A stretch of 64,000 nt of DNA, from positions 64,001 to 128,000 of the forward strand of contig JANPLN010000025.1 of the NCBI GenBank assembly GCA_031426555.1, written 5' to 3'. Within the stretch, counting starts at the first letter, position 1, and every line of letters begins with the position of its first letter. This document shows positions 1 to 64,000 of the stretch, piece after piece. Source of the DNA: Bdellovibrionales bacterium (lineage in GTDB: Bacteria; Bdellovibrionota; Bdellovibrionia; Bdellovibrionales; JAGQZY01). Below the pieces are notes generated by a model that saw nothing but the letters and a program-made list of their open reading frames with translations, did not search any database and had not been told where the DNA came from. Both the position numbers and the translations under genes were made by a program.

Positions 1-44
1 ACGGCAATAAAAAAAATATTAAGTACAAACATCATCTTTGCTCC

Positions 45-710
45 TTATTGACCGATGGGAGTGGTGGGCGAACGTGCTGGAGCCGAAGAAGGTGGTGACG
101 ACGTCGGCAGAGTGACTCCGCAACCGGCAAAATCAACGGCTTGCGGCCGCGACGATGAAACTTTAGACGAAAAATCAACAGTGGGGGTGCTGGCCTGTGG
201 TTGGTCAAACCCGACGGAGCGAGTGCCCACCATTTTGGCGGCTCGTATTGTGGCGATGGTTCTCCCCTTGTTGTCGCGGATGCCAACGTTCATGGTCATA
301 ATATCTCCCACCACATTGCAAGTTAGCTGGATGGCGGATTGACCATTCTGCTTCGAAAATAAAGCTGTGGCGCCGGCCGCGCTGTCGCCCATTGCTAACG
401 GCGTTGGATTTTGTTTTTCGTTTTCATCTGCCGCAATAGGCATTACTTTCTTTAGATCGTCATAGCCGTAATTTTTAACAGTTCCATTCAGCGTAGTGGC
501 AGCCCCCCAGGAGTAACCACCGGCCTGCTGTTGGCAGCGCAAAGTATTTACCATTCCATCGGGTGTGACGTACTCAAAGCTTTGCGACGTTAAACTGACG
601 GAATTGAATGGAAATGGTGAATTTTGTAAATTGATTGTTTTGGGAATTTCTAAACAGGCCTCGGCCATGGAAAATCCGCAGAGCAAAAGTAAAATAGCGG
701 CTATCTTCAT
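45..710 (-). CDS. Secreted hypothetical protein with Pro/Ser-rich C-terminus
   Basis: ORF 45..761. Better start is ATG 710 (MKIAAILLLL signal peptide) after a GGAGGTGAGG RBS. Confidence 0.7.
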   Translation of the reverse strand: MKIAAILLLLCGFSMAEACLEIPKTINLQNSPFPFNSVSLTSQSFEYVTPDGMVNTLRCQQQAGGYSWGAATTLNGTVKNYGYDDLKKVMPIAADENEKQNPTPLAMGDSAAGATALFSKQNGQSAIQLTCNVVGDIMTMNVGIRDNKGRTIATIRAAKMVGTRSVGFDQPQASTPTVDFSSKVSSSRPQAVDFAGCGVTLPTSSPPSSAPARSPTTPIGQ

Positions 711-790
711 CCTCACCTCCCCTTGTCTTTTGATTCTTGCGTTCATCACCGAGGTGGTCAAGCCTTGACTCCGTCCCTTTATTTTTTAAT

Positions 791-1378
791 ATGGGCCCCG
801 TGGAAAATCTCTTGCCTCGCGACGGTTCCGTACAGCTCTACGAAAACTTTATTACCACCCACAGGGCAGACCAACTCTTCTCGCAGCTGCTTGTTAACAC
901 ACCCTGGCGCCACGACTCCATTACCCTTTTTGGCAAGCGAGTTTTGCAACCCCGCCACACCTCGTGGCATGGTGATGCCCAAAAAAAATACACCTACTCT
1001 GGCTTAACACTGGATCCCCAGCCGTGGACCGAGGAGTTGCTTTTTTTACGTGATCAGCTTTTAAAGCGCACTGGGTACGAATTTAATTCCGCTCTGCTAA
1101 ATCTCTACAGAGATCAAAAGGACAGCATGGGCTGGCACCGCGACAACGAAAAAGAGCTGGGGCCAGAGCCGGTCATTGCCTCCTTAAGTTTTGGGCAAAG
1201 TCGAACGTTTTTTCTGCGCCACATGCAGGACAAATCCCTTAAAGTGGGGCTGGAACTGCACCACGGCAGTCTCTTGTTGATGTCTAAAACCACGCAGACT
1301 TTTTGGGAACACTCACTTCCCAAGCGAACCCGGCCCCTCGACCCCCGTATTAATATTACATTTCGAGCAATTTTGTGA
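791..1378 (+). CDS. AlkB-family 2-oxoglutarate/Fe(II) dioxygenase (ALKBH2/3-like DNA repair)
   Basis: Motifs FNSALLNLYRD, GWHRD (HxD), WEHS and RINITFR. Start chosen at ATG 791. Confidence 0.9.
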   Translation: MGPVENLLPRDGSVQLYENFITTHRADQLFSQLLVNTPWRHDSITLFGKRVLQPRHTSWHGDAQKKYTYSGLTLDPQPWTEELLFLRDQLLKRTGYEFNSALLNLYRDQKDSMGWHRDNEKELGPEPVIASLSFGQSRTFFLRHMQDKSLKVGLELHHGSLLLMSKTTQTFWEHSLPKRTRPLDPRINITFRAIL

Positions 1379-1437
1379 CCCCCCCTTGCGCCCGCCGAAA
1401 AAGCTAGATATAGAACTTTATCTTTATTGGGGGGCTC

Positions 1438-2304
1438 ATGAAGTTTTCGTTTTTAATCACACTCGGTATCATCAGTGCTTTTTTAACAGCTTGTGGCGGC
1501 GGGGGTGGTGGTGGTTCCGCACCCAAAGGTGGCGAACTGTTTAAGAAAGACATGGAGTGGCTTTCACGTTCAACATTGATGTCGGCAAAGTCCGTTGATG
1601 GACAAATGAATGGCGCTTTAACCAAAGCCTTCGGCGGTTCAGCCAATTCAGATGTAAGCCTGTTTATCGAAGAACGAATAAAATACGTTTACAACGTTTC
1701 AGAAGCCTTAAACTTTAAAGTTCTTTTCTATAGCTCTGGCTCGTTGCTGGGAACAATGACTATGCGCGATCTTATCGGCGGTGAGACTGATCCCGCGAAG
1801 GATTTCACGGCTGGAATGAATATCGGCACAGGCTTAGCCATGGAAGAGTATAACAATGGCTACGACATCAAAGTTCAACTGCCAGAGGGTCTCGTCGAAG
1901 CAGGTTCCTATCGCATGGGCTTAGTTTTCATCACTAAACATTATTCTGTTCAGCTTGGTGATAAGGGCAAACAGTACACGCGACCTACAGAGGGCCGCGT
2001 GAGTATCCTTGTGCACGAAGCTCGCCACTCCGATTGCCCCAACGGACAGGGAAAAGCCGATTGTGGCTTTGGCCATGGTGAATGCACTTCCGGTGACATG
2101 GCAGGACTCCCTGCCTGCGATAATAGTTTATGGGGCCCCTACGCCATGGGTGCTCTTTATTTAAAAGCCACTCAAAACAACCATCCTTACGATTCCACAG
2201 AGTATCGCATCATCGAATTTATGGCTGACGATGCACTGTCGCGTTTGGATACCGCGCAAAAAAATGCTCTCTATAATTCAGATCCAGAATTAGATTCCAT
2301 TTAG
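1438..2304 (+). CDS. Lipoprotein with HExxH zinc-peptidase-like motif
   Basis: Lipobox LTAC, poly-Gly linker, ILVHEARH followed by a Cys/His-rich segment. Confidence 0.7.
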   Translation: MKFSFLITLGIISAFLTACGGGGGGGSAPKGGELFKKDMEWLSRSTLMSAKSVDGQMNGALTKAFGGSANSDVSLFIEERIKYVYNVSEALNFKVLFYSSGSLLGTMTMRDLIGGETDPAKDFTAGMNIGTGLAMEEYNNGYDIKVQLPEGLVEAGSYRMGLVFITKHYSVQLGDKGKQYTRPTEGRVSILVHEARHSDCPNGQGKADCGFGHGECTSGDMAGLPACDNSLWGPYAMGALYLKATQNNHPYDSTEYRIIEFMADDALSRLDTAQKNALYNSDPELDSI

Positions 2305-2305
2305 G

Positions 2306-2842
2306 ATGAAGCAGAAAATATTTTTTTCTATTGTCCTATTAGTTATCCTTGGAGGTGCCTACTACTGGAACACCCCCGACGGGATCAAAAGTGGAGAGCC
2401 TCAGGTGACGAACACGCCACTCCCCCTCTTTACTTCCACCGAAGCGGTGGAAGAAGGAGCGGCAGCGGTCGCAGGGTCACCCGGCGATACGTTGAATGAA
2501 CCTCTGACTCATAAAATAAAAAACTACAAAGTCGGCAAAGGCGCTGAGTATCGCGCCGAACTCGAAAAAAATCCCCATCAAACCCCCGACACTGCGGTTG
2601 TATCGGCGCTAGAACTGGGCGAGATCTTTGACGGTGTTAAAAACGATACCGACGCTGACCAAGCCTTTCAATTTTTTGCCAACTGCGTGAACAACGAGAC
2701 GGTGGTCTCCCTGCAAACATCCTGTTTGCGCTACGCCAAAAGGCTGAGCGAAAACTACTCTTCTCTCCGTGCGCTTTGGCCCAGTCTTGAAGCCTCGGCT
2801 AGCGACGAGGTCAGAGACGTTCTCAAATTTGATCAGCGCTAG
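2306..2842 (+). CDS. Membrane-anchored hypothetical protein
   Basis: N-terminal hydrophobic helix; starts 1 nt after the upstream stop. Confidence 0.7.
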   Translation: MKQKIFFSIVLLVILGGAYYWNTPDGIKSGEPQVTNTPLPLFTSTEAVEEGAAAVAGSPGDTLNEPLTHKIKNYKVGKGAEYRAELEKNPHQTPDTAVVSALELGEIFDGVKNDTDADQAFQFFANCVNNETVVSLQTSCLRYAKRLSENYSSLRALWPSLEASASDEVRDVLKFDQR

Positions 2843-2921
2843 GGTGCATCCCTCATATTAAAAATTGTATCATCAAAACTCGACTTCATTTGGAGCACTG
2901 TCTGTCCGATAGTGAGACGGT

Positions 2922-2948
2922 TTAACTTTTAAAAATAGTCACCGATAA
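2922..2948 (+). promoter_or_regulatory. Putative FliA (sigma28) promoter
   Basis: TTAACTTT-N11-ACCGATAA versus consensus TAAAGTTT-N11-GCCGATAA, just upstream of the lipoprotein/fibre operon. Confidence 0.5.
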
Positions 2949-2980
2949 GACTTAGATCGTGTTTCATGGAGGACATAGAA

Positions 2981-3670
2981 GTGGTAAGGCTGCTAACGTT
3001 AGGCATTCTTTTTTCGGTATTGAGCAGTGCCTGCACCCGTGCAGGTCAAGATAGCTCAAACTCCACGCTACGAATACAAACTCCCACCCGCGATCAACTT
3101 TTTAAATCCGGTGTGAATTCCTTCGCTGCACTTCCCACAGACCGACGCCTTTGTTACGGCGTCAGCATCAACGGCCCCGGCATTACGGGCTTTACAGGCT
3201 CGCAGTGCGCTCCTGCCACCGGCACGGTCAGTGGCTTTGTTGAAGAGGGTCAGGCGTTAGAAATTTTTGTCGCTCGCGGCGAAAACCGCAACATCGAACT
3301 CTATATGTACACCATGCCCGTAGGCAGCACAGCGCCTTGCCCGATCATGGGTGCCAACATGCAAGGGACTGGTTTAAAATCCACCTACTTGGTTGGTTCA
3401 AAAACCGGCGTGGCACTATTAAATGATATTGAAACCGTCGAAATCACCTTGGCGTTTCCAGGGCTCAGTACGTCGGTGGCCACGCAACTCAATACGCCGA
3501 TCTCTTGTACTCCCGGTGCGGCACCCGCACCCTTTAGCGGATTTCATGTTTCTTCGGGCGCAGGAACGGTGAATGGAACAGGAATTAAGTTACTCGGTCG
3601 AATCGGTCGTCCACAGTCCGGTACAACAGCGACAGGAACAGGTTTAATTTTGCACGGAAAGATTAAATAA
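2981..3670 (+). CDS. Lipoprotein, partner of the downstream fibre adhesin
   Basis: GGAGG RBS then GTG 2981 (alternative ATG 2966); lipobox SSAC; 12 nt gap to the next gene. Confidence 0.7.
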   Translation: MVRLLTLGILFSVLSSACTRAGQDSSNSTLRIQTPTRDQLFKSGVNSFAALPTDRRLCYGVSINGPGITGFTGSQCAPATGTVSGFVEEGQALEIFVARGENRNIELYMYTMPVGSTAPCPIMGANMQGTGLKSTYLVGSKTGVALLNDIETVEITLAFPGLSTSVATQLNTPISCTPGAAPAPFSGFHVSSGAGTVNGTGIKLLGRIGRPQSGTTATGTGLILHGKIK

Positions 3671-3682
3671 GAGGAAATTAAA

Positions 3683-5965
3683 ATGAAAAAAATATGTTTT
3701 TTATTTGCGACGGCGTCTTTGCTTCCGCTGCACCTCTTTGCTCAAGCCGTTCCACTTCCTCAAGTGCTCAACTTTGACGGGCAACTCATCAACAGTGCAA
3801 CAAACACTCCGATCACAACAACAGTCCCCGTGGAGTTCGAAATTTTCGATGGCAGCGGTACGCCCTATTGTCTGTTGTACAAAGAAACCCAATCCGTCAC
3901 ACCCAACGCCGACGGCGAGTTTAGTGTAAAAATTGGCCCCGGCACGGGGAACACGAGTCCTGCCGACGACGGCGATATCTTATGGCCCGCTATTTTTAGC
4001 AACAACGGACAAGTTCGCGCCCACAACACAACGTTTTGTAACACTGGCTACACGCCAGCGGCTGGGCACGCCCGCAAGCTACGTGTCACTGTCAACGGAG
4101 TCACACTCACACCCGACTACACCATTGCGCCAGTTCCCATGGCAACTGTCGCAGAAACTTTACAGGGCAAAGTGGCCAACGATTTTTTATTATCGGCTCC
4201 CGCGTCTAACACCTCCGTGCTCTCTGGTAATTTGCGTTTGAATAGTAATTTTGGCCTGCAACTTATGAATACTTCCTCGACCAATTTTGTAACACTTCAA
4301 TCCCCTGGTGGATTAACTGCAGACTACTCCCTTGTCTTACCAATGAACGATGGCAACAACGGCGAAGTTTTATCTACTGATGGCAACGGAATTCTCAGTT
4401 GGATCGTGCCCAGCGGCGGCGGAGCTGTCGCCTCTGTTTTTGGTCGCACTGGTACTGTAGTTTCTGCGAGCGGCGACTACACAGCCACGCAAATTACGAA
4501 CACTGCGGCAGGCAATATCGCAGCCGTCACCGTACAAGCCGCCATCAACGAATTGGACAACGAAAAGCTTTCGGCTGCATCTGGCGTTATTTCCAGCGCG
4601 ATGATTGCCACGAGTGCTGTGACCTCGTCACATATTGCCGCCAACACGATCACGAGTGCAGACATCAGCGATGTGAGCATTTCGCAAATCATTAACGGAA
4701 CAGGCCTCTATTTTGGCTATCGACCTAATAACTTGGCCTGCGCCGACGGCGAGATCCTAAAGTGGGATAACACAAACACGCGCTGGATCTGTGCCAGCCC
4801 TTTTGCACTCCCGACGCATGCTGGAAATGCAGGACGCCTTCTAAAAACAGACGGAACTTCCGCTGCGTGGTCGACAAATTTCATTGAAGATGGGTCTGGC
4901 AATATCGGGATTGGAACTGCGGCTCCCGCAACTTTACTCCACATCGTTGCCCCTGTGGCGACTCAGACAATTGAAAGTACAAGCACGTCTCAACCAGGAC
5001 GCTTAATGATTAGCAGTCCTAAGAACAGCGCGAATTTATCGGTGGGTGATATTGTTTTTCAAAATACATCGAATGGAAACTCTTTTGCATCCATCAAGGG
5101 ACTCACTGATACTACCGGGATTGCCAACGGGGCCCTCGTTTTTTCTACGGGCACAACCAGTCCTACGGAAAAAGTACGAATCAACACCGCAGGCTCTATG
5201 GGCATTGGAATCCCTGCGCCAGACACTAGGCTCGATGTCAATGGAACGATCACGTCTCGTCCCCACGGAGTTGCGGCGGGCGAAAGCGGTCGAATCCTCA
5301 TGCGTGAACTTGCGGCCAATGGCATAAACTTCGCGGGAATTCGTGCTCCTGATTCAATATCTGCCGACTACGTTTTAACTTTGCCTACTTCCGCTGGAAT
5401 TACAGGACAGGTGCTACAAACTGATGGCACAGGCGTCTTAAGCTGGATCACTCCGACGTTCCTACCTCCCGTCGACTCCCTAGATTTCATGCATTTTTCA
5501 GACACCATGACCCTGGATGCAAGCACAGATATCGCCGCTTCAGGAACCAACGCCCTTTCAGTCACTAATACTGGGACTGGTGTTTCTTTCAAAGTGAATG
5601 ATGGCGCTGCCGACACATCACCGTTTGTTATCGACGCGAACGGCAACGTTGGCGTCGGTACTGTAGCACCCAATGCAAAATTGGATGTTGCAGGCACTGT
5701 AAAGCTGGGCATTGACGGAACCGCATTCCAGGCAAGCGGAGTGTGCGTAATCACCTCCACGAGTTATTCGCCCGGAAGCGAGCAAACACAAAGTTGTCCG
5801 GGGATACCCGCCGCGACGACGAACGTTGCTGTACATTGTAGTCCGTCTCCGGCTGTTCTTGGATATATCACTGCCCGCGCGACGGGGTCTTTAAATACAA
5901 TTGGTATCACCGTCGGAATCACGGCAACATCGACTACCATGACTTGCATGTGGATGGTACCGTAA
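3683..5965 (+). CDS. Phage-tail-fibre-like mosaic adhesive trimer (MAT)-type surface protein
   Basis: Signal peptide; VASVFGRTG fibre motif; three GNxGIG-like repeats; duplicated ADYxLxLP...GxVLxTDGxGxLSWI modules; no S74 chaperone at the C-terminus. Confidence 0.8.
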   Translation: MKKICFLFATASLLPLHLFAQAVPLPQVLNFDGQLINSATNTPITTTVPVEFEIFDGSGTPYCLLYKETQSVTPNADGEFSVKIGPGTGNTSPADDGDILWPAIFSNNGQVRAHNTTFCNTGYTPAAGHARKLRVTVNGVTLTPDYTIAPVPMATVAETLQGKVANDFLLSAPASNTSVLSGNLRLNSNFGLQLMNTSSTNFVTLQSPGGLTADYSLVLPMNDGNNGEVLSTDGNGILSWIVPSGGGAVASVFGRTGTVVSASGDYTATQITNTAAGNIAAVTVQAAINELDNEKLSAASGVISSAMIATSAVTSSHIAANTITSADISDVSISQIINGTGLYFGYRPNNLACADGEILKWDNTNTRWICASPFALPTHAGNAGRLLKTDGTSAAWSTNFIEDGSGNIGIGTAAPATLLHIVAPVATQTIESTSTSQPGRLMISSPKNSANLSVGDIVFQNTSNGNSFASIKGLTDTTGIANGALVFSTGTTSPTEKVRINTAGSMGIGIPAPDTRLDVNGTITSRPHGVAAGESGRILMRELAANGINFAGIRAPDSISADYVLTLPTSAGITGQVLQTDGTGVLSWITPTFLPPVDSLDFMHFSDTMTLDASTDIAASGTNALSVTNTGTGVSFKVNDGAADTSPFVIDANGNVGVGTVAPNAKLDVAGTVKLGIDGTAFQASGVCVITSTSYSPGSEQTQSCPGIPAATTNVAVHCSPSPAVLGYITARATGSLNTIGITVGITATSTTMTCMWMVP

Positions 5966-5984
5966 ATGAGACGCGCTCTGAAAA

Positions 5985-6359
5985 CTACGGCGCAACCGCA
6001 GTGATCCAATCGGAAATAATTTGCAGCTCTGAGGCATCCAGCGCCGGTTGATTGTCTGGCATGTCTTTAGCTCCGCAGGAGCCTGTGCTTCCTTGCAAGC
6101 GACAAAAAACTTTTGAAGTATCTGGGCTGCCTGCAATGACTAAGCCTTCAGCGACAAATTGCGCTTCGGTTTTTGATGAAAAATCACTGTGGCAGCCTCC
6201 GCCAGCGCAACTTCCTACGAACAACGTTTTTGCGGCGATAAATTCGGCCGAGTCACCGGGATTTACTGTGAGACCACCGGCATCACCGGAGCTTGAATCT
6301 TGATTTTCAAAGCAACCAGTAAGCAAAATTAAAAAAATAAAAAAAATGACGTGCTTCAT
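5985..6359 (-). CDS. Small lipoprotein c-type cytochrome (planctomycete cytochrome c-like, CX4CH)
   Basis: Lipobox LTGC, CAGGGCH, VIAGSPDTS, distal MP, and IISDWI ending. Confidence 0.7.
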   Translation of the reverse strand: MKHVIFFIFLILLTGCFENQDSSSGDAGGLTVNPGDSAEFIAAKTLFVGSCAGGGCHSDFSSKTEAQFVAEGLVIAGSPDTSKVFCRLQGSTGSCGAKDMPDNQPALDASELQIISDWITAVAP

Positions 6360-6364
6360 TTTAT

Positions 6365-6841
6365 TTACCCCTTGGTCGGAAGCTCGATGGAAACTATCAC
6401 TTCGTCTTTGGCTCCCACGCCCATGTAACGAACATCGTTGATTCCTAAATCAGACATTTTCATTTTGAATTGTGCCTTCAATTTGCCGTCTTTGACTTCG
6501 TAGGTGCCAGTCACGTTGTGTTTTTGACCTTTGATTTCCAACGTGGCGGTTCCCTTTCCGCCTTTGCCTTCGGCCTTGATCAGTTTTGCCATGGGAAATT
6601 TTTCTACATTAAGGCGCTCTTTTAAGTGCTTGTCGCGCAAACCGATACCCGTGGTGAGAGATTTTAAATCGATGAGCACACCTTCGGCGCTGGCTTGACC
6701 GCCAGACACTTGCGCTGCACCTTTGATTTTTTTGGTGGTCGCTTGAAAACTTCCCGCTGGGCTTAATTTAACGTCGATCTCTAAACTCTGGGCAAAAACT
6801 GGATGTGCGCAAAAAAGCATGGCCATCAACATGAATCTCAT
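6365..6841 (-). CDS. YceI-family lipid/polyisoprenoid-binding protein
   Basis: LKSLTTGIGLRDKHL motif; signal peptide; GAGGAG RBS before ATG 6841. Confidence 0.85.
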   Translation of the reverse strand: MRFMLMAMLFCAHPVFAQSLEIDVKLSPAGSFQATTKKIKGAAQVSGGQASAEGVLIDLKSLTTGIGLRDKHLKERLNVEKFPMAKLIKAEGKGGKGTATLEIKGQKHNVTGTYEVKDGKLKAQFKMKMSDLGINDVRYMGVGAKDEVIVSIELPTKG

Positions 6842-6924
6842 AAATCTCTCCTCGTTTATTGAGAACAAGCCGTTATCTGACATTTGCTTGCTTCATCTAT
6901 TTATACTAGCTACAATCTTTCGAA

Positions 6925-8088
6925 ATGACACGTATTTGTCTCATCTTAGGACTAGTCATCACGATCTTCGCTATTCACCCGTCGGCGAATGCGTATCCGC
7001 AATTTATTGGCTATAAATATAGCTCGTGCCTCACCTGTCATTATAATGGAAATGGCGGGGGCGCACTTAACGACTATGGTCGAGCTTTATGGTCTGCTGA
7101 AATCGCCGGCAAACTCTTTAATGGTAAAACTTCCGATGAAAAATTAGCGGAGTCTTCGGGATTTTTGGGCAGCACAAAATTGCCGTGGTGGATTCGCCCG
7201 GGAATAAAAGCCCGACAGCTCTATTACATATCAGATATGTCTTCAGACAACGAGCGCACCGACAGTATAACGATGCAAGCAGAGGCCAACGTCGCCATCT
7301 TTTTTGATCGCGATCAAAAATACGCCTTTGTCGGCTCCATCGGTTATGTTCCCGAACCTCTTCGCGCCTCTGCCAATACCGAGTTTGATACAATGATTAC
7401 TCGGGAGCATTACCTCCGCGTGCAAACCACGGAAGCACTCTGGTTATACATCGGCAAAACGGACAAGGTTTACGGCATTCGTCATGTCAATCACACTGCG
7501 TACAGTCGCGCCTTTGTGGGCCTTGCACAAAACGATCAAACCCACGGAGTTATCGCTCACTATGTGAAACCCGAATGGGAATGGAGCGTGCATGCCTTCG
7601 CCGGAAACATGTCGCAGGATTCCGATCGCCGACAAGTGGGGGCATCGACGATGTACGAGTACGAACTCAAACCTGCGTGGCGTCTTGGCGTGTCGGCTCT
7701 GAACTCCACCAATGATTACGTGGCCAATCAGCGCTTTGCCGCGCACTCACGTTACGGCTTTGGCTACGGCTCCGCAATTCTATTTGAAATTGGAAATATT
7801 AAAAACACGCCCGAACGCGGTGCTGGCACCAACGGATACTATGTCTACTCCGAGGCCATCCAAAAAATGGCCCGTGGTTATCATGTGTTTGTGTCGGGGC
7901 AAGCTTACAAAGAAGACATGGTGGCGGAAGAAGCCGACAACTTTAAACTGGCCGTGGGTATGTTGATATTTCCCATGGCGCGCACGGAATTTCGTTTTGA
8001 TCTTGAAAACGTAAGATCAGTCAATCCCGGCGCTGCTGTGGACAACGACTCCTGGAATTTTATGCTACAGGCCCATATTTCTCTTTAG
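6925..8088 (+). CDS. Outer-membrane beta-barrel protein with N-terminal CxxCH heme-binding motif
   Basis: Signal peptide, SCLTCH, GGGALNDYGR, amphipathic beta strands, C-terminal LQAHISL. Confidence 0.7.
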   Translation: MTRICLILGLVITIFAIHPSANAYPQFIGYKYSSCLTCHYNGNGGGALNDYGRALWSAEIAGKLFNGKTSDEKLAESSGFLGSTKLPWWIRPGIKARQLYYISDMSSDNERTDSITMQAEANVAIFFDRDQKYAFVGSIGYVPEPLRASANTEFDTMITREHYLRVQTTEALWLYIGKTDKVYGIRHVNHTAYSRAFVGLAQNDQTHGVIAHYVKPEWEWSVHAFAGNMSQDSDRRQVGASTMYEYELKPAWRLGVSALNSTNDYVANQRFAAHSRYGFGYGSAILFEIGNIKNTPERGAGTNGYYVYSEAIQKMARGYHVFVSGQAYKEDMVAEEADNFKLAVGMLIFPMARTEFRFDLENVRSVNPGAAVDNDSWNFMLQAHISL

Positions 8089-8096
8089 AGGTTCGA

Positions 8097-8750
8097 ATGA
8101 AAAATGTGTTAGTGCTCAGTATTCTATTGCTCTCCAGCGGATCAGTTTGGGCCCAAGCCACTCAAAGCAAATCGAATCAAGTTAAAACCAAACACTCCAA
8201 AGCTAAAAGTAGCAAATCAAAAACCTTACTTAAAAAAAGTTATTACGACGTGTCTGTTCAGTACTTAGTATGGAACGAACTCATCGAAGCCTCCGGACCG
8301 GGTATCACTGGCGATGGCCGCTTTCAGTTTGCAGGCTATCAGTTTGGGTTAACGCACAACAGACCCTTTAGCGGCATTCGTTGGGTGCGCCAATACGCCT
8401 CCTATCTCACCATTGGAACCGCAAAAGGCGCTGGAATTTCGGGAACTTTTACCGATGAGTTTAAAAACCAACTTTGGGCCGCGCTTTCAGTTTCGGCCGG
8501 CATCACCTATCGCACCACTGCCGTTTCCGAATTGAGTCTGTTTGCTCCCATCTCCGCACGATTTATTAGCTGGGAGCTGGCAAGCAACGCCGCCATCGAG
8601 CTCGACAAAGAAACTTCGTTTTCGGCGGGCCTTGGATTTCAATTTACGCATAGGTTTTCCACACGCTCGGCGATGATGGTTTCTGTGGCCCATCAATTTT
8701 TGTGGGAAGCCACACAGTGGTCCATCGGCTACCAGTATTCCCTGCGCTAG
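8097..8750 (+). CDS. Small outer-membrane beta-barrel protein
   Basis: Signal peptide; alternating aromatic strands; ends WSIGYQYSLR. Confidence 0.65.
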   Translation: MKNVLVLSILLLSSGSVWAQATQSKSNQVKTKHSKAKSSKSKTLLKKSYYDVSVQYLVWNELIEASGPGITGDGRFQFAGYQFGLTHNRPFSGIRWVRQYASYLTIGTAKGAGISGTFTDEFKNQLWAALSVSAGITYRTTAVSELSLFAPISARFISWELASNAAIELDKETSFSAGLGFQFTHRFSTRSAMMVSVAHQFLWEATQWSIGYQYSLR

Positions 8751-8843
8751 GATTGTCACTCCGCTTCAGTGCCCCCTGAACTTCGCTTGCTAGGACCCCT
8801 TTTCATGCTATGCTCAGGCCGTCCATTTTCTAAGGGGGGTTTT

Positions 8844-9932
8844 ATGAAATGGTTCTTCGCAACAATCGCAACATTCTGTTTATTTTCCGCAAACGCACAG
8901 GGGCCCACACCTCACGGTTTCTCTGACGAGCAACTGGAGTCCATGGCTCTGCAAAATTTGGCGCTGGCACAGCAGGAGCGCTCACTGGGCGTCACGCGCG
9001 CCACAAGTTTGGTGTTGCCGTTTGCCGAGTATCAAACAACTGGCTTTGTCGTATTCAGCGACGACGACTATTACGGAATGGCTGAAGAGATCAAATCCAC
9101 CATTGCCAAAAATTTACCTGCTAATACGATGCTTCTCATTTACACAGACTCTACGAGCAAAAGTTATCAAACACAGTTGTTTAACCAATATTCTAAATAT
9201 ATCGCTGGCGATCGCTTAAAAATTCTTCAGGTTCCGGCCACAGGCTCCAATAATTTTTGGACCCGCGACAACTTGCCACTGCCTGTTTGGGACAACACTC
9301 AGTTTGCCCTGGTGGATGCGCGCTATTATTACAACTTCGAACCCGATGTGTTTTTTAAAAATCTTTTCGGCGTCAGCATGACCGCTCATAAGTATATTTA
9401 CGAAGGTGGAAATTTTATCGCCAACTCCCTGGGAAATTGCATTGTGGTGAACCGTAAAAAATCCTATCCAGGTGGCGTTTCGGATACGGCAGCCATTCCC
9501 GATGATATTTTTAAATCTCTTTATGGCTGTAAAACGTTAACGCGCCTAAAGCATCTTAAAGGTATTGGTCATGCCGATGAGGTGGTTAAATTTATGTCGG
9601 ACACCCTTATCTTCACCGACACTCCCGAGTACGTCACACAACTCAAAAATGCCGGTTTTGACGTGGTGATGCTGCCAGAGCCAGAACTCGACTACGAAAC
9701 GTATATTAACTCTTTACAAGTGAACGACACGATTTTTGTTCCAACCTTTGGCGAATCAGGAGATCAAACAGCCGTTGCAGCCTACAAACAGCTGGGGCTT
9801 AAAGTGATCCCCATTCCCACTCGCGAATTGGCGACTGGTGGACAAGGTGGAATTCATTGCATCACCATGAACTACCCGCCCTCGGCCCTTGCATCCATCG
9901 TGAGCCGCATGGGAGCGCAGATCGTAAAATAA
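8844..9932 (+). CDS. Agmatine/peptidylarginine deiminase family protein with signal peptide
   Basis: Motifs WTRD, EGGN, GHAD, YIN and catalytic GGIHCIT; start MKWFF after a GGGGG RBS. Confidence 0.85.
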   Translation: MKWFFATIATFCLFSANAQGPTPHGFSDEQLESMALQNLALAQQERSLGVTRATSLVLPFAEYQTTGFVVFSDDDYYGMAEEIKSTIAKNLPANTMLLIYTDSTSKSYQTQLFNQYSKYIAGDRLKILQVPATGSNNFWTRDNLPLPVWDNTQFALVDARYYYNFEPDVFFKNLFGVSMTAHKYIYEGGNFIANSLGNCIVVNRKKSYPGGVSDTAAIPDDIFKSLYGCKTLTRLKHLKGIGHADEVVKFMSDTLIFTDTPEYVTQLKNAGFDVVMLPEPELDYETYINSLQVNDTIFVPTFGESGDQTAVAAYKQLGLKVIPIPTRELATGGQGGIHCITMNYPPSALASIVSRMGAQIVK

Positions 9933-9934
9933 AA

Positions 9935-10606
9935 ATGCGCAAACTGTTTCTTGCTCCGCTCAAAGCGGAATTTTCCATCCTCTCTCATGCTTTTCAACAA
10001 CAATGGAAGCATGAGAGTTTGCAAATCCAATCACACACTGCTTTGTATTTTCCCGAAGTCGATCTCTACTTGGCTGTAGGCGGCTTGGGTAAAGTGGATA
10101 TGGCTATAAAAACTCAGTTTTGGCTTTCGCACATCTCTGATTGCCAACTGATGGCCTGCGTAGGGTCTGCTGGCAGTTTAGATGAGTCACTAAAAATGGG
10201 CGACATCATCGTTGCTAACAAAACGGTGGAGCATGATTTCAAACAGATTTTTTTCAAAAAACCGCTTCCCGAGTTTCCCATGGGCAGCGCATGGATCGAT
10301 GTTTTGCAACTGTCGCAATATCCACACATTCATCACGCCCCCATAGCCAGTGGCGATGAAGACATTTTGAGCTCCGAACGCCGCCAGGAGCTTTTCAAAC
10401 TCACTGGCGCGCCAGCTGTGGCCTGGGAAGGGGCCGGAGCGGCTCGCGCCTGTGCCTTTTTAAAAATTCCGTATTGTGAAATTCGCGGAATCGCCGACGA
10501 TGTGTCTTCAGATCTGTCATCCAACCCGAAGCAAGATTTTACGAAAAATTTAAACCACTCCATGCTTAAGGTGGCCAGTTGGTTACTTCTCGTGTGCGCG
10601 AATTGA
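9935..10606 (+). CDS. mtnN: 5'-methylthioadenosine/S-adenosylhomocysteine nucleosidase (PNP/MTAN family)
   Basis: Motifs GLGKV, VGSAGSL, IASGD, WEGAG, EIRGIAD. Confidence 0.75.
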   Translation: MRKLFLAPLKAEFSILSHAFQQQWKHESLQIQSHTALYFPEVDLYLAVGGLGKVDMAIKTQFWLSHISDCQLMACVGSAGSLDESLKMGDIIVANKTVEHDFKQIFFKKPLPEFPMGSAWIDVLQLSQYPHIHHAPIASGDEDILSSERRQELFKLTGAPAVAWEGAGAARACAFLKIPYCEIRGIADDVSSDLSSNPKQDFTKNLNHSMLKVASWLLLVCAN

Positions 10607-10607
10607 A

Positions 10608-11714
10608 ATGTTTGTAGCCCTGTTTTTTTCTTTGCTAAACGCGAAAACAACGTACTCACCATCCATGTACTTGGAACAAACTAAAGAGTGTCATTTTCCA
10701 AAAAAATCTCCCACCTACAATGACAGCGAGCTGCTACAACTCGACGTGCTTAGCATGCGTCGCCTCTTTCCCCTGTCGAGCCCGCTGATTTCACAAACGA
10801 CGTTCTTACAAAAACTCAGCGAAGCGCTCTATAAAAACGAAGCCGATTGCAAAAATCACAACCTCACGCATTGGGGTAAAAACGAGGAATTTCCATCCTT
10901 GGGACTCATGCACGCAATTTGGTACGGAAAAAGTTCTTCCAAAAAATACGCAGAGCAATTTCCTGAGCTGATTCGTTATCTGCGAAAAAATATCAGAGCG
11001 TCCGACCAGCAAATTTCGTGGCCCGCACTTTTGCAAAAAAATCCATTGCCACCTGCGCCTTGGGAGTCGCAAGCAGAGTTTGCAGACATTAAAAAAGTGT
11101 CGTTGGCCATCGAAAGCGTTAAAGAGTCTGCGCAGTTAGCGCTTATTCAAAAAAACCAAGCAGCGCTTTACAAAGACGCGTACACCTTGTTTGAAATCCG
11201 CCATTTTTTGTCGAATCCAAAAATTCTTCAGCTGCAGGCACAATTTGTGATCGAAAAAACATTTTTATCTCTGCATCGAATTTTAGCCGCCAGCCATCGC
11301 GAATCGCCGCCAGAGGCACAACTTATGTATCGTAAAATTCAACTCCTTTTGAGTTCCCCAGAGGGAGTCTTGTCCATCGTGGATTATTTAAATTTTAAAG
11401 GCGAAGGACTTAAACCCTCCGAACGCACGCCGATTGAAAAATATCCATGGGGTCTAAAAACTGTGCTCGAAATCATGCCTGCGATGGATCCTGCCGACAC
11501 CAATCAACAACCCAATGTGCAATTCACCCAGGCGGCCCTGTGCTCTCTGCAGCGAATGGCCTACCATTCGGGCTCCGCAGACTCCAAAGACCAATTGCAA
11601 CGTTATGCATGGCTCAACGGCGGCTGGAAAACCCGCATCGAAAGTAATTATTTACCCAATACGTTTTCCACTGTTCGTTGCGCACAAACTGTGACACCAT
11701 TGGAAGCACAATGA
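10608..11714 (+). CDS. Conserved hypothetical protein, possibly lysozyme-like
   Basis: Blocks HWGKNEEFPSLGLMHAIWY, DYLNFKGEG, WGLKTVL, GWKTRI; overlaps arfB by ATGA. Confidence 0.6.
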   Translation: MFVALFFSLLNAKTTYSPSMYLEQTKECHFPKKSPTYNDSELLQLDVLSMRRLFPLSSPLISQTTFLQKLSEALYKNEADCKNHNLTHWGKNEEFPSLGLMHAIWYGKSSSKKYAEQFPELIRYLRKNIRASDQQISWPALLQKNPLPPAPWESQAEFADIKKVSLAIESVKESAQLALIQKNQAALYKDAYTLFEIRHFLSNPKILQLQAQFVIEKTFLSLHRILAASHRESPPEAQLMYRKIQLLLSSPEGVLSIVDYLNFKGEGLKPSERTPIEKYPWGLKTVLEIMPAMDPADTNQQPNVQFTQAALCSLQRMAYHSGSADSKDQLQRYAWLNGGWKTRIESNYLPNTFSTVRCAQTVTPLEAQ

Positions 11715-12124
11715 CGGTGCCATTTATAAAAGATCTTTTTTTTGAATTCGAATTTATCAGCCAGCGAAGCCGGGGTCCGGGCGGCCAAAATGTAAACAAA
11801 ACAAACTCTTCCATTCAATTGCGGTGGAGCTTTTTAGACTCGCAAATTCTTAGCGAAGAACAAAAGTCGATGATTGCCCGAAAACTCAGTGCCATCATCA
11901 GTACAGAAAACGTTTTGTACATTCGCAGCGACGTCCATCGCGATCAAGACATGAACAAAAAAGAAGTTTTGCAAAGACTTCAACAGGCACTCATCAAAGC
12001 TTTTCACAGACCAAAAACCCGCCGCCCCACCAAACCCACAAAAAGCTCCCAACGCAAGCGCGTAGAAACCAAACGCCATAAATCCGAAATCAAAAAATCC
12101 CGCCAAGGCAAATGGACCGACTAG
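11711..12124 (+). CDS. arfB: Alternative ribosome rescue peptidyl-tRNA hydrolase ArfB (YaeJ)
   Basis: RSRGPGGQNVNK (GGQ) and basic tail RRPTKPTKSSQRKRVETK. Confidence 0.93.
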   Translation: MTVPFIKDLFFEFEFISQRSRGPGGQNVNKTNSSIQLRWSFLDSQILSEEQKSMIARKLSAIISTENVLYIRSDVHRDQDMNKKEVLQRLQQALIKAFHRPKTRRPTKPTKSSQRKRVETKRHKSEIKKSRQGKWTD

Positions 12125-12141
12125 GGATATTTCCGACGGGC

Positions 12142-12327
12142 AAATTTCCAGGAATTTTTGAGTATTGCGGTTTTCTTTTAAAAAACAAAATAGGTACTTT
12201 TAGGACACGCTCATCCGTGGCTCAACTGTTGTCGCTTCGCGATCGCGTCACGCTCAACAGAGGTCCCAAAAGCACCTATTTTGTTTTTTAAAAGAAAACC
12301 GCAATACTCAAAAATTCCTAAAAATTT
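12142..12327. repeat. Long inverted repeat (REPIN/MITE-like)
   Basis: Arms 12142-12206 and 12263-12327 (65 bp) are reverse complements with 4 mismatches. Confidence 0.85.
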
Positions 12328-12468
12328 CTCGTCCTCAATTCAACGCTTGGAGACTATTTTTCGACACATTTTCATACCTGGTTACAGTACTTCTCTTCTG
12401 TGTGAGCGCAATCGTGTTGATTGGTGGCGTTTTAATATTGTTGATCCAGACGATGCAATCTCCTTCCG

Positions 12469-12508
12469 GCGACAACAGTTGAGCCATGGATGAGCATGTC
12501 CCAAAAAG
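12469..12508 (-). repeat. Inverted copy of the repeat core
   Basis: Reverse complement CTTTTTGGGACATGCTCATCCATGGCTCAACTGTTGTCGC closely matches 12197-12235. Confidence 0.8.
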
Positions 12509-12570
12509 AGAGATTTTAAATCTTGGAGAAAAAAAGAACCCCCCAAATTCGAAAAATGTGTCTGTAAACC

Positions 12571-13788
12571 TTAGTTAGGTAGAGTTCGTTCGCGGATGAC
12601 GAGGTAGGATAGCAACAAGGCCGTAAAAGACACAATCACGGCAAGCACTCCCACCCAGCCATAATTGTGTAAAAGTCCATTGGAGTCTCTCGTAACAATG
12701 GCGCCCGCTATCACTGCGCCGAGTCCGGCCATGAGTTGTTGAATGCAGCCGACGAAGCTCATAAATGAGCCACGATACTCTGGACTTGGCACGCTGGAGA
12801 TAAGTGCCAGTGCGGGAACCCAACGGGCATTCACACAAATAAAAAATAATCCGACGATAGTGAGCGTGAGATAGATGGATTGCACTGACAGATGCGTAAT
12901 CCACAAAGTTACAAAAATGGAAGAGATCAAACCGTACTTAAAAACCTTGTGTTTGCCAACTTGATCCGACAGGCGCCCCACAAACGGTCCCGTGATAAAT
13001 GTGAGCGTGCCGCCAACCAGGTAGATAAATGGCAGTTGAGATTCTTTAAGCCCCGCATTTGCAACGAGCGACGGACTTAAAAAGGGAATGATCATAAATT
13101 GTCCCAAAACAAGAAAGCCACCAAAGGCCAAGGCCCAAAGCTGTCCCGGCGTCTTGAATATATGTAGGAGTGGATCTAAAACCGGTTTGCGCACTCGGTT
13201 TTCAACAAGGTGGGAAGATTGTTTCGGTATCCACAAAATGATCATTGGAAATATTAAAAACGAAACTCCGGCTAAAAATAAAAAGCTACTATGCCATCCC
13301 CACAGGTTCGCCAAAAACAAAGCAAAGGGAACACCAGCGATGGACGCTAGCGAAAACGCCGTGGAGATCACACCCATGGCAGTTCCGCGTTTTTCATAGG
13401 GGATGACGTCGCTCACGATGGAAAGAACCACGGAGTTTAAAACCCCACCAAATACGCCCGTTAAAGCACGGGATAGCAATAGGAGCTCGTAGGTAGGTGC
13501 AAGGGCGCATGCAAGGGTGCCAACGCAAAAACCAATAAAAAAGAATATCAGCAATTTCTTGCGATCGTACTGATCCATTATAAACGATGCTAAAAATCCC
13601 GAGATTCCCGCACAAAAGGTGTAGCTTGAAACCAACCAACTAAACTGCGTGGTAGTGATTGAAAAAAGACGCATGAGTTGAGGCCCTAAGGGCATCAAAA
13701 TCATAAAATCAACAATGTGATTGAATTGAATGGCAGCAAGAATAAACAGCAGGATTTTCTCCTGCCGACTGAAGGAGATTTTCACCAA
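12571..13788 (-). CDS. MFS transporter (DHA1-like)
   Basis: About 12 TM helices; motif A-like DQYDRK and RLSDQVGK; motif B SRALTG; motif C AGVPF. Confidence 0.9.
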   Translation of the reverse strand: MVKISFSRQEKILLFILAAIQFNHIVDFMILMPLGPQLMRLFSITTTQFSWLVSSYTFCAGISGFLASFIMDQYDRKKLLIFFFIGFCVGTLACALAPTYELLLLSRALTGVFGGVLNSVVLSIVSDVIPYEKRGTAMGVISTAFSLASIAGVPFALFLANLWGWHSSFLFLAGVSFLIFPMIILWIPKQSSHLVENRVRKPVLDPLLHIFKTPGQLWALAFGGFLVLGQFMIIPFLSPSLVANAGLKESQLPFIYLVGGTLTFITGPFVGRLSDQVGKHKVFKYGLISSIFVTLWITHLSVQSIYLTLTIVGLFFICVNARWVPALALISSVPSPEYRGSFMSFVGCIQQLMAGLGAVIAGAIVTRDSNGLLHNYGWVGVLAVIVSFTALLLSYLVIRERTLPN

Positions 13789-13835
13789 GCCAGGATAGAG
13801 TTGCCGTTCATCTCAGTCAATACTAGAATCTAAAC

Positions 13836-15122
13836 ATGACGCTGGTTTTTTTGCTTTTCGCAATTTTACACACCCACGCCGCAGAATTTGAGTGGTCTGG
13901 CGAAGTTCGCGGCGAAGGCCATGCGTATGCAAACGAATTGACCTCCCCCACACGTCAGTACGACGGCATCTTACAGAGCATCATGGATTTTGATGTCAAA
14001 TTTAACCGCCGCAGTCGCTTGCACTTTAAACCCAATTTACGCAGCAATTTATCCACCCAACAACATCCCGAAAATCTTTTTTTAAACCTGCAAGAGGCTT
14101 ACTGGGAAATAAAACTTGAACCTTTAAAAATAAAAATTGGCTCCAACACCCATAATTGGGGCGTACTCGACGGCTACAGCACCATGGACGTCATAAACGG
14201 CCGCGTTCTTTTCAATCCACTCTCATCGGAAAAACGCGGGGCCCCCGGCGTTCAGCTCTCCTCGGAGTTTGGTTCCTTGCAAGTGCAAGCCTTGTATATT
14301 CCTTTGCAAGCGCGAACACTCTTTCCCTCCACCGACAGTCGCTGGCTTCCGCGGGAGGTTTTGGTCAATGCCTCTACGGCCGATCAAACCATATTGCTCC
14401 CTTCGTCATTTCGTTACTACTATCCGGGATACCAGGAATTACAAAAGGCCCTGGAAAATAATTACGGCTTCAAATTGGATTATCGCTACAACGATTTTGA
14501 CACCTCGGTGATGTTTTTTGAAGGCACGTCCATCACACCACAAACCCGTATTTTATTTGCCGCCGATGTGGTGTCCATCAATCCCGATGTGTTGCAGGCG
14601 CGCTCGGACATTGGAATTATCCCCGTTTATTTTAAACAAAGAACTGTGGGCTCAAGTATCACGTGGACGCAGGACAGTTTTGTTTTGAAACTCGAATCGA
14701 CCTATGCCGATAGCATTCCCAACGACCCCATTATCCCCCCATGGTCATGGCAAAACGGGATTGGCCTTGAAATCCCCTGGACACTCACCGACACCACAAC
14801 TGCCACGATTTTACTTCAAACGTATTACGGAGAGAATGAAGATGCTCTGGACAATATGATGAGCTCCTCAACGCGCCTCTTCGATCGCAGTGTGCTGTTG
14901 GGACTTCGTGTTTCTTTTTCCACAGAAACCAATTGTACAGCGTCTTTCCTTTATAATTATCGCGACGAGAGTTTTTACGCACGTTTGCAAGCGGAAACCA
15001 AATGGAGCCAAAGCTGGAAGTCGTCACTCACCTTAGACCTGCTCCAGGGCGATGACAGTACGCTGCTGGGAACTTACAACAAAAACGACCGCGCCATGGT
15101 CTCACTGTCGTACTTATGGTAA
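13836..15122 (+). CDS. Outer-membrane beta-barrel (DUF1302-like)
   Basis: Signal peptide; LQEAYWE..KIG..NWGVLD..DVIN pattern; C-terminal SLSYLW; near an MMPL/LolA-like gene. Confidence 0.65.
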   Translation: MTLVFLLFAILHTHAAEFEWSGEVRGEGHAYANELTSPTRQYDGILQSIMDFDVKFNRRSRLHFKPNLRSNLSTQQHPENLFLNLQEAYWEIKLEPLKIKIGSNTHNWGVLDGYSTMDVINGRVLFNPLSSEKRGAPGVQLSSEFGSLQVQALYIPLQARTLFPSTDSRWLPREVLVNASTADQTILLPSSFRYYYPGYQELQKALENNYGFKLDYRYNDFDTSVMFFEGTSITPQTRILFAADVVSINPDVLQARSDIGIIPVYFKQRTVGSSITWTQDSFVLKLESTYADSIPNDPIIPPWSWQNGIGLEIPWTLTDTTTATILLQTYYGENEDALDNMMSSSTRLFDRSVLLGLRVSFSTETNCTASFLYNYRDESFYARLQAETKWSQSWKSSLTLDLLQGDDSTLLGTYNKNDRAMVSLSYLW

Positions 15123-15141
15123 AGACCTTGCGGAGCAGGGC

Positions 15142-16626
15142 CTAATTACCAGGCGCATACTCCAGAACAAGCCAGTTTTCGTTGCCTGAAAGGGCCTGGG
15201 GACGCAGTAGCGCCTGGCCTCCCACTTCGATGGCCGGCAACGGGGTGGCCCAACGAAAATCCTTCAGCGACGACGCCATCTGTTGGCCAAAAAAGCTCGC
15301 ACTCAAAAACTGAAATGGCCGAAACGTCTTTAAGTACAAATCACTCCATTTAAATTTTAAATTCATTTTTGGCTGATGAAATCCAAGAGCCAATTTTCCT
15401 TCATAAACCCGCAACCAGGCTTGTGACTGAAAGGGCGACGAAAAATTGCCATACTCACGAGCCCCCACACTCTCCGGTGTTTTTGTCAGTACAGACAGTT
15501 CTGTATTTAAAGAGAACCAAGCACTGCCCTTGTGGAGACTGCTCAGTTTGACCTCTGGTTTTTTCTTCGCGCCGAGTTCGAACGAAAAAGCAGCGTTTTT
15601 TCTAAAGTTGAGCAAATCAGGCCACAAAAAGAACTGAAACAAGCGACTGCGAAACAAGCTGGATAACCCAGGGATCTGTTGCGCAAGGTAGCTCTTGTAA
15701 AAAAAGCCGCTCTCGTGCAGTGACTCCACTAAAGCGGTAATATATTTTTGCGAAACAAAAAAGCCGTTTTGCGAAAGTTGCGAAAACTCTTCTTTGCTCA
15801 GACTGGCTTCGATGTATTTTTGCTCGTCCTTCGAATGTTTGATGTTAGCTTTTACAATACCCGCTAAAAGGAGTTGCCCAGTAACCTCATCCATCTCCAA
15901 GGCTTTCGGAGCGAGCACAACTTCGATGTCAGAATTGAGAGCCATTTGTTTTTCAGCAAACAACTGGGAATGAATGGACGCCACTTTTTTATCGATCTGT
16001 GATTGAAAAGGCTGCGTTAAAACGTCCTGCATTTTTTGCTTGTTGGATATAAAATCGCGCAGCTGTTCTTCGAGCGCTTGCTGATAGCCCTTGGGGCCTT
16101 CACACGCCTCCACACTCATCGTCCATCGTTGCTCGTTTTGCGATTCAAGACCCTGCAAAAACGCTCCCAGAGCCTGGTTCTTAACACCCAAGCGCACGCT
16201 TCCATTCAGTTCTAAGGCGTCCTCTGTGGTGATCACAAGATTGCGGCATTCCCCTTTTAAGTAAATAGTGGCTTGCACGCCACCCACATTTTTTTTGATC
16301 ACTGCGTCGGTTTTGATCTTTCCAATTTTTAAAGATCCCTTTTCTAAACGCAGCACATAACTATACTTGGTGGGTTCGACCGTCGGCTGCAATGTAAGAG
16401 CGTAAGCAAAATCCATCTGGATGTTTTCAGCAGAGGATTGGTATTCGCCTCCGATGTTCCAGGATGGAACGGTAAAACTTTCCGTCCCCATCAAAGGTTC
16501 TTTGAGCAGCGACGCTGTATAGCTCTGTGGCCCCACCGCAAAGTAGAAATCTGATGCTATTTGTACATCCGCTCGACATACGCTCCAAAACAACCAACAA
16601 CTGATAAAGAATAATATTTTAAACAT
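15142..16626 (-). CDS. Exported hypothetical protein (beta-rich, possibly lipid-binding)
   Basis: 494-aa ORF with signal peptide, divergent from the MMPL gene. Confidence 0.65.
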   Translation of the reverse strand: MFKILFFISCWLFWSVCRADVQIASDFYFAVGPQSYTASLLKEPLMGTESFTVPSWNIGGEYQSSAENIQMDFAYALTLQPTVEPTKYSYVLRLEKGSLKIGKIKTDAVIKKNVGGVQATIYLKGECRNLVITTEDALELNGSVRLGVKNQALGAFLQGLESQNEQRWTMSVEACEGPKGYQQALEEQLRDFISNKQKMQDVLTQPFQSQIDKKVASIHSQLFAEKQMALNSDIEVVLAPKALEMDEVTGQLLLAGIVKANIKHSKDEQKYIEASLSKEEFSQLSQNGFFVSQKYITALVESLHESGFFYKSYLAQQIPGLSSLFRSRLFQFFLWPDLLNFRKNAAFSFELGAKKKPEVKLSSLHKGSAWFSLNTELSVLTKTPESVGAREYGNFSSPFQSQAWLRVYEGKLALGFHQPKMNLKFKWSDLYLKTFRPFQFLSASFFGQQMASSLKDFRWATPLPAIEVGGQALLRPQALSGNENWLVLEYAPGN

Positions 16627-16632
16627 GCGCAG

Positions 16633-16682
16633 TTATCGGCAGGAAACTTCTGGACTAAAGTATCCGCCGAAGATTCCGTTAA
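16633..16682. promoter_or_regulatory. Divergent sigma28-like promoter pair
   Basis: Minus strand: TTTAGTCC-N11-GCCGATAA (16659-16633). Plus strand: TAAAGTAT-N11-TCCGTTAA (16656-16682). Confidence 0.5.
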
Positions 16683-16761
16683 GAACCTGACTCTAATACA
16701 AAAGGACAGCGTTCTGAAAACTATATGCACAAAAATTATTAAAAGAATCGGTAAAAGCAAG

Positions 16762-19700
16762 GTGTCAGCCATCGCTGTCTTCCTTTTGTTCATTATTCTG
16801 AACGTTTTCTTTTTTCAAAAAGTATTAAATATAAAAAGTCACTACTCCCTGGATCAGTTCCAACCCAAGGAGCACCCGCTCCTCACCATGGATCACAACG
16901 TCCGTGAGCGTTTTAAAATTTCTAATTCCTTACCTTATTTAGTGCTGTTACGTTCCACCACCGGCAAAAGTTGGATTCATGGGCAGTATATGGACGAACT
17001 TTCTCGTCTCACAAAGGAAATCAAAAAAATTCCCCAAGTTAAAAGTATTTTGAGTTTGGCAAATATCGAAACCGCTCTCACCGACGAAAGCAGTTTTAAT
17101 GTGGGGCGAATTAAAGACATCACGCAAAACGCCCAGCAACGGCAGCAATTCTTAAAAGACCCACTCCTTGCCCCGCATTTGATTTCGAACGACGGAAGAC
17201 ACACAGCTCTGGTCATCGAAACCAAAACCCTTTCGTTTAAAGAACAGCTTGTTTTTATGGACAAGATGAAAACAGTCACTTCAAGCAAACCGTCATTTTA
17301 TAATTCTGAAATTGGCGGTCCTCCAGCCATCAGCGCGCAGATGGCCAATTTGTTAGGTAGCGAGATCACCCTTTATTCTGCTCTTTCTTTATTTATTTCC
17401 CTGACGATACTTTTTGCAATTTTTAGAAATCCCAGCGTGTTAGTCATTAGCTTTGTGATCATTGTGACGTCGAACATCGTTGCGGTAGGGCTTCTTTCCT
17501 ACCTTGGCATTTCGTTAACGGTCCTCTCGAGCACGGTTCCCATCATCGTCACCCTCACGGCTCTCTCCATGACAACGCAGACCCTGTCTCGACTGGCCGA
17601 CTTTAAAGACAAGGTGCTCGAAAAGCATCGCCGCCTTGTGGTTTTTAAGGTGATGAAATCTCTACTGGGTTCGCACGTGATTGCAACAGTGACCACAATC
17701 ATGGGCTTTGCCACTCTGATCAGCTCCAAAATTCCAATTATCTCAGATTACGGAATCAGCGTGACGATTTCTATTTTGGCCACGGCCATCGTTTGTTTAT
17801 CATTACTCACTTTTTGTACGCTGATGTTTCCAATTCCCATTAAACGCAAAGCTCGTTTCTCTACCGACAGCATCGTGGAAGCCATGCTTGTTTACAGAAA
17901 GCCTTTATTTTGGGGAATTGCGTCGCTATCCGTCTGCGGTGGTATTCTTGGCGCCTATCTCAATTGGGCAACGCTTCTGTTTGACGATCTCCCAAAGCAG
18001 CATCCGGTAAAAGTCGCAACACTCTCGGCCGAAAAAAAGCTAGGAGGAGTGATCCCCCTCGAAATTTCTGTGGGCAGCACCACTTTAAAAGAACCCTGGA
18101 AACGGGCCGACAACATTCATAAACTTGATCGGTTAATCAAACAATGGAGACAACTGCCTGGTGTGGGCGGAGTGATTTCCTATTCGGACTTTATAAAGGC
18201 TACCAACCACAAACGTCAGATTGCTTCAAAAAACGAATCCATTGCGCAGACGTTGTTTATCTATTCTATGTCGAACAACAATCCCCTGGAACATTTCACA
18301 ACTCTCAACAATCAGTTCGTGCGCGTCTCCTTGCGAATTAAAGATATTCCCTCGGATCAAGTGCAACTGATGATTCAAGGTATAGTGAGCCAGCTGAACG
18401 AGTCCTTTCCAAAGATGGACGTTGAAACTTCGGGTCTCGCCGCCACCGTGCATCCCATCAACCAAAGCCTTTCCATGGATTTGATTTACGGTTTTTACAC
18501 GGCCATGCTCTGGATTATTTTGATGTTAATCTTCGTTTTTAGATCAGTGCGCTGGGCTCTAGTGTCGGCCATTCCAAATCTCGTTCCACCAGCACTGTTA
18601 CTGGGAATTCTGTCACTCACCAACACTCCCATTAAACCGGGAATCGCCATTATTTTTGCCATCTCTTTAGGAATTGCTTTTAACAACACGGTTTATATTT
18701 TAGGCAAGCTTAAAAAGATGACCAAAGATCTGACTTTTCGCGAACTCCCCATCGAACAACTGATGAAGGAAGAATTTGCCCCTTGTCTCCTCTCAAGCCT
18801 CGCCGTTATGGCAGGGTTCTCGGTATTTTTATTTTCCTATTTCAATATGAATCAGCTGTTTGGAACGTTTATGCTCCTTTCAGTTGTTGCAGGACTTTTG
18901 GGTGATCTAGTTCTTTTGCCAACCATGCTGTCTCTCTTCCCTGCGCTGCTATTAAAACCGATAATGAAAGAAACCCTATTCACATCTGCGAGGCTGTTCA
19001 TGCTCAAAAAACAAAAATACATTGTTGGTTCGTTTATCGTCTGTTGCGTTCTTGTCTACGGAAGTATTACCAAAGCAGCAACCCCTGATGCCATGGACAT
19101 TTTAAATAAGGTGGCAAAAGCTGGCACCACTGCCAACGAGCAGGCCGAAATTAAAATGAAAATCCAAGAGCCCGATGGCTCCGTTCGCGAACGCAGTTTG
19201 CTGATTAAAAAGAAACAACAAAAAGCCATGGTCAAACTGCTTAGCCCCTCTGACTTAAAGGGCGTGGGTCTGTTAACCGTTTCCAAGCAGGCCAACGACG
19301 AAGACCAATGGCTCTACTTGCCCACGGAAAAGCGCTCCCGCCGAATCACGGGCTCCAACAAAAAAGGACGCTTCCTCGACTCAGAACTCAGCTTCGAAGA
19401 CATGAGTGTTTCCACTTACAAAAATTTTACGAACACCGTTCTTGAGACAAAAAAACAAGGCGATAAAACCATCGCTCTGATTGAAAGCAAAGCCAAAAAG
19501 CAATCAGACTCCACTTATAGCAAGATTAAAACCTGGGTTGATATCACGCAGTACCGTATTTTAAAAGCCGAATACTACGATGAAGACGGCGAGCTGCTAA
19601 AGATTATGACGTTTAATAACTACAAAAAGTATCAATCATCGTGGCGCGCGCAAAACGTGACGGTGAAGAATGTGAAAAAGAACCGCGGGACCACTCTCGA

Positions 19701-19767
19701 GATAAAAAACATCTCCATGAAGAAGCTGCCCGATAGCGAATTCACCATCAGCGCCCTCGAGGAGTAA
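16762..19767 (+). CDS. MMPL/RND transporter fused to C-terminal LolA-like (outer-membrane lipoprotein-sorting) domain
   Basis: Two RND halves (GGP, AIPNLVP, GDLVLLP) then DQWLYLP...FLDSELSFEDM...YSKIKTWVD. Confidence 0.85.
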   Translation: MSAIAVFLLFIILNVFFFQKVLNIKSHYSLDQFQPKEHPLLTMDHNVRERFKISNSLPYLVLLRSTTGKSWIHGQYMDELSRLTKEIKKIPQVKSILSLANIETALTDESSFNVGRIKDITQNAQQRQQFLKDPLLAPHLISNDGRHTALVIETKTLSFKEQLVFMDKMKTVTSSKPSFYNSEIGGPPAISAQMANLLGSEITLYSALSLFISLTILFAIFRNPSVLVISFVIIVTSNIVAVGLLSYLGISLTVLSSTVPIIVTLTALSMTTQTLSRLADFKDKVLEKHRRLVVFKVMKSLLGSHVIATVTTIMGFATLISSKIPIISDYGISVTISILATAIVCLSLLTFCTLMFPIPIKRKARFSTDSIVEAMLVYRKPLFWGIASLSVCGGILGAYLNWATLLFDDLPKQHPVKVATLSAEKKLGGVIPLEISVGSTTLKEPWKRADNIHKLDRLIKQWRQLPGVGGVISYSDFIKATNHKRQIASKNESIAQTLFIYSMSNNNPLEHFTTLNNQFVRVSLRIKDIPSDQVQLMIQGIVSQLNESFPKMDVETSGLAATVHPINQSLSMDLIYGFYTAMLWIILMLIFVFRSVRWALVSAIPNLVPPALLLGILSLTNTPIKPGIAIIFAISLGIAFNNTVYILGKLKKMTKDLTFRELPIEQLMKEEFAPCLLSSLAVMAGFSVFLFSYFNMNQLFGTFMLLSVVAGLLGDLVLLPTMLSLFPALLLKPIMKETLFTSARLFMLKKQKYIVGSFIVCCVLVYGSITKAATPDAMDILNKVAKAGTTANEQAEIKMKIQEPDGSVRERSLLIKKKQQKAMVKLLSPSDLKGVGLLTVSKQANDEDQWLYLPTEKRSRRITGSNKKGRFLDSELSFEDMSVSTYKNFTNTVLETKKQGDKTIALIESKAKKQSDSTYSKIKTWVDITQYRILKAEYYDEDGELLKIMTFNNYKKYQSSWRAQNVTVKNVKKNRGTTLEIKNISMKKLPDSEFTISALEE

Positions 19768-19784
19768 ATAGGTCCTGGCACCGC

Positions 19785-20648
19785 TTAGAAGTAAAACGTA
19801 GAGCCAATCGAATAGCGGGTTGTTTGCGAATCGTAGGTGAACAATTCGTAACGACCATCGATAATATAATTGTCGCCTTGCGAGTATCCCAAATACATAC
19901 CAAACTTGTCGGTGAAGGAATAATTCGCCGATAGATCAATGCTGTAGCGGCCACCCGGGTTTTCTTCAACCCACCCATTAAAGTTGGTGCTGGTGTCGTA
20001 CTCGCTGGCGGATTCATTCACGACGGAATACGAAAGGGTGGCGTTGAGTGAAAAGTTGTCTGTGACGTTGTAAGAGTTCACCATCGTTACACCGTACAAA
20101 AACAGCGCGAGCGGCCTCCCGCCTAGTTCGCCTTCTCCCGTCACATTGTAACGATACCAATTGTACCGATAGAAGGGTCGCAAGCTCACAAGCATCTTGC
20201 CGCGAATCATCGTGTTGATTTGCACCGTCTGCCCCACGGTCAGATACTTTTGATTGTCTTGAGATTCGATGGAGGTTGGTAAATTAAGCACGTTCACTAA
20301 ACGGAAGCGTGTTCCCGTCTGTTCAACCGTCCACGGCATGTTCCAAAAATGCGAAACAATGGTGTCTGACGGCGACCATTCATTTTCTCCCCGAGTTCCG
20401 CCCACTTCATAATTTTTGGTCGGTGCCTGTAGCACCCGAAGTGAGTGTTGTTGATTGAGCTGATAGTCAAAAAACGTCGTTATGTCCGTCGCAGCAAATT
20501 GATCATCTCGGGCGGCAGGCTGATGGTTCACATCAAAAAGAATATGCCATTTTTTCGCCTGCGCCTGGTTGGTCACATCACTCGTCGCCACATTCGCAGC
20601 TTGAGCGATGGATCCCAACAAAAATAAAACGCAAAAACTTCTTATCAA
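19785..20648 (-). CDS. Outer-membrane beta-barrel protein
   Basis: Signal peptide; aromatic-rich strands; terminal YSIGSTFYF (BAM-type signal). Confidence 0.7.
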   Translation of the reverse strand: MIRSFCVLFLLGSIAQAANVATSDVTNQAQAKKWHILFDVNHQPAARDDQFAATDITTFFDYQLNQQHSLRVLQAPTKNYEVGGTRGENEWSPSDTIVSHFWNMPWTVEQTGTRFRLVNVLNLPTSIESQDNQKYLTVGQTVQINTMIRGKMLVSLRPFYRYNWYRYNVTGEGELGGRPLALFLYGVTMVNSYNVTDNFSLNATLSYSVVNESASEYDTSTNFNGWVEENPGGRYSIDLSANYSFTDKFGMYLGYSQGDNYIIDGRYELFTYDSQTTRYSIGSTFYF

Positions 20649-23600
20649 AGCAGTCCCCCGCTCATGATAGAGTAGATGTAATAAAGCTCTTGGAGATCTA
20701 GCTTTCCTTCAACCGTTGAAAGTTGGGAATCTTCATCCTGTTTGATTCCTTTATAGATATCAAATGCGTAAGGGCTGCCCTGCTTGGAGAACATATAGTA
20801 ATTGGAATTCACTCCAACAATAGCCACTTCCTCGCCCGGTTTAAAATCAAAATCCTTCGACGTTTTTAATGTGACAAGGTTGGCTACTTTGTCATTCTCG
20901 TTTTCAAACTTGTAATCAAAGTAATCAGCCAGCTCTAAAATCGTGAAGCGCTTGATTTTGATTTTCTCGATAAAGCTTTCCATGGCTCGGTTTGAAAAAT
21001 TCATCGCCGACTGCGCGTACAATTGACGTCCGTAGGAAATAAACCATGGCTCCATATCCACCCGCTGAGTCACAATGTTCTCCAACACCTTATGCATCAA
21101 CGATTCAAACTCAGGATGATTGATATACGTCATATACGAAGCATACAGCTGCACACGATTTGGGTTGTAATAAATCTGATCATCGCCCGCCAAAAAGTAC
21201 ATGGCTGCCAATTTATCATTAGCAATACCCATTCTTTGTAAAGCTCCAGAGCCCAACTCATAAACACTGCGATACGGTTTATCGGTGTTCTTTTGTGTGA
21301 GCACTGACTGGAAAAACGCGATGGCCAACTTATTCGCTTGTTTAAGCTCTCGATCAAAAGAGATCAAGATGTCATCTTGCTCAAACTTGTTGTTAATGTT
21401 CATTTCTTTTAGAACATCTTTTACGTTGGTATCGTAAAATGCTCCCCGCCACATGGGTAGGAACTCCTTCATCTCTTTCATCAGAGTCAAAATGCCGCGC
21501 ATGTAACCCGAGGTGTACCAGTACTGGCGATCAAAACGGTAGTTCCGAGTGTAGTATCCGTCTTCGTAGGTGTCGATCAACGACATCATGATTTCTGTTG
21601 GCGTTGATCCGATGTCGAAGCGATTGCAAACTGCACTGGTGATCGTGTGCTCATCCGAGCAGTACAAGTAATGCTTTTTATCAAAATCATCGATTTTGCC
21701 AGAGCTGTAGGCGAAGGCGAGAGCCGCCACGTCGTAGGGCTCCCAATCTTGCGTTGTGAAGAACTCATCTTGCAAACGAAGATAGTCCATCACCGACGAA
21801 GAAACTGTGGGCCAGTAAACAGGATTTCCGCTGCCATCAACAACGCCAACCGTTTTTTCGATAATCGGGCGACCATCTTCGAGCTTCAAACTGCCATCCG
21901 CTTTTTTCGCAAACACCGCTTCAAATTTAGGTACAGAAGGCTGCAAAAAGTTTTTCTTATCCACAGATCCGTAAAAATTATGGCGAAGATTCAGGTTGTG
22001 ACCCAACTCATGAATAGATGTGCGGTAAATAATATTTTCCGCAATTTTATCCGTTGAAAAACCATGAATAAAATACTGCTCAACGCCAGCAAAGGAGCCT
22101 TCCATGGAAAGCTTGCAATGGCCGCGATAGTTTTGGCGCACTGATTCTAACTCATGCTTTTCGTACTCACCCATCTCGTAAGTGAGCTGTTTTAGAGCGT
22201 TCACATCCAAACTTTTTAAATGAGCTGGGAGATTTTTGTTCAACACAGAATCTTCGATGGCTGTGTAGCTGATAATTCCCGATGGTGGCTGGAGAGTCAT
22301 AGACTGCTCGAGTTCCGTCTTCATCATTTCGTTGAGTTTGTGGGGAAGAAGATGCTTTTCGATCCCCTTCACACCCATAAGACCCTGCGGTGTTAACTTT
22401 TGTTCAACAAAACCATCTTCGCTGGGAGTATCGACAACCACTTCGACCGGGCCCACTGTGCCCTGGGTAAACATATTCCAACCTGGGTATGTGTACACAG
22501 TGTGAGTCATCATTTTGTCGTACACTTTATCCAAAGTGGCGCTGCCCCACTCCGATGTGGCCCACTGTGAAGGATCTGGTTGCTCTAAAAGTTCCTTCAT
22601 GTCTTTGTAGAGAGTGGACGTATTCCATTTCAATTGCGATTGTAGATCAGCTTCCGAAGCGTCGCGGAAATAGCTGAGTTCTAAACGGCGCAGATAATTC
22701 GTGATCATACCCGACCACACGTTGAGATTCGCCGAAATGATTTCCCCAGTGAATGGATCCGCATCTGATGGGCCATAGCCCAGTGGTGCACTTGGATCCA
22801 GCTCTTCCACCAAGTTTACAAATGAGTAACGAAGATCGCCGAATTCTTTCGCTACGCCTGTGCGAGCTTCTGTTTTGGGATCAAAATCGTTCTCTTTGAC
22901 ATAGAAACGTATTGGCAAGCCTTTGTTAATAAAGACCTGATTTGTTTTCTTGAAGATATCTTCAAAAATATATTTGTATTTTTGGGGGAAATCTTTGGTG
23001 TAGTAAAAATAGTGGGCTTTTTCAGGATGCCAGCGGTTCACCAAAAACAGGTTTCTTTTCTCGCCATTGACAAGCTCTTCCTTGGTGGACTGAAAGTATC
23101 CATACTTGCGCATCCGTGGATCTTGCTCCCCCGCGTAAACCATGGGCTCGTAATCCGTTTTTTCGACTTTGCGGAAAGAGTATCTGTATTGAACCGAATA
23201 GTTGATCTGCCCGTTGATGGAGTTGTCTACAGAGGGGCACGAACGTTTATAAAGCACCTCAACCACAAAACTAATGTAGCCCGGCTCCATGGTATAAGTG
23301 TTGTCAACACGGCGACGGGTCTGCTCTTCCCAGCATCGCCCAAGGTCGCCAATCAAAGCGCCCTCTTCGGTAACGTCTGCCACAGCGAAGTCGATTTTAA
23401 TAAAGTTTTTTTGATCCCATTTTTTAATATCGTCTTCGATTTCCTTGTTGATGGTCTTTCCATCAACTTGTTGAAGAGCCGCTTGGTGATGCGTGATGGG
23501 CCACGAATACACAATGGGACTCCCAGTGAGCGATGTTTCCCGGCCTCGATAAGCGCCTTGAATGCTCTTAAAGAGAAGGTTTTTTTCGGTAAAATCAAAA

Positions 23601-23836
23601 TATCCTACGCGCAGATCCGATTGGTAGCCGGCAAAAATAAAACCGCCATCCAAAGAGTTTTGCACAACTGTGATTTTTGAATAGTAGGCATCGCGTGTGT
23701 CCGATGTCGTTCCCAAAAGAGAGTTTTTCGAAACCCAGTCTTTTTTAATTTCGGGACGTAGACCATCCACTCCACGATTTCGCGAGCAGGCAACAAAAGA
23801 TAAACCAATGAGTAATAGAAGACCTAAGTTTTTCAT
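20645..23836 (-). CDS. Large zinc-dependent metzincin lipoprotein (EcxA/DUF4953-like)
   Basis: Lipobox FVAC; GDLRYS; GYGPSDADPFTGEII; HELGHNLNLRHNF; Met-turn SSVMDY. Confidence 0.85.
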   Translation of the reverse strand: MKNLGLLLLIGLSFVACSRNRGVDGLRPEIKKDWVSKNSLLGTTSDTRDAYYSKITVVQNSLDGGFIFAGYQSDLRVGYFDFTEKNLLFKSIQGAYRGRETSLTGSPIVYSWPITHHQAALQQVDGKTINKEIEDDIKKWDQKNFIKIDFAVADVTEEGALIGDLGRCWEEQTRRRVDNTYTMEPGYISFVVEVLYKRSCPSVDNSINGQINYSVQYRYSFRKVEKTDYEPMVYAGEQDPRMRKYGYFQSTKEELVNGEKRNLFLVNRWHPEKAHYFYYTKDFPQKYKYIFEDIFKKTNQVFINKGLPIRFYVKENDFDPKTEARTGVAKEFGDLRYSFVNLVEELDPSAPLGYGPSDADPFTGEIISANLNVWSGMITNYLRRLELSYFRDASEADLQSQLKWNTSTLYKDMKELLEQPDPSQWATSEWGSATLDKVYDKMMTHTVYTYPGWNMFTQGTVGPVEVVVDTPSEDGFVEQKLTPQGLMGVKGIEKHLLPHKLNEMMKTELEQSMTLQPPSGIISYTAIEDSVLNKNLPAHLKSLDVNALKQLTYEMGEYEKHELESVRQNYRGHCKLSMEGSFAGVEQYFIHGFSTDKIAENIIYRTSIHELGHNLNLRHNFYGSVDKKNFLQPSVPKFEAVFAKKADGSLKLEDGRPIIEKTVGVVDGSGNPVYWPTVSSSVMDYLRLQDEFFTTQDWEPYDVAALAFAYSSGKIDDFDKKHYLYCSDEHTITSAVCNRFDIGSTPTEIMMSLIDTYEDGYYTRNYRFDRQYWYTSGYMRGILTLMKEMKEFLPMWRGAFYDTNVKDVLKEMNINNKFEQDDILISFDRELKQANKLAIAFFQSVLTQKNTDKPYRSVYELGSGALQRMGIANDKLAAMYFLAGDDQIYYNPNRVQLYASYMTYINHPEFESLMHKVLENIVTQRVDMEPWFISYGRQLYAQSAMNFSNRAMESFIEKIKIKRFTILELADYFDYKFENENDKVANLVTLKTSKDFDFKPGEEVAIVGVNSNYYMFSKQGSPYAFDIYKGIKQDEDSQLSTVEGKLDLQELYYIYSIMSGGLL

Positions 23837-26025
23837 TATTGAACCTCGTTGTTCGGTGCGTAGATTGTGGCAGAAACCATCTCTTCTTGATCAAATCCGA
23901 TACGCAAACGGTCGTTGGGGAAGTAGACGTTCACCAATCGACCATTTCCGCCGGTGTCTTTTTTGCTCAAGTAAACACAACCTGGAATTTTTGCTAACTC
24001 TGCAATAAATTTAGAACTGTTCATCCCAAACTCGGGGGCAAATTTTTGCCCACAAAGGTCAAGAATTTTTGTGCTATTTAACTGAGTCGTCACACTGACA
24101 ACTTTGTAAATACGCGTCGGAGGAAAGGCTTCTTCTTTCACAAGCTTCATTCCCACACCGATGTTAAGACTTCCAAAATTCGCATAGGCCACATCTTGAG
24201 GCATTTCTTTCTCGGGGCTAAAGGACACATCAATGGTGGCACGATCACTGTAACCCGCGCGCACTTTAGGATAAAATAACAGTAGGTCCTCATCTCTTTT
24301 CATGCCGCTTTGAACTTCAATACTGGCTTCGCTGCGTCCCAAGTCCCAATCGGTCACATTCACTTGGTCGCCAATAGCCACTCCAGAAAGTTCTGTAAAT
24401 GTGGATAGCTTGCCAGGCACCATCACTGGTGACCCGTCGGGGTTCTTTAATTCTTTACCGGTTACAGCTGAAATTGCAGGGACCACGCCTGTGACCTTTT
24501 CGATGGGTGATGCAATCTCACCAAAAATTAACGGATCCAGTGCATTGAACTCACCACCCAGTTTGATCATTATAAAACTGGTTAGATTTCCTTGCTCTTC
24601 TTCGGCACCGAACTGAATAAACAAACCATCATTGGCCGTTTTGTCGTAGACGATAATATTTGCCGTGTATTCTTTAATCTCTGGTCGTTGAAAAGCCCCT
24701 ATAAAGCGCGTCACCACGACGGCGCTGGGATAGGTTGTCTTCATCTCTGCAGCGATCAAGTCTTTGAGTTTTTCAACAAAAGAACGAACGTTTTTGGGGT
24801 TCAGACCGAGGCTGATTTTTAAGGGTTGTTCTCGGCGATCCACAGTTTCTTGAAACGACGTGATCTCGCCCACCGCTGACGCTCGGACCTCCACACCACT
24901 CGCGGTCTCTGTCACCACGATCTGGCGATTTCCTAAAGTGATCGCATTTGGGTAGCCACTCCAAACCTGAATCACATTCATCTTATCGCTGGCTAAGGGT
25001 TGTAAAGCGCTGCGATCAAAAACAGTTTTTTGATAAGCCAAAGCTGTACCGTTATAGCTGCGACTGAAAGAGTCATAGGACACGCTGGTTTTAACTCTCT
25101 GGAGCACCAAAGGATCTGCAATAAGATCCGAAATTTTTTGTTCGATATCAGCATAGGTCTGACCTAGCTCGATGGTCGCGGCAACCGGCGTCGGAGTTGC
25201 TGCTTGATTGGGTATGAGCAAACTACCGGTCAAAAGATTTAAATCAAAAGCGAGCGTGGGTTTAGGATCTAACAGTCGCGATATGTAGACAACGAAGCGA
25301 TCTTTGCTGATCAGCCAAGACATTTTTCCAGAAATCGAAAACACAAAATCTTTTTGCGATTTATTACCCCAGATAACTTGGCATGTGTTCTCGGAAAGAC
25401 AATTATAAGTCTCCGAGGTTTTTTCCATGATTCTGTAATAATCGACCGCGATCTCTTGGGCACCTTCGAGAGTATCCACTTTGTAACCAAGTCGGCCAAA
25501 ATCAAAACCCATTTTGATCGGTTGTAACGGTGTTGGCATTGGAATTTCGCCTAGATAATCTTGCTGAGTTTGAATAAAAATCGGCGTGCGTGGAGTTTCT
25601 TCGCGCCATACAATATAGAGTCCTTCGTAGTAAAGGGCATTCCCGTTCACATCGGGACCATAGCTGGCGCGCGATAGCAACTTCTTCTCTTCGACTTCGT
25701 CCAGAGTTGTATCAAAGGTAATTCCACCGGCACCTTTGCCGTAAAGAATCGGCAGCGACGATGTGGCTTTGATTTTTGCATCGTAGGCAAATCCGCCTTC
25801 GGCATCTTCCGTCGAAATCGGCATTTCCAAAAGATCTTTTGCCGAAACTTGTTTGCCATTCACTTCGATCACTAAAGCTTTTTCATATTGCTGATCGGTA
25901 GGAACAGCCTTCTCAAGCACTATCGGAGCTGGAGTCGGTGCTTTGGTGTCGTACGCTTTCGGCGATTTTGAGCAAGCGGCAAGACTCGCCAACGCAAAAA
26001 ACAGAAATATTGATTTTATAGACAT
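23836..26025 (-). CDS. Large hypothetical lipoprotein
   Basis: Lipobox LAAC; 729 aa; stop overlaps the start of the metalloprotease gene. Confidence 0.75.
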   Translation of the reverse strand: MSIKSIFLFFALASLAACSKSPKAYDTKAPTPAPIVLEKAVPTDQQYEKALVIEVNGKQVSAKDLLEMPISTEDAEGGFAYDAKIKATSSLPILYGKGAGGITFDTTLDEVEEKKLLSRASYGPDVNGNALYYEGLYIVWREETPRTPIFIQTQQDYLGEIPMPTPLQPIKMGFDFGRLGYKVDTLEGAQEIAVDYYRIMEKTSETYNCLSENTCQVIWGNKSQKDFVFSISGKMSWLISKDRFVVYISRLLDPKPTLAFDLNLLTGSLLIPNQAATPTPVAATIELGQTYADIEQKISDLIADPLVLQRVKTSVSYDSFSRSYNGTALAYQKTVFDRSALQPLASDKMNVIQVWSGYPNAITLGNRQIVVTETASGVEVRASAVGEITSFQETVDRREQPLKISLGLNPKNVRSFVEKLKDLIAAEMKTTYPSAVVVTRFIGAFQRPEIKEYTANIIVYDKTANDGLFIQFGAEEEQGNLTSFIMIKLGGEFNALDPLIFGEIASPIEKVTGVVPAISAVTGKELKNPDGSPVMVPGKLSTFTELSGVAIGDQVNVTDWDLGRSEASIEVQSGMKRDEDLLLFYPKVRAGYSDRATIDVSFSPEKEMPQDVAYANFGSLNIGVGMKLVKEEAFPPTRIYKVVSVTTQLNSTKILDLCGQKFAPEFGMNSSKFIAELAKIPGCVYLSKKDTGGNGRLVNVYFPNDRLRIGFDQEEMVSATIYAPNNEVQ

Positions 26026-26386
26026 TAAATTTTCCCCCTGAAATCATTGTAGAATCCCGAGCAAGTTAAACTGTTTTGTGAGCACTTAGTCAATATTGTG
26101 TCAGGGCGGTGACACTTCTTGTAAAAATGATAGTTTTTGTAAGATTTGATTATTAACTCGAATCTACAGGCGATTGAGTGATTTTCGTTGGCTTGGCGCT
26201 TGCTACTGCTTATGGTAGGTATTAATAAGTTTTGGGGAGTATTTAAGATGATGTTAGTTTTATCGGCAGTGTTTTCCTTGGTTTTCATCGTATCGACTGA
26301 ATCTTTGGCGGCAGGAATTCTCGCGTCGTCGCTATGGATCTTAGCCTCTTTTATGATGTTTTAAGCGTTTTTAAGGATTCAGCTTC

Positions 26387-27397
26387 GTGAAAATACTAAT
26401 TATTCGACTCTCTAGTTTTGGGGATATTCTCCAGGCGCAAGCCTGCCTACAAAACATCTACGACCACAATCCCAATGCGATGATCGCCCCTTCAATCGAT
26501 TGGCTCGTGCGCTCGGACTTTAAAGACCTTCTGCGAGAACAACCCCTGAATCACGTTTTCGCCCTCGAGCGCAAAGGTGGATTCATTGCTTTGCTTAAGA
26601 TGATCCGGCAAATGAGCGATACGCCCTACACGCACATTTATGATGCCCACAATAATTTACGTTCCTTCTGGGTGCGCTTTCTTCTGCCGCTTTTTATTTT
26701 TTTCCGCCACGGTCTTCTTCCCCGCGTTTTGGTTCGCAGCAAAAATCGCTGGCGGCGGTTTTTATTTTTTAAACTTCGACAGCCCGTGTTTCAAATGCCG
26801 TTTCGCGGGAGTTGTTCGTTTTTAACTCCCTTAGCAAACTGGGGAATGTCTCCAGAGTTTCAACAGCGCGCCCATTGGAAGACCACCACTAAAGTTCCGG
26901 TCCATCTTAACCCGCGTTTTATCGCCATTGCTCCGTCTGCCGCGTGGAAAACCAAACGCTGGCCCGTGGGCTTTTGGAAAAAACTCGTTGAGCTTTTGCC
27001 CAATGAATCCTTCGTGGTGCTCGGCGGGCCCGATGATACCTTTTGCGAGGAAATTGCTCGCACAGCACCTCATCGCGTGTTTAACTCTGCAGGCAAATTT
27101 TCGCTGCTTGAAAGCTGTGCCGCTGTTCGCGATGCGCAGTTGACCATCTCCGGCGACACCGGGATCCTGCACGCTGCAGATCAGATGCGGAGACTCAATA
27201 TTGGCCTGATCGGCCCCACTGCCTTTGGTTACACGAGCCAAAACCTCTCCGTGGTTCTCGAAACCCAGCTGCCTTGCAAACCGTGCAGCAAAGACGGGCG
27301 CGATCCATGTATAAATACGGTTTTTCAAAAATGCATGATCGAAATCACCCCCGAAAAAGTGGCCCACGCCGCAAAACTTTTGTTGGGACCGCAATGA
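26387..27397 (+). CDS. GT9 ADP-heptose:LPS heptosyltransferase (WaaF/WaaC family)
   Basis: MKILIIRLSSFGD, KRWP, SGDTGILHAA, GPT, CKPC. Confidence 0.9.
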   Translation: MKILIIRLSSFGDILQAQACLQNIYDHNPNAMIAPSIDWLVRSDFKDLLREQPLNHVFALERKGGFIALLKMIRQMSDTPYTHIYDAHNNLRSFWVRFLLPLFIFFRHGLLPRVLVRSKNRWRRFLFFKLRQPVFQMPFRGSCSFLTPLANWGMSPEFQQRAHWKTTTKVPVHLNPRFIAIAPSAAWKTKRWPVGFWKKLVELLPNESFVVLGGPDDTFCEEIARTAPHRVFNSAGKFSLLESCAAVRDAQLTISGDTGILHAADQMRRLNIGLIGPTAFGYTSQNLSVVLETQLPCKPCSKDGRDPCINTVFQKCMIEITPEKVAHAAKLLLGPQ

Positions 27398-28641
27398 CCT
27401 TTGCCTACCGAATGATTTATTTTGTCGTTGTGCGGATGCTATTACCGCTGCTCCATGGCGTGAACGATAAGGTGGCGCGCGGATACCAACTGCGCCAACC
27501 ACAAAATGGCAAACTCCCCTGGCTCGCCACTCCAAAAGCGCTTCGCCCCCTTTGGATCCACTGTGCCTCGGGCGAGTTCGAATACGCGCTGCCGGTGATT
27601 CGCGAAATTAAAAAAAACAATCCTTTGCAAAAAATCCTCGTGAGTTATTTTACTCCCACCTATGCGGAGCGAATGAAGGCCGAGCCCCTGGTGGACTTTG
27701 TTGTTCCCGCCCCCTGGGATGAGCCCGGAGTCATCAAAGAATTTATCGATCACCATCAGCCCACCGCGCTGTTGTTTGCGCGAACGGACTTGTGGTTTGA
27801 AATGAGTCGCCAGTGCTCGCTCCGTAAAATTCCGGTGATTGTATTTTCGATGACCTTTCAAAAAAAAATAAATCTTATGTTACAGATTTTTTTGCGCTGG
27901 CGCTGGCAGTTTGTGGATCATTTTTGGGTGGTGTCGGAGACAGATGCCGCGCAATTAAAAAAGCTTCTTCCCCAGGCGCAAACTGAAGTGGCTGGCGACA
28001 GCCGCTACGACCAATGCCTTTACCGACTTTCGCAAAACAAAACACTGCCTTTTACAATTGCACAAAGCCCTCGCAAACTTATCATCGCTGGCTCCACCTG
28101 GCCCGAGGACGAAGCGGTTGTAATTCCCGCCATCAAAAAAACCACCGATTTGAGATGGATTGTTGTTCCCCACGAGAACACACCCACTCATTTGTCGCAG
28201 CTTGAGCAAAAGCTAAACGCCCAACAGATCGATTTTGTGCGATCAAGTCGCATCTCCGCCTGGGATGGAATGCAGGTTCTCGTCGTGGATCAGGTGGGAT
28301 TTTTAGCCGAGCTGTATGGGTTCGCTGATATGAGTTTTGTAGGTGGATCGTTTCGCAAGCAAGTGCACTCGGTGATGGAATCCTTGGCCTGTGGCTGTTT
28401 GACCTTCGTCGGACCGTTTTACAAAAACAATCGCGAGGCTATTGAATTTTCGTCGGAATTTTCGTCTGAATCCTCACCTGGTTCGCAACCGGCGGCGGTG
28501 CAGGTGGTGACGTCGTCAGACCAACTCACTCGCGGCATTCAGCACTTTGCGACCCAGTGGACAGCCTCCCATAGCAATGAGCTGCGGACGCGATTTGTAC
28601 AAAAAACTGGCGCCAGTAAGAAAATTGCCGCCAAAATTTAA
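27394..28641 (+). CDS. waaA: 3-deoxy-D-manno-octulosonic acid (Kdo) transferase
   Basis: WIHCASGE, GDSRYD, IAGSTW, IVVPH, GFLAELY..AD..FVGGSF; start ATG 27394 overlaps the upstream stop. Confidence 0.9.
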   Translation: MTFAYRMIYFVVVRMLLPLLHGVNDKVARGYQLRQPQNGKLPWLATPKALRPLWIHCASGEFEYALPVIREIKKNNPLQKILVSYFTPTYAERMKAEPLVDFVVPAPWDEPGVIKEFIDHHQPTALLFARTDLWFEMSRQCSLRKIPVIVFSMTFQKKINLMLQIFLRWRWQFVDHFWVVSETDAAQLKKLLPQAQTEVAGDSRYDQCLYRLSQNKTLPFTIAQSPRKLIIAGSTWPEDEAVVIPAIKKTTDLRWIVVPHENTPTHLSQLEQKLNAQQIDFVRSSRISAWDGMQVLVVDQVGFLAELYGFADMSFVGGSFRKQVHSVMESLACGCLTFVGPFYKNNREAIEFSSEFSSESSPGSQPAAVQVVTSSDQLTRGIQHFATQWTASHSNELRTRFVQKTGASKKIAAKI

Positions 28642-28668
28642 CGATAGTTTGGGCGCTCTTCCCGGGTC

Positions 28669-29202
28669 TTACAACTTTTGAATAAAAATAATAATTTCGC
28701 CGATGCGGATTCCAAACTTGGACATCACAGCGCGATTGATGAGATTCTTTTCGTCCACCAAAAACATGGAATCATCAAACGGCACATTGTAAACCGTTCC
28801 ATCCACAGGAATTTTTAGAGTGTATTTCCAGTTCATCGCAAAACCGCTGGTCCCGCCATAGCCTGTTCCCTCAACATCGCTGGCGGTGCCTTCGTATTTA
28901 TTATCGGCGGTTTTTTTAATCTTCCACTCGCGCTTTTGAATTTCCTTGTTATCAAAAAGAAATTCTTCCTTAAGAGTTCCCAGATTGCCGTTCCATTCGC
29001 CTTTCAATGTAGCAGTAAAGCGACGAGTGACCACGTGCGACCGACTCATCACCACTCCCCATGCCTTCATTTCACCGTTAAAAAAGCGATCCAACTCCAA
29101 ACGAGGTCCTTTGTCTTTGTACGAATCCAGTGATGTAGCACAAGCACTCAACATAAATACTCCTAATAGATACTTCATAAAATGCATCATTTTGCGGTTC
29201 AT
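28669..29202 (-). CDS. DUF3833 family lipoprotein
   Basis: Lipobox LSAC; FFNG...AWG, RRF, FDDSM, NRAVMSKFG. Confidence 0.85.
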   Translation of the reverse strand: MNRKMMHFMKYLLGVFMLSACATSLDSYKDKGPRLELDRFFNGEMKAWGVVMSRSHVVTRRFTATLKGEWNGNLGTLKEEFLFDNKEIQKREWKIKKTADNKYEGTASDVEGTGYGGTSGFAMNWKYTLKIPVDGTVYNVPFDDSMFLVDEKNLINRAVMSKFGIRIGEIIIFIQKL

Positions 29203-29669
29203 TTTAAAAGGGCCTTTCGCAAGCGCGGCTCAGAGGTTTTTTCACTCAACCAGATCCCAAAAAAATAGTCTGCGAATTCTGGATCATCCACTTGGCCTAA
29301 AAAGCGACCGCCTAAACAAAACAAACTTTTTTTATCTTTGCCGACAAATCCAACCAGCGCATCACCAGACTTTACATCGGGAATAATTTTTTTAAGCTGT
29401 TCAATCCAGACCGTTAACTTTTGAACCGGCCCTCCCAGCTTCTTGATTTCTTTTTCCGTGGCCTCCACGATTTTCGCGCCGGCAATTTCGCGTTTGTACT
29501 CTAATTTCAGTTGATACGGAGGCAAGGGGTAAGTTTCGTTGTAGCTGTAAGTGATGTCGTAGATATGAAAGCCCCAAACCTTAAAGGCGGCCTGGGCCTC
29601 TTTTTGAAGTGTTGTATGAGGACACTCCGAGGCCCAGGCATTAAAAATAAAAAGGAGTTTAACTAACAT
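29199..29669 (-). CDS. Chalcone isomerase-like protein
   Basis: WGFHIYD, PDVKSGD, FFGIWLSEKTSEPRLRKALL; start trimmed to MLVKLL. Confidence 0.8.
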   Translation of the reverse strand: MLVKLLFIFNAWASECPHTTLQKEAQAAFKVWGFHIYDITYSYNETYPLPPYQLKLEYKREIAGAKIVEATEKEIKKLGGPVQKLTVWIEQLKKIIPDVKSGDALVGFVGKDKKSLFCLGGRFLGQVDDPEFADYFFGIWLSEKTSEPRLRKALLK

Positions 29670-29729
29670 CAGACAATAGGGTATAATAAGTTTACGAAGT
29701 TGTAAACAATTATTTATTTGGAGCTCATA

Positions 29730-31082
29730 ATGAAAATTCTCATCACCGGCGGCACTGGTCTCATCGGAAAAAAACTTGGCATCGCGTTGGTTAAAAAAGG
29801 CCACACTTTGGTCGGTATTACCCGCAGCGCCAATCAGGCAAAAATTAGTGCTCCCTACCCTGCCACCTGGATCGAATGCGACCTCAACACCACTGTGCCC
29901 GACCTGAAGGATCACGACATCGACGGTGTTATCCATCTGGCTGGCGAAAACGTGGGCGAAAAAAATTGGTCCCCCGAACAGAAGGAAAAAATCCTACAGT
30001 CGCGCAAAAAAGGCACAAAAAATCTGCTCGCGGCAGTCAACGTTAAAAAAATACAGTTTTTCGTTGGCGCCTCGGCTGTGGGAATCTACGACTGGAGCAC
30101 CGATGATTCGATGCGCACCGAGGACAGTGCCCCGGCGTCGCACTTTCTGGCCGAAGTGACGCGGGCGTGGGAGCAAGAGAGCTTAAACTGCAAAGCTCGC
30201 ACGGTGCTGTTTCGCATTGGCGTTGTGCTTTCCACCGAAGGCGGTGCTTTGCCTAAAATGGTGTTTCCTGCACAAGTATTTGCTTCAAGCCCCCTTGGCA
30301 GTGGCCAGCAATGGATGAGCTGGGTACATATTCACGATGTGGTCGGCGCCATGGTTTTTGCCATTGAAACAGCGTCGATGAACGGTGTTTACAACCTTGT
30401 GGCTCCTGAAACCGCTCGCCAAAAGAAGATCGCGCAACAGATCGCAAAACAGCTCAACAGTTTTTACGGACCTCCGGTGCCGCAGTTTATGCTCAAACTG
30501 ATTCTTGGTGAACAGGCGGCCCTGGCGATCAATTCTTTAAACGTGAGTTCGCAAAAGTTAGTGAACGCAGGTTACCGGTTTCACTTTTCAAATGTGGACG
30601 CCGCCCTAGAAGATTTGCTGTCGACTTGGAAAAATGGCGTGGCTGTGAAGATCTATCAACAGTACTTTCCCCTTCCCAAAGATAAAGTTTTTGCTTTTTT
30701 CGCCGATGCGAAAAACCTTGAGCAAATAACGCCTAAAACTTTGAACTTTCAAATTACAAAAATGTCCACGGAACGTATTCAAAAAAACACAACGATTGAT
30801 TATAAGCTTAAAATCCATTCCGTTCCCGCCCGCTGGCGAACCCACATCGACACATGGGAGCCAAATACATCCTTCTCGGATTCTCAAATGAAAGGTCCCT
30901 ATTCTATTTGGCACCACACGCATACTTTCGAGCAGCTAGGTTCAGGCACACTGATGACGGATATCGTTCGGTATAAACTGCCAGCTGGACTTGTGGGTCG
31001 GTTGGCCGCGCAGGCGTGGGTGGACTCGGACGTGGAGAAAATTTTTGCCTATCGACGGGAATCCGTGGGCGTCCTGATTTAA
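29730..31082 (+). CDS. TIGR01777/YfcH NAD-dependent epimerase fused to SRPBCC domain
   Basis: GGTGLIG, IHLAG, WEQE, MSWVHIHD; C-terminal FF..AKNLEQITP, KGPYSIWHHTH, IFAYR. Confidence 0.88.
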   Translation: MKILITGGTGLIGKKLGIALVKKGHTLVGITRSANQAKISAPYPATWIECDLNTTVPDLKDHDIDGVIHLAGENVGEKNWSPEQKEKILQSRKKGTKNLLAAVNVKKIQFFVGASAVGIYDWSTDDSMRTEDSAPASHFLAEVTRAWEQESLNCKARTVLFRIGVVLSTEGGALPKMVFPAQVFASSPLGSGQQWMSWVHIHDVVGAMVFAIETASMNGVYNLVAPETARQKKIAQQIAKQLNSFYGPPVPQFMLKLILGEQAALAINSLNVSSQKLVNAGYRFHFSNVDAALEDLLSTWKNGVAVKIYQQYFPLPKDKVFAFFADAKNLEQITPKTLNFQITKMSTERIQKNTTIDYKLKIHSVPARWRTHIDTWEPNTSFSDSQMKGPYSIWHHTHTFEQLGSGTLMTDIVRYKLPAGLVGRLAAQAWVDSDVEKIFAYRRESVGVLI

Positions 31083-31148
31083 GACGTTTTTGCAAAAATA
31101 CTTTCAGGCGTTTCCCATCCCCTCTAGAATGAAAATATCTCCTGAGGG

Positions 31149-32480
31149 GTGTATTTGGGGTCTCATTTTAAGTCTCACTTTAAAACGGTGGCGCAATCAC
31201 TTATAATTCTGTTTTGCGTGTCTGGCTTTATGCTTTTTCAAAATTGCGACTCTTACTATTCCGTAGGGCAACGCTCTGGAGAGAGCATTGCAGGCTTTAC
31301 CTTGGACTCCAAAGCGCAAACTATCCTGAGTCAAAACTGCTATGCCTGCCACACCGACACGCAAAGTGCTGGTGGAGTTTCGCATCTCGATAACACAAAC
31401 CTCATGGTGGATGACGGAGTCATTGTCCCGGGAAATTCAGAAACCTCACCTCTGATCAACGCCCTCGAAAGCAGTTCCATCCCCGAGCACGCACTCTCCG
31501 AGCAGAGCATGTCCATTTTGCGTGATTGGGTTGTCAGCTTAAACGATCGCTTCTCTCCGCCCGATGTCACGCAACCTCCAACGTGCACATTGACTGTTGA
31601 TAAAGCGGCCATCCTGCTTGGCGAAACTGTTACCGCCACGTTACAAATTACAGGAAAGGCGATCTCGGCTCGCATCCATGGTTTACCGGTAAATCCCGAC
31701 GGAGCCGCGCGAATGATTTCGCCCACAGCCACAGGCACCATTCAGGGCCAAGTGAGCAACGCGGCTGGAACGTCGCTTTGTCAAAGCGCTTCGGTTCAAG
31801 TCACCACAACTCCGGTGGAGCCGGGAAGTTTAGTTCCACGCTGTGCACTGTTAGCAAGCACCACCTCGGCAGTGCCAGGTGACACTGTCACTCTCGAGTT
31901 AAGCATTACGGGAATTGCTACCAGCGCTTCCATTAACAGCGTAGCGGTCGCAATCCCCGGAGGAGGAGTTTTTCCCTCGGTTGTTGTGAGGCCGATCAAT
32001 CAAACAACCTATTCCGCTCGGGTGGATGGCGGCGGTAGCTTTAGCACTTGCTCCACCATCGTTGCCACAAAAACCACAGCCCAGATGACCAAGCAAGAGT
32101 ACTATCGCGCAAAGGTGGGCCCCGGGGGAGCTTCAGTGGACGATTTACTAATTCGCGCACGTCGTTCTAGAAGTAGCACCTACGGTGGAAGTTGTATTCA
32201 CTGTCACACCAATAACACTGTGCCCAGCGCCCAATCGCGCGCCCGATCGTTTTTTGTACTTGTGAGCAACGATCCCAATCTCAACTACAACGCCATTAGA
32301 AACATCACAGACCCCTCGGATTCCACTCGAAAATGGAACCTCACCGTATCTCCGCAAAGTTTATACAATTACGCTGCCGGACACAGAGCTTCGGCTTCTT
32401 ATTCGTCGTACTCTGGGTTGGCCTACCGATATAGCCCCGCAGAACTCACGCACATCCAAAACTTCGTCAGTAAACCCTAA
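31149..32480 (+). CDS. Diheme c-type cytochrome lipoprotein with Ig-like spacer repeats
   Basis: FQNC lipobox; CYACH and CIHCH; IVPGNSETS; two PxC...GxTVT beta-rich repeats. Confidence 0.7.
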   Translation: MYLGSHFKSHFKTVAQSLIILFCVSGFMLFQNCDSYYSVGQRSGESIAGFTLDSKAQTILSQNCYACHTDTQSAGGVSHLDNTNLMVDDGVIVPGNSETSPLINALESSSIPEHALSEQSMSILRDWVVSLNDRFSPPDVTQPPTCTLTVDKAAILLGETVTATLQITGKAISARIHGLPVNPDGAARMISPTATGTIQGQVSNAAGTSLCQSASVQVTTTPVEPGSLVPRCALLASTTSAVPGDTVTLELSITGIATSASINSVAVAIPGGGVFPSVVVRPINQTTYSARVDGGGSFSTCSTIVATKTTAQMTKQEYYRAKVGPGGASVDDLLIRARRSRSSTYGGSCIHCHTNNTVPSAQSRARSFFVLVSNDPNLNYNAIRNITDPSDSTRKWNLTVSPQSLYNYAAGHRASASYSSYSGLAYRYSPAELTHIQNFVSKP

Positions 32481-33472
32481 ACGACGACGAGGCCGATGTT
32501 TTTATACACAGAACGAAGCGTCACTTGCGCTTTCTCGTTGGCCCGGGCTTGATTGTTTTTAAGAATTTGCAAAAGCTGAGCGGGATCTGCCATTAACTGA
32601 TTGTACTTTTCTTGCACCGGCGAAAGCGTTTGCACAACAATCTCCGCAAGATCGGTTTTAAAGTGACCATACATTTTTCCATCAAAGGTCTTTTCGATCT
32701 CTGCATAGGATTTTCCAGTCAAAGCTGAGTACATGGTCATTAGATTTGAGATGCCGGGCTTTTTTTCCAGATCAAAATACACCCGCGGTGGAGTTTCGGA
32801 ATCCGTCACCGCTGATTTTATTTTCTTTTCAATTTTTTTAGGAGCATCTAAAAGCGAAACATAGTTATTGGCGTCTTCGTCGGACTTCGACATTTTTTTC
32901 GTCGGGTCCTGAAGACTCATAATTCGCGCACCAAGCTTAGATATAAAAGGCTCTGGAACTTTAAATGTGACACCAAACTTTTTATTAAAACTTTCGGCGA
33001 GATCTCGAGTGAGCTCAAGATGCTGCTTTTGATCTTCTCCCACGGGCACAAGATCTGTTTGATACAATAAAATATCTGCAGCCATCAGCACCGGATAGGC
33101 GTACAAGCCCGTGTTGATCTCCCGGGTTTGTTGAGATTTGTCTTTAAACTGCGTCATGCGATTCAGCGCGCCCATGGGCGTGTGGCAGGTTAATATCCAG
33201 GTGAGTTCGGCGTGGGCCGGAACCTGTGACTGCATAAAAATCACGTTTTTAACAGGATCCAAACCGCAAGCTAAATACTGCGCTAAAAAACTCAAACATC
33301 GTTCGCGAAACTCAGAGGGGTCTTGCTTCACCGTGAGAGCGTGCAAATCGGCCACCATATAAAAGCAATCGTACTCATCTTGCATTTTGGTCCAGTTGAG
33401 AACGGCGCCGATGTAATTACCAAGGGTGAGAGATCCCGTTGTCGTGCTGCCGCTGAGTAATACCTTCTTCAT
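32477..33472 (-). CDS. trpS: Tryptophan--tRNA ligase
   Basis: TLGN, YPVLMAADIL, VPVGEDQKQH, KMSKS. Confidence 0.97.
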   Translation of the reverse strand: MKKVLLSGSTTTGSLTLGNYIGAVLNWTKMQDEYDCFYMVADLHALTVKQDPSEFRERCLSFLAQYLACGLDPVKNVIFMQSQVPAHAELTWILTCHTPMGALNRMTQFKDKSQQTREINTGLYAYPVLMAADILLYQTDLVPVGEDQKQHLELTRDLAESFNKKFGVTFKVPEPFISKLGARIMSLQDPTKKMSKSDEDANNYVSLLDAPKKIEKKIKSAVTDSETPPRVYFDLEKKPGISNLMTMYSALTGKSYAEIEKTFDGKMYGHFKTDLAEIVVQTLSPVQEKYNQLMADPAQLLQILKNNQARANEKAQVTLRSVYKNIGLVVV

Positions 33473-34131
33473 TCTTTAATGACCACTTTGTTAGAGAGTT
33501 CATTGGGATTATTCACAGTTGCCGGAAACTTTTCAATCAATAAGTGCGAACAGGCGTCCAGGCCCTTTTGGATTCCTAAAGCCATTTTTTTATTTTTTAA
33601 TCCCGACACCACTTCATCCACGGCCGACTGCCACGTGTCGGCTGGAAGTTTTTCGGCAATTTTTTTATCGGCGAGCACAATCACCACATGTTCCAACAAC
33701 GAAATATAAATAAGAACACCCATGCTGTCGTCGGTGTGGTGCAAGCGATTTTCGTAAAACTCGATTCGCGCCCGCTTCCAGCACTGCTCAAGCTCTTCCG
33801 CTCTTAATGTTAGCAAACGACGAACTCTGCCATCGCGAACTAAAAACGCAGCTCCCCAAAAGATAATAAAAAGACCACCGAGCAACAAACCCACCGCGCG
33901 ATAGAGGTAATCCCAATACAGATGGGGAACTAATATTTCCCAAAGAATTAAAAACACCATTGAAAAGAGGAGGATTAAAGTCACCTGCGCCTGAGCATAG
34001 GCCGACGACGATCGCACAATCACCGGAACAATTTCCGCTTGGGTTTTGAACTCGATCTTTTCGATCTGCTCTTCGATGCTTTGGATTTCATCCTGCTTTA
34101 AATATTTGGAAAGCCACTTTGGAATTACCAT
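33469..34131 (-). CDS. TPM-domain membrane protein
   Basis: EIVPVIV, GVLIYISLLEH..VLAD, NPNEL. Confidence 0.85.
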   Translation of the reverse strand: MVIPKWLSKYLKQDEIQSIEEQIEKIEFKTQAEIVPVIVRSSSAYAQAQVTLILLFSMVFLILWEILVPHLYWDYLYRAVGLLLGGLFIIFWGAAFLVRDGRVRRLLTLRAEELEQCWKRARIEFYENRLHHTDDSMGVLIYISLLEHVVIVLADKKIAEKLPADTWQSAVDEVVSGLKNKKMALGIQKGLDACSHLLIEKFPATVNNPNELSNKVVIKE

Positions 34132-34892
34132 GATCCTGACGCTCCTCCACCACTAAAGCCACCGCCGCCGCCACTCCAACCGCCACCGCCGCCACCGGAT
34201 CGACCGCCAAAACCGCCGCCCATGAGGCTTCCCAGCATAAAGCCCGAAAGACCGCCGCGCATGCCACTGCCACGCATTCCTCGGCCGCCACCGTTGGCGA
34301 ACATCAAAAATAAAAAAATCAATAACATTAAAATTAATTTTCCCCAGTCTTGCCCGCCGGAGCGCGCTGATACGCGCGTGGGAATCTCTAAAAACTCTGC
34401 GAGATCATACGGTGGGTCCATGCGTCTGAGAATTTCGCTCACGCCCAGTAAAATACCGTCGCTGGTGGCGCCTTTTCTAAAAAGTGGAACCATCACGTCG
34501 TCGATTATACGTCGGCTGTAGGCATCTGTGAGATCGCCCTCAACACCTTGGCCCACTTCGATGCGAATTTTTCTTTCGCTCTTTGCGACCATCAGCAAAA
34601 TGCCGTTATCTTTTTGCTCGGTGCCGAGCTTCCAGGCTTGTGCCACCTGAATGGCTGCCTCTTCGATGGTGAGGGAATCAAGGGTATCCACCGTGAGCAC
34701 TGCCAGTTGCGGGCCGCCCTTGGCGTGGATCACTTTTAAAGCATTGGCGAGTTTTTGCTGCGTCGAAGACTCAAGCAACCCCGCTTGATCCATCACACTG
34801 TCGGTTAACTGCGGAACTTCGAAGGCCTGAGAAAAACTCAAGCCAGCGAAAGTGATCAACGCAAAAATCCAACCGACAGACGTGCGATGCAT
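34125..34892 (-). CDS. TPM-domain protein (YgcG family)
   Basis: DNGILL, RIEVGQGVEG.LTD, C-terminal GGGFSGGGASGSW. Confidence 0.9.
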   Translation of the reverse strand: MHRTSVGWIFALITFAGLSFSQAFEVPQLTDSVMDQAGLLESSTQQKLANALKVIHAKGGPQLAVLTVDTLDSLTIEEAAIQVAQAWKLGTEQKDNGILLMVAKSERKIRIEVGQGVEGDLTDAYSRRIIDDVMVPLFRKGATSDGILLGVSEILRRMDPPYDLAEFLEIPTRVSARSGGQDWGKLILMLLIFLFLMFANGGGRGMRGSGMRGGLSGFMLGSLMGGGFGGRSGGGGGGWSGGGGGFSGGGASGSW

Positions 34893-35474
34893 CTAAAAGG
34901 TCACTTGTGGTGCTTTTTCGATCTGCTCTTTTTCGCCCTCAGCAACCGACCATTGTGCCATTTTATCGTGGTGAAAAAACAATGTGTTGGTTAAATTTGT
35001 GGGAAACACCGTCACTAAATCGTTAAACTGACGAATCGCTTCGATATGTTCACGTCGCGTGTTCGTGATGCGATTTTCCGTGCCTTCAAGCTGCGCCTGT
35101 AAATCGCGAAAGTTTTGATCGGCCTTCAACTGAGGATAGTTTTCCGAAATCACCATGAGTTTTCCTAAGGCCTGGGACAACTGTCCTTGAGCTTCCTGAA
35201 ATTTTTGTAACTGCTCCGGCGTTGATTTGCTTGGGTCGATCGTCATGCTGGTGGCCTTGGCGCGCGCGTTCACAACTCCTTCGAGGGTGTCTTTCTCGTG
35301 CCCGGCGTAGCCTTTTACTGTTTGCACGAGGTTTGGGATTAAATCCGCACGGCGCTTGTACTGATTGGTGATGTTGGCAAATGTCTCATCCACACGGTTT
35401 TTAGATTTAGGAATGGACTGCACGCCGCAGGCCGTGAGGGATAAACCAAGAATCAGTGCTAAAAAGAAACGCAT
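34893..35474 (-). CDS. lemA: LemA family lipoprotein
   Basis: QYKRRADLIPNLV, ENYPQLKA, LEGTENRI; start MRFFLA. Confidence 0.93.
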   Translation of the reverse strand: MRFFLALILGLSLTACGVQSIPKSKNRVDETFANITNQYKRRADLIPNLVQTVKGYAGHEKDTLEGVVNARAKATSMTIDPSKSTPEQLQKFQEAQGQLSQALGKLMVISENYPQLKADQNFRDLQAQLEGTENRITNTRREHIEAIRQFNDLVTVFPTNLTNTLFFHHDKMAQWSVAEGEKEQIEKAPQVTF

Positions 35475-35594
35475 ATTTTGTACTCCTTGAAAGAAACTGG
35501 AATAGAACCAGCTTTGTAGCCTCAATATGGTGATATTTTTACAGATTGCAAGTAGAAGCGTTGCATTATCCCCGCGTATTAAGGATAACAGGAC

Positions 35595-36071
35595 ATGATG
35601 TTTTTTGTATTCAATTCCGTGGTTTTAATGGCCGCTGCCGCCGATATGTGCTGGGAGCGGGAACGCAATCCCTACAGCGAAGCGACCTATACCGAGGTGG
35701 AATGGTATGATCATACTCAGGCCTGGAATGCGCTTCAGCCAGAAGAACCTAGTTTGTTAAGTTTATTTTGGGCCCACCAAACTTACAAACAGGAGCTTGA
35801 TACAGCCAAAACTCTAAAAAACGACAAACGCAAACACTGTTACATCGGCTGCCGTATCGCTCAGGATACATCTCTCGAAGTGAGCACCTATGTAGGTTGG
35901 CTCAAAGAGTCCGAAGATCTCGCCGACTGCAATCGCAAAACGTTATTCGAAACCTTGGATTACCAAAGTACAATTGACGGCGCTCAGCAAGGTTCACTCG
36001 TTAGCGAGCCGCAAGAGTGTTATGATTTTTGCGAATCCTACAAAGCTCCAAAAAACCGCATGGAGCTGTGA
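35595..36071 (+). CDS. Secreted Cys-containing hypothetical protein
   Basis: Signal peptide; DKRKHCYIGC motif; AGGA RBS. Confidence 0.65.
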   Translation: MMFFVFNSVVLMAAAADMCWERERNPYSEATYTEVEWYDHTQAWNALQPEEPSLLSLFWAHQTYKQELDTAKTLKNDKRKHCYIGCRIAQDTSLEVSTYVGWLKESEDLADCNRKTLFETLDYQSTIDGAQQGSLVSEPQECYDFCESYKAPKNRMEL

Positions 36072-36099
36072 AGTCGTGCTTCCCAGTCGATGCAACTAA

Positions 36100-37512
36100 T
36101 TAAAGTTCCAAGAGAATGTCTTGGCCGTCTGGTTTGACGGTCTGATAAAAGCGCATGGCGTAAGCGTCTTGCTGTTTGTGCAGCTCCCACTTCCAATGTT
36201 TTTTGTCAAAAGAGATTTTACTTTTAATCGGCAGCGCTTGCAGCACCTTGCCTTTGTGATCCATTTTTAAAAACTGAGTCAGATGTAATCCGCGTGATGA
36301 GACCGCACGTAGCGCGTGCATCTCGTCGTCGAAATACAGAGCTTCTAAATTAAATGCATAACCGGCGTGCAGCGCCATCCACTCGCCTGTGGTCACGTCG
36401 TAGCGATACATCTCCCCGCCGCGCTCATCGTTGTAAACGTAGAGAGCTTTTTGCAGCGGACTGACTGTAGCTGTTTTTATGTATTGGGCGTAAGGCATAT
36501 TTTTAGGCATGTACATGCGGACGAAATCTTTTTTCTCAATATCCCACTGCCAGAGCAAATAATTTTTTAAAATAAAAAGATTTTTACCCACCACCAAAAC
36601 TTGCTGCGTCTTTGGCGGCAAACTCAATTCTTGCTCGGCAAAAAAAACTTTTTGCGGCTGGATGCTTCCATCGAGGCGCTGCCAAATTACTGGCGAGGCC
36701 AGAGTACGTGGGGCGGTGGGTGGTGGCTCAGCCCAGGCTGGCGCGGGCTGCTTGCTTGGGACGTTTGCTGGAGCTTCTGCGGCGGCTGCGCTAGAGTCTA
36801 CACTTGCCAGGCCGCGCACCTTATCAAACATCGGGATACGGAATTCTTTGCCAATCACAGCGCCTTGAAAGTTTGTAATTTCAAGCCCGGTGATTTTTTT
36901 AAGCACCGAACTTAAAATGCGAAATTCATTGTCGGGGTTAAAAGCCTCTTCCCACGCGTAGGGATAGCTACACATTTTTTCTTTTGGCAAATACTCGATG
37001 GGCGTGTTTGGTGGCAGCCCTTGCAACCAAACAATTTGTGGAGTCGCCACAATCACTTTGTCGATCTTGGCCCCTTGATCCACTTGAAAGCTCCACTCCA
37101 ACCGTTGGCGACTGACGAGGGCAAGCACCTGGGGTTTTGGCGAGGCCTTCACGCGCACGCGAATCAATCCGCCCTCGTCCATTTGCGCGAGACGAAATGG
37201 CGGCGCTGCTTGCACGGCAATCAACTGCAAATCTTTTGTTTGTTCCGCGCGCTGCCACGTCATATGTGAAAACACACAGTCACTGCCTTCGCATTTCGAT
37301 TGCGAAATTGAATTTGCAGAAACGTCCCAATATTTTTCGTCGGAAAAAAAATTTTCCGTGCATTCAGCTTTTACGTTGGATGTATTTTGCACCAGTCGGT
37401 ATTGGGCTTGGTCTTCCATATTTTTCATAAAAAACAAAAGACCCGCTTGCAAGATAACGAGGGAAAGTAACATGGCGACGAGCATTTTATTCAGCGCTTC
37501 GAGAAATCTCAT
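36100..37512 (-). CDS. Membrane-anchored periplasmic hypothetical protein
   Basis: N-terminal TM helix, Pro/Ala linker, beta-rich C-terminus; TCCGATAA (sigma28 -10-like) just upstream. Confidence 0.7.
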   Translation of the reverse strand: MRFLEALNKMLVAMLLSLVILQAGLLFFMKNMEDQAQYRLVQNTSNVKAECTENFFSDEKYWDVSANSISQSKCEGSDCVFSHMTWQRAEQTKDLQLIAVQAAPPFRLAQMDEGGLIRVRVKASPKPQVLALVSRQRLEWSFQVDQGAKIDKVIVATPQIVWLQGLPPNTPIEYLPKEKMCSYPYAWEEAFNPDNEFRILSSVLKKITGLEITNFQGAVIGKEFRIPMFDKVRGLASVDSSAAAAEAPANVPSKQPAPAWAEPPPTAPRTLASPVIWQRLDGSIQPQKVFFAEQELSLPPKTQQVLVVGKNLFILKNYLLWQWDIEKKDFVRMYMPKNMPYAQYIKTATVSPLQKALYVYNDERGGEMYRYDVTTGEWMALHAGYAFNLEALYFDDEMHALRAVSSRGLHLTQFLKMDHKGKVLQALPIKSKISFDKKHWKWELHKQQDAYAMRFYQTVKPDGQDILLEL

Positions 37513-37546
37513 ACATTGTTATCGGAATTTTGCTCGTGAGGCTGTA

Positions 37547-37562
37547 ACACTATATGTGGGGT
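37547..37562. promoter_or_regulatory. Putative NrdR box
   Basis: ACACTATATGTGGGGT resembles acaCwAtATaTwGtgt and lies in the nrdA upstream region. Confidence 0.45.
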
Positions 37563-38035
37563 ATGCTGCGAATCCGGACCGGCGGGTGTAGTGTTTTTAA
37601 GCTCTACCAAAGTCCTGCTGCACAGAACCAAAGCAAAATAATTTTGTAAACAAACAACGTTAAGCAAAAAACTTTGACGTGCCTCAGAGCTCATCAATTG
37701 GCTATTCACCAGAAATATCAACGCACTAACGCTGCCCGACAGTTTCATGTCGCTACTGCCTAAAAAAAAACATTTTTGGACGTGGAAATCAGGTTTGACT
37801 CTCCCTGTCCACACAACTACCGTTTTTATTAAGGGACACTTCTTTTCACAACAAAGGAAGACTGCCCTGGGGTAATCGTTAAATTCCAAACGAGAAAAAG
37901 CTTCGACGGCTTAAGGCCTTCTACGCTTTTGAGAATATGTTTTTACGAAAATATTTTCAAAGCTCGGGAATTGCTTACTCTAAAATGACACACAAATGTG
38001 TCATTAACAAAGACGCCATCGGGGGAGGGCACAAC

Positions 38036-40444
38036 ATGGAGACATTAGAAACAACAATGGATACTACAGAGAATTTTACGACAGAAAATTTACAAAACGA
38101 ATCGCAAGAGCCCGTATTAATGCGCGTAAAAAAACGCGACGGCACTTTACAACCTGTGGACGTGACTAAGATCGTTCGCCGCGTGACTCAAAACTCCGAA
38201 GACCTTCGCTTCGTAGACCCCTACCGCGTGGCCATCAAATCTATCAGCGGTCTTTACGACGGTGCCTCCACCAAGGAACTCGATAATCTTTCCATTCAAA
38301 CAGCGGCCATGCTGATCGGCGAAGAGCCACAGTACTCCCGGCTTGCCGCCCGTTTGTTGAGTTTATACATCGACGAAGAGGTGCAAAATTTAGGAATCAC
38401 GTCTTTTTACGAAAGTGTTGCCCACGGCTTTAAAAGCGGTTTGATTTCCGAAAAAACAAAAGTATTTGTCGAGGAAAACCGCGCCGTTTTAGAAGCTGCC
38501 ATCCAGCCGCATAAAAATAATGCCTTCGAATATTTTGGCCTGCGCACGGTCTACGATCGTTATCTTTTAAAAGATCCACAAAAACGCGACGTGCTCGAAA
38601 CTCCCCAGTACTTCTTTATGCGCGTGGCCTGCGGCCTTGCTCATAACGCCGAAGAAGCTGTGGAACTTTACAAACTTGTTTGCACTCTCGATTATTTACC
38701 GAGTACGCCGACACTTTTTAACTCGGCAACGCTTCATCCACAAATGTCGTCGTGCTATCTTTTGGATTCGCCAAAAGATGATCTCAACTCTATCTACGAT
38801 AAATACAAAGACATCGCGCTGCTTTCAAAATTTGCTGGCGGCATCGGCGTGGCCTTCCATCGTGTTCGCGCTCGCGGCTCGTTGATCAAAGGCACAAACG
38901 GTCACTCAAACGGCGTCGTTCCGTGGTTAAAAACCTTGGACTCCTCTGTGGCAGCGGTCAATCAAGGTGGAAAACGCAAAGGCGCCTGCTGCGTGTATCT
39001 CGAAACCTGGCACGCGGATCTCGAGGACTTCCTCGAACTGCGCGATAACACCGGCGACGAAAGCACGCGCACGCACAATTTGAATCTTGCCAACTGGGTG
39101 CCAGATATCTTTATGAAGCGCGTGAAAACCGACGAGATGTGGTCGTTCTTCGATCCAAAAGTTGTTCCCGAGTTTCCAGATCTTTACGGCGCTGAGTTTG
39201 AACGTGCTTACATTCAAGCCGAGAGCGAAGGAAAGTTCTCTCGTCAGGTCAAAGCCCGCGATCTTTACAGCAAGATGATGAAAACCCTTGCCGAAACCGG
39301 CAATGGTTGGATGACGTTTAAAGACGCCTCTAACACCAAGAGCAATCAAACAGCGAAAAAAGAAAACGTGATTCACTTATCCAATCTCTGCACAGAGATC
39401 CTCGAAGTTACGAACAACGCAGAAACTGCCGTTTGTAATTTGGGCTCTATCAATTTAGGTCAACACGTGACTGAAGACGGAGTTGATTACCATAAAATTC
39501 GCCGCACCGTTAAAACGGCGGTGAAGTTTTTGGATCGCGTGATCGATATTAACTTTTATCCAATCAACCAAGCCTTGGACTCCAACAACAAATGGCGTCC
39601 CATCGGAATGGGTGCCATGGGTTTACAGGATGTGTTCTTTAAGCTTGGTCTCGCATTTGATAGCGAAGATGCCCGCGTGATCTCTCGTCGGATTCAGGAA
39701 GAAATTTATTTTGCAGCCATCGACATGTCATGCGAACTTGCCGAAAAGTACGGCCCCCACTCCAACTTTGCCGACACTCGCGCCGCTCAGGGCTTGTTGC
39801 AGTTTGATCTTTGGAAAGTGGAACCCGTAAATCAAGAGCGTTGGATTCAATTAAAGGAACGCATTAAAAAGTTTGGTTTGCGGAATTCTTTAGTGATTGC
39901 CATTGCGCCCACGGCCACCATCGCCAGTATTGCTGGTTGCTACGAGGCCATTGAGCCGCAGGTTTCGAATTTGTTTAAGCGCGAAACCTTGTCTGGCGAA
40001 TTTTTGCAAATTAACAAGTATCTTGTGCGCGACCTTAAAAAAGTGGGTCTGTGGACCGAAGACGTTCGCAACAAGATCAAAGCGGCAGAGGGCTCTATTC
40101 AGGAAATTCCCGAAGTTCCTGAAAACTTAAAGTCCATCTATCGCACGGTTTGGGAACTTCCGATGAAGGGCTTGATAGACATGGCTGCCGAGCGCGGCGC
40201 TTTCATTGATCAAAGTCAGTCGCTCAATTTGTTTTTAGAAAACGCGACCATTGGAAAACTATCGTCGATGTACATGTATGCGTGGGAAAAAGGCGTAAAA
40301 ACGACTTACTACCTCCGCTCCCGTGCAGCGACGCGAATTACCAAAACGACCATTAAAAATACTCAAGCCAAAAAAGATTACTCCACAGAAGAAGTGATTG
40401 CCTGTTCCATCGACAACCCTGAAGCCTGCGAGGCCTGTCAGTAA
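38036..40444 (+). CDS. nrdA: Class Ia ribonucleotide reductase alpha subunit with ATP cone
   Basis: VKKRDG cone, SSCY, SNLCTEI, VCNLGS, APTA, TTYYLR, C-terminal CEAC; GGGAGG RBS. Confidence 0.96.
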   Translation: METLETTMDTTENFTTENLQNESQEPVLMRVKKRDGTLQPVDVTKIVRRVTQNSEDLRFVDPYRVAIKSISGLYDGASTKELDNLSIQTAAMLIGEEPQYSRLAARLLSLYIDEEVQNLGITSFYESVAHGFKSGLISEKTKVFVEENRAVLEAAIQPHKNNAFEYFGLRTVYDRYLLKDPQKRDVLETPQYFFMRVACGLAHNAEEAVELYKLVCTLDYLPSTPTLFNSATLHPQMSSCYLLDSPKDDLNSIYDKYKDIALLSKFAGGIGVAFHRVRARGSLIKGTNGHSNGVVPWLKTLDSSVAAVNQGGKRKGACCVYLETWHADLEDFLELRDNTGDESTRTHNLNLANWVPDIFMKRVKTDEMWSFFDPKVVPEFPDLYGAEFERAYIQAESEGKFSRQVKARDLYSKMMKTLAETGNGWMTFKDASNTKSNQTAKKENVIHLSNLCTEILEVTNNAETAVCNLGSINLGQHVTEDGVDYHKIRRTVKTAVKFLDRVIDINFYPINQALDSNNKWRPIGMGAMGLQDVFFKLGLAFDSEDARVISRRIQEEIYFAAIDMSCELAEKYGPHSNFADTRAAQGLLQFDLWKVEPVNQERWIQLKERIKKFGLRNSLVIAIAPTATIASIAGCYEAIEPQVSNLFKRETLSGEFLQINKYLVRDLKKVGLWTEDVRNKIKAAEGSIQEIPEVPENLKSIYRTVWELPMKGLIDMAAERGAFIDQSQSLNLFLENATIGKLSSMYMYAWEKGVKTTYYLRSRAATRITKTTIKNTQAKKDYSTEEVIACSIDNPEACEACQ

Positions 40445-40485
40445 TTGAACTGCGCGGTGGCGCACAGTTTTTAAAAGGAGAATTT

Positions 40486-41484
40486 ATGATTTTAGATCCC
40501 GGTTTTAATTTAACTCTTAGACCTATGAAATATCCGATCTTTTACGAAATGTACAAGAACGCGATCAAAAATACTTGGACTGTTGAGGAAGTGGATTTCT
40601 CGCGCGACATTAACGATCTTCGATCGAAAATGTCGCCTGCCGAGCGCCACCTCATCAACCGGCTTGTGGCGTTTTTTGCCACGGGGGATTCCATTGTCGG
40701 TAACAACCTTGTGTTGAACCTGTACAAACACATCAACAGCCCTGAGGCGCGATTGTATCTTTCACGCCAGTTGTACGAAGAGGCGTTGCACGTGCAGTTT
40801 TACCTCACCTTGCTCGACACTTACATCCCCGATGTGAACGAACGCGTAAAAGCATTTTCTGCCATCGACAACATTCCGTCGATCCAGAAAAAAGCACAGT
40901 TCTGTTTTAAGTGGATGGGTTCCATCGACAAAATGGATCGTATTGAATCAGTGGAAGATCGCAGAAAGTTCTTAATGAACCTCGCCTGCTTTGCCACGTG
41001 TGTTGAAGGCTTGTTCTTCTTCGGTGCCTTTGCCTACGTTTACTTTTTAAGATCCAAAGGTCTTCTCGACGGCCTGGCCTCGGGAACCAACTGGGTGTTT
41101 CGCGACGAAAGCGCCCATATGAACTTCGCCTTCGAAGTGATCGAAATCGCTCGCCAAGAGGACCCAACCATTTTCACACCACAGATGAACGATATGATCG
41201 TACAAATGATCTCCGAAGCTGTTGAATGTGAAATGGCGTTTGCGGATGATGTGCTGGATTTGGGTATTGCGGGGATGTCGAAAAAAGACATGCGTCAGTA
41301 CTTACAATATATCGCCGATCAGCGCCTCGAAGCTTTGCACATCCCTGCCAAGTTCAATTCGAAAAATCCATTTTCGTTTTTAGAACTCCAAGATGTACAA
41401 GAGCTCACGAACTTCTTCGAACGTAAAGTGGTGGCCTACCAAATGGGTGTCACCGGCGACGTGAACTTCGACGAAAGCTTCTAA
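40486..41484 (+). CDS. nrdB: Class Ia ribonucleotide reductase beta subunit
   Basis: FFATGD, EEALHVQFY (radical Tyr), VEGLFF, RDESAH, NFFE. Confidence 0.96.
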   Translation: MILDPGFNLTLRPMKYPIFYEMYKNAIKNTWTVEEVDFSRDINDLRSKMSPAERHLINRLVAFFATGDSIVGNNLVLNLYKHINSPEARLYLSRQLYEEALHVQFYLTLLDTYIPDVNERVKAFSAIDNIPSIQKKAQFCFKWMGSIDKMDRIESVEDRRKFLMNLACFATCVEGLFFFGAFAYVYFLRSKGLLDGLASGTNWVFRDESAHMNFAFEVIEIARQEDPTIFTPQMNDMIVQMISEAVECEMAFADDVLDLGIAGMSKKDMRQYLQYIADQRLEALHIPAKFNSKNPFSFLELQDVQELTNFFERKVVAYQMGVTGDVNFDESF

Positions 41485-41507
41485 AAGGCAATAGGTAACT
41501 AGAAAAT

Positions 41508-41540
41508 AAAAAAGCCTCGTTTGTAGCGAGGCTTTTTTTT
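41508..41540. terminator. Bidirectional intrinsic terminator
   Basis: A6-GCCTCG..CGAGGC-T8 between convergent genes. Confidence 0.85.
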
Positions 41541-41587
41541 ATTTTAACTTGTCCTAACAACTCTTAGTTGGGAGTTGGGTCGTTCGT

Positions 41588-41953
41588 TTACTTAACGACG
41601 ACTGAATAGCCCTCAGGGAGCAAAAGACGAACCGTTGTGCCAGCTTCAGTTTTATAAACCTTTTCTGATACGATTGTTTCCTGAGTTGTTTTGTTGTTTG
41701 AACAACCCACAACTGTTTGCATGGTTTGAAGTTCTGGCTCGTAAAGCTTTCCGCCTTTATATTTCTTAGAAACCAGCGTTAGCGTCTCTCCCGCTATGCC
41801 CACAGAATTGCATGAGTCTGCCGTGTACTCGAGAGCGATTTGAAACTGAACAACCTCGCCAGTTGATACAGTTACGATTTCCATTTTTTCACCGGCGAAG
41901 GCCGAGGTGATCGCAGTTAATGTGATGGCCGCAAATACGATTAAATTGTTCAT
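41588..41953 (-). CDS. Divergent ecotin-like secreted protein
   Basis: Signal peptide; DSCN..G..G, QTVVGC and LLLPEGYSV parallel ecotin DCN/STMMAC/VYTPDNV. Confidence 0.55.
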   Translation of the reverse strand: MNNLIVFAAITLTAITSAFAGEKMEIVTVSTGEVVQFQIALEYTADSCNSVGIAGETLTLVSKKYKGGKLYEPELQTMQTVVGCSNNKTTQETIVSEKVYKTEAGTTVRLLLPEGYSVVVK

Positions 41954-42048
41954 GAGTTCTCCTAAAGTTAGCCAGGCGTTTGCCGGGGCCGTTGGTTTCT
42001 CCCCATAAAGCACGCCTCATCGGAATGCGTCAATTAACCTTGTAAAGG

Positions 42049-42525
42049 TTACTTACAAGGGGACGTGTCCAGAGGCATCTGATCTCTCACATGACTCTGA
42101 ATATACTCGCGAAGCACATCGGCTTCGGCGCCAGGAACACATATGAGCGTTTTTTTCATATTTCCTGTTCCAACCAAAGTGTAAAGAAGGGCGCTATACC
42201 CATCGCTTGTGTAAATTGTCGCTTCACCAAAAGGTCCGCCGAGGGCTGCATCGATGCCCTCCACTGTCAGCAGTTCGAATTGGGCCACGGTATCGATCTG
42301 CGCGATCAGCAACTGAACTTCAAAGGGCGATAATTTTTCGTCCTCAAGAAAAGTCGTCTGGCCCATAAGAGACTCCTGTCGCATGACAGTTCCATCGGAA
42401 AGCACCACGAAGCCGCTGCGGGTGATTTGATTGCCCATCTCGTACCTCAGCAAAATTCGCGTGGTCTCTGCGCCAGCGGAATCATATGAACAAAATAGCA
42501 TCAAAAATCCTAAAATTGATCTCAT
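42049..42525 (-). CDS. Secreted hypothetical protein
   Basis: ORF with signal-peptide-like N-terminus. Confidence 0.6.
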   Translation of the reverse strand: MRSILGFLMLFCSYDSAGAETTRILLRYEMGNQITRSGFVVLSDGTVMRQESLMGQTTFLEDEKLSPFEVQLLIAQIDTVAQFELLTVEGIDAALGGPFGEATIYTSDGYSALLYTLVGTGNMKKTLICVPGAEADVLREYIQSHVRDQMPLDTSPCK

Positions 42526-42551
42526 CGGAAACACCTTTTGTTGAAATATTT

Positions 42552-42586
42552 AAAAAAAAGGCCTCGGAGTTAACCAAAGGCCTTTT
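42552..42586 (-). terminator. Intrinsic terminator
   Basis: AAAGGCCT...AGGCCTTT stem with an A-run on the plus strand, downstream of 42620..42955. Confidence 0.6.
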
Positions 42587-42619
42587 ATTCAATCTAAAAT
42601 TTTTCGACCGTCTGCAGTC

Positions 42620-42955
42620 TTAATCGCAGAATAGACTGCCCTGAACTGGCAATACCGATGGAGTTTGTTGAGGGCGGATCACAACATCAAAGGAGCAGGC
42701 CTCTACGAAAACTTGAAAAGTTCCGTTACTTTTTGAAATACCCATGATTGGACCTAGGTTATATTTTTTAAGATAAGCTTTTACGTTTTTGCTATTTACA
42801 ATCATTTGGCCTTGGGCTTGAAGTTTGGCTTGAGCTTGAGCATCCGTTTTTCCGGTGTACTCTTCTGGCCACCATAAATTTGGAAGGTCCATACTCCATT
42901 GAGCGCTGGCGGCTGCAGAGAACGCAAGAACGGCTGCGAATACGATTTTTTTCAT
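42620..42955 (-). CDS. Small secreted hypothetical protein
   Basis: MKKIVFAAVLAFSAAASA signal peptide; AGGAG RBS. Confidence 0.75.
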   Translation of the reverse strand: MKKIVFAAVLAFSAAASAQWSMDLPNLWWPEEYTGKTDAQAQAKLQAQGQMIVNSKNVKAYLKKYNLGPIMGISKSNGTFQVFVEACSFDVVIRPQQTPSVLPVQGSLFCD

Positions 42956-43086
42956 AATAACTCCTGTTAGTTTTAATTATTTGTTTGTTTTAAAAAACCC
43001 CTATGGCGCAAAGGAATAGCAATCTTTCCAGGGCAGTGCCAGAAAAATACCGGAAAATTGTATTTCTATAAGTTTTACAGATTCTA

Positions 43087-43111
43087 GGTCCTTCGCTTCG
43101 CTCAGGATGAC
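43087..43111. repeat. Half REP-like element (GTCATCCTGAGCGAAGCGAAGGA type)
   Basis: GGTCCTTCGCTTCGCTCAGGATGAC directly after the folE2 stop. Confidence 0.55.
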
Positions 43112-43114
43112 GGA

Positions 43115-44017
43115 TTAGAGGCCTTTTGTGATCACACCGACGGCGTTGTGTTGGTGGAGGCTTTCGAAATGGTGGGCTTTGATTTTGAAGTTTTTGAGCT
43201 CGTCGTATTGATTCAGCGCTTGTTGCATACGACGAAGGGCATCTTCGACAAACATCAAATTTTCGCCGTTAAGACGAGCAAATTCCTGCTCGTCTTCGCG
43301 CTTCACCGCAGTTTGCACAGGCGTTTTAAGGGCCCCTTCGATGGCGTCGATAAACTTAAGAATATCGATGCTCTCTTGGCCGTCTTTAAAAATTAAATTT
43401 ACATCGGCGCGGCTTCGTTGGCTGTGGGGAGAGGCAATTTGATTTTGCCCTAGCCAATTATAGATCTCGTCGAAGTGAATGGGATTTTTTGAAAACTGTT
43501 TTTTGAAAGCATTTTGCACAAGCTGGCGAGCCAGCGCAGCCGAACATGGACATGTGCTTGAATAGTACGCGCTAAAACCAAACTTCATTTTGAAATCATT
43601 GTTCTTTTGTACAAGAACTAACTGCATGGGATAGGTCTTCCACCCTTTGTTGTCGCTAATGAGGGCTTTGCGCTGTATGGGCTGCTGCCAACGAAGAGTC
43701 ACACGGGCTTGATCGCTGAGACCTTGTTGTGAAGTGATGAGCTCCCGCATGGCTGTTCTCAAAACCGGAAGAGTTAATTTTTGCTTGAGAAGTTTTTCAC
43801 CGACCGCCAAAAACAAGCGCGACATATGAATGCCTTTAGCACTGGGATTTAAAATATTAACGTGCACGCGAGCTTTGGCTACGCACGACTCCCCCATAAA
43901 TTCGAAGGGAAGAGTGATCTCATCCATCCCCACCCAATCGATGGGGCTGTAGATCACTGAGCTAGAGTGAGAGGCAATATCTGGCATCTCGCCTTTATTT
44001 ACTTTTTTCATCAGCAT
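43115..44017 (-). CDS. folE2: GTP cyclohydrolase I type B
   Basis: KGIHMSRL, YSSTCPCS, PHSQRS, VKREDEQ, FVED, ESLH; start uncertain. Confidence 0.93.
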   Translation of the reverse strand: MLMKKVNKGEMPDIASHSSSVIYSPIDWVGMDEITLPFEFMGESCVAKARVHVNILNPSAKGIHMSRLFLAVGEKLLKQKLTLPVLRTAMRELITSQQGLSDQARVTLRWQQPIQRKALISDNKGWKTYPMQLVLVQKNNDFKMKFGFSAYYSSTCPCSAALARQLVQNAFKKQFSKNPIHFDEIYNWLGQNQIASPHSQRSRADVNLIFKDGQESIDILKFIDAIEGALKTPVQTAVKREDEQEFARLNGENLMFVEDALRRMQQALNQYDELKNFKIKAHHFESLHQHNAVGVITKGL

Positions 44018-44147
44018 AAATCTCGCATCCTCACTCACATATTGTGTCTTTATTGCAATTTGTCGAGGTGAAGTCAAATTTCGCACGTTTTACGAGTCAG
44101 ATCGTACAATAGTTTACGGCAATGTAAACAAAAATTGAACAAGACAT

Positions 44148-44216
44148 AAAAAAAGGGAGCTTTTTAAGCTCCCTTCAAGCAACTAACTCTAATTTAAGGA
44201 GAACATATCTAATGGC
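44148..44216 (-). ncRNA. Candidate ~65-nt small RNA (or folE2 leader) with anti-Shine-Dalgarno tract
   Basis: Minus-strand TTGAGA-N16-CATACT promoter (44250-44223), UUCUCCUU tract, GGGAGC hairpin plus U7 terminator. Confidence 0.45.
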
Positions 44217-44287
44217 AAAATCAGTATGCCACGATCATGCCTCATCTCAAAGTTTATCACTTAGCATTAGGACCTTATTTCTAAACA

Positions 44288-44307
44288 GGGTTTTCAATTG
44301 AAAACCC
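44288..44307. promoter_or_regulatory. Perfect 20-bp palindrome, possible operator
   Basis: GGGTTTTCAATTGAAAACCC about 60 nt upstream of the OmpA gene. Confidence 0.45.
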
Positions 44308-44366
44308 GTTGAATTTTTACAACCTTTGTCTAGACTAACAGTAAGCACCAACCAGGACGGAGCCCC

Positions 44367-45911
44367 ATGAAGAAACTAATTCTATTTATTTGCAGTTTTC
44401 CGGTTTTTGCCTACGCAAACGTCGTTGGTGTGGATACGCAAAACTTCAACCCCACCACAAGTGGCTTAGACTTCGTGACTGTGCATTCCTCAAAGACTTT
44501 GTCGCCAGGCGTAATAAATTTTGGCTTCTTCTTAAACTACGCTGTAAACACTCTGCCTAATTATGAGGACACAAGCACCGCCAGTCGATTTGAGCCCAAA
44601 GACTCCCTGCTCTCCATGGATCTCAACATGGGTTTTGGAATTTTAAACAACTGGGACGTGGGGATCAGTCTTCCCCAAGTGCTCTCGCAAACAGTGGACG
44701 AAAACTCCACCGCCTTTCGCGGCCAGTTTGAGCAAACGGGGATCAACGAAGTTCGCCTCAACACCAAGTATCGCATCTGGGATGCGATGTCGCAGGGAAT
44801 TGCGGTGATCGGCTCGGTAAACTTTTTTCTGATCGAAAACTTTCCATTCACTGGCGACCAACCCGGCCCCACCTACAACCTCGAAGTGGCTTACGACAAC
44901 ACCATCAATCAATTCACTTGGGGCATAAACCTTGGGTACCGCGCCCGCGATCCAGGAACTCCCATTACCATCGGAACAACGACGATTCAGCCCTTTGGCA
45001 ATCAGTACCTGGCATCGGTGGCAGGAAGTTACTACTTTACAGATTGGGATTTTAAATTGATCGGCGAAATCTATGGCGCCATCCCCGCAGAGGAGATCGC
45101 CTTTACGTCGGATCGCGATCAATCCGTGGCCGAAGTGCTTTTGGGCGCCAAGTGGGACATGATGTACGATATCGCCGCGCACTTTGGCATTGGCTCCGAA
45201 ATCGTGCACGGCACGGCTTCGCCCGACTGGCGCGCCTATGCCGGTATCAATTGGACTTTTGGACCAATCTTTTCGTCGGGCGAAGATGCGCAAGCCTCTG
45301 ACTATATAGTGGACGAACTCAATGAAGAGATGGCCAATGTAGGAGAAGCAGCTCCGGCGCCCGAAGCCCCCGTCGCCGCTCCCGATTACACCTATATCGA
45401 CGAGCCAGACGCCTTCATGGCCGCTGCTCCAAAAACTGACGAGCGGTTTCTCGCCAAAAATATTTTGTTTGAGTTTAACGGCACCTCTGTGCGCGAAGAC
45501 TTTAAGCCCTACTTGAAAAAATTGGCCGATTATTTATTAAAGGGCAACGGCTTTAAGAAGCTAGTTGTCATTGGTCACACCGACTCCGTGGCAAGCGACA
45601 GTTATAATTTGAATTTAAGCATCAAACGCTCACGCTCGGTGGCCGAAGTGATCAAGGGCTATTTACCGCCTGAACATCGCGAAAAAGTTCGCGCCGAGGG
45701 CGAAGGCGAACGGAGCCCCATTGCCAGTAATCGCAATTATCAGGGCCGCGCTTTAAACAGACGCGTGGAATTTTTTGTAAAACGTGAGGGCGCCGCCGAA
45801 ATGGAATCTGCAGGAGTGCTCAACTCAGCAACTCAGCTTGGAGCAAACCCAGGCAAAGCCGCAGCACCCACGTATCCAAAACCGAAACCAGCTCGGAAGC
45901 GCAAAAAATAA
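44367..45911 (+). CDS. OmpA-family protein with N-terminal beta-barrel
   Basis: ILFEFN, IGHTDS, YNLNLSIKRS, NRRVEF; barrel-like N-terminal half. Confidence 0.9.
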   Translation: MKKLILFICSFPVFAYANVVGVDTQNFNPTTSGLDFVTVHSSKTLSPGVINFGFFLNYAVNTLPNYEDTSTASRFEPKDSLLSMDLNMGFGILNNWDVGISLPQVLSQTVDENSTAFRGQFEQTGINEVRLNTKYRIWDAMSQGIAVIGSVNFFLIENFPFTGDQPGPTYNLEVAYDNTINQFTWGINLGYRARDPGTPITIGTTTIQPFGNQYLASVAGSYYFTDWDFKLIGEIYGAIPAEEIAFTSDRDQSVAEVLLGAKWDMMYDIAAHFGIGSEIVHGTASPDWRAYAGINWTFGPIFSSGEDAQASDYIVDELNEEMANVGEAAPAPEAPVAAPDYTYIDEPDAFMAAAPKTDERFLAKNILFEFNGTSVREDFKPYLKKLADYLLKGNGFKKLVVIGHTDSVASDSYNLNLSIKRSRSVAEVIKGYLPPEHREKVRAEGEGERSPIASNRNYQGRALNRRVEFFVKREGAAEMESAGVLNSATQLGANPGKAAAPTYPKPKPARKRKK

Positions 45912-46369
45912 TGTCGAAGGAGCTTCACGCCGCGCCACCGCGGTGGCCGTGGGTTTTGTTTGGTTTATTTTTTTTGCTGTTCGGTGGGTCTTTACTTTAT
46001 AGCGCTCACTACCGTGACGGCCAGCCATCGGCCGCGCAGCTAAACCCCAGCGAGCTCGATAAAATTATAAAATCACCTGATCTACAATTAGCAAACGTCC
46101 TCTACCAATCTCGCTGCGCTGTTTGTCACGGCGAACTTTTGCAAGGAAGATCGGGGCCGAACTTGACCGATGCCTACTGGATTTATGGCAAAGGAACCGC
46201 CACTGAAATCATTCATATTTTGCGAGTGGGCGTGATCACCAAGGGAATGCCCGCCTGGGAAAATGTCCTGCAAGAAACTGAAATGGCGCAACTCACCGCC
46301 TTGATTCTTACCAAGCAGGATTCAAACCCACCAGGCGCCAAGGCGCCTCAGGGTGTAAAAACGCGGTGA
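45911..46369 (+). CDS. Membrane-anchored cytochrome c (CcoP-like)
   Basis: TM helix, CAVCHG, GPNLTD.YWIYG, KGMPAW. Confidence 0.85.
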   Translation: MSKELHAAPPRWPWVLFGLFFLLFGGSLLYSAHYRDGQPSAAQLNPSELDKIIKSPDLQLANVLYQSRCAVCHGELLQGRSGPNLTDAYWIYGKGTATEIIHILRVGVITKGMPAWENVLQETEMAQLTALILTKQDSNPPGAKAPQGVKTR

Positions 46370-46376
46370 TTGTAAG

Positions 46377-47978
46377 TTAGTCTTCGCACATAGGAATGGA
46401 AACCTCGTTAGCTCCGGCTGTATTCCCATCGATAAAATCTTCATTAAAATAAAGCGACGAGTCCGTGGAGTTGGGATCCAAAAGCTGATCCAGCTTTCGC
46501 CCCTCATTAAAAAACTTAGTACAATAAAACGAGTACTTTGCATATAAACAATCACCCATCTCATCATAAATTTTTTCGTTTAACTGCAAAAGTTCATCTC
46601 TCTTACCTGCGTCGAGTCGTTGAAGACGCGCTTTAAAAATATTGCTTCGTTGATCAAAACGCGCGCTAAAACTCAATCGCGCCGGCTTTAATGGGGCGAC
46701 TAACAATGTCGACGGAAGCATTTTGTAATCGATGTAGTTGGAATAGAAACCGGGCATGTAAAAAACAAATGGTCCACGTGTACGCATCGCTACCGAAATA
46801 CAGCGCGGGGTTTTTGGAAAACGATTTCGCAGTTCATGCTGCACGACTGTTTCGGTAACGGGCAAACTCATCACCTCAGCAATTTCATCAAAAGCTTCAG
46901 ATTGGAAAATCGAATTCATAAAATGAGTATTGAAGTCTTCCCATTGAACTTGGGTGGCCTCGGCAAGTAAACTTTCATACTTTTCTTGCTCCGGGGCCTG
47001 CACCTGTTTCGCGTAGATCATTGTAAACCAATCTCCGATTGCAGACTGCCGCTCGTTTTTATCGTCGAATACACAGGCCGGGCTAGGCTGCTCATTGAGA
47101 TTTGCAATACAGTGCGCGTTTGTTCCGCCGGCGTACTTGTTGTCGATGGATTGGCTCTGTCCCATGAACCCCCATATGTTGGAGCTTTTTTCAACGGCCA
47201 TGCTGATAGCTCCCATTAAACGCTGATCGGCGCTTAAAATACCAGTGCCCGAATTACCGTGAATCACTTCGGTATCACACACCAGAGACACCAAAGGATT
47301 CTGTGCGTGCACATAATACGTCGAGTACAAGCTATTCATTTTGGAGGTGCAAGAAATTTTTCGGATTTTTCCCGTGATGGAAAATGTTGTTGAGTTGCCA
47401 TTGCTTTGAATAACCGATCGAGAAAAATAAACAGGAAATGCGCTGATCACTGTGTCTTTGGGAATTCCCTCTGTTTTTATACTCACTGGCGCACGGGTGG
47501 AGTTAGAAACCAGCTCGAGAACAGCCCAGTCGGGATGCAAGGACGCTGTAGCTGTATAGGCAGCACTCAAATCTAAAACCGACTTGCACTTTATTTTTTC
47601 TGCGGGTTTGTTGAGAGTCGGCGGAAAAAATACTGTGATGTTGCTACACGCAGCTCCTTTGCTTAAGGCATTGTCGGGCAAACAGTGCCTGTTGGTTAAA
47701 ACTTTGTTGGGGGCAATCAGTGTTTGGGAACACGTTCCCCCCTCATAACTTGTCGAGTAATAGGACTTTTTGGTTTCTATAAAAAATAATCCGCCTGAAG
47801 CCTCTGGGCAGCCACCGGGAGTTTCGCAGTTGACTGAGAGGCTACTTAAAACCTGCTGCGCTTGTTGTTCGTTAGCAAAATCAAAGCGGTAAACATGTTT
47901 TGGCTTTTCCGCCTCCAGACATTGGGTCAGCAGGGGAAGGGCTAAGCAGAAAAACAAAAAGCGTGTGCGTAAAAACAT
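46377..47978 (-). CDS. Trypsin-like (S1) serine protease, probable lipoprotein
   Basis: LTNRHC, DWAVL, HGNSG triad motifs; LTQC lipobox. Confidence 0.8.
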   Translation of the reverse strand: MFLRTRFLFFCLALPLLTQCLEAEKPKHVYRFDFANEQQAQQVLSSLSVNCETPGGCPEASGGLFFIETKKSYYSTSYEGGTCSQTLIAPNKVLTNRHCLPDNALSKGAACSNITVFFPPTLNKPAEKIKCKSVLDLSAAYTATASLHPDWAVLELVSNSTRAPVSIKTEGIPKDTVISAFPVYFSRSVIQSNGNSTTFSITGKIRKISCTSKMNSLYSTYYVHAQNPLVSLVCDTEVIHGNSGTGILSADQRLMGAISMAVEKSSNIWGFMGQSQSIDNKYAGGTNAHCIANLNEQPSPACVFDDKNERQSAIGDWFTMIYAKQVQAPEQEKYESLLAEATQVQWEDFNTHFMNSIFQSEAFDEIAEVMSLPVTETVVQHELRNRFPKTPRCISVAMRTRGPFVFYMPGFYSNYIDYKMLPSTLLVAPLKPARLSFSARFDQRSNIFKARLQRLDAGKRDELLQLNEKIYDEMGDCLYAKYSFYCTKFFNEGRKLDQLLDPNSTDSSLYFNEDFIDGNTAGANEVSIPMCED

Positions 47979-47987
47979 AGAAACCTC

Positions 47988-48016
47988 AAAAAAAAAGCCC
48001 TCATTCTGGAGGGCTT
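47988..48016 (-). terminator. Intrinsic terminator
   Basis: Minus strand AAGCCCTC-loop-GAGGGC followed by a T9 run. Confidence 0.75.
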
Positions 48017-48039
48017 GGTTAAACATTCAATATTTTGAT

Positions 48040-49407
48040 TTATCTAGAACCACGATTACAGTAACGAACTGTGATCTTGTTGCCTTCACGAGGGCAACCG
48101 CGAACCAGGCGAACGTAGCCACCTTGTTCTACTCTGTGCTCAACACGGCGTCCATCAACAGTCACTGCTTCTACGTTGGCTGCATTCAGCTCTACGGCTT
48201 TGCCATTGGCATCTTTGATTTGTACTCTTTGATAAAGTGAGCTGTTCATACCTTCGGCTATGGAGGCACCGGCGGCAGCGATCGAGGCACTGGCTTCGGC
48301 AGAACTGTAAGCAGTTGTTGTTGAAAGCGATGCAAGGTCGAAGACTTTGGACTTCACATTGTTTTGTCCGAGGGCGCCTAAAAGATCGATAATTCCGCGA
48401 CCGATTTCGTTTTGTCCACCAGCAGGAACTCCGTTTTCGCCTGTGTAAACAAAGGCTGACATGTGGATATTAAAGTGTTGGCTCAGGCTGATGATCTCTT
48501 GTGCTAGCGTTTGGCTATAGCCGCGGCCGCCGTCAGAAACGTTCATGTTGATACTGTAGTTTGTAACGTCTTGTACGCAATGTCTTTTGCGAGCGATTTG
48601 CTCAGACGTCATGCCGCGTTCGTCGGAACGAATTCTAGCGTAAACCGGAAGCGTCGAAGGAACTTCGCCAATCGTACAAGCGTCGTTCTCATCGCCGATA
48701 AAGTGAATATTTAGAATGTCTTTATCTTGCATTCTCATCAAGCGACGGTACTGGTTATTTTTTAAAACAGCCATAAGATTTGCTGTTAACAATTCTCCAC
48801 CATCAGAAATTCCAGGTGAGTTGTCTGTTTGCATATGAAGAATTTTATTTTTTAAACGAATTAAGTTATTACGACGAGTTGTTTCGGTGTGGTCAAAACG
48901 GAGAACATCGAGATCTTCGCTGGCGTATTTAAAAAAGTTATTTCCGCGAAGAGCTGAATGATAACTTTCGGCCGAGTGACCCGTGATCACGCCCAAGTGG
49001 ATGGGAATTTCGCGAGCGATGGTGTTTTCGTACATTTCGATCAAACCTTTTAGCTGATTAAAACGTTCGGTCACATTGGATTTTGATCCATCCATTGCAA
49101 CGACAACATGAACTGTCTTGGGAGCGTTGTTAGAATATTCATAGTTATAGTCTTGGCACTCGCTCTGTGGAGGTGGAGTGTTTGGCTGTGGCTGCTGGCA
49201 CGTGTTGTTGCGACGGCAGTCGTAAGGGGGCTGACTGGGTGTTGGATTGTGGGTGGGCGGCTTTGTCCGTGGATTGTTTGTTCGCTCTACGGGTTGCACG
49301 GGTTGAGCTTGCGTCGCTGTAAACTTTGATTTCGAGCATGCTATCACGGTGGGCAGCACGATCAAAAGCAACAGGCTCTGTGCGATCTTGGTTTGTAAGC
49401 TCAACAT
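48040..49407 (-). CDS. Lipoprotein with VWA-like domain
   Basis: VIAC lipobox, Pro/Gln linker, MIDAS-like VVAMDGSKS, FIGDEND; GGAGG RBS. Confidence 0.65.
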   Translation of the reverse strand: MLSLQTKIAQSLLLLIVLPTVIACSKSKFTATQAQPVQPVERTNNPRTKPPTHNPTPSQPPYDCRRNNTCQQPQPNTPPPQSECQDYNYEYSNNAPKTVHVVVAMDGSKSNVTERFNQLKGLIEMYENTIAREIPIHLGVITGHSAESYHSALRGNNFFKYASEDLDVLRFDHTETTRRNNLIRLKNKILHMQTDNSPGISDGGELLTANLMAVLKNNQYRRLMRMQDKDILNIHFIGDENDACTIGEVPSTLPVYARIRSDERGMTSEQIARKRHCVQDVTNYSINMNVSDGGRGYSQTLAQEIISLSQHFNIHMSAFVYTGENGVPAGGQNEIGRGIIDLLGALGQNNVKSKVFDLASLSTTTAYSSAEASASIAAAGASIAEGMNSSLYQRVQIKDANGKAVELNAANVEAVTVDGRRVEHRVEQGGYVRLVRGCPREGNKITVRYCNRGSR

Positions 49408-49671
49408 AATTCCTCCAGGGTTTATGGCCCTTTTAAAAGTTCTTCGTTTAAAAGATGTGCAAACTTCATCCCACACTATGGGACCAGCTAAATACATGAA
49501 ATGACGTAGTTTTTAAAAAGTGGCCGTAGCGACTTCGCAAAATATGTCACTTTGGCATGATAGGAGTGCGCGAGGATTGTCGCTTTTTTGCCCAGAACGA
49601 TGACGGTTCTATAACAAATACATCACGGTCGATTTACCTGGAACATGTGTTTTCCGTTAGAAATTAATTCG

Positions 49672-50397
49672 TTAGTACAAGCAGCGCAGATACTCAATCA
49701 CAGTTTGCTGCCAACCCATTTCCAAAGCGTCACATACAAGAGCATGACCGATGGACACTTCCTTCACCATGGGGATGGTTTGCACAAAGTGTTTGAGATT
49801 GTGCAGATTGAGATCATGGCCGGCGTTGATTTCGAGTCCCATGGAGTCTGCCAGCTGGGCACACTGAAGATATTTGGCCGTGGTTTCTTTTTGCGCCGGC
49901 GAGCCGAAATGATCGGCATAGGCTTCGGTATAAAGTTCGATGCGGTCCACGCCCATGTCGCGAAATTCCAAAAGTTCCTGAGTGGTGATATTTTGTGGGT
50001 CCACAAACAACGACACACGAATGCCTTTTTCCTTTAACAAAGGAACGGCTGTTTGCAGGGTTTTTTCGTTGCCCTGCATGCGCCAACCAGCGTTGGAGGT
50101 CAGAACATGGGGAGGGTCTGGAACCAGGGTGCACTGAGCCGGCAGGATATCGGTGCACTTGATGAGGAAGTCGTTTGTGGGATAGCCCTCGATGTTTAGC
50201 TCCACAGAGATGTGGGCCTTCAGCAGCTCCACGTCACTCCAGCGAATGTGCCGCTCATCGGGCCGAGGATGCACGGTGATCCCATGGGCGCCATACTCAA
50301 TAATCTTCAGCGCCGCCTGCAACACATCGGGCGTATTCCTGCCCCGAGCATTCCGAATCGTAGCCACTTTATTTACGTTTACGCTGAGTTTTGTCAT
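49672..50397 (-). CDS. pdxJ: Pyridoxine 5'-phosphate synthase
   Basis: LSVNVNKVATIRNAR, ITVHPRPDERHI, NAGHDL, EVSIGHAL. Confidence 0.97.
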   Translation of the reverse strand: MTKLSVNVNKVATIRNARGRNTPDVLQAALKIIEYGAHGITVHPRPDERHIRWSDVELLKAHISVELNIEGYPTNDFLIKCTDILPAQCTLVPDPPHVLTSNAGWRMQGNEKTLQTAVPLLKEKGIRVSLFVDPQNITTQELLEFRDMGVDRIELYTEAYADHFGSPAQKETTAKYLQCAQLADSMGLEINAGHDLNLHNLKHFVQTIPMVKEVSIGHALVCDALEMGWQQTVIEYLRCLY

Positions 50398-50460
50398 TGA
50401 TTAAATCTGCAAGATTTTTATGAGATTGTCACTTGGTATTGGTAGGGATACGTGGAATAG

Positions 50461-51921
50461 CTATGCCACCCTTTTTTCTGGGTGCGGATTGTCTTCATCC
50501 AAAATATAATCACAATCTCTACATTTGAGGATGTATACGCCTTTACTGTTTTTATTCAAAAAAAGTAAGCCGTGACCATTTGGGCAGACGTCTTCGTCGT
50601 CACTATGAAGCTCTGAGTGCCTCTTTAAATTACGGACCTCAAACAGGGTCACCTCTTCGGTTTCGAAACCTTTGAGTACAATTGACTTTATTGGAATGAA
50701 TTCCAGAGTAGCTAGTAAATCAGTCTGCTTATTTTTGATAGCAATAACAGTCTCTTTAGTTAGAACAATACCATTAGAAGGCGCTATGCCGTTTATTCGA
50801 GACGCTAGATTAATTACTCTGCCAATGGCTGTGTAGGATCTCACGTGCAAATCGCTTCCGTAAAATCCAACTGTAGCATTCCCTACCGAAATTCCCACTC
50901 TAACTTCAAAAGCGCCATTCCATAATTCTTCATATATCTTTTTTTTCGAATGTAGTCGATCTAGTACTTCAAAAGCGCAAGATAATGCTCTTTCAATATA
51001 GTCATCTTGTGGAACAGGATTGTTGGTAAAACCCATAACGCCGTCCCCCAGAAACTTATCTACGGTAATATCATACTTCAAAAATAGTCCCATTACGTCT
51101 TCAACATACATCGAAATCACTTTCTGCATTTGAGACGGACTTATCGTTAACAATTTTTTTGTTGAATCTTTAATGTCGATGAAAATTGCGCATATATCGG
51201 ACTGGTAAAGTTCAGCTTTAATGTCCAAACTTCCATCGATAATGCTTTTAATGATTTGCGGGCTAAACTGTTTACTTAAAGTTTTTAGCTTCAGCGCCTC
51301 GGAAGATTTTTTATCGATAATTAAATCTCGGTTCAAAATTTCATTTTCTAATTCAAGACGTAAGACGAATTCGCGATCATTAAGTCTTTCAAAAAAAAGT
51401 CGACCTACGGTGCAAATTGTCGCAACTGAGAGCAAAAAAACTGAGTTTAAAAGAAAGTAAGTAGTACTTAATTCGTTGATCTTGAGTAGTCCAACGCCTA
51501 AAAAAGGAAAAACTATTAGGGCCATACATACAAAGTAATAACTCCACGTGAAGCGCAAGCCAGTTGCAACACCCACCATTATAAGAATTAGGCCAACGTA
51601 GTATGGAGAGTCCGCTGGCAAAATGGCTAGCATAATTTGAATTGGCAGCGCGCAGGAGGCGATGAAGACTACAGCGTACTTCTCAACGCGAGGCAAAGAT
51701 CTCGCAGACTCGGAAATAATTTTATTTAAAACGAAAAATACTGCAATCGAACCAATTCTTAAAAGTAAAAAAGCTCCGAAGTGATCGCGATACCAAACGT
51801 AATCTGCGATTGAGAAAAGTAGATACAAGGGCAACACATACATCGAAGATGCAAAAGATACGAACGTGACAATTACGTCAGCACGTTCCTTATTTTTTCT
51901 CTCAATAGCTTCTGGTGCCAT
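50461..51921 (-). CDS. Membrane-bound class III adenylate cyclase with multi-TM sensor and C-terminal Zn-ribbon-like motif
   Basis: About 6 TM; FIDIKDST, DKFLGDG, YTAIG.VINLASRI (Lys/Thr specificity suggests ATP); CPNGH...CRDC. Confidence 0.88.
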   Translation of the reverse strand: MAPEAIERKNKERADVIVTFVSFASSMYVLPLYLLFSIADYVWYRDHFGAFLLLRIGSIAVFFVLNKIISESARSLPRVEKYAVVFIASCALPIQIMLAILPADSPYYVGLILIMVGVATGLRFTWSYYFVCMALIVFPFLGVGLLKINELSTTYFLLNSVFLLSVATICTVGRLFFERLNDREFVLRLELENEILNRDLIIDKKSSEALKLKTLSKQFSPQIIKSIIDGSLDIKAELYQSDICAIFIDIKDSTKKLLTISPSQMQKVISMYVEDVMGLFLKYDITVDKFLGDGVMGFTNNPVPQDDYIERALSCAFEVLDRLHSKKKIYEELWNGAFEVRVGISVGNATVGFYGSDLHVRSYTAIGRVINLASRINGIAPSNGIVLTKETVIAIKNKQTDLLATLEFIPIKSIVLKGFETEEVTLFEVRNLKRHSELHSDDEDVCPNGHGLLFLNKNSKGVYILKCRDCDYILDEDNPHPEKRVA

Positions 51922-51925
51922 ATAA

Positions 51926-53329
51926 TTAATTCTTTAGTACACAAAATAAATTCACATTATTTGGCTCGGACTCTACTGTGCACTGCGAGCCGTTGATATT
52001 AAAAATTCGCTTTAAATCTTCATGACTTCTTAAAATCAAATACCAATCGAACAATGCCAACATTCCAAACGTATTTGGCGAACTGGTGTTAAAGTTTCCA
52101 ATTACGAGAGAGCCGCCGGGGCTTAGAGACTTGAACAAACTTTTTGCAGCCCTCGTTGCCACTGCGTCCGAAAAATAGTCAAAAAGGCCAGCGGAATAAA
52201 TAAGATCGAAATCTTCATCAATCCCATCGACAATGATTTCTTTAATGTTTTTCTTGCTTAGGTGAATCGTGAGTTTTTTATCAGCCTCGAGCAAGCACTT
52301 TCTAATATTCTGTTGAGCAAACTTCAAAGCGTCTTCATCTTGATCAAGTAGAAAAAACTCAACACGATCCAAGTCTTCTTGATCTAACTTATTGATTACA
52401 TATTTTATTTCCTCAGCTGGCCCACAGGCAACGGACAAAATCGAAACCTTATTTTTTTCGCGAACGGTTGTTATGATTTTTTCGGAAAGAAACTTGACTC
52501 TATTCCTAACAGCCGAAGGCTCTTCATGTAGCTCAACTGCCCGCTCCATACACGAACCAAACAAAGAGTTCGCAAAACTATCTGATTTATAGATGATATT
52601 CATCATCTCAAAATCTCCAGCGTAACCTCGCGGTTTTGAGAAACTTCGCAATGTAAAAGGCGATTGAAAGATAAACTTCCCTAGCCGATACCTATAATAT
52701 TCAAAAACGATCTTGTTGCTCTCAAAGTCGCCATGCAAGACTAAACTATTTAAGACGCTATTATTCGACTTGAGCTTTTTTTCGATTGAACGTCCAACGA
52801 TATCGATAACACACTTTTCTGCTGTCACTTTTTTAGTGGAATTATCGTAGTGACTTACACTCATTTTTTTTACTTGCTCTTCCATTTCGTTAAGCCAAAT
52901 ATAAAGATCATCGATATAATTTTTTACAGAAAAATCAATGCCTCTGTATCTACTGTACCGCTCCTCAACATCTCTAACAATTTTGTGAGAATTAAAAATC
53001 TGAAATACTTCGTCGACTGGAAAAAGAGCGCCAAAAACCTCTGCGCCATAAGCGAAAAGATTTCCTTTTTGTTCTTTTCTTTTTATCTCAAGCGTAAACT
53101 CTTCGACTTTAAAGTCGTCGCCAAAAAATAGCTCCACATCGATTGTACCGCCGAGATCTATATTGTGTTCGGCTTCAAAAGCTAACCCAAAAAGACTGTA
53201 GTTAGTTAAGCTATACCGCCTTCCATCGTGATGAAGGAGCAAATTATCCAAACCAACGGCGTATCTTTCTTGCCTTATCTTGATCTCATGAACTGTACTG
53301 CTGCTGATCTTAGCTTTTTTGTTTTCCAC
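51926..53329 (-). CDS. PhcB-like class I SAM-dependent methyltransferase with N-terminal PilZ-like domain
   Basis: KPRGYAGDFEMM, AVRNR, SVACGPA, LDQD, YSAGLFDY, GNF; GTG start 53329 after an AGGAG RBS. Confidence 0.8.
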   Translation of the reverse strand: MENKKAKISSSTVHEIKIRQERYAVGLDNLLLHHDGRRYSLTNYSLFGLAFEAEHNIDLGGTIDVELFFGDDFKVEEFTLEIKRKEQKGNLFAYGAEVFGALFPVDEVFQIFNSHKIVRDVEERYSRYRGIDFSVKNYIDDLYIWLNEMEEQVKKMSVSHYDNSTKKVTAEKCVIDIVGRSIEKKLKSNNSVLNSLVLHGDFESNKIVFEYYRYRLGKFIFQSPFTLRSFSKPRGYAGDFEMMNIIYKSDSFANSLFGSCMERAVELHEEPSAVRNRVKFLSEKIITTVREKNKVSILSVACGPAEEIKYVINKLDQEDLDRVEFFLLDQDEDALKFAQQNIRKCLLEADKKLTIHLSKKNIKEIIVDGIDEDFDLIYSAGLFDYFSDAVATRAAKSLFKSLSPGGSLVIGNFNTSSPNTFGMLALFDWYLILRSHEDLKRIFNINGSQCTVESEPNNVNLFCVLKN

Positions 53330-53351
53330 AATTACTCCTGGTCTCCTCATA

Positions 53352-53426
53352 ATATCGGCAAGACACCCTGGAAAATTAACGTCCTAGTCTTTAGTCTGAA
53401 AAGTTTATCTAGCAAAAGGACGATAT
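53352..53426. promoter_or_regulatory. Back-to-back sigma28-like promoters
   Basis: Minus strand: TAATTTTC-N11-GCCGATAT (53378-53352). Plus strand: AAAGTTTA-N11-GACGATAT (53400-53426). Confidence 0.5.
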
Positions 53427-53432
53427 GTGTCT

Positions 53433-54254
53433 ATGGAAAAAGCTGCAACATCTGAGTCCATTGAGGAATCCTTTTCTTGGAAGTTTTTTGTGATTATTTC
53501 CGCCATGCATCTGGCTGCACTTGCGGGTATTATCTTTTTCACTACGAAAGGCGCCTTACTCACCTGGGCAGTTAGTCATTTTTTCTTTATTACTATCGGC
53601 GCATCCATTGGCTTGCATAGGTACTTTTCCCATCAGAGCTTTAAGGTTAAAACTATCTACATGGATGCTTTCTTGCACCTTGCCGCGACACTTTGTTTTC
53701 AAGGAGGTCCGATATACTGGGCCACTGCCCACCGATCACACCATAGATACTCTGAAAAATACGGAGACCCTCATAGTGCCAAGAGAGGTTTCCTATGGTC
53801 GCACCTCCTGTGGCTTATGTTCGAACGCCCAAACGGCTTTTCATATTTAAAATCATTAAAGTATAGCCCTGATCTTCGAAAAAATAAACTAACAAACTTT
53901 TTTGAAAAGCATTACCTAAATATAAATTTGTCTTTTTTGCTCATACTTTTAATTGGTTGTACACTTTGCACAAATTTTTCGCTTTTTTTCTTTCTTGGTC
54001 CCGTTAGAATAGTAAGCGTATGGCACTGTACTTGGCTCATAAATAGCTACGCGCATGGAGCGCGGATTTGCACAAGAGATACACAAATCAAGAATTCTAA
54101 TCTTTTATGTATTTTAGTTGGGGGAGACGGCGAGCACAGTTTCCACCATAACTTTCCGAATTCCGCGAAACATTCGAACAAACGATTTTCGCTTGACTAC
54201 GGCTACGCGACGCTGAAGGCCCTCAAAATGTTAGGTTTGATTGAGTTTCGATAA
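53433..54254 (+). CDS. Membrane fatty-acid (delta-9 type) desaturase
   Basis: His boxes HRYFSH, HRSHH, HSFHH; DPHS, INS.AH. Confidence 0.9.
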   Translation: MEKAATSESIEESFSWKFFVIISAMHLAALAGIIFFTTKGALLTWAVSHFFFITIGASIGLHRYFSHQSFKVKTIYMDAFLHLAATLCFQGGPIYWATAHRSHHRYSEKYGDPHSAKRGFLWSHLLWLMFERPNGFSYLKSLKYSPDLRKNKLTNFFEKHYLNINLSFLLILLIGCTLCTNFSLFFFLGPVRIVSVWHCTWLINSYAHGARICTRDTQIKNSNLLCILVGGDGEHSFHHNFPNSAKHSNKRFSLDYGYATLKALKMLGLIEFR

Positions 54255-54267
54255 TTTCTGGATTCGT

Positions 54268-55980
54268 TCAATCTACCAGTTTATTTTTTTTCGGATACGT
54301 CAGACAAATTTCAAATCCGTACCCTTTGTTTCTGTACGTCATCCCACCACCAACTTCGGATAATCGTTTTTTAATCATCCATAACCCAAGACCAGAGCTT
54401 CCACTTGTTATCCCTCGTGCAGATAAATTTTTTAAAATTGTTTCGCTTACTCCCCCCGAGTTATCACTTACAGTTATTTTAAATTCCTCCAATAAGTTCT
54501 CCAGCTCGATGCTTACTTCGGCGTCCACTGAATTTCTCTCGGCAGCTTTAAACGCATTCAACAAAATTTCTGATAACGTGTTTTTAAAATCGTCCGTAAA
54601 ATAATATACATACCCGTCGAAACTATCCGCGACCTTGATTGATATTTTCTTAAAAATACTACCCATTTCCAAACAGACTTCCTCTAAATTGGCCTTAAGG
54701 GTTTTGACTGAATACCAACTTGCATTGGCGTTTGATTTGTCATTAGATAAGTTCTCGAAAATGGTGTCGAACCTTTTTGAAATTAACAGAATACGACTTT
54801 TGTTTATAGTTTCTTCCTGAAGCGAAAAATTTAAACTCGTTATCGGAGCTTTTAAGTCATGAATTATGCTTTTCAAATGTTCGTTGGAGGAATTAATTTT
54901 TTGAAGCAACTTCCTTTCCGACTCTAAGTTACCTTCGATTCTCTTTGTCTTCAAATTTATTTTATAAACGTTTCGAACAACATTTATTATCTCAAAAATC
55001 ATAACTACAATAACAAGCCCAGCTAAGTTTGCATAGCCCTCTCGGTAAGCCTGCCCCCTGTAAACATCGAAAAATGCGATCGTCAGAACAATCAAAAAGT
55101 TTGCACGTACCCCTAGTTTCAGGTTTTTTTTGCAAACAGCGTATAACAAACCGCCAACAATCACAATAAACGCCATAGAAAGCATAAGAAATTGATCGGT
55201 AGCTCTGTGATTTAAAGAAACAACTATGCTAACGGCAAGAAAAATTACATACACGTTTCTAAATTTCTTACTAGATATTATTGGAATTTTATCTAGCATG
55301 TAAAAGTAAGCAATTAAAAACGTGCCAACCATTTGAATTAGGTGTGCATAGCCTATTTCTATGGAGACAAAGTAACCTGGAACGTGAGTAAGCATCAGCA
55401 TGGTTATACCAATACCAAGCCCTAACAATTTAAATTGGCGTACATTCATAACGAATAAAACAATCGTTCCTATAATCGATAAGAACAGACTAATCGTAGC
55501 GGAAAGAATATAGCTTAAATCAAAAAGAAACTGGTCTGGAGGAGATTTACTAACAGCGAAGGGAAATTTATTTAGCGAGATATAGTATTCTAACTGAACT
55601 GTTGACTGGAATGTGACTTTTTTAGAATGCTTTAAAAGATCACAATTAACTAATATCCTATCAAGAACTGACTTTAGGTGCCATGCCTGATCCATTTCGT
55701 TTGAATAAATTCGCGTCGTGTCCACAAAAACTTCCTGCCTACCTTCATAGGTCTGAGGAAAAACTATGTATCTGGCGCGGCCGTCTCGACACACGCTCTG
55801 AATTGTTTGGCTCTCAATGGTCAGGCGGTAGCTACCATCGGTCTGTTTGGCCCATTGCTCCACTACAGACCAATTCGGGTCGGGCTCGTGCGGGATTTGT
55901 TGCACCCCCAATAAATGATAAAACATCATCAACGCACCAAGAGCCCACTGGTCTAATTGAGTTAAAAACACAGACATCAT
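54268..55980 (-). CDS. Membrane sensor histidine kinase (periplasmic domain plus ~7 TM)
   Basis: H-box HDLKAP, N-box LLNAFKA, DNSGG, GLGL; no response regulator nearby. Confidence 0.88.
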   Translation of the reverse strand: MMSVFLTQLDQWALGALMMFYHLLGVQQIPHEPDPNWSVVEQWAKQTDGSYRLTIESQTIQSVCRDGRARYIVFPQTYEGRQEVFVDTTRIYSNEMDQAWHLKSVLDRILVNCDLLKHSKKVTFQSTVQLEYYISLNKFPFAVSKSPPDQFLFDLSYILSATISLFLSIIGTIVLFVMNVRQFKLLGLGIGITMLMLTHVPGYFVSIEIGYAHLIQMVGTFLIAYFYMLDKIPIISSKKFRNVYVIFLAVSIVVSLNHRATDQFLMLSMAFIVIVGGLLYAVCKKNLKLGVRANFLIVLTIAFFDVYRGQAYREGYANLAGLVIVVMIFEIINVVRNVYKINLKTKRIEGNLESERKLLQKINSSNEHLKSIIHDLKAPITSLNFSLQEETINKSRILLISKRFDTIFENLSNDKSNANASWYSVKTLKANLEEVCLEMGSIFKKISIKVADSFDGYVYYFTDDFKNTLSEILLNAFKAAERNSVDAEVSIELENLLEEFKITVSDNSGGVSETILKNLSARGITSGSSGLGLWMIKKRLSEVGGGMTYRNKGYGFEICLTYPKKNKLVD

Positions 55981-55985
55981 TTGGC

Positions 55986-56387
55986 TTACTCGGCGGTGTG
56001 GTCGGCTTTCATTTTTTCAATGTTGGCTTTGCACTCGGAGGAGAGTTCGGCCATTTTGGCTTTCATGCAGTCTTTGATGCGACCTTCACCTGGTTTTACA
56101 CCGGCGCAAAGTTTTTCGCGATCGGCTTTACATGGGCCCGCGTGGTTTTTCATTTGTTCTTTTTTTTCATCGAGCTTTTGCTGGCACTCGGCCGACATTT
56201 TGCTTTTGTTTTCTTCCATACACTGGATCATTTCGGGGCCGCGCTTTTTGCCTTTGCATAGATCCATCATTTGCTTGCGACATTCCTTCATTTCGCCATG
56301 CCCGCCGGCGTGCATTCCTTGGTGATGGTCGGCAAAGGCTGAGATTGAAAATACAAAACTTGCTGCGATAACTATCCATGTTTTCAT
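55986..56387 (-). CDS. Secreted cysteine-rich repeat protein
   Basis: Signal peptide; two C...LC...C...LS.EC repeats. Confidence 0.8.
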   Translation of the reverse strand: MKTWIVIAASFVFSISAFADHHQGMHAGGHGEMKECRKQMMDLCKGKKRGPEMIQCMEENKSKMSAECQQKLDEKKEQMKNHAGPCKADREKLCAGVKPGEGRIKDCMKAKMAELSSECKANIEKMKADHTAE

Positions 56388-56496
56388 TTTGAAACCTTTC
56401 GTTGATTGACTGTAAATGAGCTTAACGGAAATTCTTTACGAGGAGAACGATGGACTTTCCGCCTAGACGGAGGTCCTGCAGCTTTTCTAAACAGAA

Positions 56497-56931
56497 TTAA
56501 TTACTCATTGCCTGAATAGCAGCAGCATAAAGCATGATCTGCTTGACCATGGCTAACAGCCCGTTGGCTCTACTTGGTGAAAGATGGGATTGAAACCCCA
56601 GATCTGAAATAAACGTTGGGGGATTTGCTAAAATGTCGGATGGCTGGGCCAATGAATACACCCGAAGGAGAATGGCGACCAGTCCCTTCACGATCATCGC
56701 ATCGCTGTCTGCGAAAAGTTCGATTTGCCCAGCGGGGTTTTTTTGAGCATGCAGCCACACCCGCGACTGACATCCTTTGACTAAAAATTTATCATCACGA
56801 TAGGCCACTGGAAGGTCGGGCAAACTTTTACCGAGATCGATCACGTATTTATAACGCTCTTCCCACGACTTAAAACGTGTAAAATCGGCTACGAGTTTTT
56901 GTTGTCTGTCGGCCACTTCGCTCATACTCAT
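56497..56931 (-). CDS. sufE: Fe-S cluster sulfur acceptor SufE
   Basis: WEERYKYVIDLGK, VKGCQSRVW, DSDAMIVKGL, LSPSRANG. Confidence 0.93.
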   Translation of the reverse strand: MSMSEVADRQQKLVADFTRFKSWEERYKYVIDLGKSLPDLPVAYRDDKFLVKGCQSRVWLHAQKNPAGQIELFADSDAMIVKGLVAILLRVYSLAQPSDILANPPTFISDLGFQSHLSPSRANGLLAMVKQIMLYAAAIQAMSN

Positions 56932-56935
56932 GCAA

Positions 56936-57625
56936 CTACCGGAGTTTGGCTTTTTCGGCAAGGAGTTCTTGATGCAGTTGTCGTCCTTTTACACCTAAAA
57001 GTTCCATCACGGCACTCTCACCTAAGCCGTCCACATATTGCTTCGCTTCGGCGTAAAACGTGCGCGCTTTTTCGCGGTCTTTCAAAAAAAACTCCTCCGG
57101 CCACGTTGCGTTTTTAGTAACTGCCGTGTCCTGCAAATACTCCTTGGCGCGAGCGACTTCTTCCAGCGTCCACCCTTGGTGATGCAAAAAATCCTCAAGC
57201 AAAGCCCACTCCAGCAACCAGGTCCACTCCTCAGACTTGTTCCAATAGTAGGCGCCCGCTTCGGCGTAGCTACTTTTGCAAAAAAAAGTACGGCACACGG
57301 TGGGGCGATTATCCCAAATTTTGCACTGCCCATTTTGTTTTTGAAAAAACGTACACAGCAAAGTCGCATCAGTACCAAACCCCCACTTGCCTTTTTTGGC
57401 AAAATACTTTCGGTAGCGAATGTTAGGTGTGAGCCCTAAAATTAAAAAGTCCCACTCCTGCATCAACTCGTCAGAGAAGGTTTCGGAATTTACAAATCCG
57501 CCCACTAAAAAATTCGCGATGAACGGGCGATAGGTGCAGCATTTTAAATCCACAGAACAGCGCGAGCAATCCACCGCGGACTCGCGCACAGAAATTTGGG
57601 TTAATAAGTGTTGGTAATAGTTCAT
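56936..57625 (-). CDS. YkgJ-family cysteine-cluster protein
   Basis: CSRC...KCC, CTFF...CKIW..RPTVCRTFFC. Confidence 0.8.
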   Translation of the reverse strand: MNYYQHLLTQISVRESAVDCSRCSVDLKCCTYRPFIANFLVGGFVNSETFSDELMQEWDFLILGLTPNIRYRKYFAKKGKWGFGTDATLLCTFFQKQNGQCKIWDNRPTVCRTFFCKSSYAEAGAYYWNKSEEWTWLLEWALLEDFLHHQGWTLEEVARAKEYLQDTAVTKNATWPEEFFLKDREKARTFYAEAKQYVDGLGESAVMELLGVKGRQLHQELLAEKAKLR

Positions 57626-57775
57626 ATCAATCGCTCTTATGTAAGCGAAATAACTAACATATTTTTTTGAAAAACCAAAAAAATAATTTGCGAATTTTGC
57701 GCAGACCACCTACGTTGTTTGCGGGGCGCTTGCAAATGACTGCAGGCACGATCACAAGGAAGAAGAGGGGGGAGT

Positions 57776-59125
57776 ATGGTGAAATTTTTCACTTTATTGG
57801 CAATAATGTTCTCGAGCATTGAAAGCGCGAGCGCTGAGGGCTCGATGATTCGCTTGCAAACGGGTCAATCTCAGCAGAGTTACGAAAGCGAGCACCACGT
57901 AAAACTTAAAATGGTCTCTCAATATCTTCGACTTTACGAAGTTCTTAACGACACAGTTTTTTTCAACATCGACACGCCACCCTTTCGGCGTCAGTCCATC
58001 AAGCCGACACGCTTAGCGAATGTCATTCCGAACCACCCTGTTCAGATGCGTTCCAACGCTGCCATCGACGTGTTATCAATTACTCCGTTATCTACAGATC
58101 CGCTTCTCCCCCAACAGTGGAATTGGACCCTCGATAAAGACTCTGTCGGAATCAACATTGCCAAAAGCTGGCAACAGTTTGGTACCGGTGGAAAAAACGC
58201 ACTCAAACAAGATATCGTGGTTGCCATCGTGGATGGGGGCTTTGACTTCCGTCACCCCGATTTGTCATTCAATCGCTGGCGAAACTGGAGCGAAGTTGCC
58301 GGCAACGGCATCGACGACGACGGTAACGAGATCGAAAGCGCTGATCACGGCACTCACGTTGCGGGCCTCATCGGTGCCCGCGGCAATAACAATCGCGGCA
58401 TCGCAGGTGTGAACTGGCGCGTGAAAATTATGTATGTGTCCATGGGCCAGGCTCTGGCCGACACCGCGTCCACCATGCGCGCGTACTCGTATATTTTAAA
58501 ACAAAAGGAGCTGTGGCTGGCCACAAACGGTAAAAAAGGCGCCAACGTGGTCGCCATCAATTCGAGCTTCGGCATTGATGCCGAAAAATGCTCAAACAGC
58601 GATTTTGTAATTTGGAACGAAATGTTTAACAGCCTGGGGGAAAAAGGAATTCTTTCGGTGGCTGCCACGTCCAATTGGAACATCGATGTGGACACCTTTG
58701 GCGATATTCCAACAAGCTGTGAGAGCCCGTTTTTGATTTCCGTTACAAATAGCACCCGCAGCGGCCTAAAAAGCGATGCAGGCTTTGGCACCACCGCCAT
58801 CGATCTTGCCGCTCCCGGCGAAGAAATCCTCTCCACTGGCGAGCGACAATTTAGCGGTGATCCCTCACCCTACTCCGCGCAAACAGGAACTTCGTTTTCG
58901 ACTCCGCAAGTTGCAGGCGCTGTGAGCTATCTTCACAGCGTGATGGCAGTCGAGCGTTTGTCGCAAAAGCCCTCCGACTTGGCTCTTGAGATTAAAGACG
59001 CTTTGCTGCGCACAGTAACGCCCACTATGGATCTTAAAAACTTCACGCAATCTGGTGGAGTCTTAAATGTTCACGCAGCAAGCCTTGTTTTTAAGCAATC
59101 AAACGAGGTTTTAGCGTCTCGTTAG
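57776..59125 (+). CDS. Subtilisin-like (S8) serine protease
   Basis: VAIVDGG, DHGTHVAG, DLAAPG, GTSFSTP; signal peptide. Confidence 0.88.
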   Translation: MVKFFTLLAIMFSSIESASAEGSMIRLQTGQSQQSYESEHHVKLKMVSQYLRLYEVLNDTVFFNIDTPPFRRQSIKPTRLANVIPNHPVQMRSNAAIDVLSITPLSTDPLLPQQWNWTLDKDSVGINIAKSWQQFGTGGKNALKQDIVVAIVDGGFDFRHPDLSFNRWRNWSEVAGNGIDDDGNEIESADHGTHVAGLIGARGNNNRGIAGVNWRVKIMYVSMGQALADTASTMRAYSYILKQKELWLATNGKKGANVVAINSSFGIDAEKCSNSDFVIWNEMFNSLGEKGILSVAATSNWNIDVDTFGDIPTSCESPFLISVTNSTRSGLKSDAGFGTTAIDLAAPGEEILSTGERQFSGDPSPYSAQTGTSFSTPQVAGAVSYLHSVMAVERLSQKPSDLALEIKDALLRTVTPTMDLKNFTQSGGVLNVHAASLVFKQSNEVLASR

Positions 59126-59204
59126 AAGCAGCGCATCCCCCCTAGGTACTTAGTACCTTTTATGGTTATCATCGTCGCTCCCATAGTTTATCAAAGGAGT
59201 GACG

Positions 59205-61217
59205 ATGAAGTTTTTAGTTTTTACGATGCTGCTATTTTCGCAGTGGGTATTTGCAAATGTTGAGACGCCAGAGAAATCTACAGTAACCCGTGACACCCTG
59301 ATGAAGGGTTTAAAAATTCCCGAAAAAAGAGATTATACTCTGAGTAAGAAGATCACTCCTTGCGAAGATTTCCACAAATACGTGTGTTCTGAAGTGGAAG
59401 GCAAGTTTAAACTTCCTGCCGATCGTGAACGCTGGACTTTTTCGTTCACGGATATCGCAGAAAAACTTTTGCACAGTAAAAAACAATTTTTTAAATCCAT
59501 CCAAAACTACACACCGCAAACTGAGCGCGGCCAGCAGTTCAAAGATGTTTACCTTGCGTGCATGAATCAAAAATCTTCGACCAGCGAAGAAAAACAAAAA
59601 ATCATCGACGAAAAAAATCTCATCAGCAAAGTGGCTTCTTGGGATGAACTCTCGAATCTCGCCCAATCTCGCATCGATCAAGGGTTGCCAAGCTTTGTCG
59701 ACTTTTTTGCCGAAGCGAACAAAGAAAACCCATTAAAAAACGATGCGTTTTTGTCGGCAGACATGCGCACTCTCCCCGAGCGCAGCTACTACGAAAACAA
59801 AGCGCTGATGAAAGACTTCGAAAAGCTTCTGGTTGATTTTTTTAAAACCGTAAAAGCCGACAAACCCGAGCAGCGGGCCAAATGGGTCATCGACTTCGAA
59901 ACTCAATTGGCGATGAAGTACCCGCTTCCTAAAGAGATGCGCGAGCGCTTTACGCAAAAACGCGACATCGATAAAAAAGAATTCTTAAAAAAATATCCAA
60001 ACCTCAAAATGGACCGCTTTATTGCGCGGTTACCTGCAAAAACAGTTCTGATTGATCTGGTGCCTGAGTCCAACGATTTTTTTAACACAGCTTTAGCAAC
60101 GATGCCGCTTGAGCAACTCAAAAGCACGTACATGTTCCACAGCATCTCGGGCTACCTGGACGACTCGAGCCCGACCTTTTTTAACAAGTACTTTAAATTC
60201 CGCCACAAATACCTGGGTGGACCTGCTCAACGCTCGCCGCGCGACGAACGCTGTACAAAACTTGTCATGAGCAACTTTGGAATGGAATTGGATTACGAAT
60301 TAATTAATATTCTTTTTCCAAATTTTCCGCAGGAGCGTATGATCACCGTTGGCGAAAGTGTTCGCAAATCCATCATTGCCGGCCTCGAAAAAAACACCTG
60401 GCTTGAAAGATCCACTCGCAAAGAGGCGATCAAAAAAATTGAAAAAGCAAAACTCTATCTTGTTAAACCGCAAACCGACAAAGATTGGGATTTTGTCCCG
60501 ATGCAAAAGTACGCGACCAACGCTCCTTATAGCAACATGGAGCTGTACCGCAAAACGCGTGTCGAGAAGCAACTTAAAGAGCTTTCTGAAGAACGCAATC
60601 CAAGCCGCTGGGAGTACATGTCTCCCCTGGTTGTAAACGCTTACTACAATCCACCGGATAACAAGTTCGTGCTTCCGCAGGGAATTTTGCAATTTCCATT
60701 TTTCGATCCCGGCGTGACTGATATCGAAAACATTGCCGCCATCGGTGCAGTTGTTGGCCACGAGTTAGGTCACGGTGTTGACGACCAAGGTTCGCAGTAC
60801 GATTACCAAGGCAAAGTGCGAAAGTGGTTTACTGATAAAGACCTCGAATCTTTCAAAGCCCGCGGCGCAAAATTTGTGGCACAGTTTGATAAAATCGGCC
60901 ACGACGGAAAGCTCACCCTTGGCGAAAACATCGGCGACCACGTGGGCCTGACCTTTGCTTACAATGCGGCCTTCCCCGATGCTCCGAAAGCTACCGTCGA
61001 CGACAAACAGAAGTTTTTTGTCGCCTACGCGCGCATGTGGTGCAACGTTGCTACGCCTTCGTATATCACTCGTCAGCTAAAAACCGATCCGCACTCTTTG
61101 GGCAAAGAGCGTATTAACCAGCAAGTGATCCATATCGATGGTTTTTACGAGGCTTATAATTGCAAAAAAGGCGACAAGATGTTTGTCGATTCCGGCGATC
61201 GCATTCGTATTTGGTAA
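59205..61217 (+). CDS. M13 (neprilysin/PepO) metallopeptidase
   Basis: PCEDFHKYVC, VNAYY, GHELGHG, GENIGD, DPHS. Confidence 0.95.
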   Translation: MKFLVFTMLLFSQWVFANVETPEKSTVTRDTLMKGLKIPEKRDYTLSKKITPCEDFHKYVCSEVEGKFKLPADRERWTFSFTDIAEKLLHSKKQFFKSIQNYTPQTERGQQFKDVYLACMNQKSSTSEEKQKIIDEKNLISKVASWDELSNLAQSRIDQGLPSFVDFFAEANKENPLKNDAFLSADMRTLPERSYYENKALMKDFEKLLVDFFKTVKADKPEQRAKWVIDFETQLAMKYPLPKEMRERFTQKRDIDKKEFLKKYPNLKMDRFIARLPAKTVLIDLVPESNDFFNTALATMPLEQLKSTYMFHSISGYLDDSSPTFFNKYFKFRHKYLGGPAQRSPRDERCTKLVMSNFGMELDYELINILFPNFPQERMITVGESVRKSIIAGLEKNTWLERSTRKEAIKKIEKAKLYLVKPQTDKDWDFVPMQKYATNAPYSNMELYRKTRVEKQLKELSEERNPSRWEYMSPLVVNAYYNPPDNKFVLPQGILQFPFFDPGVTDIENIAAIGAVVGHELGHGVDDQGSQYDYQGKVRKWFTDKDLESFKARGAKFVAQFDKIGHDGKLTLGENIGDHVGLTFAYNAAFPDAPKATVDDKQKFFVAYARMWCNVATPSYITRQLKTDPHSLGKERINQQVIHIDGFYEAYNCKKGDKMFVDSGDRIRIW

Positions 61218-61234
61218 AAGTCTAATTCATCAGC

Positions 61235-61256
61235 AGGAGCTTCGATCGAAGCTCCT
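61235..61256. terminator. Perfect palindrome after the M13 gene (hairpin, no U-tract)
   Basis: AGGAGCTTCGATCGAAGCTCCT. Confidence 0.4.
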
Positions 61257-61412
61257 CGTGATTGCAACGCAGGTCGCAATCTTCTCTGGCAACATTCTAA
61301 CCTCAGCATATTTTACATTGTTACAAATGCGGTATTTACCTTTGAAAAGCGCAACCCCATATTGCCATTCTGCATTTCGGGGATTTGGAGAAACGCAAAA
61401 CAAGGGGTTGCT

Positions 61413-63905
61413 ATGCGTGTGTTGGGGTTTTTGGGGATTTTACTTTCTTTTTCATTGGCGTCTGCAAACATCGAACTCGATCTTGGTTTAACTTACAACC
61501 CCGACACGGGACGTGTGCTGGATGCTGAAAGTCGCCCTCTTGACCTTCTTCTCGATCGTGGACTGCGCGCTCAAGATATCAAAATTACAGAAATGGCTGT
61601 TCGCGAAGGAAAGAATCTTCTCCTCATCCACGCTAACTATTCCTTTTTTCTTTTTCAAAAAACAAATGCTGTGATTGGTTGGACGATAGTGGAAACTGCG
61701 AGCAATGAGTTCGCAAAAACGTATCGACAAAACGTTTTTAGCCTAAAAATTAACCACTCTGAAAAGTTCGGGATCTATGTACTGACAAGTCTATCGGGAG
61801 CACCAGGGCAAAGTTCTTCATATTATTTCAACGAAAACCCTTCCTTGAACCCCCAGGATACAGCTCGATTAGAGGACGCCGTTAAAAACTGGCTAGATTT
61901 TCACTTTAACACCACTCCCCTTGATGCCTACTTAAACGACAAAGTAGGCGATCTGGGTTTGCGCACTATCGCTACAAAGATGGAAGACGTTCACAAACCG
62001 ATAGTCAACAACGGCAAACCCCAAATCCCAACAATCCCGGTTATAAACGAGCGCGGTGAGCGTACTGATGGCTGGACACTCGTGGAATCCTTTACGTCTG
62101 ATTATTTAGAGGATGTGAAAAACGAAACCTACGAACAGATTGATGAATTGCGTGTCATCGAAGATCGAATTCTTAAAAACTTTTTAAAAGTCGAAGGTGG
62201 AAGCGTAAAACTTCTAGCCCCAGCTGGAGTTGGAAAATCCGTCCTTATGCGCAGAATTGCTTACCGCCTGCGCGTTGGCGATGTTCCAGAATCTCTTAAA
62301 AAATATAGAGTGCGTTTCTTTTCTGCTGCCTCCCTTGAGGCGGGCTCAAAGTTTGTCGGCACCATCGAAGCGCGAATGAATGCTATGATTGAAGTCTCAA
62401 AACAAGTGCCCTTACTTTGGTTTGTTGATGAGGCCCATAGTCTTGTGGGCGCAGGAATTTCGGAAGGTCGCCCCACAAATATTCTGCAATCGTTAAAGCC
62501 CTCGCTCGCCTCAGGCACCGTGAAGTGGCTAGCTGCTTCTACCCCCAGCGAGTGGGCGGCAGCCTTCGCAACGGATGATGCCATGGATCGACGTTTTGTT
62601 CGCGTGGATCTCACTATACCCGATAAAGAGTTGTTGCTAAAAATTCTCAACAAATGGCTGCTGAAGTACGACAAAGCTCCTCTCGCTGAAGCTCTTCTTG
62701 AGAAAGTTATTTTTTATTCCAACGAGTTTGGAGTTGAAGGAGCTCAACCCTCAAAAGCGACGTTGCTGTTAAATGAAGTTTACGCAAACGCCGATTTTAA
62801 AGATCAAAAATCGCCGATCACGGTGGAGAATATTCAAGAAGCCGCTCAAGAACTCTACAACGTGAATCCTTCGGAAATGGAAGTGGACAAAATCGCCGAA
62901 CGCTTTTCCGTTCTACAAAATAAACTGCAAGAAATTATTGGGCAGGATCCTGCCAAAAGTGCGATCATGGCGCAAACCGTGCAAATCATGGCCGGAATGC
63001 ACGACCGCACAAAGCCGCGCTATCGTTTTATGTTGTCGGGAGACAAAGGCCTTGGAAAAACCGAAATCGTAAAGCTTTTTGCCCAGGCTATGAATCTTCC
63101 AGAGGGTCGCATTGTGATGAGCGAATTTGCATCGCCACACGAAATTGAATCTTTTAAAGCGCGTATCGCACAACTGGTGCGCATCCACCCAATGACCGTG
63201 CTGTCTTTTGATGAGTTCGAAAAAGCGCACCCCAAAGTTCAGCAAGCTCTTTTGGGAATTTTAGAGAGCGAATCCTTCACTTATACACTCCGCGAAGGCG
63301 GCGTGATTCGTTCTGCAACAGTGCAAATAAAAAATACCTCGGTATTTGTACTGACCAATGCCGGCGCCTCCTACCTCGCGTCCCGCCAGCTTGCAGAGCC
63401 AAAAGCGCCAAAGATTGGCTTTGCTCTCCCCGGCGTACAAGCCGAAAAAGCAGACACCCGACCTCCGTTTTATGAATGGGAATTCCGTCGGGCCATCGTC
63501 GCCGACGGAGTCGACTCCTACGTGCTGGATCGCATGGATTCAGTCATTCCATTTTGGTATTTTAGCCCAAAAGAATTTGCGCAGATTGTTTACATGCACA
63601 CACAAAAAATCATCGACGGGATCAACAAAAACTCCGCAACGCAATTTTCCTTCCACAACCTCAATCAGTTCGCCGCGGATTTTACAAGGCGCAATTTTTA
63701 CCCCGAAGCTTCAGCCCGGGATGTTCTGCGCACACTCAATCAATACATTCGCCAAACCCTAGCCTCCATCGCCCTCAACAACCCCGGCGAAAAAGTAAAG
63801 CTCGGCTGGCACGAAGGAAACCTGTACCTGATGGACGAAGCTCAAGTCGCCGAAAACGAACCCACAGCACCACCGCAAACCTTGAGCTGCAAAGAACTGT
63901 TTTAA
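61413..63905 (+). CDS. Clp/Hsp100-like double AAA+ ATPase with N-terminal signal peptide
   Basis: APAGVGKS/FVDEAH, pore loop KFVG, RRF; GDKGLGKT/FDEFEKAHP, LTN; N-terminus MRVLGFLGILLSFSLASA. Confidence 0.85.
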   Translation: MRVLGFLGILLSFSLASANIELDLGLTYNPDTGRVLDAESRPLDLLLDRGLRAQDIKITEMAVREGKNLLLIHANYSFFLFQKTNAVIGWTIVETASNEFAKTYRQNVFSLKINHSEKFGIYVLTSLSGAPGQSSSYYFNENPSLNPQDTARLEDAVKNWLDFHFNTTPLDAYLNDKVGDLGLRTIATKMEDVHKPIVNNGKPQIPTIPVINERGERTDGWTLVESFTSDYLEDVKNETYEQIDELRVIEDRILKNFLKVEGGSVKLLAPAGVGKSVLMRRIAYRLRVGDVPESLKKYRVRFFSAASLEAGSKFVGTIEARMNAMIEVSKQVPLLWFVDEAHSLVGAGISEGRPTNILQSLKPSLASGTVKWLAASTPSEWAAAFATDDAMDRRFVRVDLTIPDKELLLKILNKWLLKYDKAPLAEALLEKVIFYSNEFGVEGAQPSKATLLLNEVYANADFKDQKSPITVENIQEAAQELYNVNPSEMEVDKIAERFSVLQNKLQEIIGQDPAKSAIMAQTVQIMAGMHDRTKPRYRFMLSGDKGLGKTEIVKLFAQAMNLPEGRIVMSEFASPHEIESFKARIAQLVRIHPMTVLSFDEFEKAHPKVQQALLGILESESFTYTLREGGVIRSATVQIKNTSVFVLTNAGASYLASRQLAEPKAPKIGFALPGVQAEKADTRPPFYEWEFRRAIVADGVDSYVLDRMDSVIPFWYFSPKEFAQIVYMHTQKIIDGINKNSATQFSFHNLNQFAADFTRRNFYPEASARDVLRTLNQYIRQTLASIALNNPGEKVKLGWHEGNLYLMDEAQVAENEPTAPPQTLSCKELF

Positions 63906-63951
63906 TGCGCTTTTAAGATTTTAAGAATGTTTGAATTTTTCGAAGGGTATT

Positions 63952-64000
63952 TTTTAAGACACGCCCATCCCTGGGCTCGCTCGCGAAATCAAACATCCTG
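63952..64000 (+). repeat. Related copy of the REP-like core, truncated by window end
   Basis: TTTTAAGACACGCCCATCCCTGGGCTC versus TTTTAGGACACGCTCATCCGTGGCTC at ~12198. Confidence 0.55.

Follow-up and report, generated by a model that had tools for sequence, protein, structure and literature searches.

Four genes make up the locus, which lies in a window of 64,000 nucleotides (the whole stretch of DNA that was analysed). On the minus strand, the gene of a PhcB-family SAM methyltransferase (MT; 51926-53350, 474 aa) is followed by that of a sensor-cyclase with six transmembrane helices (6TM) and a class III catalytic domain (50461-51921, 486 aa), which starts 4 nt after the MT stop (51922-51925). 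The gene of an SCD1-like membrane fatty-acid desaturase of predicted delta-9 type (53427-54254, plus strand, 275 aa) is divergent from that of the MT, with a spacer of 76 nt between the two starts (53351-53426), and the gene of an orphan membrane histidine kinase (HK; 54268-55980, minus strand, 570 aa) converges on the desaturase gene, the stops being 13 nt apart. This is where the preliminary description had placed the four genes, and the coordinates are confirmed. The GC content is 0.35-0.40 in the 50.5-55.5 kb block, compared to 0.45-0.50 in the flanks, and all four genes are within this low-GC island.

A search of NCBIfam with the four proteins gave sub-threshold matches only, and the gene list and Pfam show no receiver gene in the island. 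A consensus promoter and terminator scan of the spacer between the MT and the desaturase gave results below the shuffled expectation, i.e., not above chance. Both the MT and the 6TM domain are present in a single copy in the genome. The genome encodes five cNMP-binding domains.

Domains of the four proteins

The MT contains the motifs FSKPRGYAGDFEMMN, ILSVACGPAEE and LIYSAGLFDYFSD, and translation may in fact begin at a GTG 7 codons further in, which would give the length of 467 aa seen in the relative L020. It matches Methyltransf_31 in Pfam (33 bits, cut-off 27), and the folds closest to its structure model (pLDDT 85.5) according to Foldseek are small-molecule O- and C-methyltransferases (3ocj, SgvM, PhzM, DnrK and SibL). 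The top PDB sequence match is CheR 5ftw (E 2.6e-5), and 17 of 20 family members match CheR in Pfam at E up to 0.1. The identification of the MT as a CheR-type protein methyltransferase was nevertheless rejected, based on a CheR score below the cut-off (24 bits against 27) and on the small-molecule enzymes that head the Foldseek matches.

The helical region of the MT (residues 112-298) and its Rossmann methyltransferase domain (300-474), encoded at 51929-53017 on the minus strand, are the part common to PhcB-annotated enzymes. They are preceded by a PilZ-like beta-barrel (53033-53275, minus strand, residues ~26-106, with strands at 37-106 in the model), in which R26, R29, S52 and G55 are invariant. 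The Pfam PilZ match of the MT itself is below the cut-off (E 0.045, 14.5 bits against 22.5), 2 of 20 members of the family match (best E 1.9e-5), a paralogue in genome G004 reaches 36.6 bits (6e-9), and the share of members with PilZ in the Atlas clusters is 10-84%. Canonical c-di-GMP-binding PilZ domains have the motifs RxxxR and [D/N]xSxxG; here NxSxxG is invariant and the arginine pair is spaced as RxxR. In genome G005 a PilZ-FeeM protein lies beside a GAF-cyclase, and locus L019 encodes a single PilZ-FeeM-GAF-cyclase protein of 1158 aa.

The sensor-cyclase begins with a six-helix domain of the PhcS type (51397-51882, minus strand, residues ~14-175), delimited by a hydropathy scan, which gives about six helices, by hhalign and by a structure model (pLDDT 93.7). 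The loops are very short in both hydropathy and model, and the domain is almost wholly intramembrane. A long helix continues TM6 (51217-51396, minus strand, residues 176-235; helix 153-214 in the model) and carries a conserved SKQFSPQ segment. No Pfam family was found for the 6TM domain. MASE8 (PF20968) was considered and discarded: it matches none of 14 cyclase- or kinase-linked domains, and two of six PhcS-annotated ones below the threshold (22.6 and 24.2 bits, for 26.2).

The class III catalytic domain (50626-51216, minus strand, residues 236-432) matches Guanylate_cyc (50.1 bits, cut-off 21.9), and the nearest solved structure is that of CyaB from Pseudomonas aeruginosa (3r5g, E 3.7e-17). 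D249 and D293, which we take to bind the metals, K289, which presumably contacts the substrate, and N371 and R375, the presumed transition-state residues, all align with CyaB and vary little or not at all within the family. K289 and T364, the latter at the adenine-specifying position, agree with class IIIb adenylate cyclases, including CyaB. The protein thus appears to keep every catalytic residue of an ATP-using class IIIb-like enzyme, although D-S-T replaces, after the first metal-binding Asp, the G-F-T of most class III enzymes. A zinc-ribbon-like motif at the C-terminus (50512-50586, minus strand) contains C446, C467 and C470, which are invariant in the family; the homologues in L052 and L099 match Zn_ribbon_RPB9.

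The desaturase matches FA_desaturase (58.5 bits, cut-off 29.7) and the solved SCD1 (4zyo, E 8.1e-36), with the HRxxSH, HRxHH and HxxHH motifs aligned. It is therefore an SCD1-like enzyme, predicted to be of the delta-9 type. Four FA_desaturase genes are present in the genome, including this one. The preliminary description made the desaturase part of the synthesis of the signal: the divergent gene is indeed present here, but only 18 of 77 loci, belonging to two separate MT clades, have a member of its family within four genes of the MT, and the other 59 lack it. The HK (HATPase_c, 43.3 bits, cut-off 26.4) occurs at the locus in two of nine relatives (L011 and L012), of the same genus only. In hhalign, its TM region (Prob 0.3) and the desaturase are unrelated to the TM domain of the cyclase. 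Since it is confined to the genus, the HK is not part of the conserved module; it converges on the desaturase as first described and is a passenger of the island.

Conservation of the pair and its relation to Phc proteins

A homologue of the cyclase is encoded directly 3' of the MT in all nine relatives that possess the MT. The survey of public loci covered the best 80 of 475 MT relatives, 75 of which could be assessed for the downstream gene: in 73 of them, with at least five phylum labels, the gene directly downstream of the MT encodes a protein that carries this 6TM domain. The pairing is far beyond chance, and the survey of synteny thus confirms that it is strongly conserved. The output attached to the 6TM domain in these 73 loci is a cyclase in 63 cases and a HK in 6, while in 4 the TM domain is alone or cut off. 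Across phyla, the constant neighbour of the MT is therefore the 6TM domain and not the output domain. In two loci (L067 and L091), the MT is followed by just a TM protein of 204 aa, which fits a non-receptor role of the TM domain or the decay of the gene. A prediction of the complex between MT and cyclase, run without controls, gave a median score of 0.26 (mark 0.32).

The exchange of outputs can be followed in one pair of loci. The acidobacterial kinase of L034 and the cyclase of L041, which belong to one starred clade, are 74% identical over 195 residues, in the TM part only, and the similarity ends before the output domain: the output has therefore been swapped. Judging from the alignments, cyclase and kinase outputs have been exchanged where the long helix after TM6 ends. 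Among the best 150 of 2681 representatives of the TM domain, 76 are joined to a cyclase, 50 to a kinase and 1 to both. The cassette is patchy and accessory (10 of 41 related genomes). Its island is a replaceable low-GC slot.

The reference proteins used for PhcB and PhcS are Comamonadaceae-like Burkholderiales proteins annotated by KO, and not the experimentally studied Ralstonia proteins. JGI attaches PhcB labels both to homologues of the MT and to this reference set, where PhcS labels are also present; among the matches listed, 14 of 120 MT homologues are called "3-OH-palmitic acid methyl ester biosynthesis protein". In hhalign, 70 members of the MT family align with six PhcB-annotated Burkholderiales MTs over 354 columns (Prob 100, E 3.7e-52), and in BLASTP the MT is 26% identical to a PhcB-annotated MT (E 4e-30), with motifs other than those for SAM in common. 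The N-terminal domains show no similarity (118 against 105 residues, Prob 0.1). In a quick IQ-TREE tree of 87 rows, the six phcBSRQ-type MTs group together (100* support, branch 3.19), and the MT of the window lies outside their clade, deep in the cyclase-paired one. The MT was first described as PhcB-like, which holds at the level of the family; in the strict sense it does not, as regards both membership of the PhcB clade and the N-terminal domain. Because the MT lies outside the phcBSRQ-type clade, the identity of the PhcB substrate cannot safely be transferred to it.

In a protein search that started from the phcBSRQ-type clade, all of the matches listed are Polaromonas-, Rhodoferax- or Hydrogenophaga-like proteins with at least 67% identity. 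Within one family, 7 of 151 genomes have operons of the form MT, TM-kinase, receiver-kinase hybrid and receiver, and a class sample of 401 genomes gave eight matches and one phcBSRQ-type operon. No Ralstonia is among the best 80 contig matches to the MT, and tblastn on plasmids gave only short C-terminal homologues, mostly from Rhizobium.

The sensor domain is related to the Phc proteins as well. Residues 7-210 of the cyclase match the N-termini of five MT-linked kinases (E 1e-11 to 1e-17), and in hhalign its TM domain aligns with those of MT-linked kinases (Prob 100) and of six PhcS-annotated kinases (Prob 99.0, E 5.8e-18, 180 columns), compared to Prob 0.3 and 1.7 for the control TM regions. 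The pairwise identity to a PhcS-annotated kinase in BLASTP is 29% (E 7e-4). From sequence comparison, PhcS-annotated kinases thus have a sensor domain that is homologous to the 6TM domain of the cyclase, which answers the question of the kinship of this domain with sensors beside other phcB-like genes.

Interpretation of the cassette

On balance, the cassette is probably a Phc-type signalling system, in which the MT is likely to make a signal that is hydrophobic and methylated; a fatty-acid methyl ester is predicted. The 6TM domain encoded by the next gene would sense this signal and drive an adenylate cyclase instead of a HK. According to the available part of PMC7694676, PhcB makes 3-OH MAME or 3-OH PAME and PhcS senses the product. 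By analogy with what is reported for PhcB, the MT would methylate the carboxyl group of a fatty acid, whose unsaturated precursor could be supplied in this lineage by the adjacent delta-9-type desaturase. The product would bind the 6TM domain of the adjacent protein, and the signal may then reach the catalytic dimer by way of the TM6 helix and the SKQFSPQ segment, with cAMP as the predicted output. Synthesis by the MT might itself be controlled by a nucleotide or a partner protein via the PilZ-like domain and its invariant RxxR and NxSxxG motifs. The proposal of the preliminary description that the adjacent membrane protein is a candidate receptor, with cAMP in place of phosphorylation, is backed by the PhcS-type homology of the TM domain and by the natural swaps between cyclase and kinase.

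A broader proposal can be put forward tentatively. The locus could encode a natural, genetically linked pair of ligand and receptor: the cell would make a fatty-acid methyl ester that binds a six-helix domain with the fold of the mammalian adenylate cyclase membrane domain and switches cAMP synthesis. The same sensor with a cyclase or a kinase would then define a large family of lipid autoinducer systems that has gone unrecognised (2681 sensor clusters), and whose synthase-cyclase sets interchange at one chromosomal slot in a pherotype-like manner. A literature search, mainly in the main texts of openly readable journals, found no description of a PhcB-type MT paired with a cyclase.

The 6TM domain might instead report membrane composition or pathway flux to cAMP, the MT and desaturase modifying the cell's own lipids or a lipid intermediate; there would then be neither a diffusible signal nor a role between cells. 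The SCD1 type of desaturase is usually tied to membrane fluidity, and both the nearly complete burial of the 6TM domain in the membrane and the TM-only partners in L067 and L091 agree with such a sensor of lipid status. We consider it rather unlikely, since the MT and the sensor are homologous to a system whose ester ligand is reportedly diffusible (PMC7694676, available part), the accessory cassette and its replaceable slot are unlike a housekeeping homeostat, and the genome has three further desaturases.

It is very unlikely that the MT methylates the adjacent receptor, in a CheR-like adaptation of the membrane cyclase or kinase. The CheR matches described above and the strict adjacency of the MT to a receptor-like protein point in this direction, but the closest folds are those of small-molecule methyltransferases, the MT is homologous (Prob 100) to the PhcB-annotated family, the type member of which reportedly synthesizes a signal, and the gene list and Pfam show no CheB-like demethylase at the locus. 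The reversed order, in which the cyclase acts first and the cyclic nucleotide that it makes binds the PilZ-like domain, triggering the synthesis of a methylated lipid as an end product and not as a ligand, may be suggested by the four invariant residues of this domain and by the co-occurrence of PilZ-synthases and cyclases in G005 and L019, but it is highly improbable: full-length MTs paired with kinases (L050, L082, L089 and L034) keep the same N-domain, which therefore does not depend on the product of a cyclase, the conserved neighbour is the TM domain and not the cyclase, and RxxR departs from the canonical arginine spacing.

If the Phc-type reading is true, it extends this type of signalling far beyond plant-pathogenic Burkholderiales, and names an input to cAMP signalling for predatory bacteria. 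In Bdellovibrio, cAMP receptors are known and the cyclases are uncharacterised, according to the available part of PMC6717892. The cyclase and kinase twins with 74% identical sensors provide a ready test of one membrane domain driving two outputs.

Comparison with known systems

The locus resembles the Phc system in that the gene of a SAM methyltransferase is directly followed by that of a multi-helix membrane sensor, and in that the helical and catalytic parts of the MT and the TM domain of the sensor have homologues in PhcB- and PhcS-annotated proteins of Burkholderiales. The layout described for phcBSRQ in the available part of PMC7694676 is that of the operons with MT, TM-kinase, receiver-kinase hybrid and receiver mentioned above. 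However, the output here is a class III cyclase (Guanylate_cyc) and not a HisKA-HATPase module, the locus lacks PhcR and PhcQ genes, the MT belongs to a different clade, and its PilZ-like domain is not detectably related to the N-terminus of PhcB-type enzymes.

The catalytic domain is that of a CyaB-like enzyme, with the metal-binding Asp residues, the Lys, the Thr at the adenine position, the Asn and the Arg all aligned, but CyaB has a different membrane domain, no adjoining methyltransferase and no C-terminal zinc ribbon.

With mammalian AC9 and AC5 and with Cya (Rv1625c) of Mycobacterium tuberculosis, the protein has in common six TM helices, a long helix and a class III catalytic domain. 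Foldseek gave nothing at E up to 0.001 for the TM model, the best match being ImcA (E 0.085, TM-score 0.62). In structural alignments, ImcA, AC9 and AC5 stand at Z 13.7-14.8 and the next row at 9.5. The model aligns with AC9 (6r3q) at Z 14.6 and an rmsd of 3.0 over 204 of 215 residues, and with AC5 (8sl3) at Z 13.7; the sequence identity is 8-9%, and common descent is not established, because helical bundles reach similar Z values by arrangement alone. Cya reaches only Z 7.6. In contrast to mammalian cyclases, the catalytic domain is nearest to class IIIb CyaB and presumably forms a homodimer. The P. aeruginosa membrane diguanylate cyclase ImcA (8wcn) is the best structural match (Z 14.8, 213 residues) and the only PDB sequence touched by the TM profile, at a non-significant E of 0.29; its output is GGDEF, and we know of no link between ImcA and a methyltransferase.

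The role of the six-helix membrane domains of adenylate cyclases is called a "signal transduction blind spot" in a 2025 review (PMC12414865, available part), and these 6TM anchors have been hypothesized to be receptors (PMC4821796 and PMC12414865, available parts). The main proof of principle for a gated 6TM cyclase comes from protein engineering: Beltz et al. (2016; PMC4821796, available part) joined the six-helix quorum sensor CqsS to the bacterial class III cyclase Rv1625c, and a lipophilic autoinducer gates cAMP synthesis in this chimera. At the present locus, a candidate ligand synthase is encoded beside the cyclase, so that ligand discovery becomes a direct experiment. The sensor-cyclase resembles the CqsS-Rv1625c chimera in joining a six-helix domain of the putative quorum-sensor type to a class III cyclase. 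Unlike this man-made protein, the fusion is natural, and it is common as well, with 63 of 75 loci encoding it beside the candidate synthase of its ligand.

The variable island beside pdxJ

The candidate circuit occupies a block with a GC content of 0.35–0.40 (window 50461–55980) between flanks of 0.45–0.50, bordered according to Pfam by pdxJ on one side and by the genes of a small cysteine-rich protein and SufE on the other. Its four ORFs, arranged just as in the preliminary description, encode a cyclase of 486 residues (50461–51921, minus strand; Guanylate_cyc), a SAM methyltransferase of 474 residues (51926–53350, minus strand; class I, Methyltransf_31/25/12, with CheR under its cut-off), a desaturase of 275 residues (53427–54254, plus strand; FA_desaturase) and a membrane histidine kinase of 570 residues (54268–55980, minus strand; HATPase_c). 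The methyltransferase stop and the cyclase start are 4 nt apart. The desaturase gene is divergent from the methyltransferase gene, with 76 nt between them, and convergent with the kinase gene, the stops being 13 nt apart. The three methyltransferase motifs quoted in that description are all present in the translation, and an NCBIfam search of the four proteins returned nothing over any cut-off. The cysteine-rich neighbour (55986–56387, minus strand) is a Cys/Lys-rich protein of 133 residues with an apparent signal peptide; it is kept across the genus and matches Cys_rich_FGFR only below threshold.

Within this genus, the slot beside pdxJ is an island of variable content and low GC. In one congener (G004), a very divergent pair, 27% identical, of PilZ-methyltransferase and cyclase with six membrane helices (6TM) lies between the cysteine-rich gene and pdxJ (locus L017, contig C123, 7968–10777; GC 0.34–0.38). 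In another (G005; locus L121, contig C64, 5434–11567; GC 0.31–0.39), the slot holds a PEMT/ICMT-like methyltransferase, an iron redox enzyme (Haem_oxygenas_2), a GAF-cyclase, a PilZ-FeeM protein whose FeeM part is of the N-acyl amino acid synthase type, and a kinase. Alternative sets of lipid enzyme and cyclase therefore occupy one site, where these modules replace each other. In another genus, a methyltransferase homologue is directly followed by a 1158-residue PilZ-FeeM-GAF-class III cyclase fusion (L019, 3785–7261, plus strand), which from its domains appears to be a lipid-signal synthase fused to a cyclase. Together with the sets of the two congeners, this fusion makes the combination of a PilZ-tagged lipid enzyme and a cyclase a recurring theme.

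The desaturase had been proposed to act with the methyltransferase in making a fatty-acid methyl ester. It is SCD1-like (4zyo, E 8.1e-36; histidine boxes aligned), and the genome carries three further FA_desaturase genes. Its family is the commonest neighbour of the methyltransferase–cyclase pair: of 77 loci, 18 have a member within four genes, which in 10 lies directly upstream. The 18 are split between two separate methyltransferase clades, both of Bdellovibrionota. This recurrent neighbourhood supports a connection with lipids, but the desaturase stands outside the core of the module. The kinase does not belong to the conserved module: it adjoins the pair in the two closest congeners only, and a profile comparison found no relation between its transmembrane (TM) region and that of the cyclase. 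A kinase 28% identical to it borders the different module of G005.

A conserved membrane partner with exchangeable outputs

A methyltransferase match is present in 10 of 41 related genomes, including that of the window (9 of 24 within the family, 0 of 16 in the order's remaining families), which makes the gene accessory. A cyclase homologue directly follows it in 9/9 relatives with a match, down to 27% methyltransferase identity. A scan of contigs from one genome per species was restricted to the best 80 of 475 methyltransferase relatives, those closest to the window protein; setting aside four actinobacterial short forms which lack the N-terminal half and one locus at a contig edge leaves 75 loci. 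The next same-strand gene encodes the same 6TM domain in 73 of these 75, although the counts are not independent because many of the loci are kin. The pairing recognized in the preliminary description is thus conserved, under the phylum labels Bdellovibrionota, Acidobacteriota, Pseudomonadota, Myxococcota and Thermodesulfobacteriota. Of the two loci that break the rule, L060 has no partner, and in L095 a cyclase homologue lies about 1.1 kb upstream on the opposite strand.

What stays constant after the methyltransferase is the membrane domain and not the cyclase. The output is a cyclase in 63 of the 73 proteins (62 identified by the family HMM and L049 by Pfam; of the 76 downstream proteins submitted to it, Pfam alone gives 59 a Guanylate_cyc hit) and a histidine kinase in six; the remaining four consist of the TM part only, two of them being cut by contig ends. 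The two others are complete 204-residue ORFs in sister Bdellovibrio loci (L067, 5425–6039; L091, 7410–8024), directly after the methyltransferase gene and with no output domain.

A hydropathy scan places about six TM helices in residues 14–175 of the cyclase. Residues 7–210 match the N-terminal 200–225 residues of five kinases that follow methyltransferase genes (25–30% identity, E 1e-11 to 1e-17), and the comparison of a profile of 60 cyclase TM domains with these kinases gives Prob 100 and E 1.7e-72; the sixth kinase, which contains a PAS domain, matches the TM-domain HMM with E 2.8e-13. In the TM-domain tree, the acidobacterial kinase L034 falls within a starred clade of six acidobacterial cyclases. 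It is 74% identical to the cyclase of L041 over 195 residues, and the similarity stops abruptly past the long helix that continues TM6, just ahead of the cyclase segment SKQFSPQ. The two proteins record a recent swap of the output domain behind an unchanged membrane domain. In the methyltransferase tree, kinase partners require at least three changes within the cyclase-paired family.

Run against 1.84 billion representatives, the TM profile retrieved 2681 proteins with E values of at most 0.001, of which 1137 reach 1e-10 or better; the best 150 of the 2681 comprise 76 cyclases, 50 kinases, one protein with both outputs and 23 short fragments. The protein with both is P0172 (879 residues). P0143 (794 residues) and P0179 (1246 residues) carry about 345 residues ahead of the TM domain that none of three HMMs matches.

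The model of the TM domain (pLDDT 93.7) has six helices, the last of which continues as a single helix to residue 214. Among 48,161 chains, ImcA, a membrane diguanylate cyclase (Z 14.8), and two mammalian cyclases, bovine AC9 (Z 14.6, rmsd 3.0, 204/215 residues) and human AC5 (Z 13.7), come closest to it, the next match being at Z 9.5 and M. tuberculosis Cya at 7.6; since helical bundles can reach Z values of about 13–14 through arrangement alone, a caveat of the search tool, we read the match as an architecture shared with membrane nucleotide cyclases rather than as proof of common descent.

Several loci differ in their surroundings. The module is duplicated in tandem as methyltransferase-cyclase-cyclase in L056 and L076, and as methyltransferase-cyclase-methyltransferase-cyclase in L092. 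In eight of nine loci of the Bdellovibrio bacteriovorus type (L061, L063, L069, L070, L074, L075, L077, L087 and L097), the methyltransferase gene is immediately preceded, on the other strand, by that of a Peptidase_C92 protein of 510–530 residues, whose domain is a YaeF/YiiX permuted papain-like amidase; a LysR regulator is often found downstream. The actinobacterial short forms (L068, L083, L093 and L098) match only residues from about 184 or 213 to 473 and have no 6TM partner; ABC transporter or TetR genes adjoin them. The methyltransferases of L080, L043 and L023, from MAGs labelled Bacillota, Saccharimonadales and Rickettsiales, lie at tree distances of 0.03–0.13 from nearly identical enzymes of Bdellovibrio, acidobacteria and Pseudobdellovibrio, in that order; these are probably mis-binned contigs rather than cases of transfer.

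The two enzymes and the proposed signal

A word-indexed search (7999 scored candidates) yields 1191 methyltransferase homologues at E up to 0.001, mostly of 460–490 residues, with alignments spanning 90–99% of the query. Invariant residues span the whole length in an alignment of 20 members: R26, R29, S52 and G55 in the N-terminal part, then the blocks KPxGYxGDxEMMN, AVRNR, ACGPxxE, YSAGLFDY and DWxLxxR. The AlphaFold model (pLDDT 85.5) consists of a β-barrel (residues ~30–106), a helical region (112–298) and a Rossmann domain (300–474). Foldseek places it nearest to an uncharacterised protein of Bordetella (3ocj) and to the small-molecule O-/C-methyltransferases SgvM, PhzM, DnrK and SibL, not to protein methyltransferases.

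The N-terminal barrel is PilZ-like. The Pfam PilZ model gives the window protein an E of 0.045, under its cut-off, and hits 2 of 20 family members (best E 1.9e-5); it scores 36.6 bits in a paralogue from a congener, and its share in related Atlas protein clusters is 10–84% of members. The arginine pair of the barrel is RxxR; c-di-GMP-binding PilZ domains have RxxxR.

The closest solved catalytic domain to that of the cyclase is CyaB of P. aeruginosa, a class IIIb adenylate cyclase (3r5g, E 3.7e-17). D249, K289, D293, T364, N371 and R375 correspond to its metal-binding, substrate and transition-state residues, roles described in the literature. Across 20–60 family members, these positions vary little or not at all, and the same holds for SKQFSPQ, which precedes the catalytic domain, and for the three cysteines of a C-terminal zinc-ribbon-like motif. 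A further class III cyclase is encoded in the genome, as are four proteins with five cNMP-binding domains between them, so that readers exist for a cyclic-nucleotide output.

We lean modestly towards reading the cassette as a synthase and its receptor. Anatomy, homologies, synteny and output swaps are observed, whereas the chemistry, the binding, the identity of the nucleotide and any role between cells are inferred. The methyltransferase would likely make a hydrophobic methyl ester, which the 6TM domain would bind; TM6 and SKQFSPQ would relay binding to a homodimeric cyclase making cAMP, and the signal may pass from cell to cell. It is rather unlikely, if conceivable, that the 6TM-cyclase instead senses membrane lipids internally. 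That the methyltransferase is CheR-like and modifies a receptor is improbable, given the sub-threshold CheR match on one side and the small-molecule enzymes found by Foldseek on the other. The least probable reading turns the order round, with the product of the cyclase regulating the methyltransferase through its PilZ-like domain; it is weakened by the kinase-paired methyltransferases, which keep the same N-domain.

A search of accessible full texts found no account of a PhcB-like methyltransferase coupled to a sensor-cyclase of the PhcS type. The excerpts consulted on the membrane domains of cyclases treat only engineered chimeras of sensor and cyclase, and membrane domains that are orphans (PMC4821796, PMC12414865). 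The four cyclase genes annotated in B. bacteriovorus HD100 (bd0081, bd1116, bd2640 and bd3072) count as unstudied in an EMBO J article on Bd1971, which senses cAMP (PMC6717892).

Relation to Phc quorum sensing

The JGI label [quoted passage not shown], presumably the KEGG definition of phcB, is attached to 14 of the 120 methyltransferase homologues listed. In a sample of 401 genomes from the class of one gammaproteobacterial locus, one high-GC genome has a phcBSRQ-like operon of four genes, encoding a methyltransferase, a 441-residue 6TM kinase, a receiver-kinase hybrid and a receiver protein. A family-level sample adds six further such operons (7/151 genomes, methyltransferases 57–63% identical). 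An exact-sequence look-up gives cluster mates of the operon proteins from Polaromonas, Rhodoferax and Variovorax, which JGI labels as the PhcB-type biosynthesis protein and "sensor histidine kinase PhcS". These Burkholderiales operons have the same layout as phcBSRQ, which includes the methyltransferase PhcB, the sensor kinase PhcS and the kinase/regulator hybrid PhcR in the excerpt of PMC7694676. The one upstream flank read, that of operon L109, contains htpG, whereas Ralstonia phcB is reported with a regulator upstream (excerpt of PMC10788593).

The methyltransferase family matches the PhcB-annotated clade with Prob 100 and E 3.7e-52 across the helical and catalytic parts (26% identity, E 4e-30 for the window protein in a pairwise alignment), but the N-terminal 105–118 residues show no similarity (Prob 0.1). 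The cyclase TM profile matches PhcS-annotated TM domains with Prob 99.0 and E 5.8e-18 over 180 columns, compared to 0.3 for the TM region of the window kinase and 1.7 for the desaturase, used as controls. By these comparisons, each component has a Phc homologue. In the methyltransferase tree, the six phcBSRQ-type enzymes form one long-branched clade (100*), with the window protein far away. The PhcB-like character ascribed to the methyltransferase thus holds as homology and not as membership of the phcBSRQ-type clade: the cassette stands beside the Phc clade as a branch of its own, and a much larger one.

Follow-up and report, generated by a model that had tools for sequence, protein, structure and literature searches.

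The gene at positions 61413..63905 of the window, by which we mean the whole stretch of 64,000 nucleotides analysed here, encodes an extra ClpA-like ATPase that combines a predicted Sec signal peptide with the loss of the pore-loop grip in its second AAA+ module (D2). Judged from its sequence, it may be an effector delivered into the prey cytoplasm, where it would grip its targets through the first module (D1) and dock on the ClpP of the prey; we regard the chances of this reading as about even. The predatory lifestyle of the host is presumed from its taxonomy. Bacterial Clp/Hsp100 ATPases are regarded as cytoplasmic, and ATP is scarce in the periplasm. The gene and its features are:

61413..63905, + strand: gene for the ClpA-like double-ring AAA+ ATPase, 830 aa, predicted to be exported; the reading frame is open
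61403..61407, + strand: Shine-Dalgarno-like AGGGG, 5 nt upstream of ATG 61413, retained in genus-mates G001 and G003
61413..61466, + strand: predicted Sec signal peptide, residues 1-18, with predicted cleavage after ASA and no twin arginine, called from the sequence, its homologues, and the charge bias and AxA-type sites of the family
61467..61997, + strand: variable N-domain, predicted to form beta-meander sheets that recall two or three (2-3) blades of a propeller, along with two helices (best Z 7.5 in the fold comparison, not diagnostic)
62085..62882, + strand: AAA+ module D1, without a ClpB-type middle domain
62217-62240, + strand: D1 Walker A
62343-62360, + strand: D1 pore-1 loop GSKFVG, residues 311-316
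62421-62438, + strand: D1 Walker B
62586-62597, + strand: D1 arginine finger
62895..63830, + strand: AAA+ module D2
63039-63065, + strand: D2 Walker A
63117..63155, + strand: deletion site of the D2 GYVG pore-1 loop, with about 12 residues fewer than canonical Clp has here (pairwise gap against ClpC)
63207-63233, + strand: D2 Walker B
63273..63326, + strand: lengthened D2 pre-sensor-1 beta-hairpin, visible as a hairpin in the predicted model
63411..63422, + strand: KIGF, residues 667-670, a ClpP-docking-type motif after D2 sensor-1
63525-63539, + strand: D2 arginine finger
63711-63725, + strand: D2 sensor-2
63888..63902, + strand: C-terminal tag CKELF (C-x-x-L-F; SCKELF at 63885-63902), in which C826 is the only cysteine of the protein and invariant in close homologues

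Normal ClpA-like and ClpB-like genes are also present in the genome, making this the third Clp ATPase, and the sole ClpP adjoins ClpX and Lon; on this gene content, the protein is not a housekeeping Clp ATPase. A weak second PF00574 match was rejected as a second ClpP partner, being an unrelated 386-aa protein, and the signal-peptide flag on a truncated ClpP ORF was a false call of our hydropathy rule. As the genome holds no exported ClpP, the IGF motif of the putatively exported ATPase would find no cognate partner beyond the cytoplasm.

The protein belongs to a family of 125 distinct sequences (126 alignment rows), which forms a clade separate from canonical Clp (support 100/100 on a 58-row tree); most members have a signal peptide, a terminal cysteine and intact catalytic residues, together with an N-domain that varies. 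It was present in 20 of the 200 other genomes of the phylum and in 12 of the 150 of the class; within the genus, it was found in G001 and G003 and as a fragment in G002, and not in G004 or G005. The genes stand alone at unrelated loci, and no conserved operon or neighbours appeared across 21 loci, nor across 11 more. Together with the high variability of the N-domains, which are alike in only 375 of 6555 family pairs, the stand-alone genes and patchy presence form a pattern that appears effector-like. Searches beyond the phylum at E 1e-122, which scored only 6-8 candidates per genome and had no positive control, did not turn up the family in 151 genomes from the phylum to which a Gammaproteobacteria record belongs, nor in 121 from that of a Caldimicrobium record. 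An ESM Atlas search with the AAA+ core returned generic AAA clusters only, and a narrow pattern scan of genome contigs gave 1 family locus in 80, being otherwise swamped by canonical Clp. Literature searches, in which subscription papers were mostly uncovered and supplements excluded, returned no description of the family or of its tag.

Export is predicted from the N-terminus and its conservation. Signal peptides were called by a hydropathy rule made for this analysis, not by SignalP; this rule likewise predicted the Sec signal proposed in the first-pass annotation, and by our own heuristic a basic n-region, a hydrophobic h-region and an AxA-type cleavage site are all present. The same succession of basic, hydrophobic and small residues is conserved in all six full-length close homologues (37-87% identity) despite their diverging N-domains, the seventh close homologue, P0004, being N-terminally cut. 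Across the family, a hydrophobic leader was detected in 81 of 106 rows of at least 750 aa, compared with 2/36 and 2/113 canonical Clp; 79 of these 81 have an AxA-type site, and in 65 the charge before the h-region exceeds that after it, with the reverse in 5. An in-frame TTG at 61362 would lengthen the ORF by 17 aa. Both an upstream start and a start downstream of the signal peptide, the latter named earlier as a refutation of export, were ruled out by the N-termini of the homologues and the ribosome-binding site conserved at ATG 61413.

These data bear directly on the reading that the leader is an uncleaved anchor with the N-terminus outside, or that translation starts further downstream, leaving a membrane-tethered cytoplasmic specialist like ClpV. 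The cytoplasm would supply both ATP and the cell's own ClpP, and the signal call comes from our own rule, which 25 of the 106 long rows fail; however, many of these 25 appear truncated or mis-started, and the positive-inside charge bias, the AxA-type sites, the conserved ribosome-binding site and a tag and cysteine depletion (0.13% vs 0.47% Cys) common to signal-peptide proteins (see below) make this reading most improbable. ClpV is a cytoplasmic Clp paralogue specialised in complex disassembly, with an N-domain that chooses the substrate. A ClpV role was ruled out by the missing T6SS sheath gene, PF05943 having no match in the 100%-complete genome whereas the control matched in E. coli. Moreover, the protein scores 161.5 bits against ClpV/TssH (TIGR03345; cut-off 884.95), and the TssH control cP0117 retains the GYVG loop that the family lacks.

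Walker A, Walker B, sensor and arginine-finger residues are retained in both AAA+ modules, and all ten catalytic residues tested are intact in 91 of 115 complete family rows (D1 in 99, D2 in 107), at a sequence identity of about 22-38%. Such conservation across a divergent family argues for a need for ATP, and its occurrence in a signal-bearing family lends comparative support to the ATP-containing destination that the first-pass annotation had required. More than 100 divergent signal-bearing Clp proteins with conserved catalytic residues would mean that ATP-driven machines are placed in another cell or in a compartment not expected to hold ATP. A comparable case is described in PMC6981957, where AAA+ ATPases and FtsH paralogues of phytoplasmas are predicted to be exposed to the host and proposed to act in a host compartment that contains ATP; these are membrane-anchored, single-ring FtsH-type proteins of uncertain topology, whereas the present protein has the double ring of a Clp and a signal that is predicted to be cleaved.

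The need for ATP could also be satisfied if the protein were exported yet acted outside any cytoplasm, in the predator periplasm, at the surface or in the bdelloplast space, remodelling envelope or released proteins with ATP leaked by dying prey or exported by the predator, and with the tag as an anchor or folding handle. Some tagged enzymes would fit such work (5'-nucleotidase, GH2, trypsin-like, S9 peptidase). Furthermore, related signal-peptide Clp pairs in other genomes (L017 and L018) lie in operons with genes for a VWA protein, a trypsin-like protease and a TLC-like ATP/ADP transporter, which suggests that ATP could be supplied outside the cytoplasm, and PMC13689555 cites the title of a paper on an ATP transport system of Bdellovibrio. 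In the present genome, however, no TLC transporter was detected by tblastn or by Pfam, the latter a weak search that matched in no control; the IGF motif would lack an exported ClpP partner, and helicase, nuclease, kinase-like and GNAT cargo would require mostly cytoplasmic nucleic acids or cofactors. We consider an extracytoplasmic site of action rather unlikely.

The two rings differ in their pore loops. The D1 loop (K-aromatic-x-G) is present, although its pore aromatic is found in only 87 of 122 family rows, a point against the effector reading, and the span that would hold a long coiled-coil middle domain is only 61-71 in 123 of 126 rows, as in ClpA-type controls. In D2, the GYVG pore-1 loop occurs in none of the 126 family rows but in all 37 canonical Clp rows, and the pre-sensor-1 span is 32-36 in 113/126 rows, compared with 25 in 37/37 controls. 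Thus, the two intact modules described in the first-pass annotation stand as far as catalytic residues are concerned, whereas D2 has lost its pore loop. In ClpA, the D2 pore loop does most of the unfolding; robust unfolding is driven by it (PMC8666677). Because this main unfolding element is deleted in 126/126 rows, the earlier label "unfoldase" is weakened and, on sequence grounds, appears doubtful for this protein. The family offers a natural test of double-ring Clp function without D2 pore loops.

With ClpA of ClpAP (TIGR02639; PDB 6w1z, 1ksf) the protein shares two AAA+ modules without a long middle domain, the D1 pore-1 loop, the IGF loop after D2 sensor-1 and all catalytic residues. It differs in its signal peptide, the lack of a Clp_N domain and of the D2 GYVG loop, the longer pre-sensor-1 hairpin and the terminal CxxLF tag, and its score against the ClpA equivalog TIGR02639 (192.9 bits) lies below the cut-off of 993.15. 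ClpB, Hsp104 and HSP101 have a long middle domain and no IGF loop, neither of which is true of this protein (149 vs 1232 bits). HSP101 bears a signal peptide of its own.

Plasmodium HSP101/ClpB2 of PTEX (PDB 6e10, 6e11) is an Hsp100 that drives effector export outside the cytosol (PMC7355975); action outside the cytosol in an export setting is thus shared, although for the present protein it is only proposed. This precedent and the two intact ATPase sites would fit a role as machinery and not as cargo, namely as a translocon motor threading CxxLF-tagged proteins through a membrane. HSP101, however, is ClpB-type, with a middle domain, D2 pore tyrosines and a place in fixed machinery, whereas the present protein is bacterial, variable and stand-alone, itself bears the cargo tag and has no D2 loop, the element that in HSP101 grips the cargo through its tyrosines (PMC7355975). 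Its patchy presence even within the genus, the lack of conserved neighbours and the highly variable N-domain also speak against a motor, which we regard as very improbable.

Where the first-pass annotation saw no obvious IGF loop beyond KIGF, the comparison with controls led to a different view: 30 of 37 canonical Clp controls carry an IGF/IGL-type motif in the same post-sensor-1 loop, so KIGF represents the canonical docking loop in its normal position, and the docking motif as such, also part of the earlier claim, is upheld. IGF occurs within this loop in 44 of 115 complete family rows; in 13/115 (2.2% expected) it lies among the final 45 residues, a pattern that suggests selection for the motif; 11 of the 13 rows with a tail IGF have none in the loop, but this exclusion is not significant (Fisher p 0.13). 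The motif is absent from 60/115 complete rows; P0007, P0121 and P0123, all close relatives, are among these, so ClpP docking cannot be the core job of the family. ADEP-type activators open the protease by occupying the H-sites of ClpP, where IGF loops bind (PMC9035409); these activators are small molecules, whereas the opener proposed here is a hexameric protein that would also act as an ATPase.

The N-domain probably selects the target. The region of about 230 aa that was noted earlier as unlike a Clp N-domain indeed had no Pfam match to Clp_N (PF02861), and its confident model (residues 18-195, pLDDT 88.7) is mainly beta-sheet, with beta-meander sheets plus two helices. The best beta-propeller match reached Z 7.5 (rmsd 3.7, 110 aligned) and none reached Z >=8; Foldseek gave no match at E <=0.001 and the ESM Atlas no usable one.

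The CxxLF tag is real and occurs at either end of the mature protein. The genome-wide count found it in about 37 signal-peptide proteins, mostly cysteine-free, and thereby confirmed that the ending is shared, as the first-pass annotation had supposed; it is not confined to the C-terminus, since about 24 more of these proteins carry it directly after the signal peptide, at the mature N-terminus. In the Clp family, 100 of 126 rows have a cysteine among their last 20 aa, where about 3 would be expected. Tagged proteins are otherwise cysteine-free in 23 of 29 cases; among the soluble signal-peptide proteins that lack the tag, 102 of 483 are free of cysteine (p 2e-10). The tagged set includes an SF2 helicase that has Walker A and DEAH motifs, two amidoligases, of which one has ATP-grasp, a PI3/4-kinase-like protein, an FAD oxidoreductase, and proteins with Vsr-like, EEP and ParB-like nuclease or transglutaminase-like domains, several of these matches being weak; a GNAT protein was tagged in G130, and a tagged ankyrin protein was also found. 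Of the 24 N-tagged proteins, 16 have no Pfam match or marginal ones only.

The PI3/4-kinase-like and ankyrin proteins among the cargo, together with a terminal cysteine that resembles lipidation motifs, might point to a eukaryotic host of these uncultured bacteria, for instance a protist; the protein would then be sent to the host cytoplasm or to an organelle, and the tag would be a host-directed lipidation or sorting signal. This destination appears highly improbable, as IGF indicates a ClpP partner, the cysteine stands at -5 or farther from the end rather than at -4, and, unlike in C-terminal prenylation, the motif also occurs at the mature N-terminus.

No settled account of how enzymes pass from the predator periplasm to the prey cytoplasm is known to us or appeared in the literature searches. 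Bdellovibrio has been described as sending Sec-exported degradative enzymes to the prey cytoplasm (PMC2797640). We tentatively propose, as a possibility rather than a probability, an undescribed route in Bdellovibrionota that delivers Sec-exported proteins into the prey cytoplasm by a five-residue C-x-x-L-F/L tag, placed at one or the other terminus of cargo that otherwise lacks cysteine; a remodelled Clp motor, without the D2 grip and fitted with interchangeable target domains, would be one class of this cargo and would hijack prey ClpP like a protein ADEP. For the prey-directed effector, we envisage Sec export followed by cleavage after A18, as predicted from sequence and family conservation, and an inactive monomer in the ATP-poor periplasm of the predator. 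A carrier or export step common to about 36 other tagged proteins would then recognise the tag by its single cysteine and its L-F face. Once inside the prey, the protein would assemble into a hexamer, driven by ATP; its variable N-domain would pick the target and the D1 pore loops, present as motifs, would engage it; without the D2 grip, the machine may be a low-force disassembler or feeder rather than a strong unfoldase. Its IGF loops could fill the H-sites of prey ClpP, so that the protease would open and be turned on the prey's own proteins. The bi-terminal tag would provide a five-residue handle for fusion, mutation and pull-down and would list candidate effectors by sequence.

We identified no carrier or translocon for the tag, and a Walker-A regex showed no P-loop enrichment among tagged proteins (1/31 vs 8/619). 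The eight untagged Walker-A matches seem to reflect false signal calls or motifs that arose by chance. An excess of C-terminal tags was absent from small samples of two other genomes (240 kb of G130, 1 vs 0.9 expected; 400 kb of G161, 1 vs 1.3); N-terminal matches numbered 5 and 4 in these samples, of which about 3 and 2, respectively, look real.

The first-pass annotation's observation of a Clp-type ATPase with a signal peptide is confirmed, and its interpretation as an effector delivered into prey is partly supported. The gene and its immediate 5′ neighbors are:

61413 to 63905, + strand: ATPase gene, open frame of 830 aa
57776 to 61217, + strand: S8 subtilase gene and M13 metallopeptidase gene, both with leaders

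The order S8 subtilase, M13 and ATPase is conserved in one other genome (G003), where an additional 254-aa gene separates the M13 gene from the ATPase; these neighbors are not conserved near distant family members. An AGGGG element 5 nt upstream of the ATG is conserved in two genus-mates. Pfam recognized two AAA modules (D1 and D2) and found no Clp_N domain, in agreement with the remark that the N-terminal region does not resemble a Clp N-domain; this region is confidently predicted to form beta-meander sheets plus two helices, with generic propeller blades as its only structural matches. The best NCBIfam match was ClpA at 193 bits, far under the cut-off of 993, the structurally solved relatives are ClpC, ClpA and ClpB, and the nearest named relative (L073) shares 85% identity. 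As a member of ClpA, ClpB or ClpV the protein fails each time by cut-off and defining features; it would work like a ClpA with its N-domain swapped and, like ClpV, as a specialist. The source genome (3.14 Mb, 100% complete), probably that of a predator judging by its Bdellovibrionales taxonomy, also encodes an ordinary ClpA-like gene (contig C37), a ClpB-like gene (C2) and one copy of ClpP, adjoining ClpX and Lon.

A profile search over 1.84 billion representatives listed the best 150 matches. After 6 short rows had been left out, the AAA cores of 171 rows were aligned, and FastTree placed 126 of them (125 distinct sequences) together with the query in one clade; 37 rows were canonical Clp controls and 8 were assigned to neither group. 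In IQ-TREE the 32 family rows of a 58-row subset were supported at 100/100, with groups pre-set by FastTree and long branches, and placement beside ClpA-type proteins was weakly supported (95/54), although a ClpA-like origin is consistent with the shortness of the middle region. Independently of the tree, two shared indels define the clade: the GYVG pore-1 loop of D2 is absent from 126/126 family rows and present in 37/37 controls, and the hairpin preceding sensor-1 is extended, to 32–36 residues in most rows vs 25. With 4 candidates scored per genome, members turned up in 20 of another 200 genomes from the phylum, and these are spread over 11 families; 12 of 150 genomes of the class also had them. 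Runs over 151 and 121 genomes from two further phyla, which included no positive control, returned none. Its genes stand alone at unrelated loci, and N-domain similarity linked just 375 of 6555 family pairs.

The export signal held up in the comparison. Leaders were present at the N-terminus of all six full-length close homologs (a seventh match is a fragment). Our hydropathy rule, used in place of SignalP, called a hydrophobic leader in 81 of the 106 family rows with 750 aa or more, vs 2/36 and 2/113 canonical Clp proteins. Among these 81, the N-side of the h-region was more positive than the C-side in 65 and less so in 5, and 79 had an AxA-type site. Charge bias and cleavage sites thus favor export with cleavage over an N-out anchor, and as far as comparison can show the signal peptide is genuine; a tethered cytoplasmic form deserves little credence.

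The motor itself departs from the earlier description. Of the claim of two intact AAA+ modules, the catalytic part stands (91 of the 115 complete family rows retain all ten residues tested), whereas the D2 pore loop is deleted and the D1 loop kept. According to passages of PMC8666677, D1 pore loops of Escherichia coli ClpA engage substrate and unfolding of stable proteins depends most on those of D2. The proposed role as an unfoldase is therefore unlikely in the sense of a strong general one; we infer that a low-force disassembler or feeder would fit better.

KIGF had been noted as the only IGF candidate. The motif is there, and it occupies the very loop in which 30 of 37 canonical controls carry an IGF-type motif, i.e., the canonical docking position; ClpP H-sites bind IGF loops, and ADEPs activate ClpP via identical sites (passages of PMC9035409). 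Within the 115 complete family rows, 44 have an IGF motif in the D2 loop and 13 within the last 45 residues (2.2% background), 11 of the latter lacking a loop copy and two looking like chance; 60 have neither. These counts suggest that docking on a ClpP is selected in about half of the family and is not universal. In P0165, P0170, P0171, P0177, P0179, P0203, P0234, P0257 and P0267 the D2 loop lacks IGF and an IGF-type motif is found instead at the C-terminus or close to it, which looks like a relocation of the docking motif.

The sole cysteine of the query, C826, belongs to its terminal CKELF. Of the 126 family rows, 100 have a cysteine among the last 20 residues, where the low cysteine content of the family would predict about 3; the consensus is C-x-x-L-[L/F]. 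In the genome-wide count suggested earlier, C..[LIV]F within 5 residues of the C-terminus was found in 17 of 2373 source-genome ORFs (1.7 expected). Twelve were among the 790 ORFs called as carrying a signal and 5 among the other 1583 (p 0.003), and three of these five have leaders overlooked by our rule. A slightly wider pattern gave 18 C-terminal matches (2.7 expected), 13 judged real by eye. The tag also follows signal-like h-regions (30 matches, 7 expected); removing 6 lipobox-like or doubtful cases left 24 signal-peptide proteins (L200–L222) with CxxLF directly after the cleavage site, one of them with CKELF identical to the query. No other cysteine was present in 23 of 29 tagged vs 102 of 483 untagged proteins. 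Tagged genes neighbor each other in three pairs (contigs C15, C23 and C66). Eight amidoligase loci of other genomes were read by eye: the two lacking a leader carry no tag, and in the six that have one a cysteine lies close to the N- or C-terminus of the mature protein. In small samples from G130 and G161 the C-terminal tag was not in excess, with a few N-terminal examples.

Among 15 C-tagged candidates, Pfam identified an SF2 helicase, two amidoligases, a PI3/4-kinase-like protein (weak), an FAD oxidoreductase, a nucleoside hydrolase, a 5′-nucleotidase, a GH2 and a trypsin-like protein. The helicase (L026:2001-6407, contig C65; 1468 aa) begins with a signal peptide and retains both its Walker A and its DEAH motif; its sole cysteine is inside the terminal tag. 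The N-tagged set yielded an S9 peptidase and mostly weak DUF559, EEP, ParB-like, transglutaminase-like and Gln-amidase domains; the 16 of 24 with no or marginal matches are candidate new effector domains. A delivery route defined by the tag, a more novel claim than an exported Clp variant, is a tentative proposal, somewhat short of even confidence.

Conserved ATPase chemistry combined with export means that the destination must contain ATP. A foreign cytoplasm is indicated by the IGF motif, for which there is no exported ClpP, and by fellow cargo that depends on ATP, acetyl-CoA or nucleic acid, and passages of PMC2797640 describe Sec-exported Bdellovibrio enzymes as sent into the prey cytoplasm. 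We give about even credence to a protein that would be exported, delivered to the prey cytoplasm, grip a target there and dock on ClpP. The source genome has four secretin genes, one VirB10-like gene and no T6SS sheath gene. That the protein acts in the periplasm or in the bdelloplast space, where the ATP would have to be supplied, is rather unlikely; in its favor, other signal-peptide Clp pairs adjoin TLC-like transporter genes (G027 and G039). Precedents of unlike architecture are Plasmodium HSP101, an extracytosolic AAA+ motor (PMC7355975, in part), and phytoplasma FtsH/AAA+ proteins predicted to face the host (PMC6981957, in part); a corresponding translocon motor seems barely credible here and action in a eukaryotic host a slim prospect. 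The family is not mentioned in the excerpted text of PMC13689555 and PMC12419801, and full-text searches of literature outside subscription papers and supplements returned no account of the family or the tag.

Other ATPase systems with leaders were seen. In L017:3360-12953 (G027) and L018:479-9849 (G039), two signal-peptide Clp-like ATPases flank a VWA protein; next come a trypsin-like protease gene and TLC-like transporter genes, one or two in number (Pfam TLC match in one L018 gene only). This operon lacks GYVG and the terminal tag and lies outside the query clade; it could encode an ATP-dependent protease of the periplasm that is provided with ATP by its own operon. A similar cluster, L016:2272-12135 (G027), comprises a 921-aa signal-peptide Clp-like protein, a trypsin-like protease, a 1212-aa protein with three P-loops and GYVG-type loops kept, and a protein of 354 aa that ends in a cysteine tag. 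The 1433-aa product of L022:4154-8455 (G034), with leader, three AAA modules, a Peptidase M41 (FtsH-type) domain and terminal cysteine tag, is possibly a self-contained exported ATP-dependent protease. Directly 3′ of a family gene, L047:3957-5030 (G116) encodes a 357-aa single-AAA protein with leader and terminal cysteine tag.
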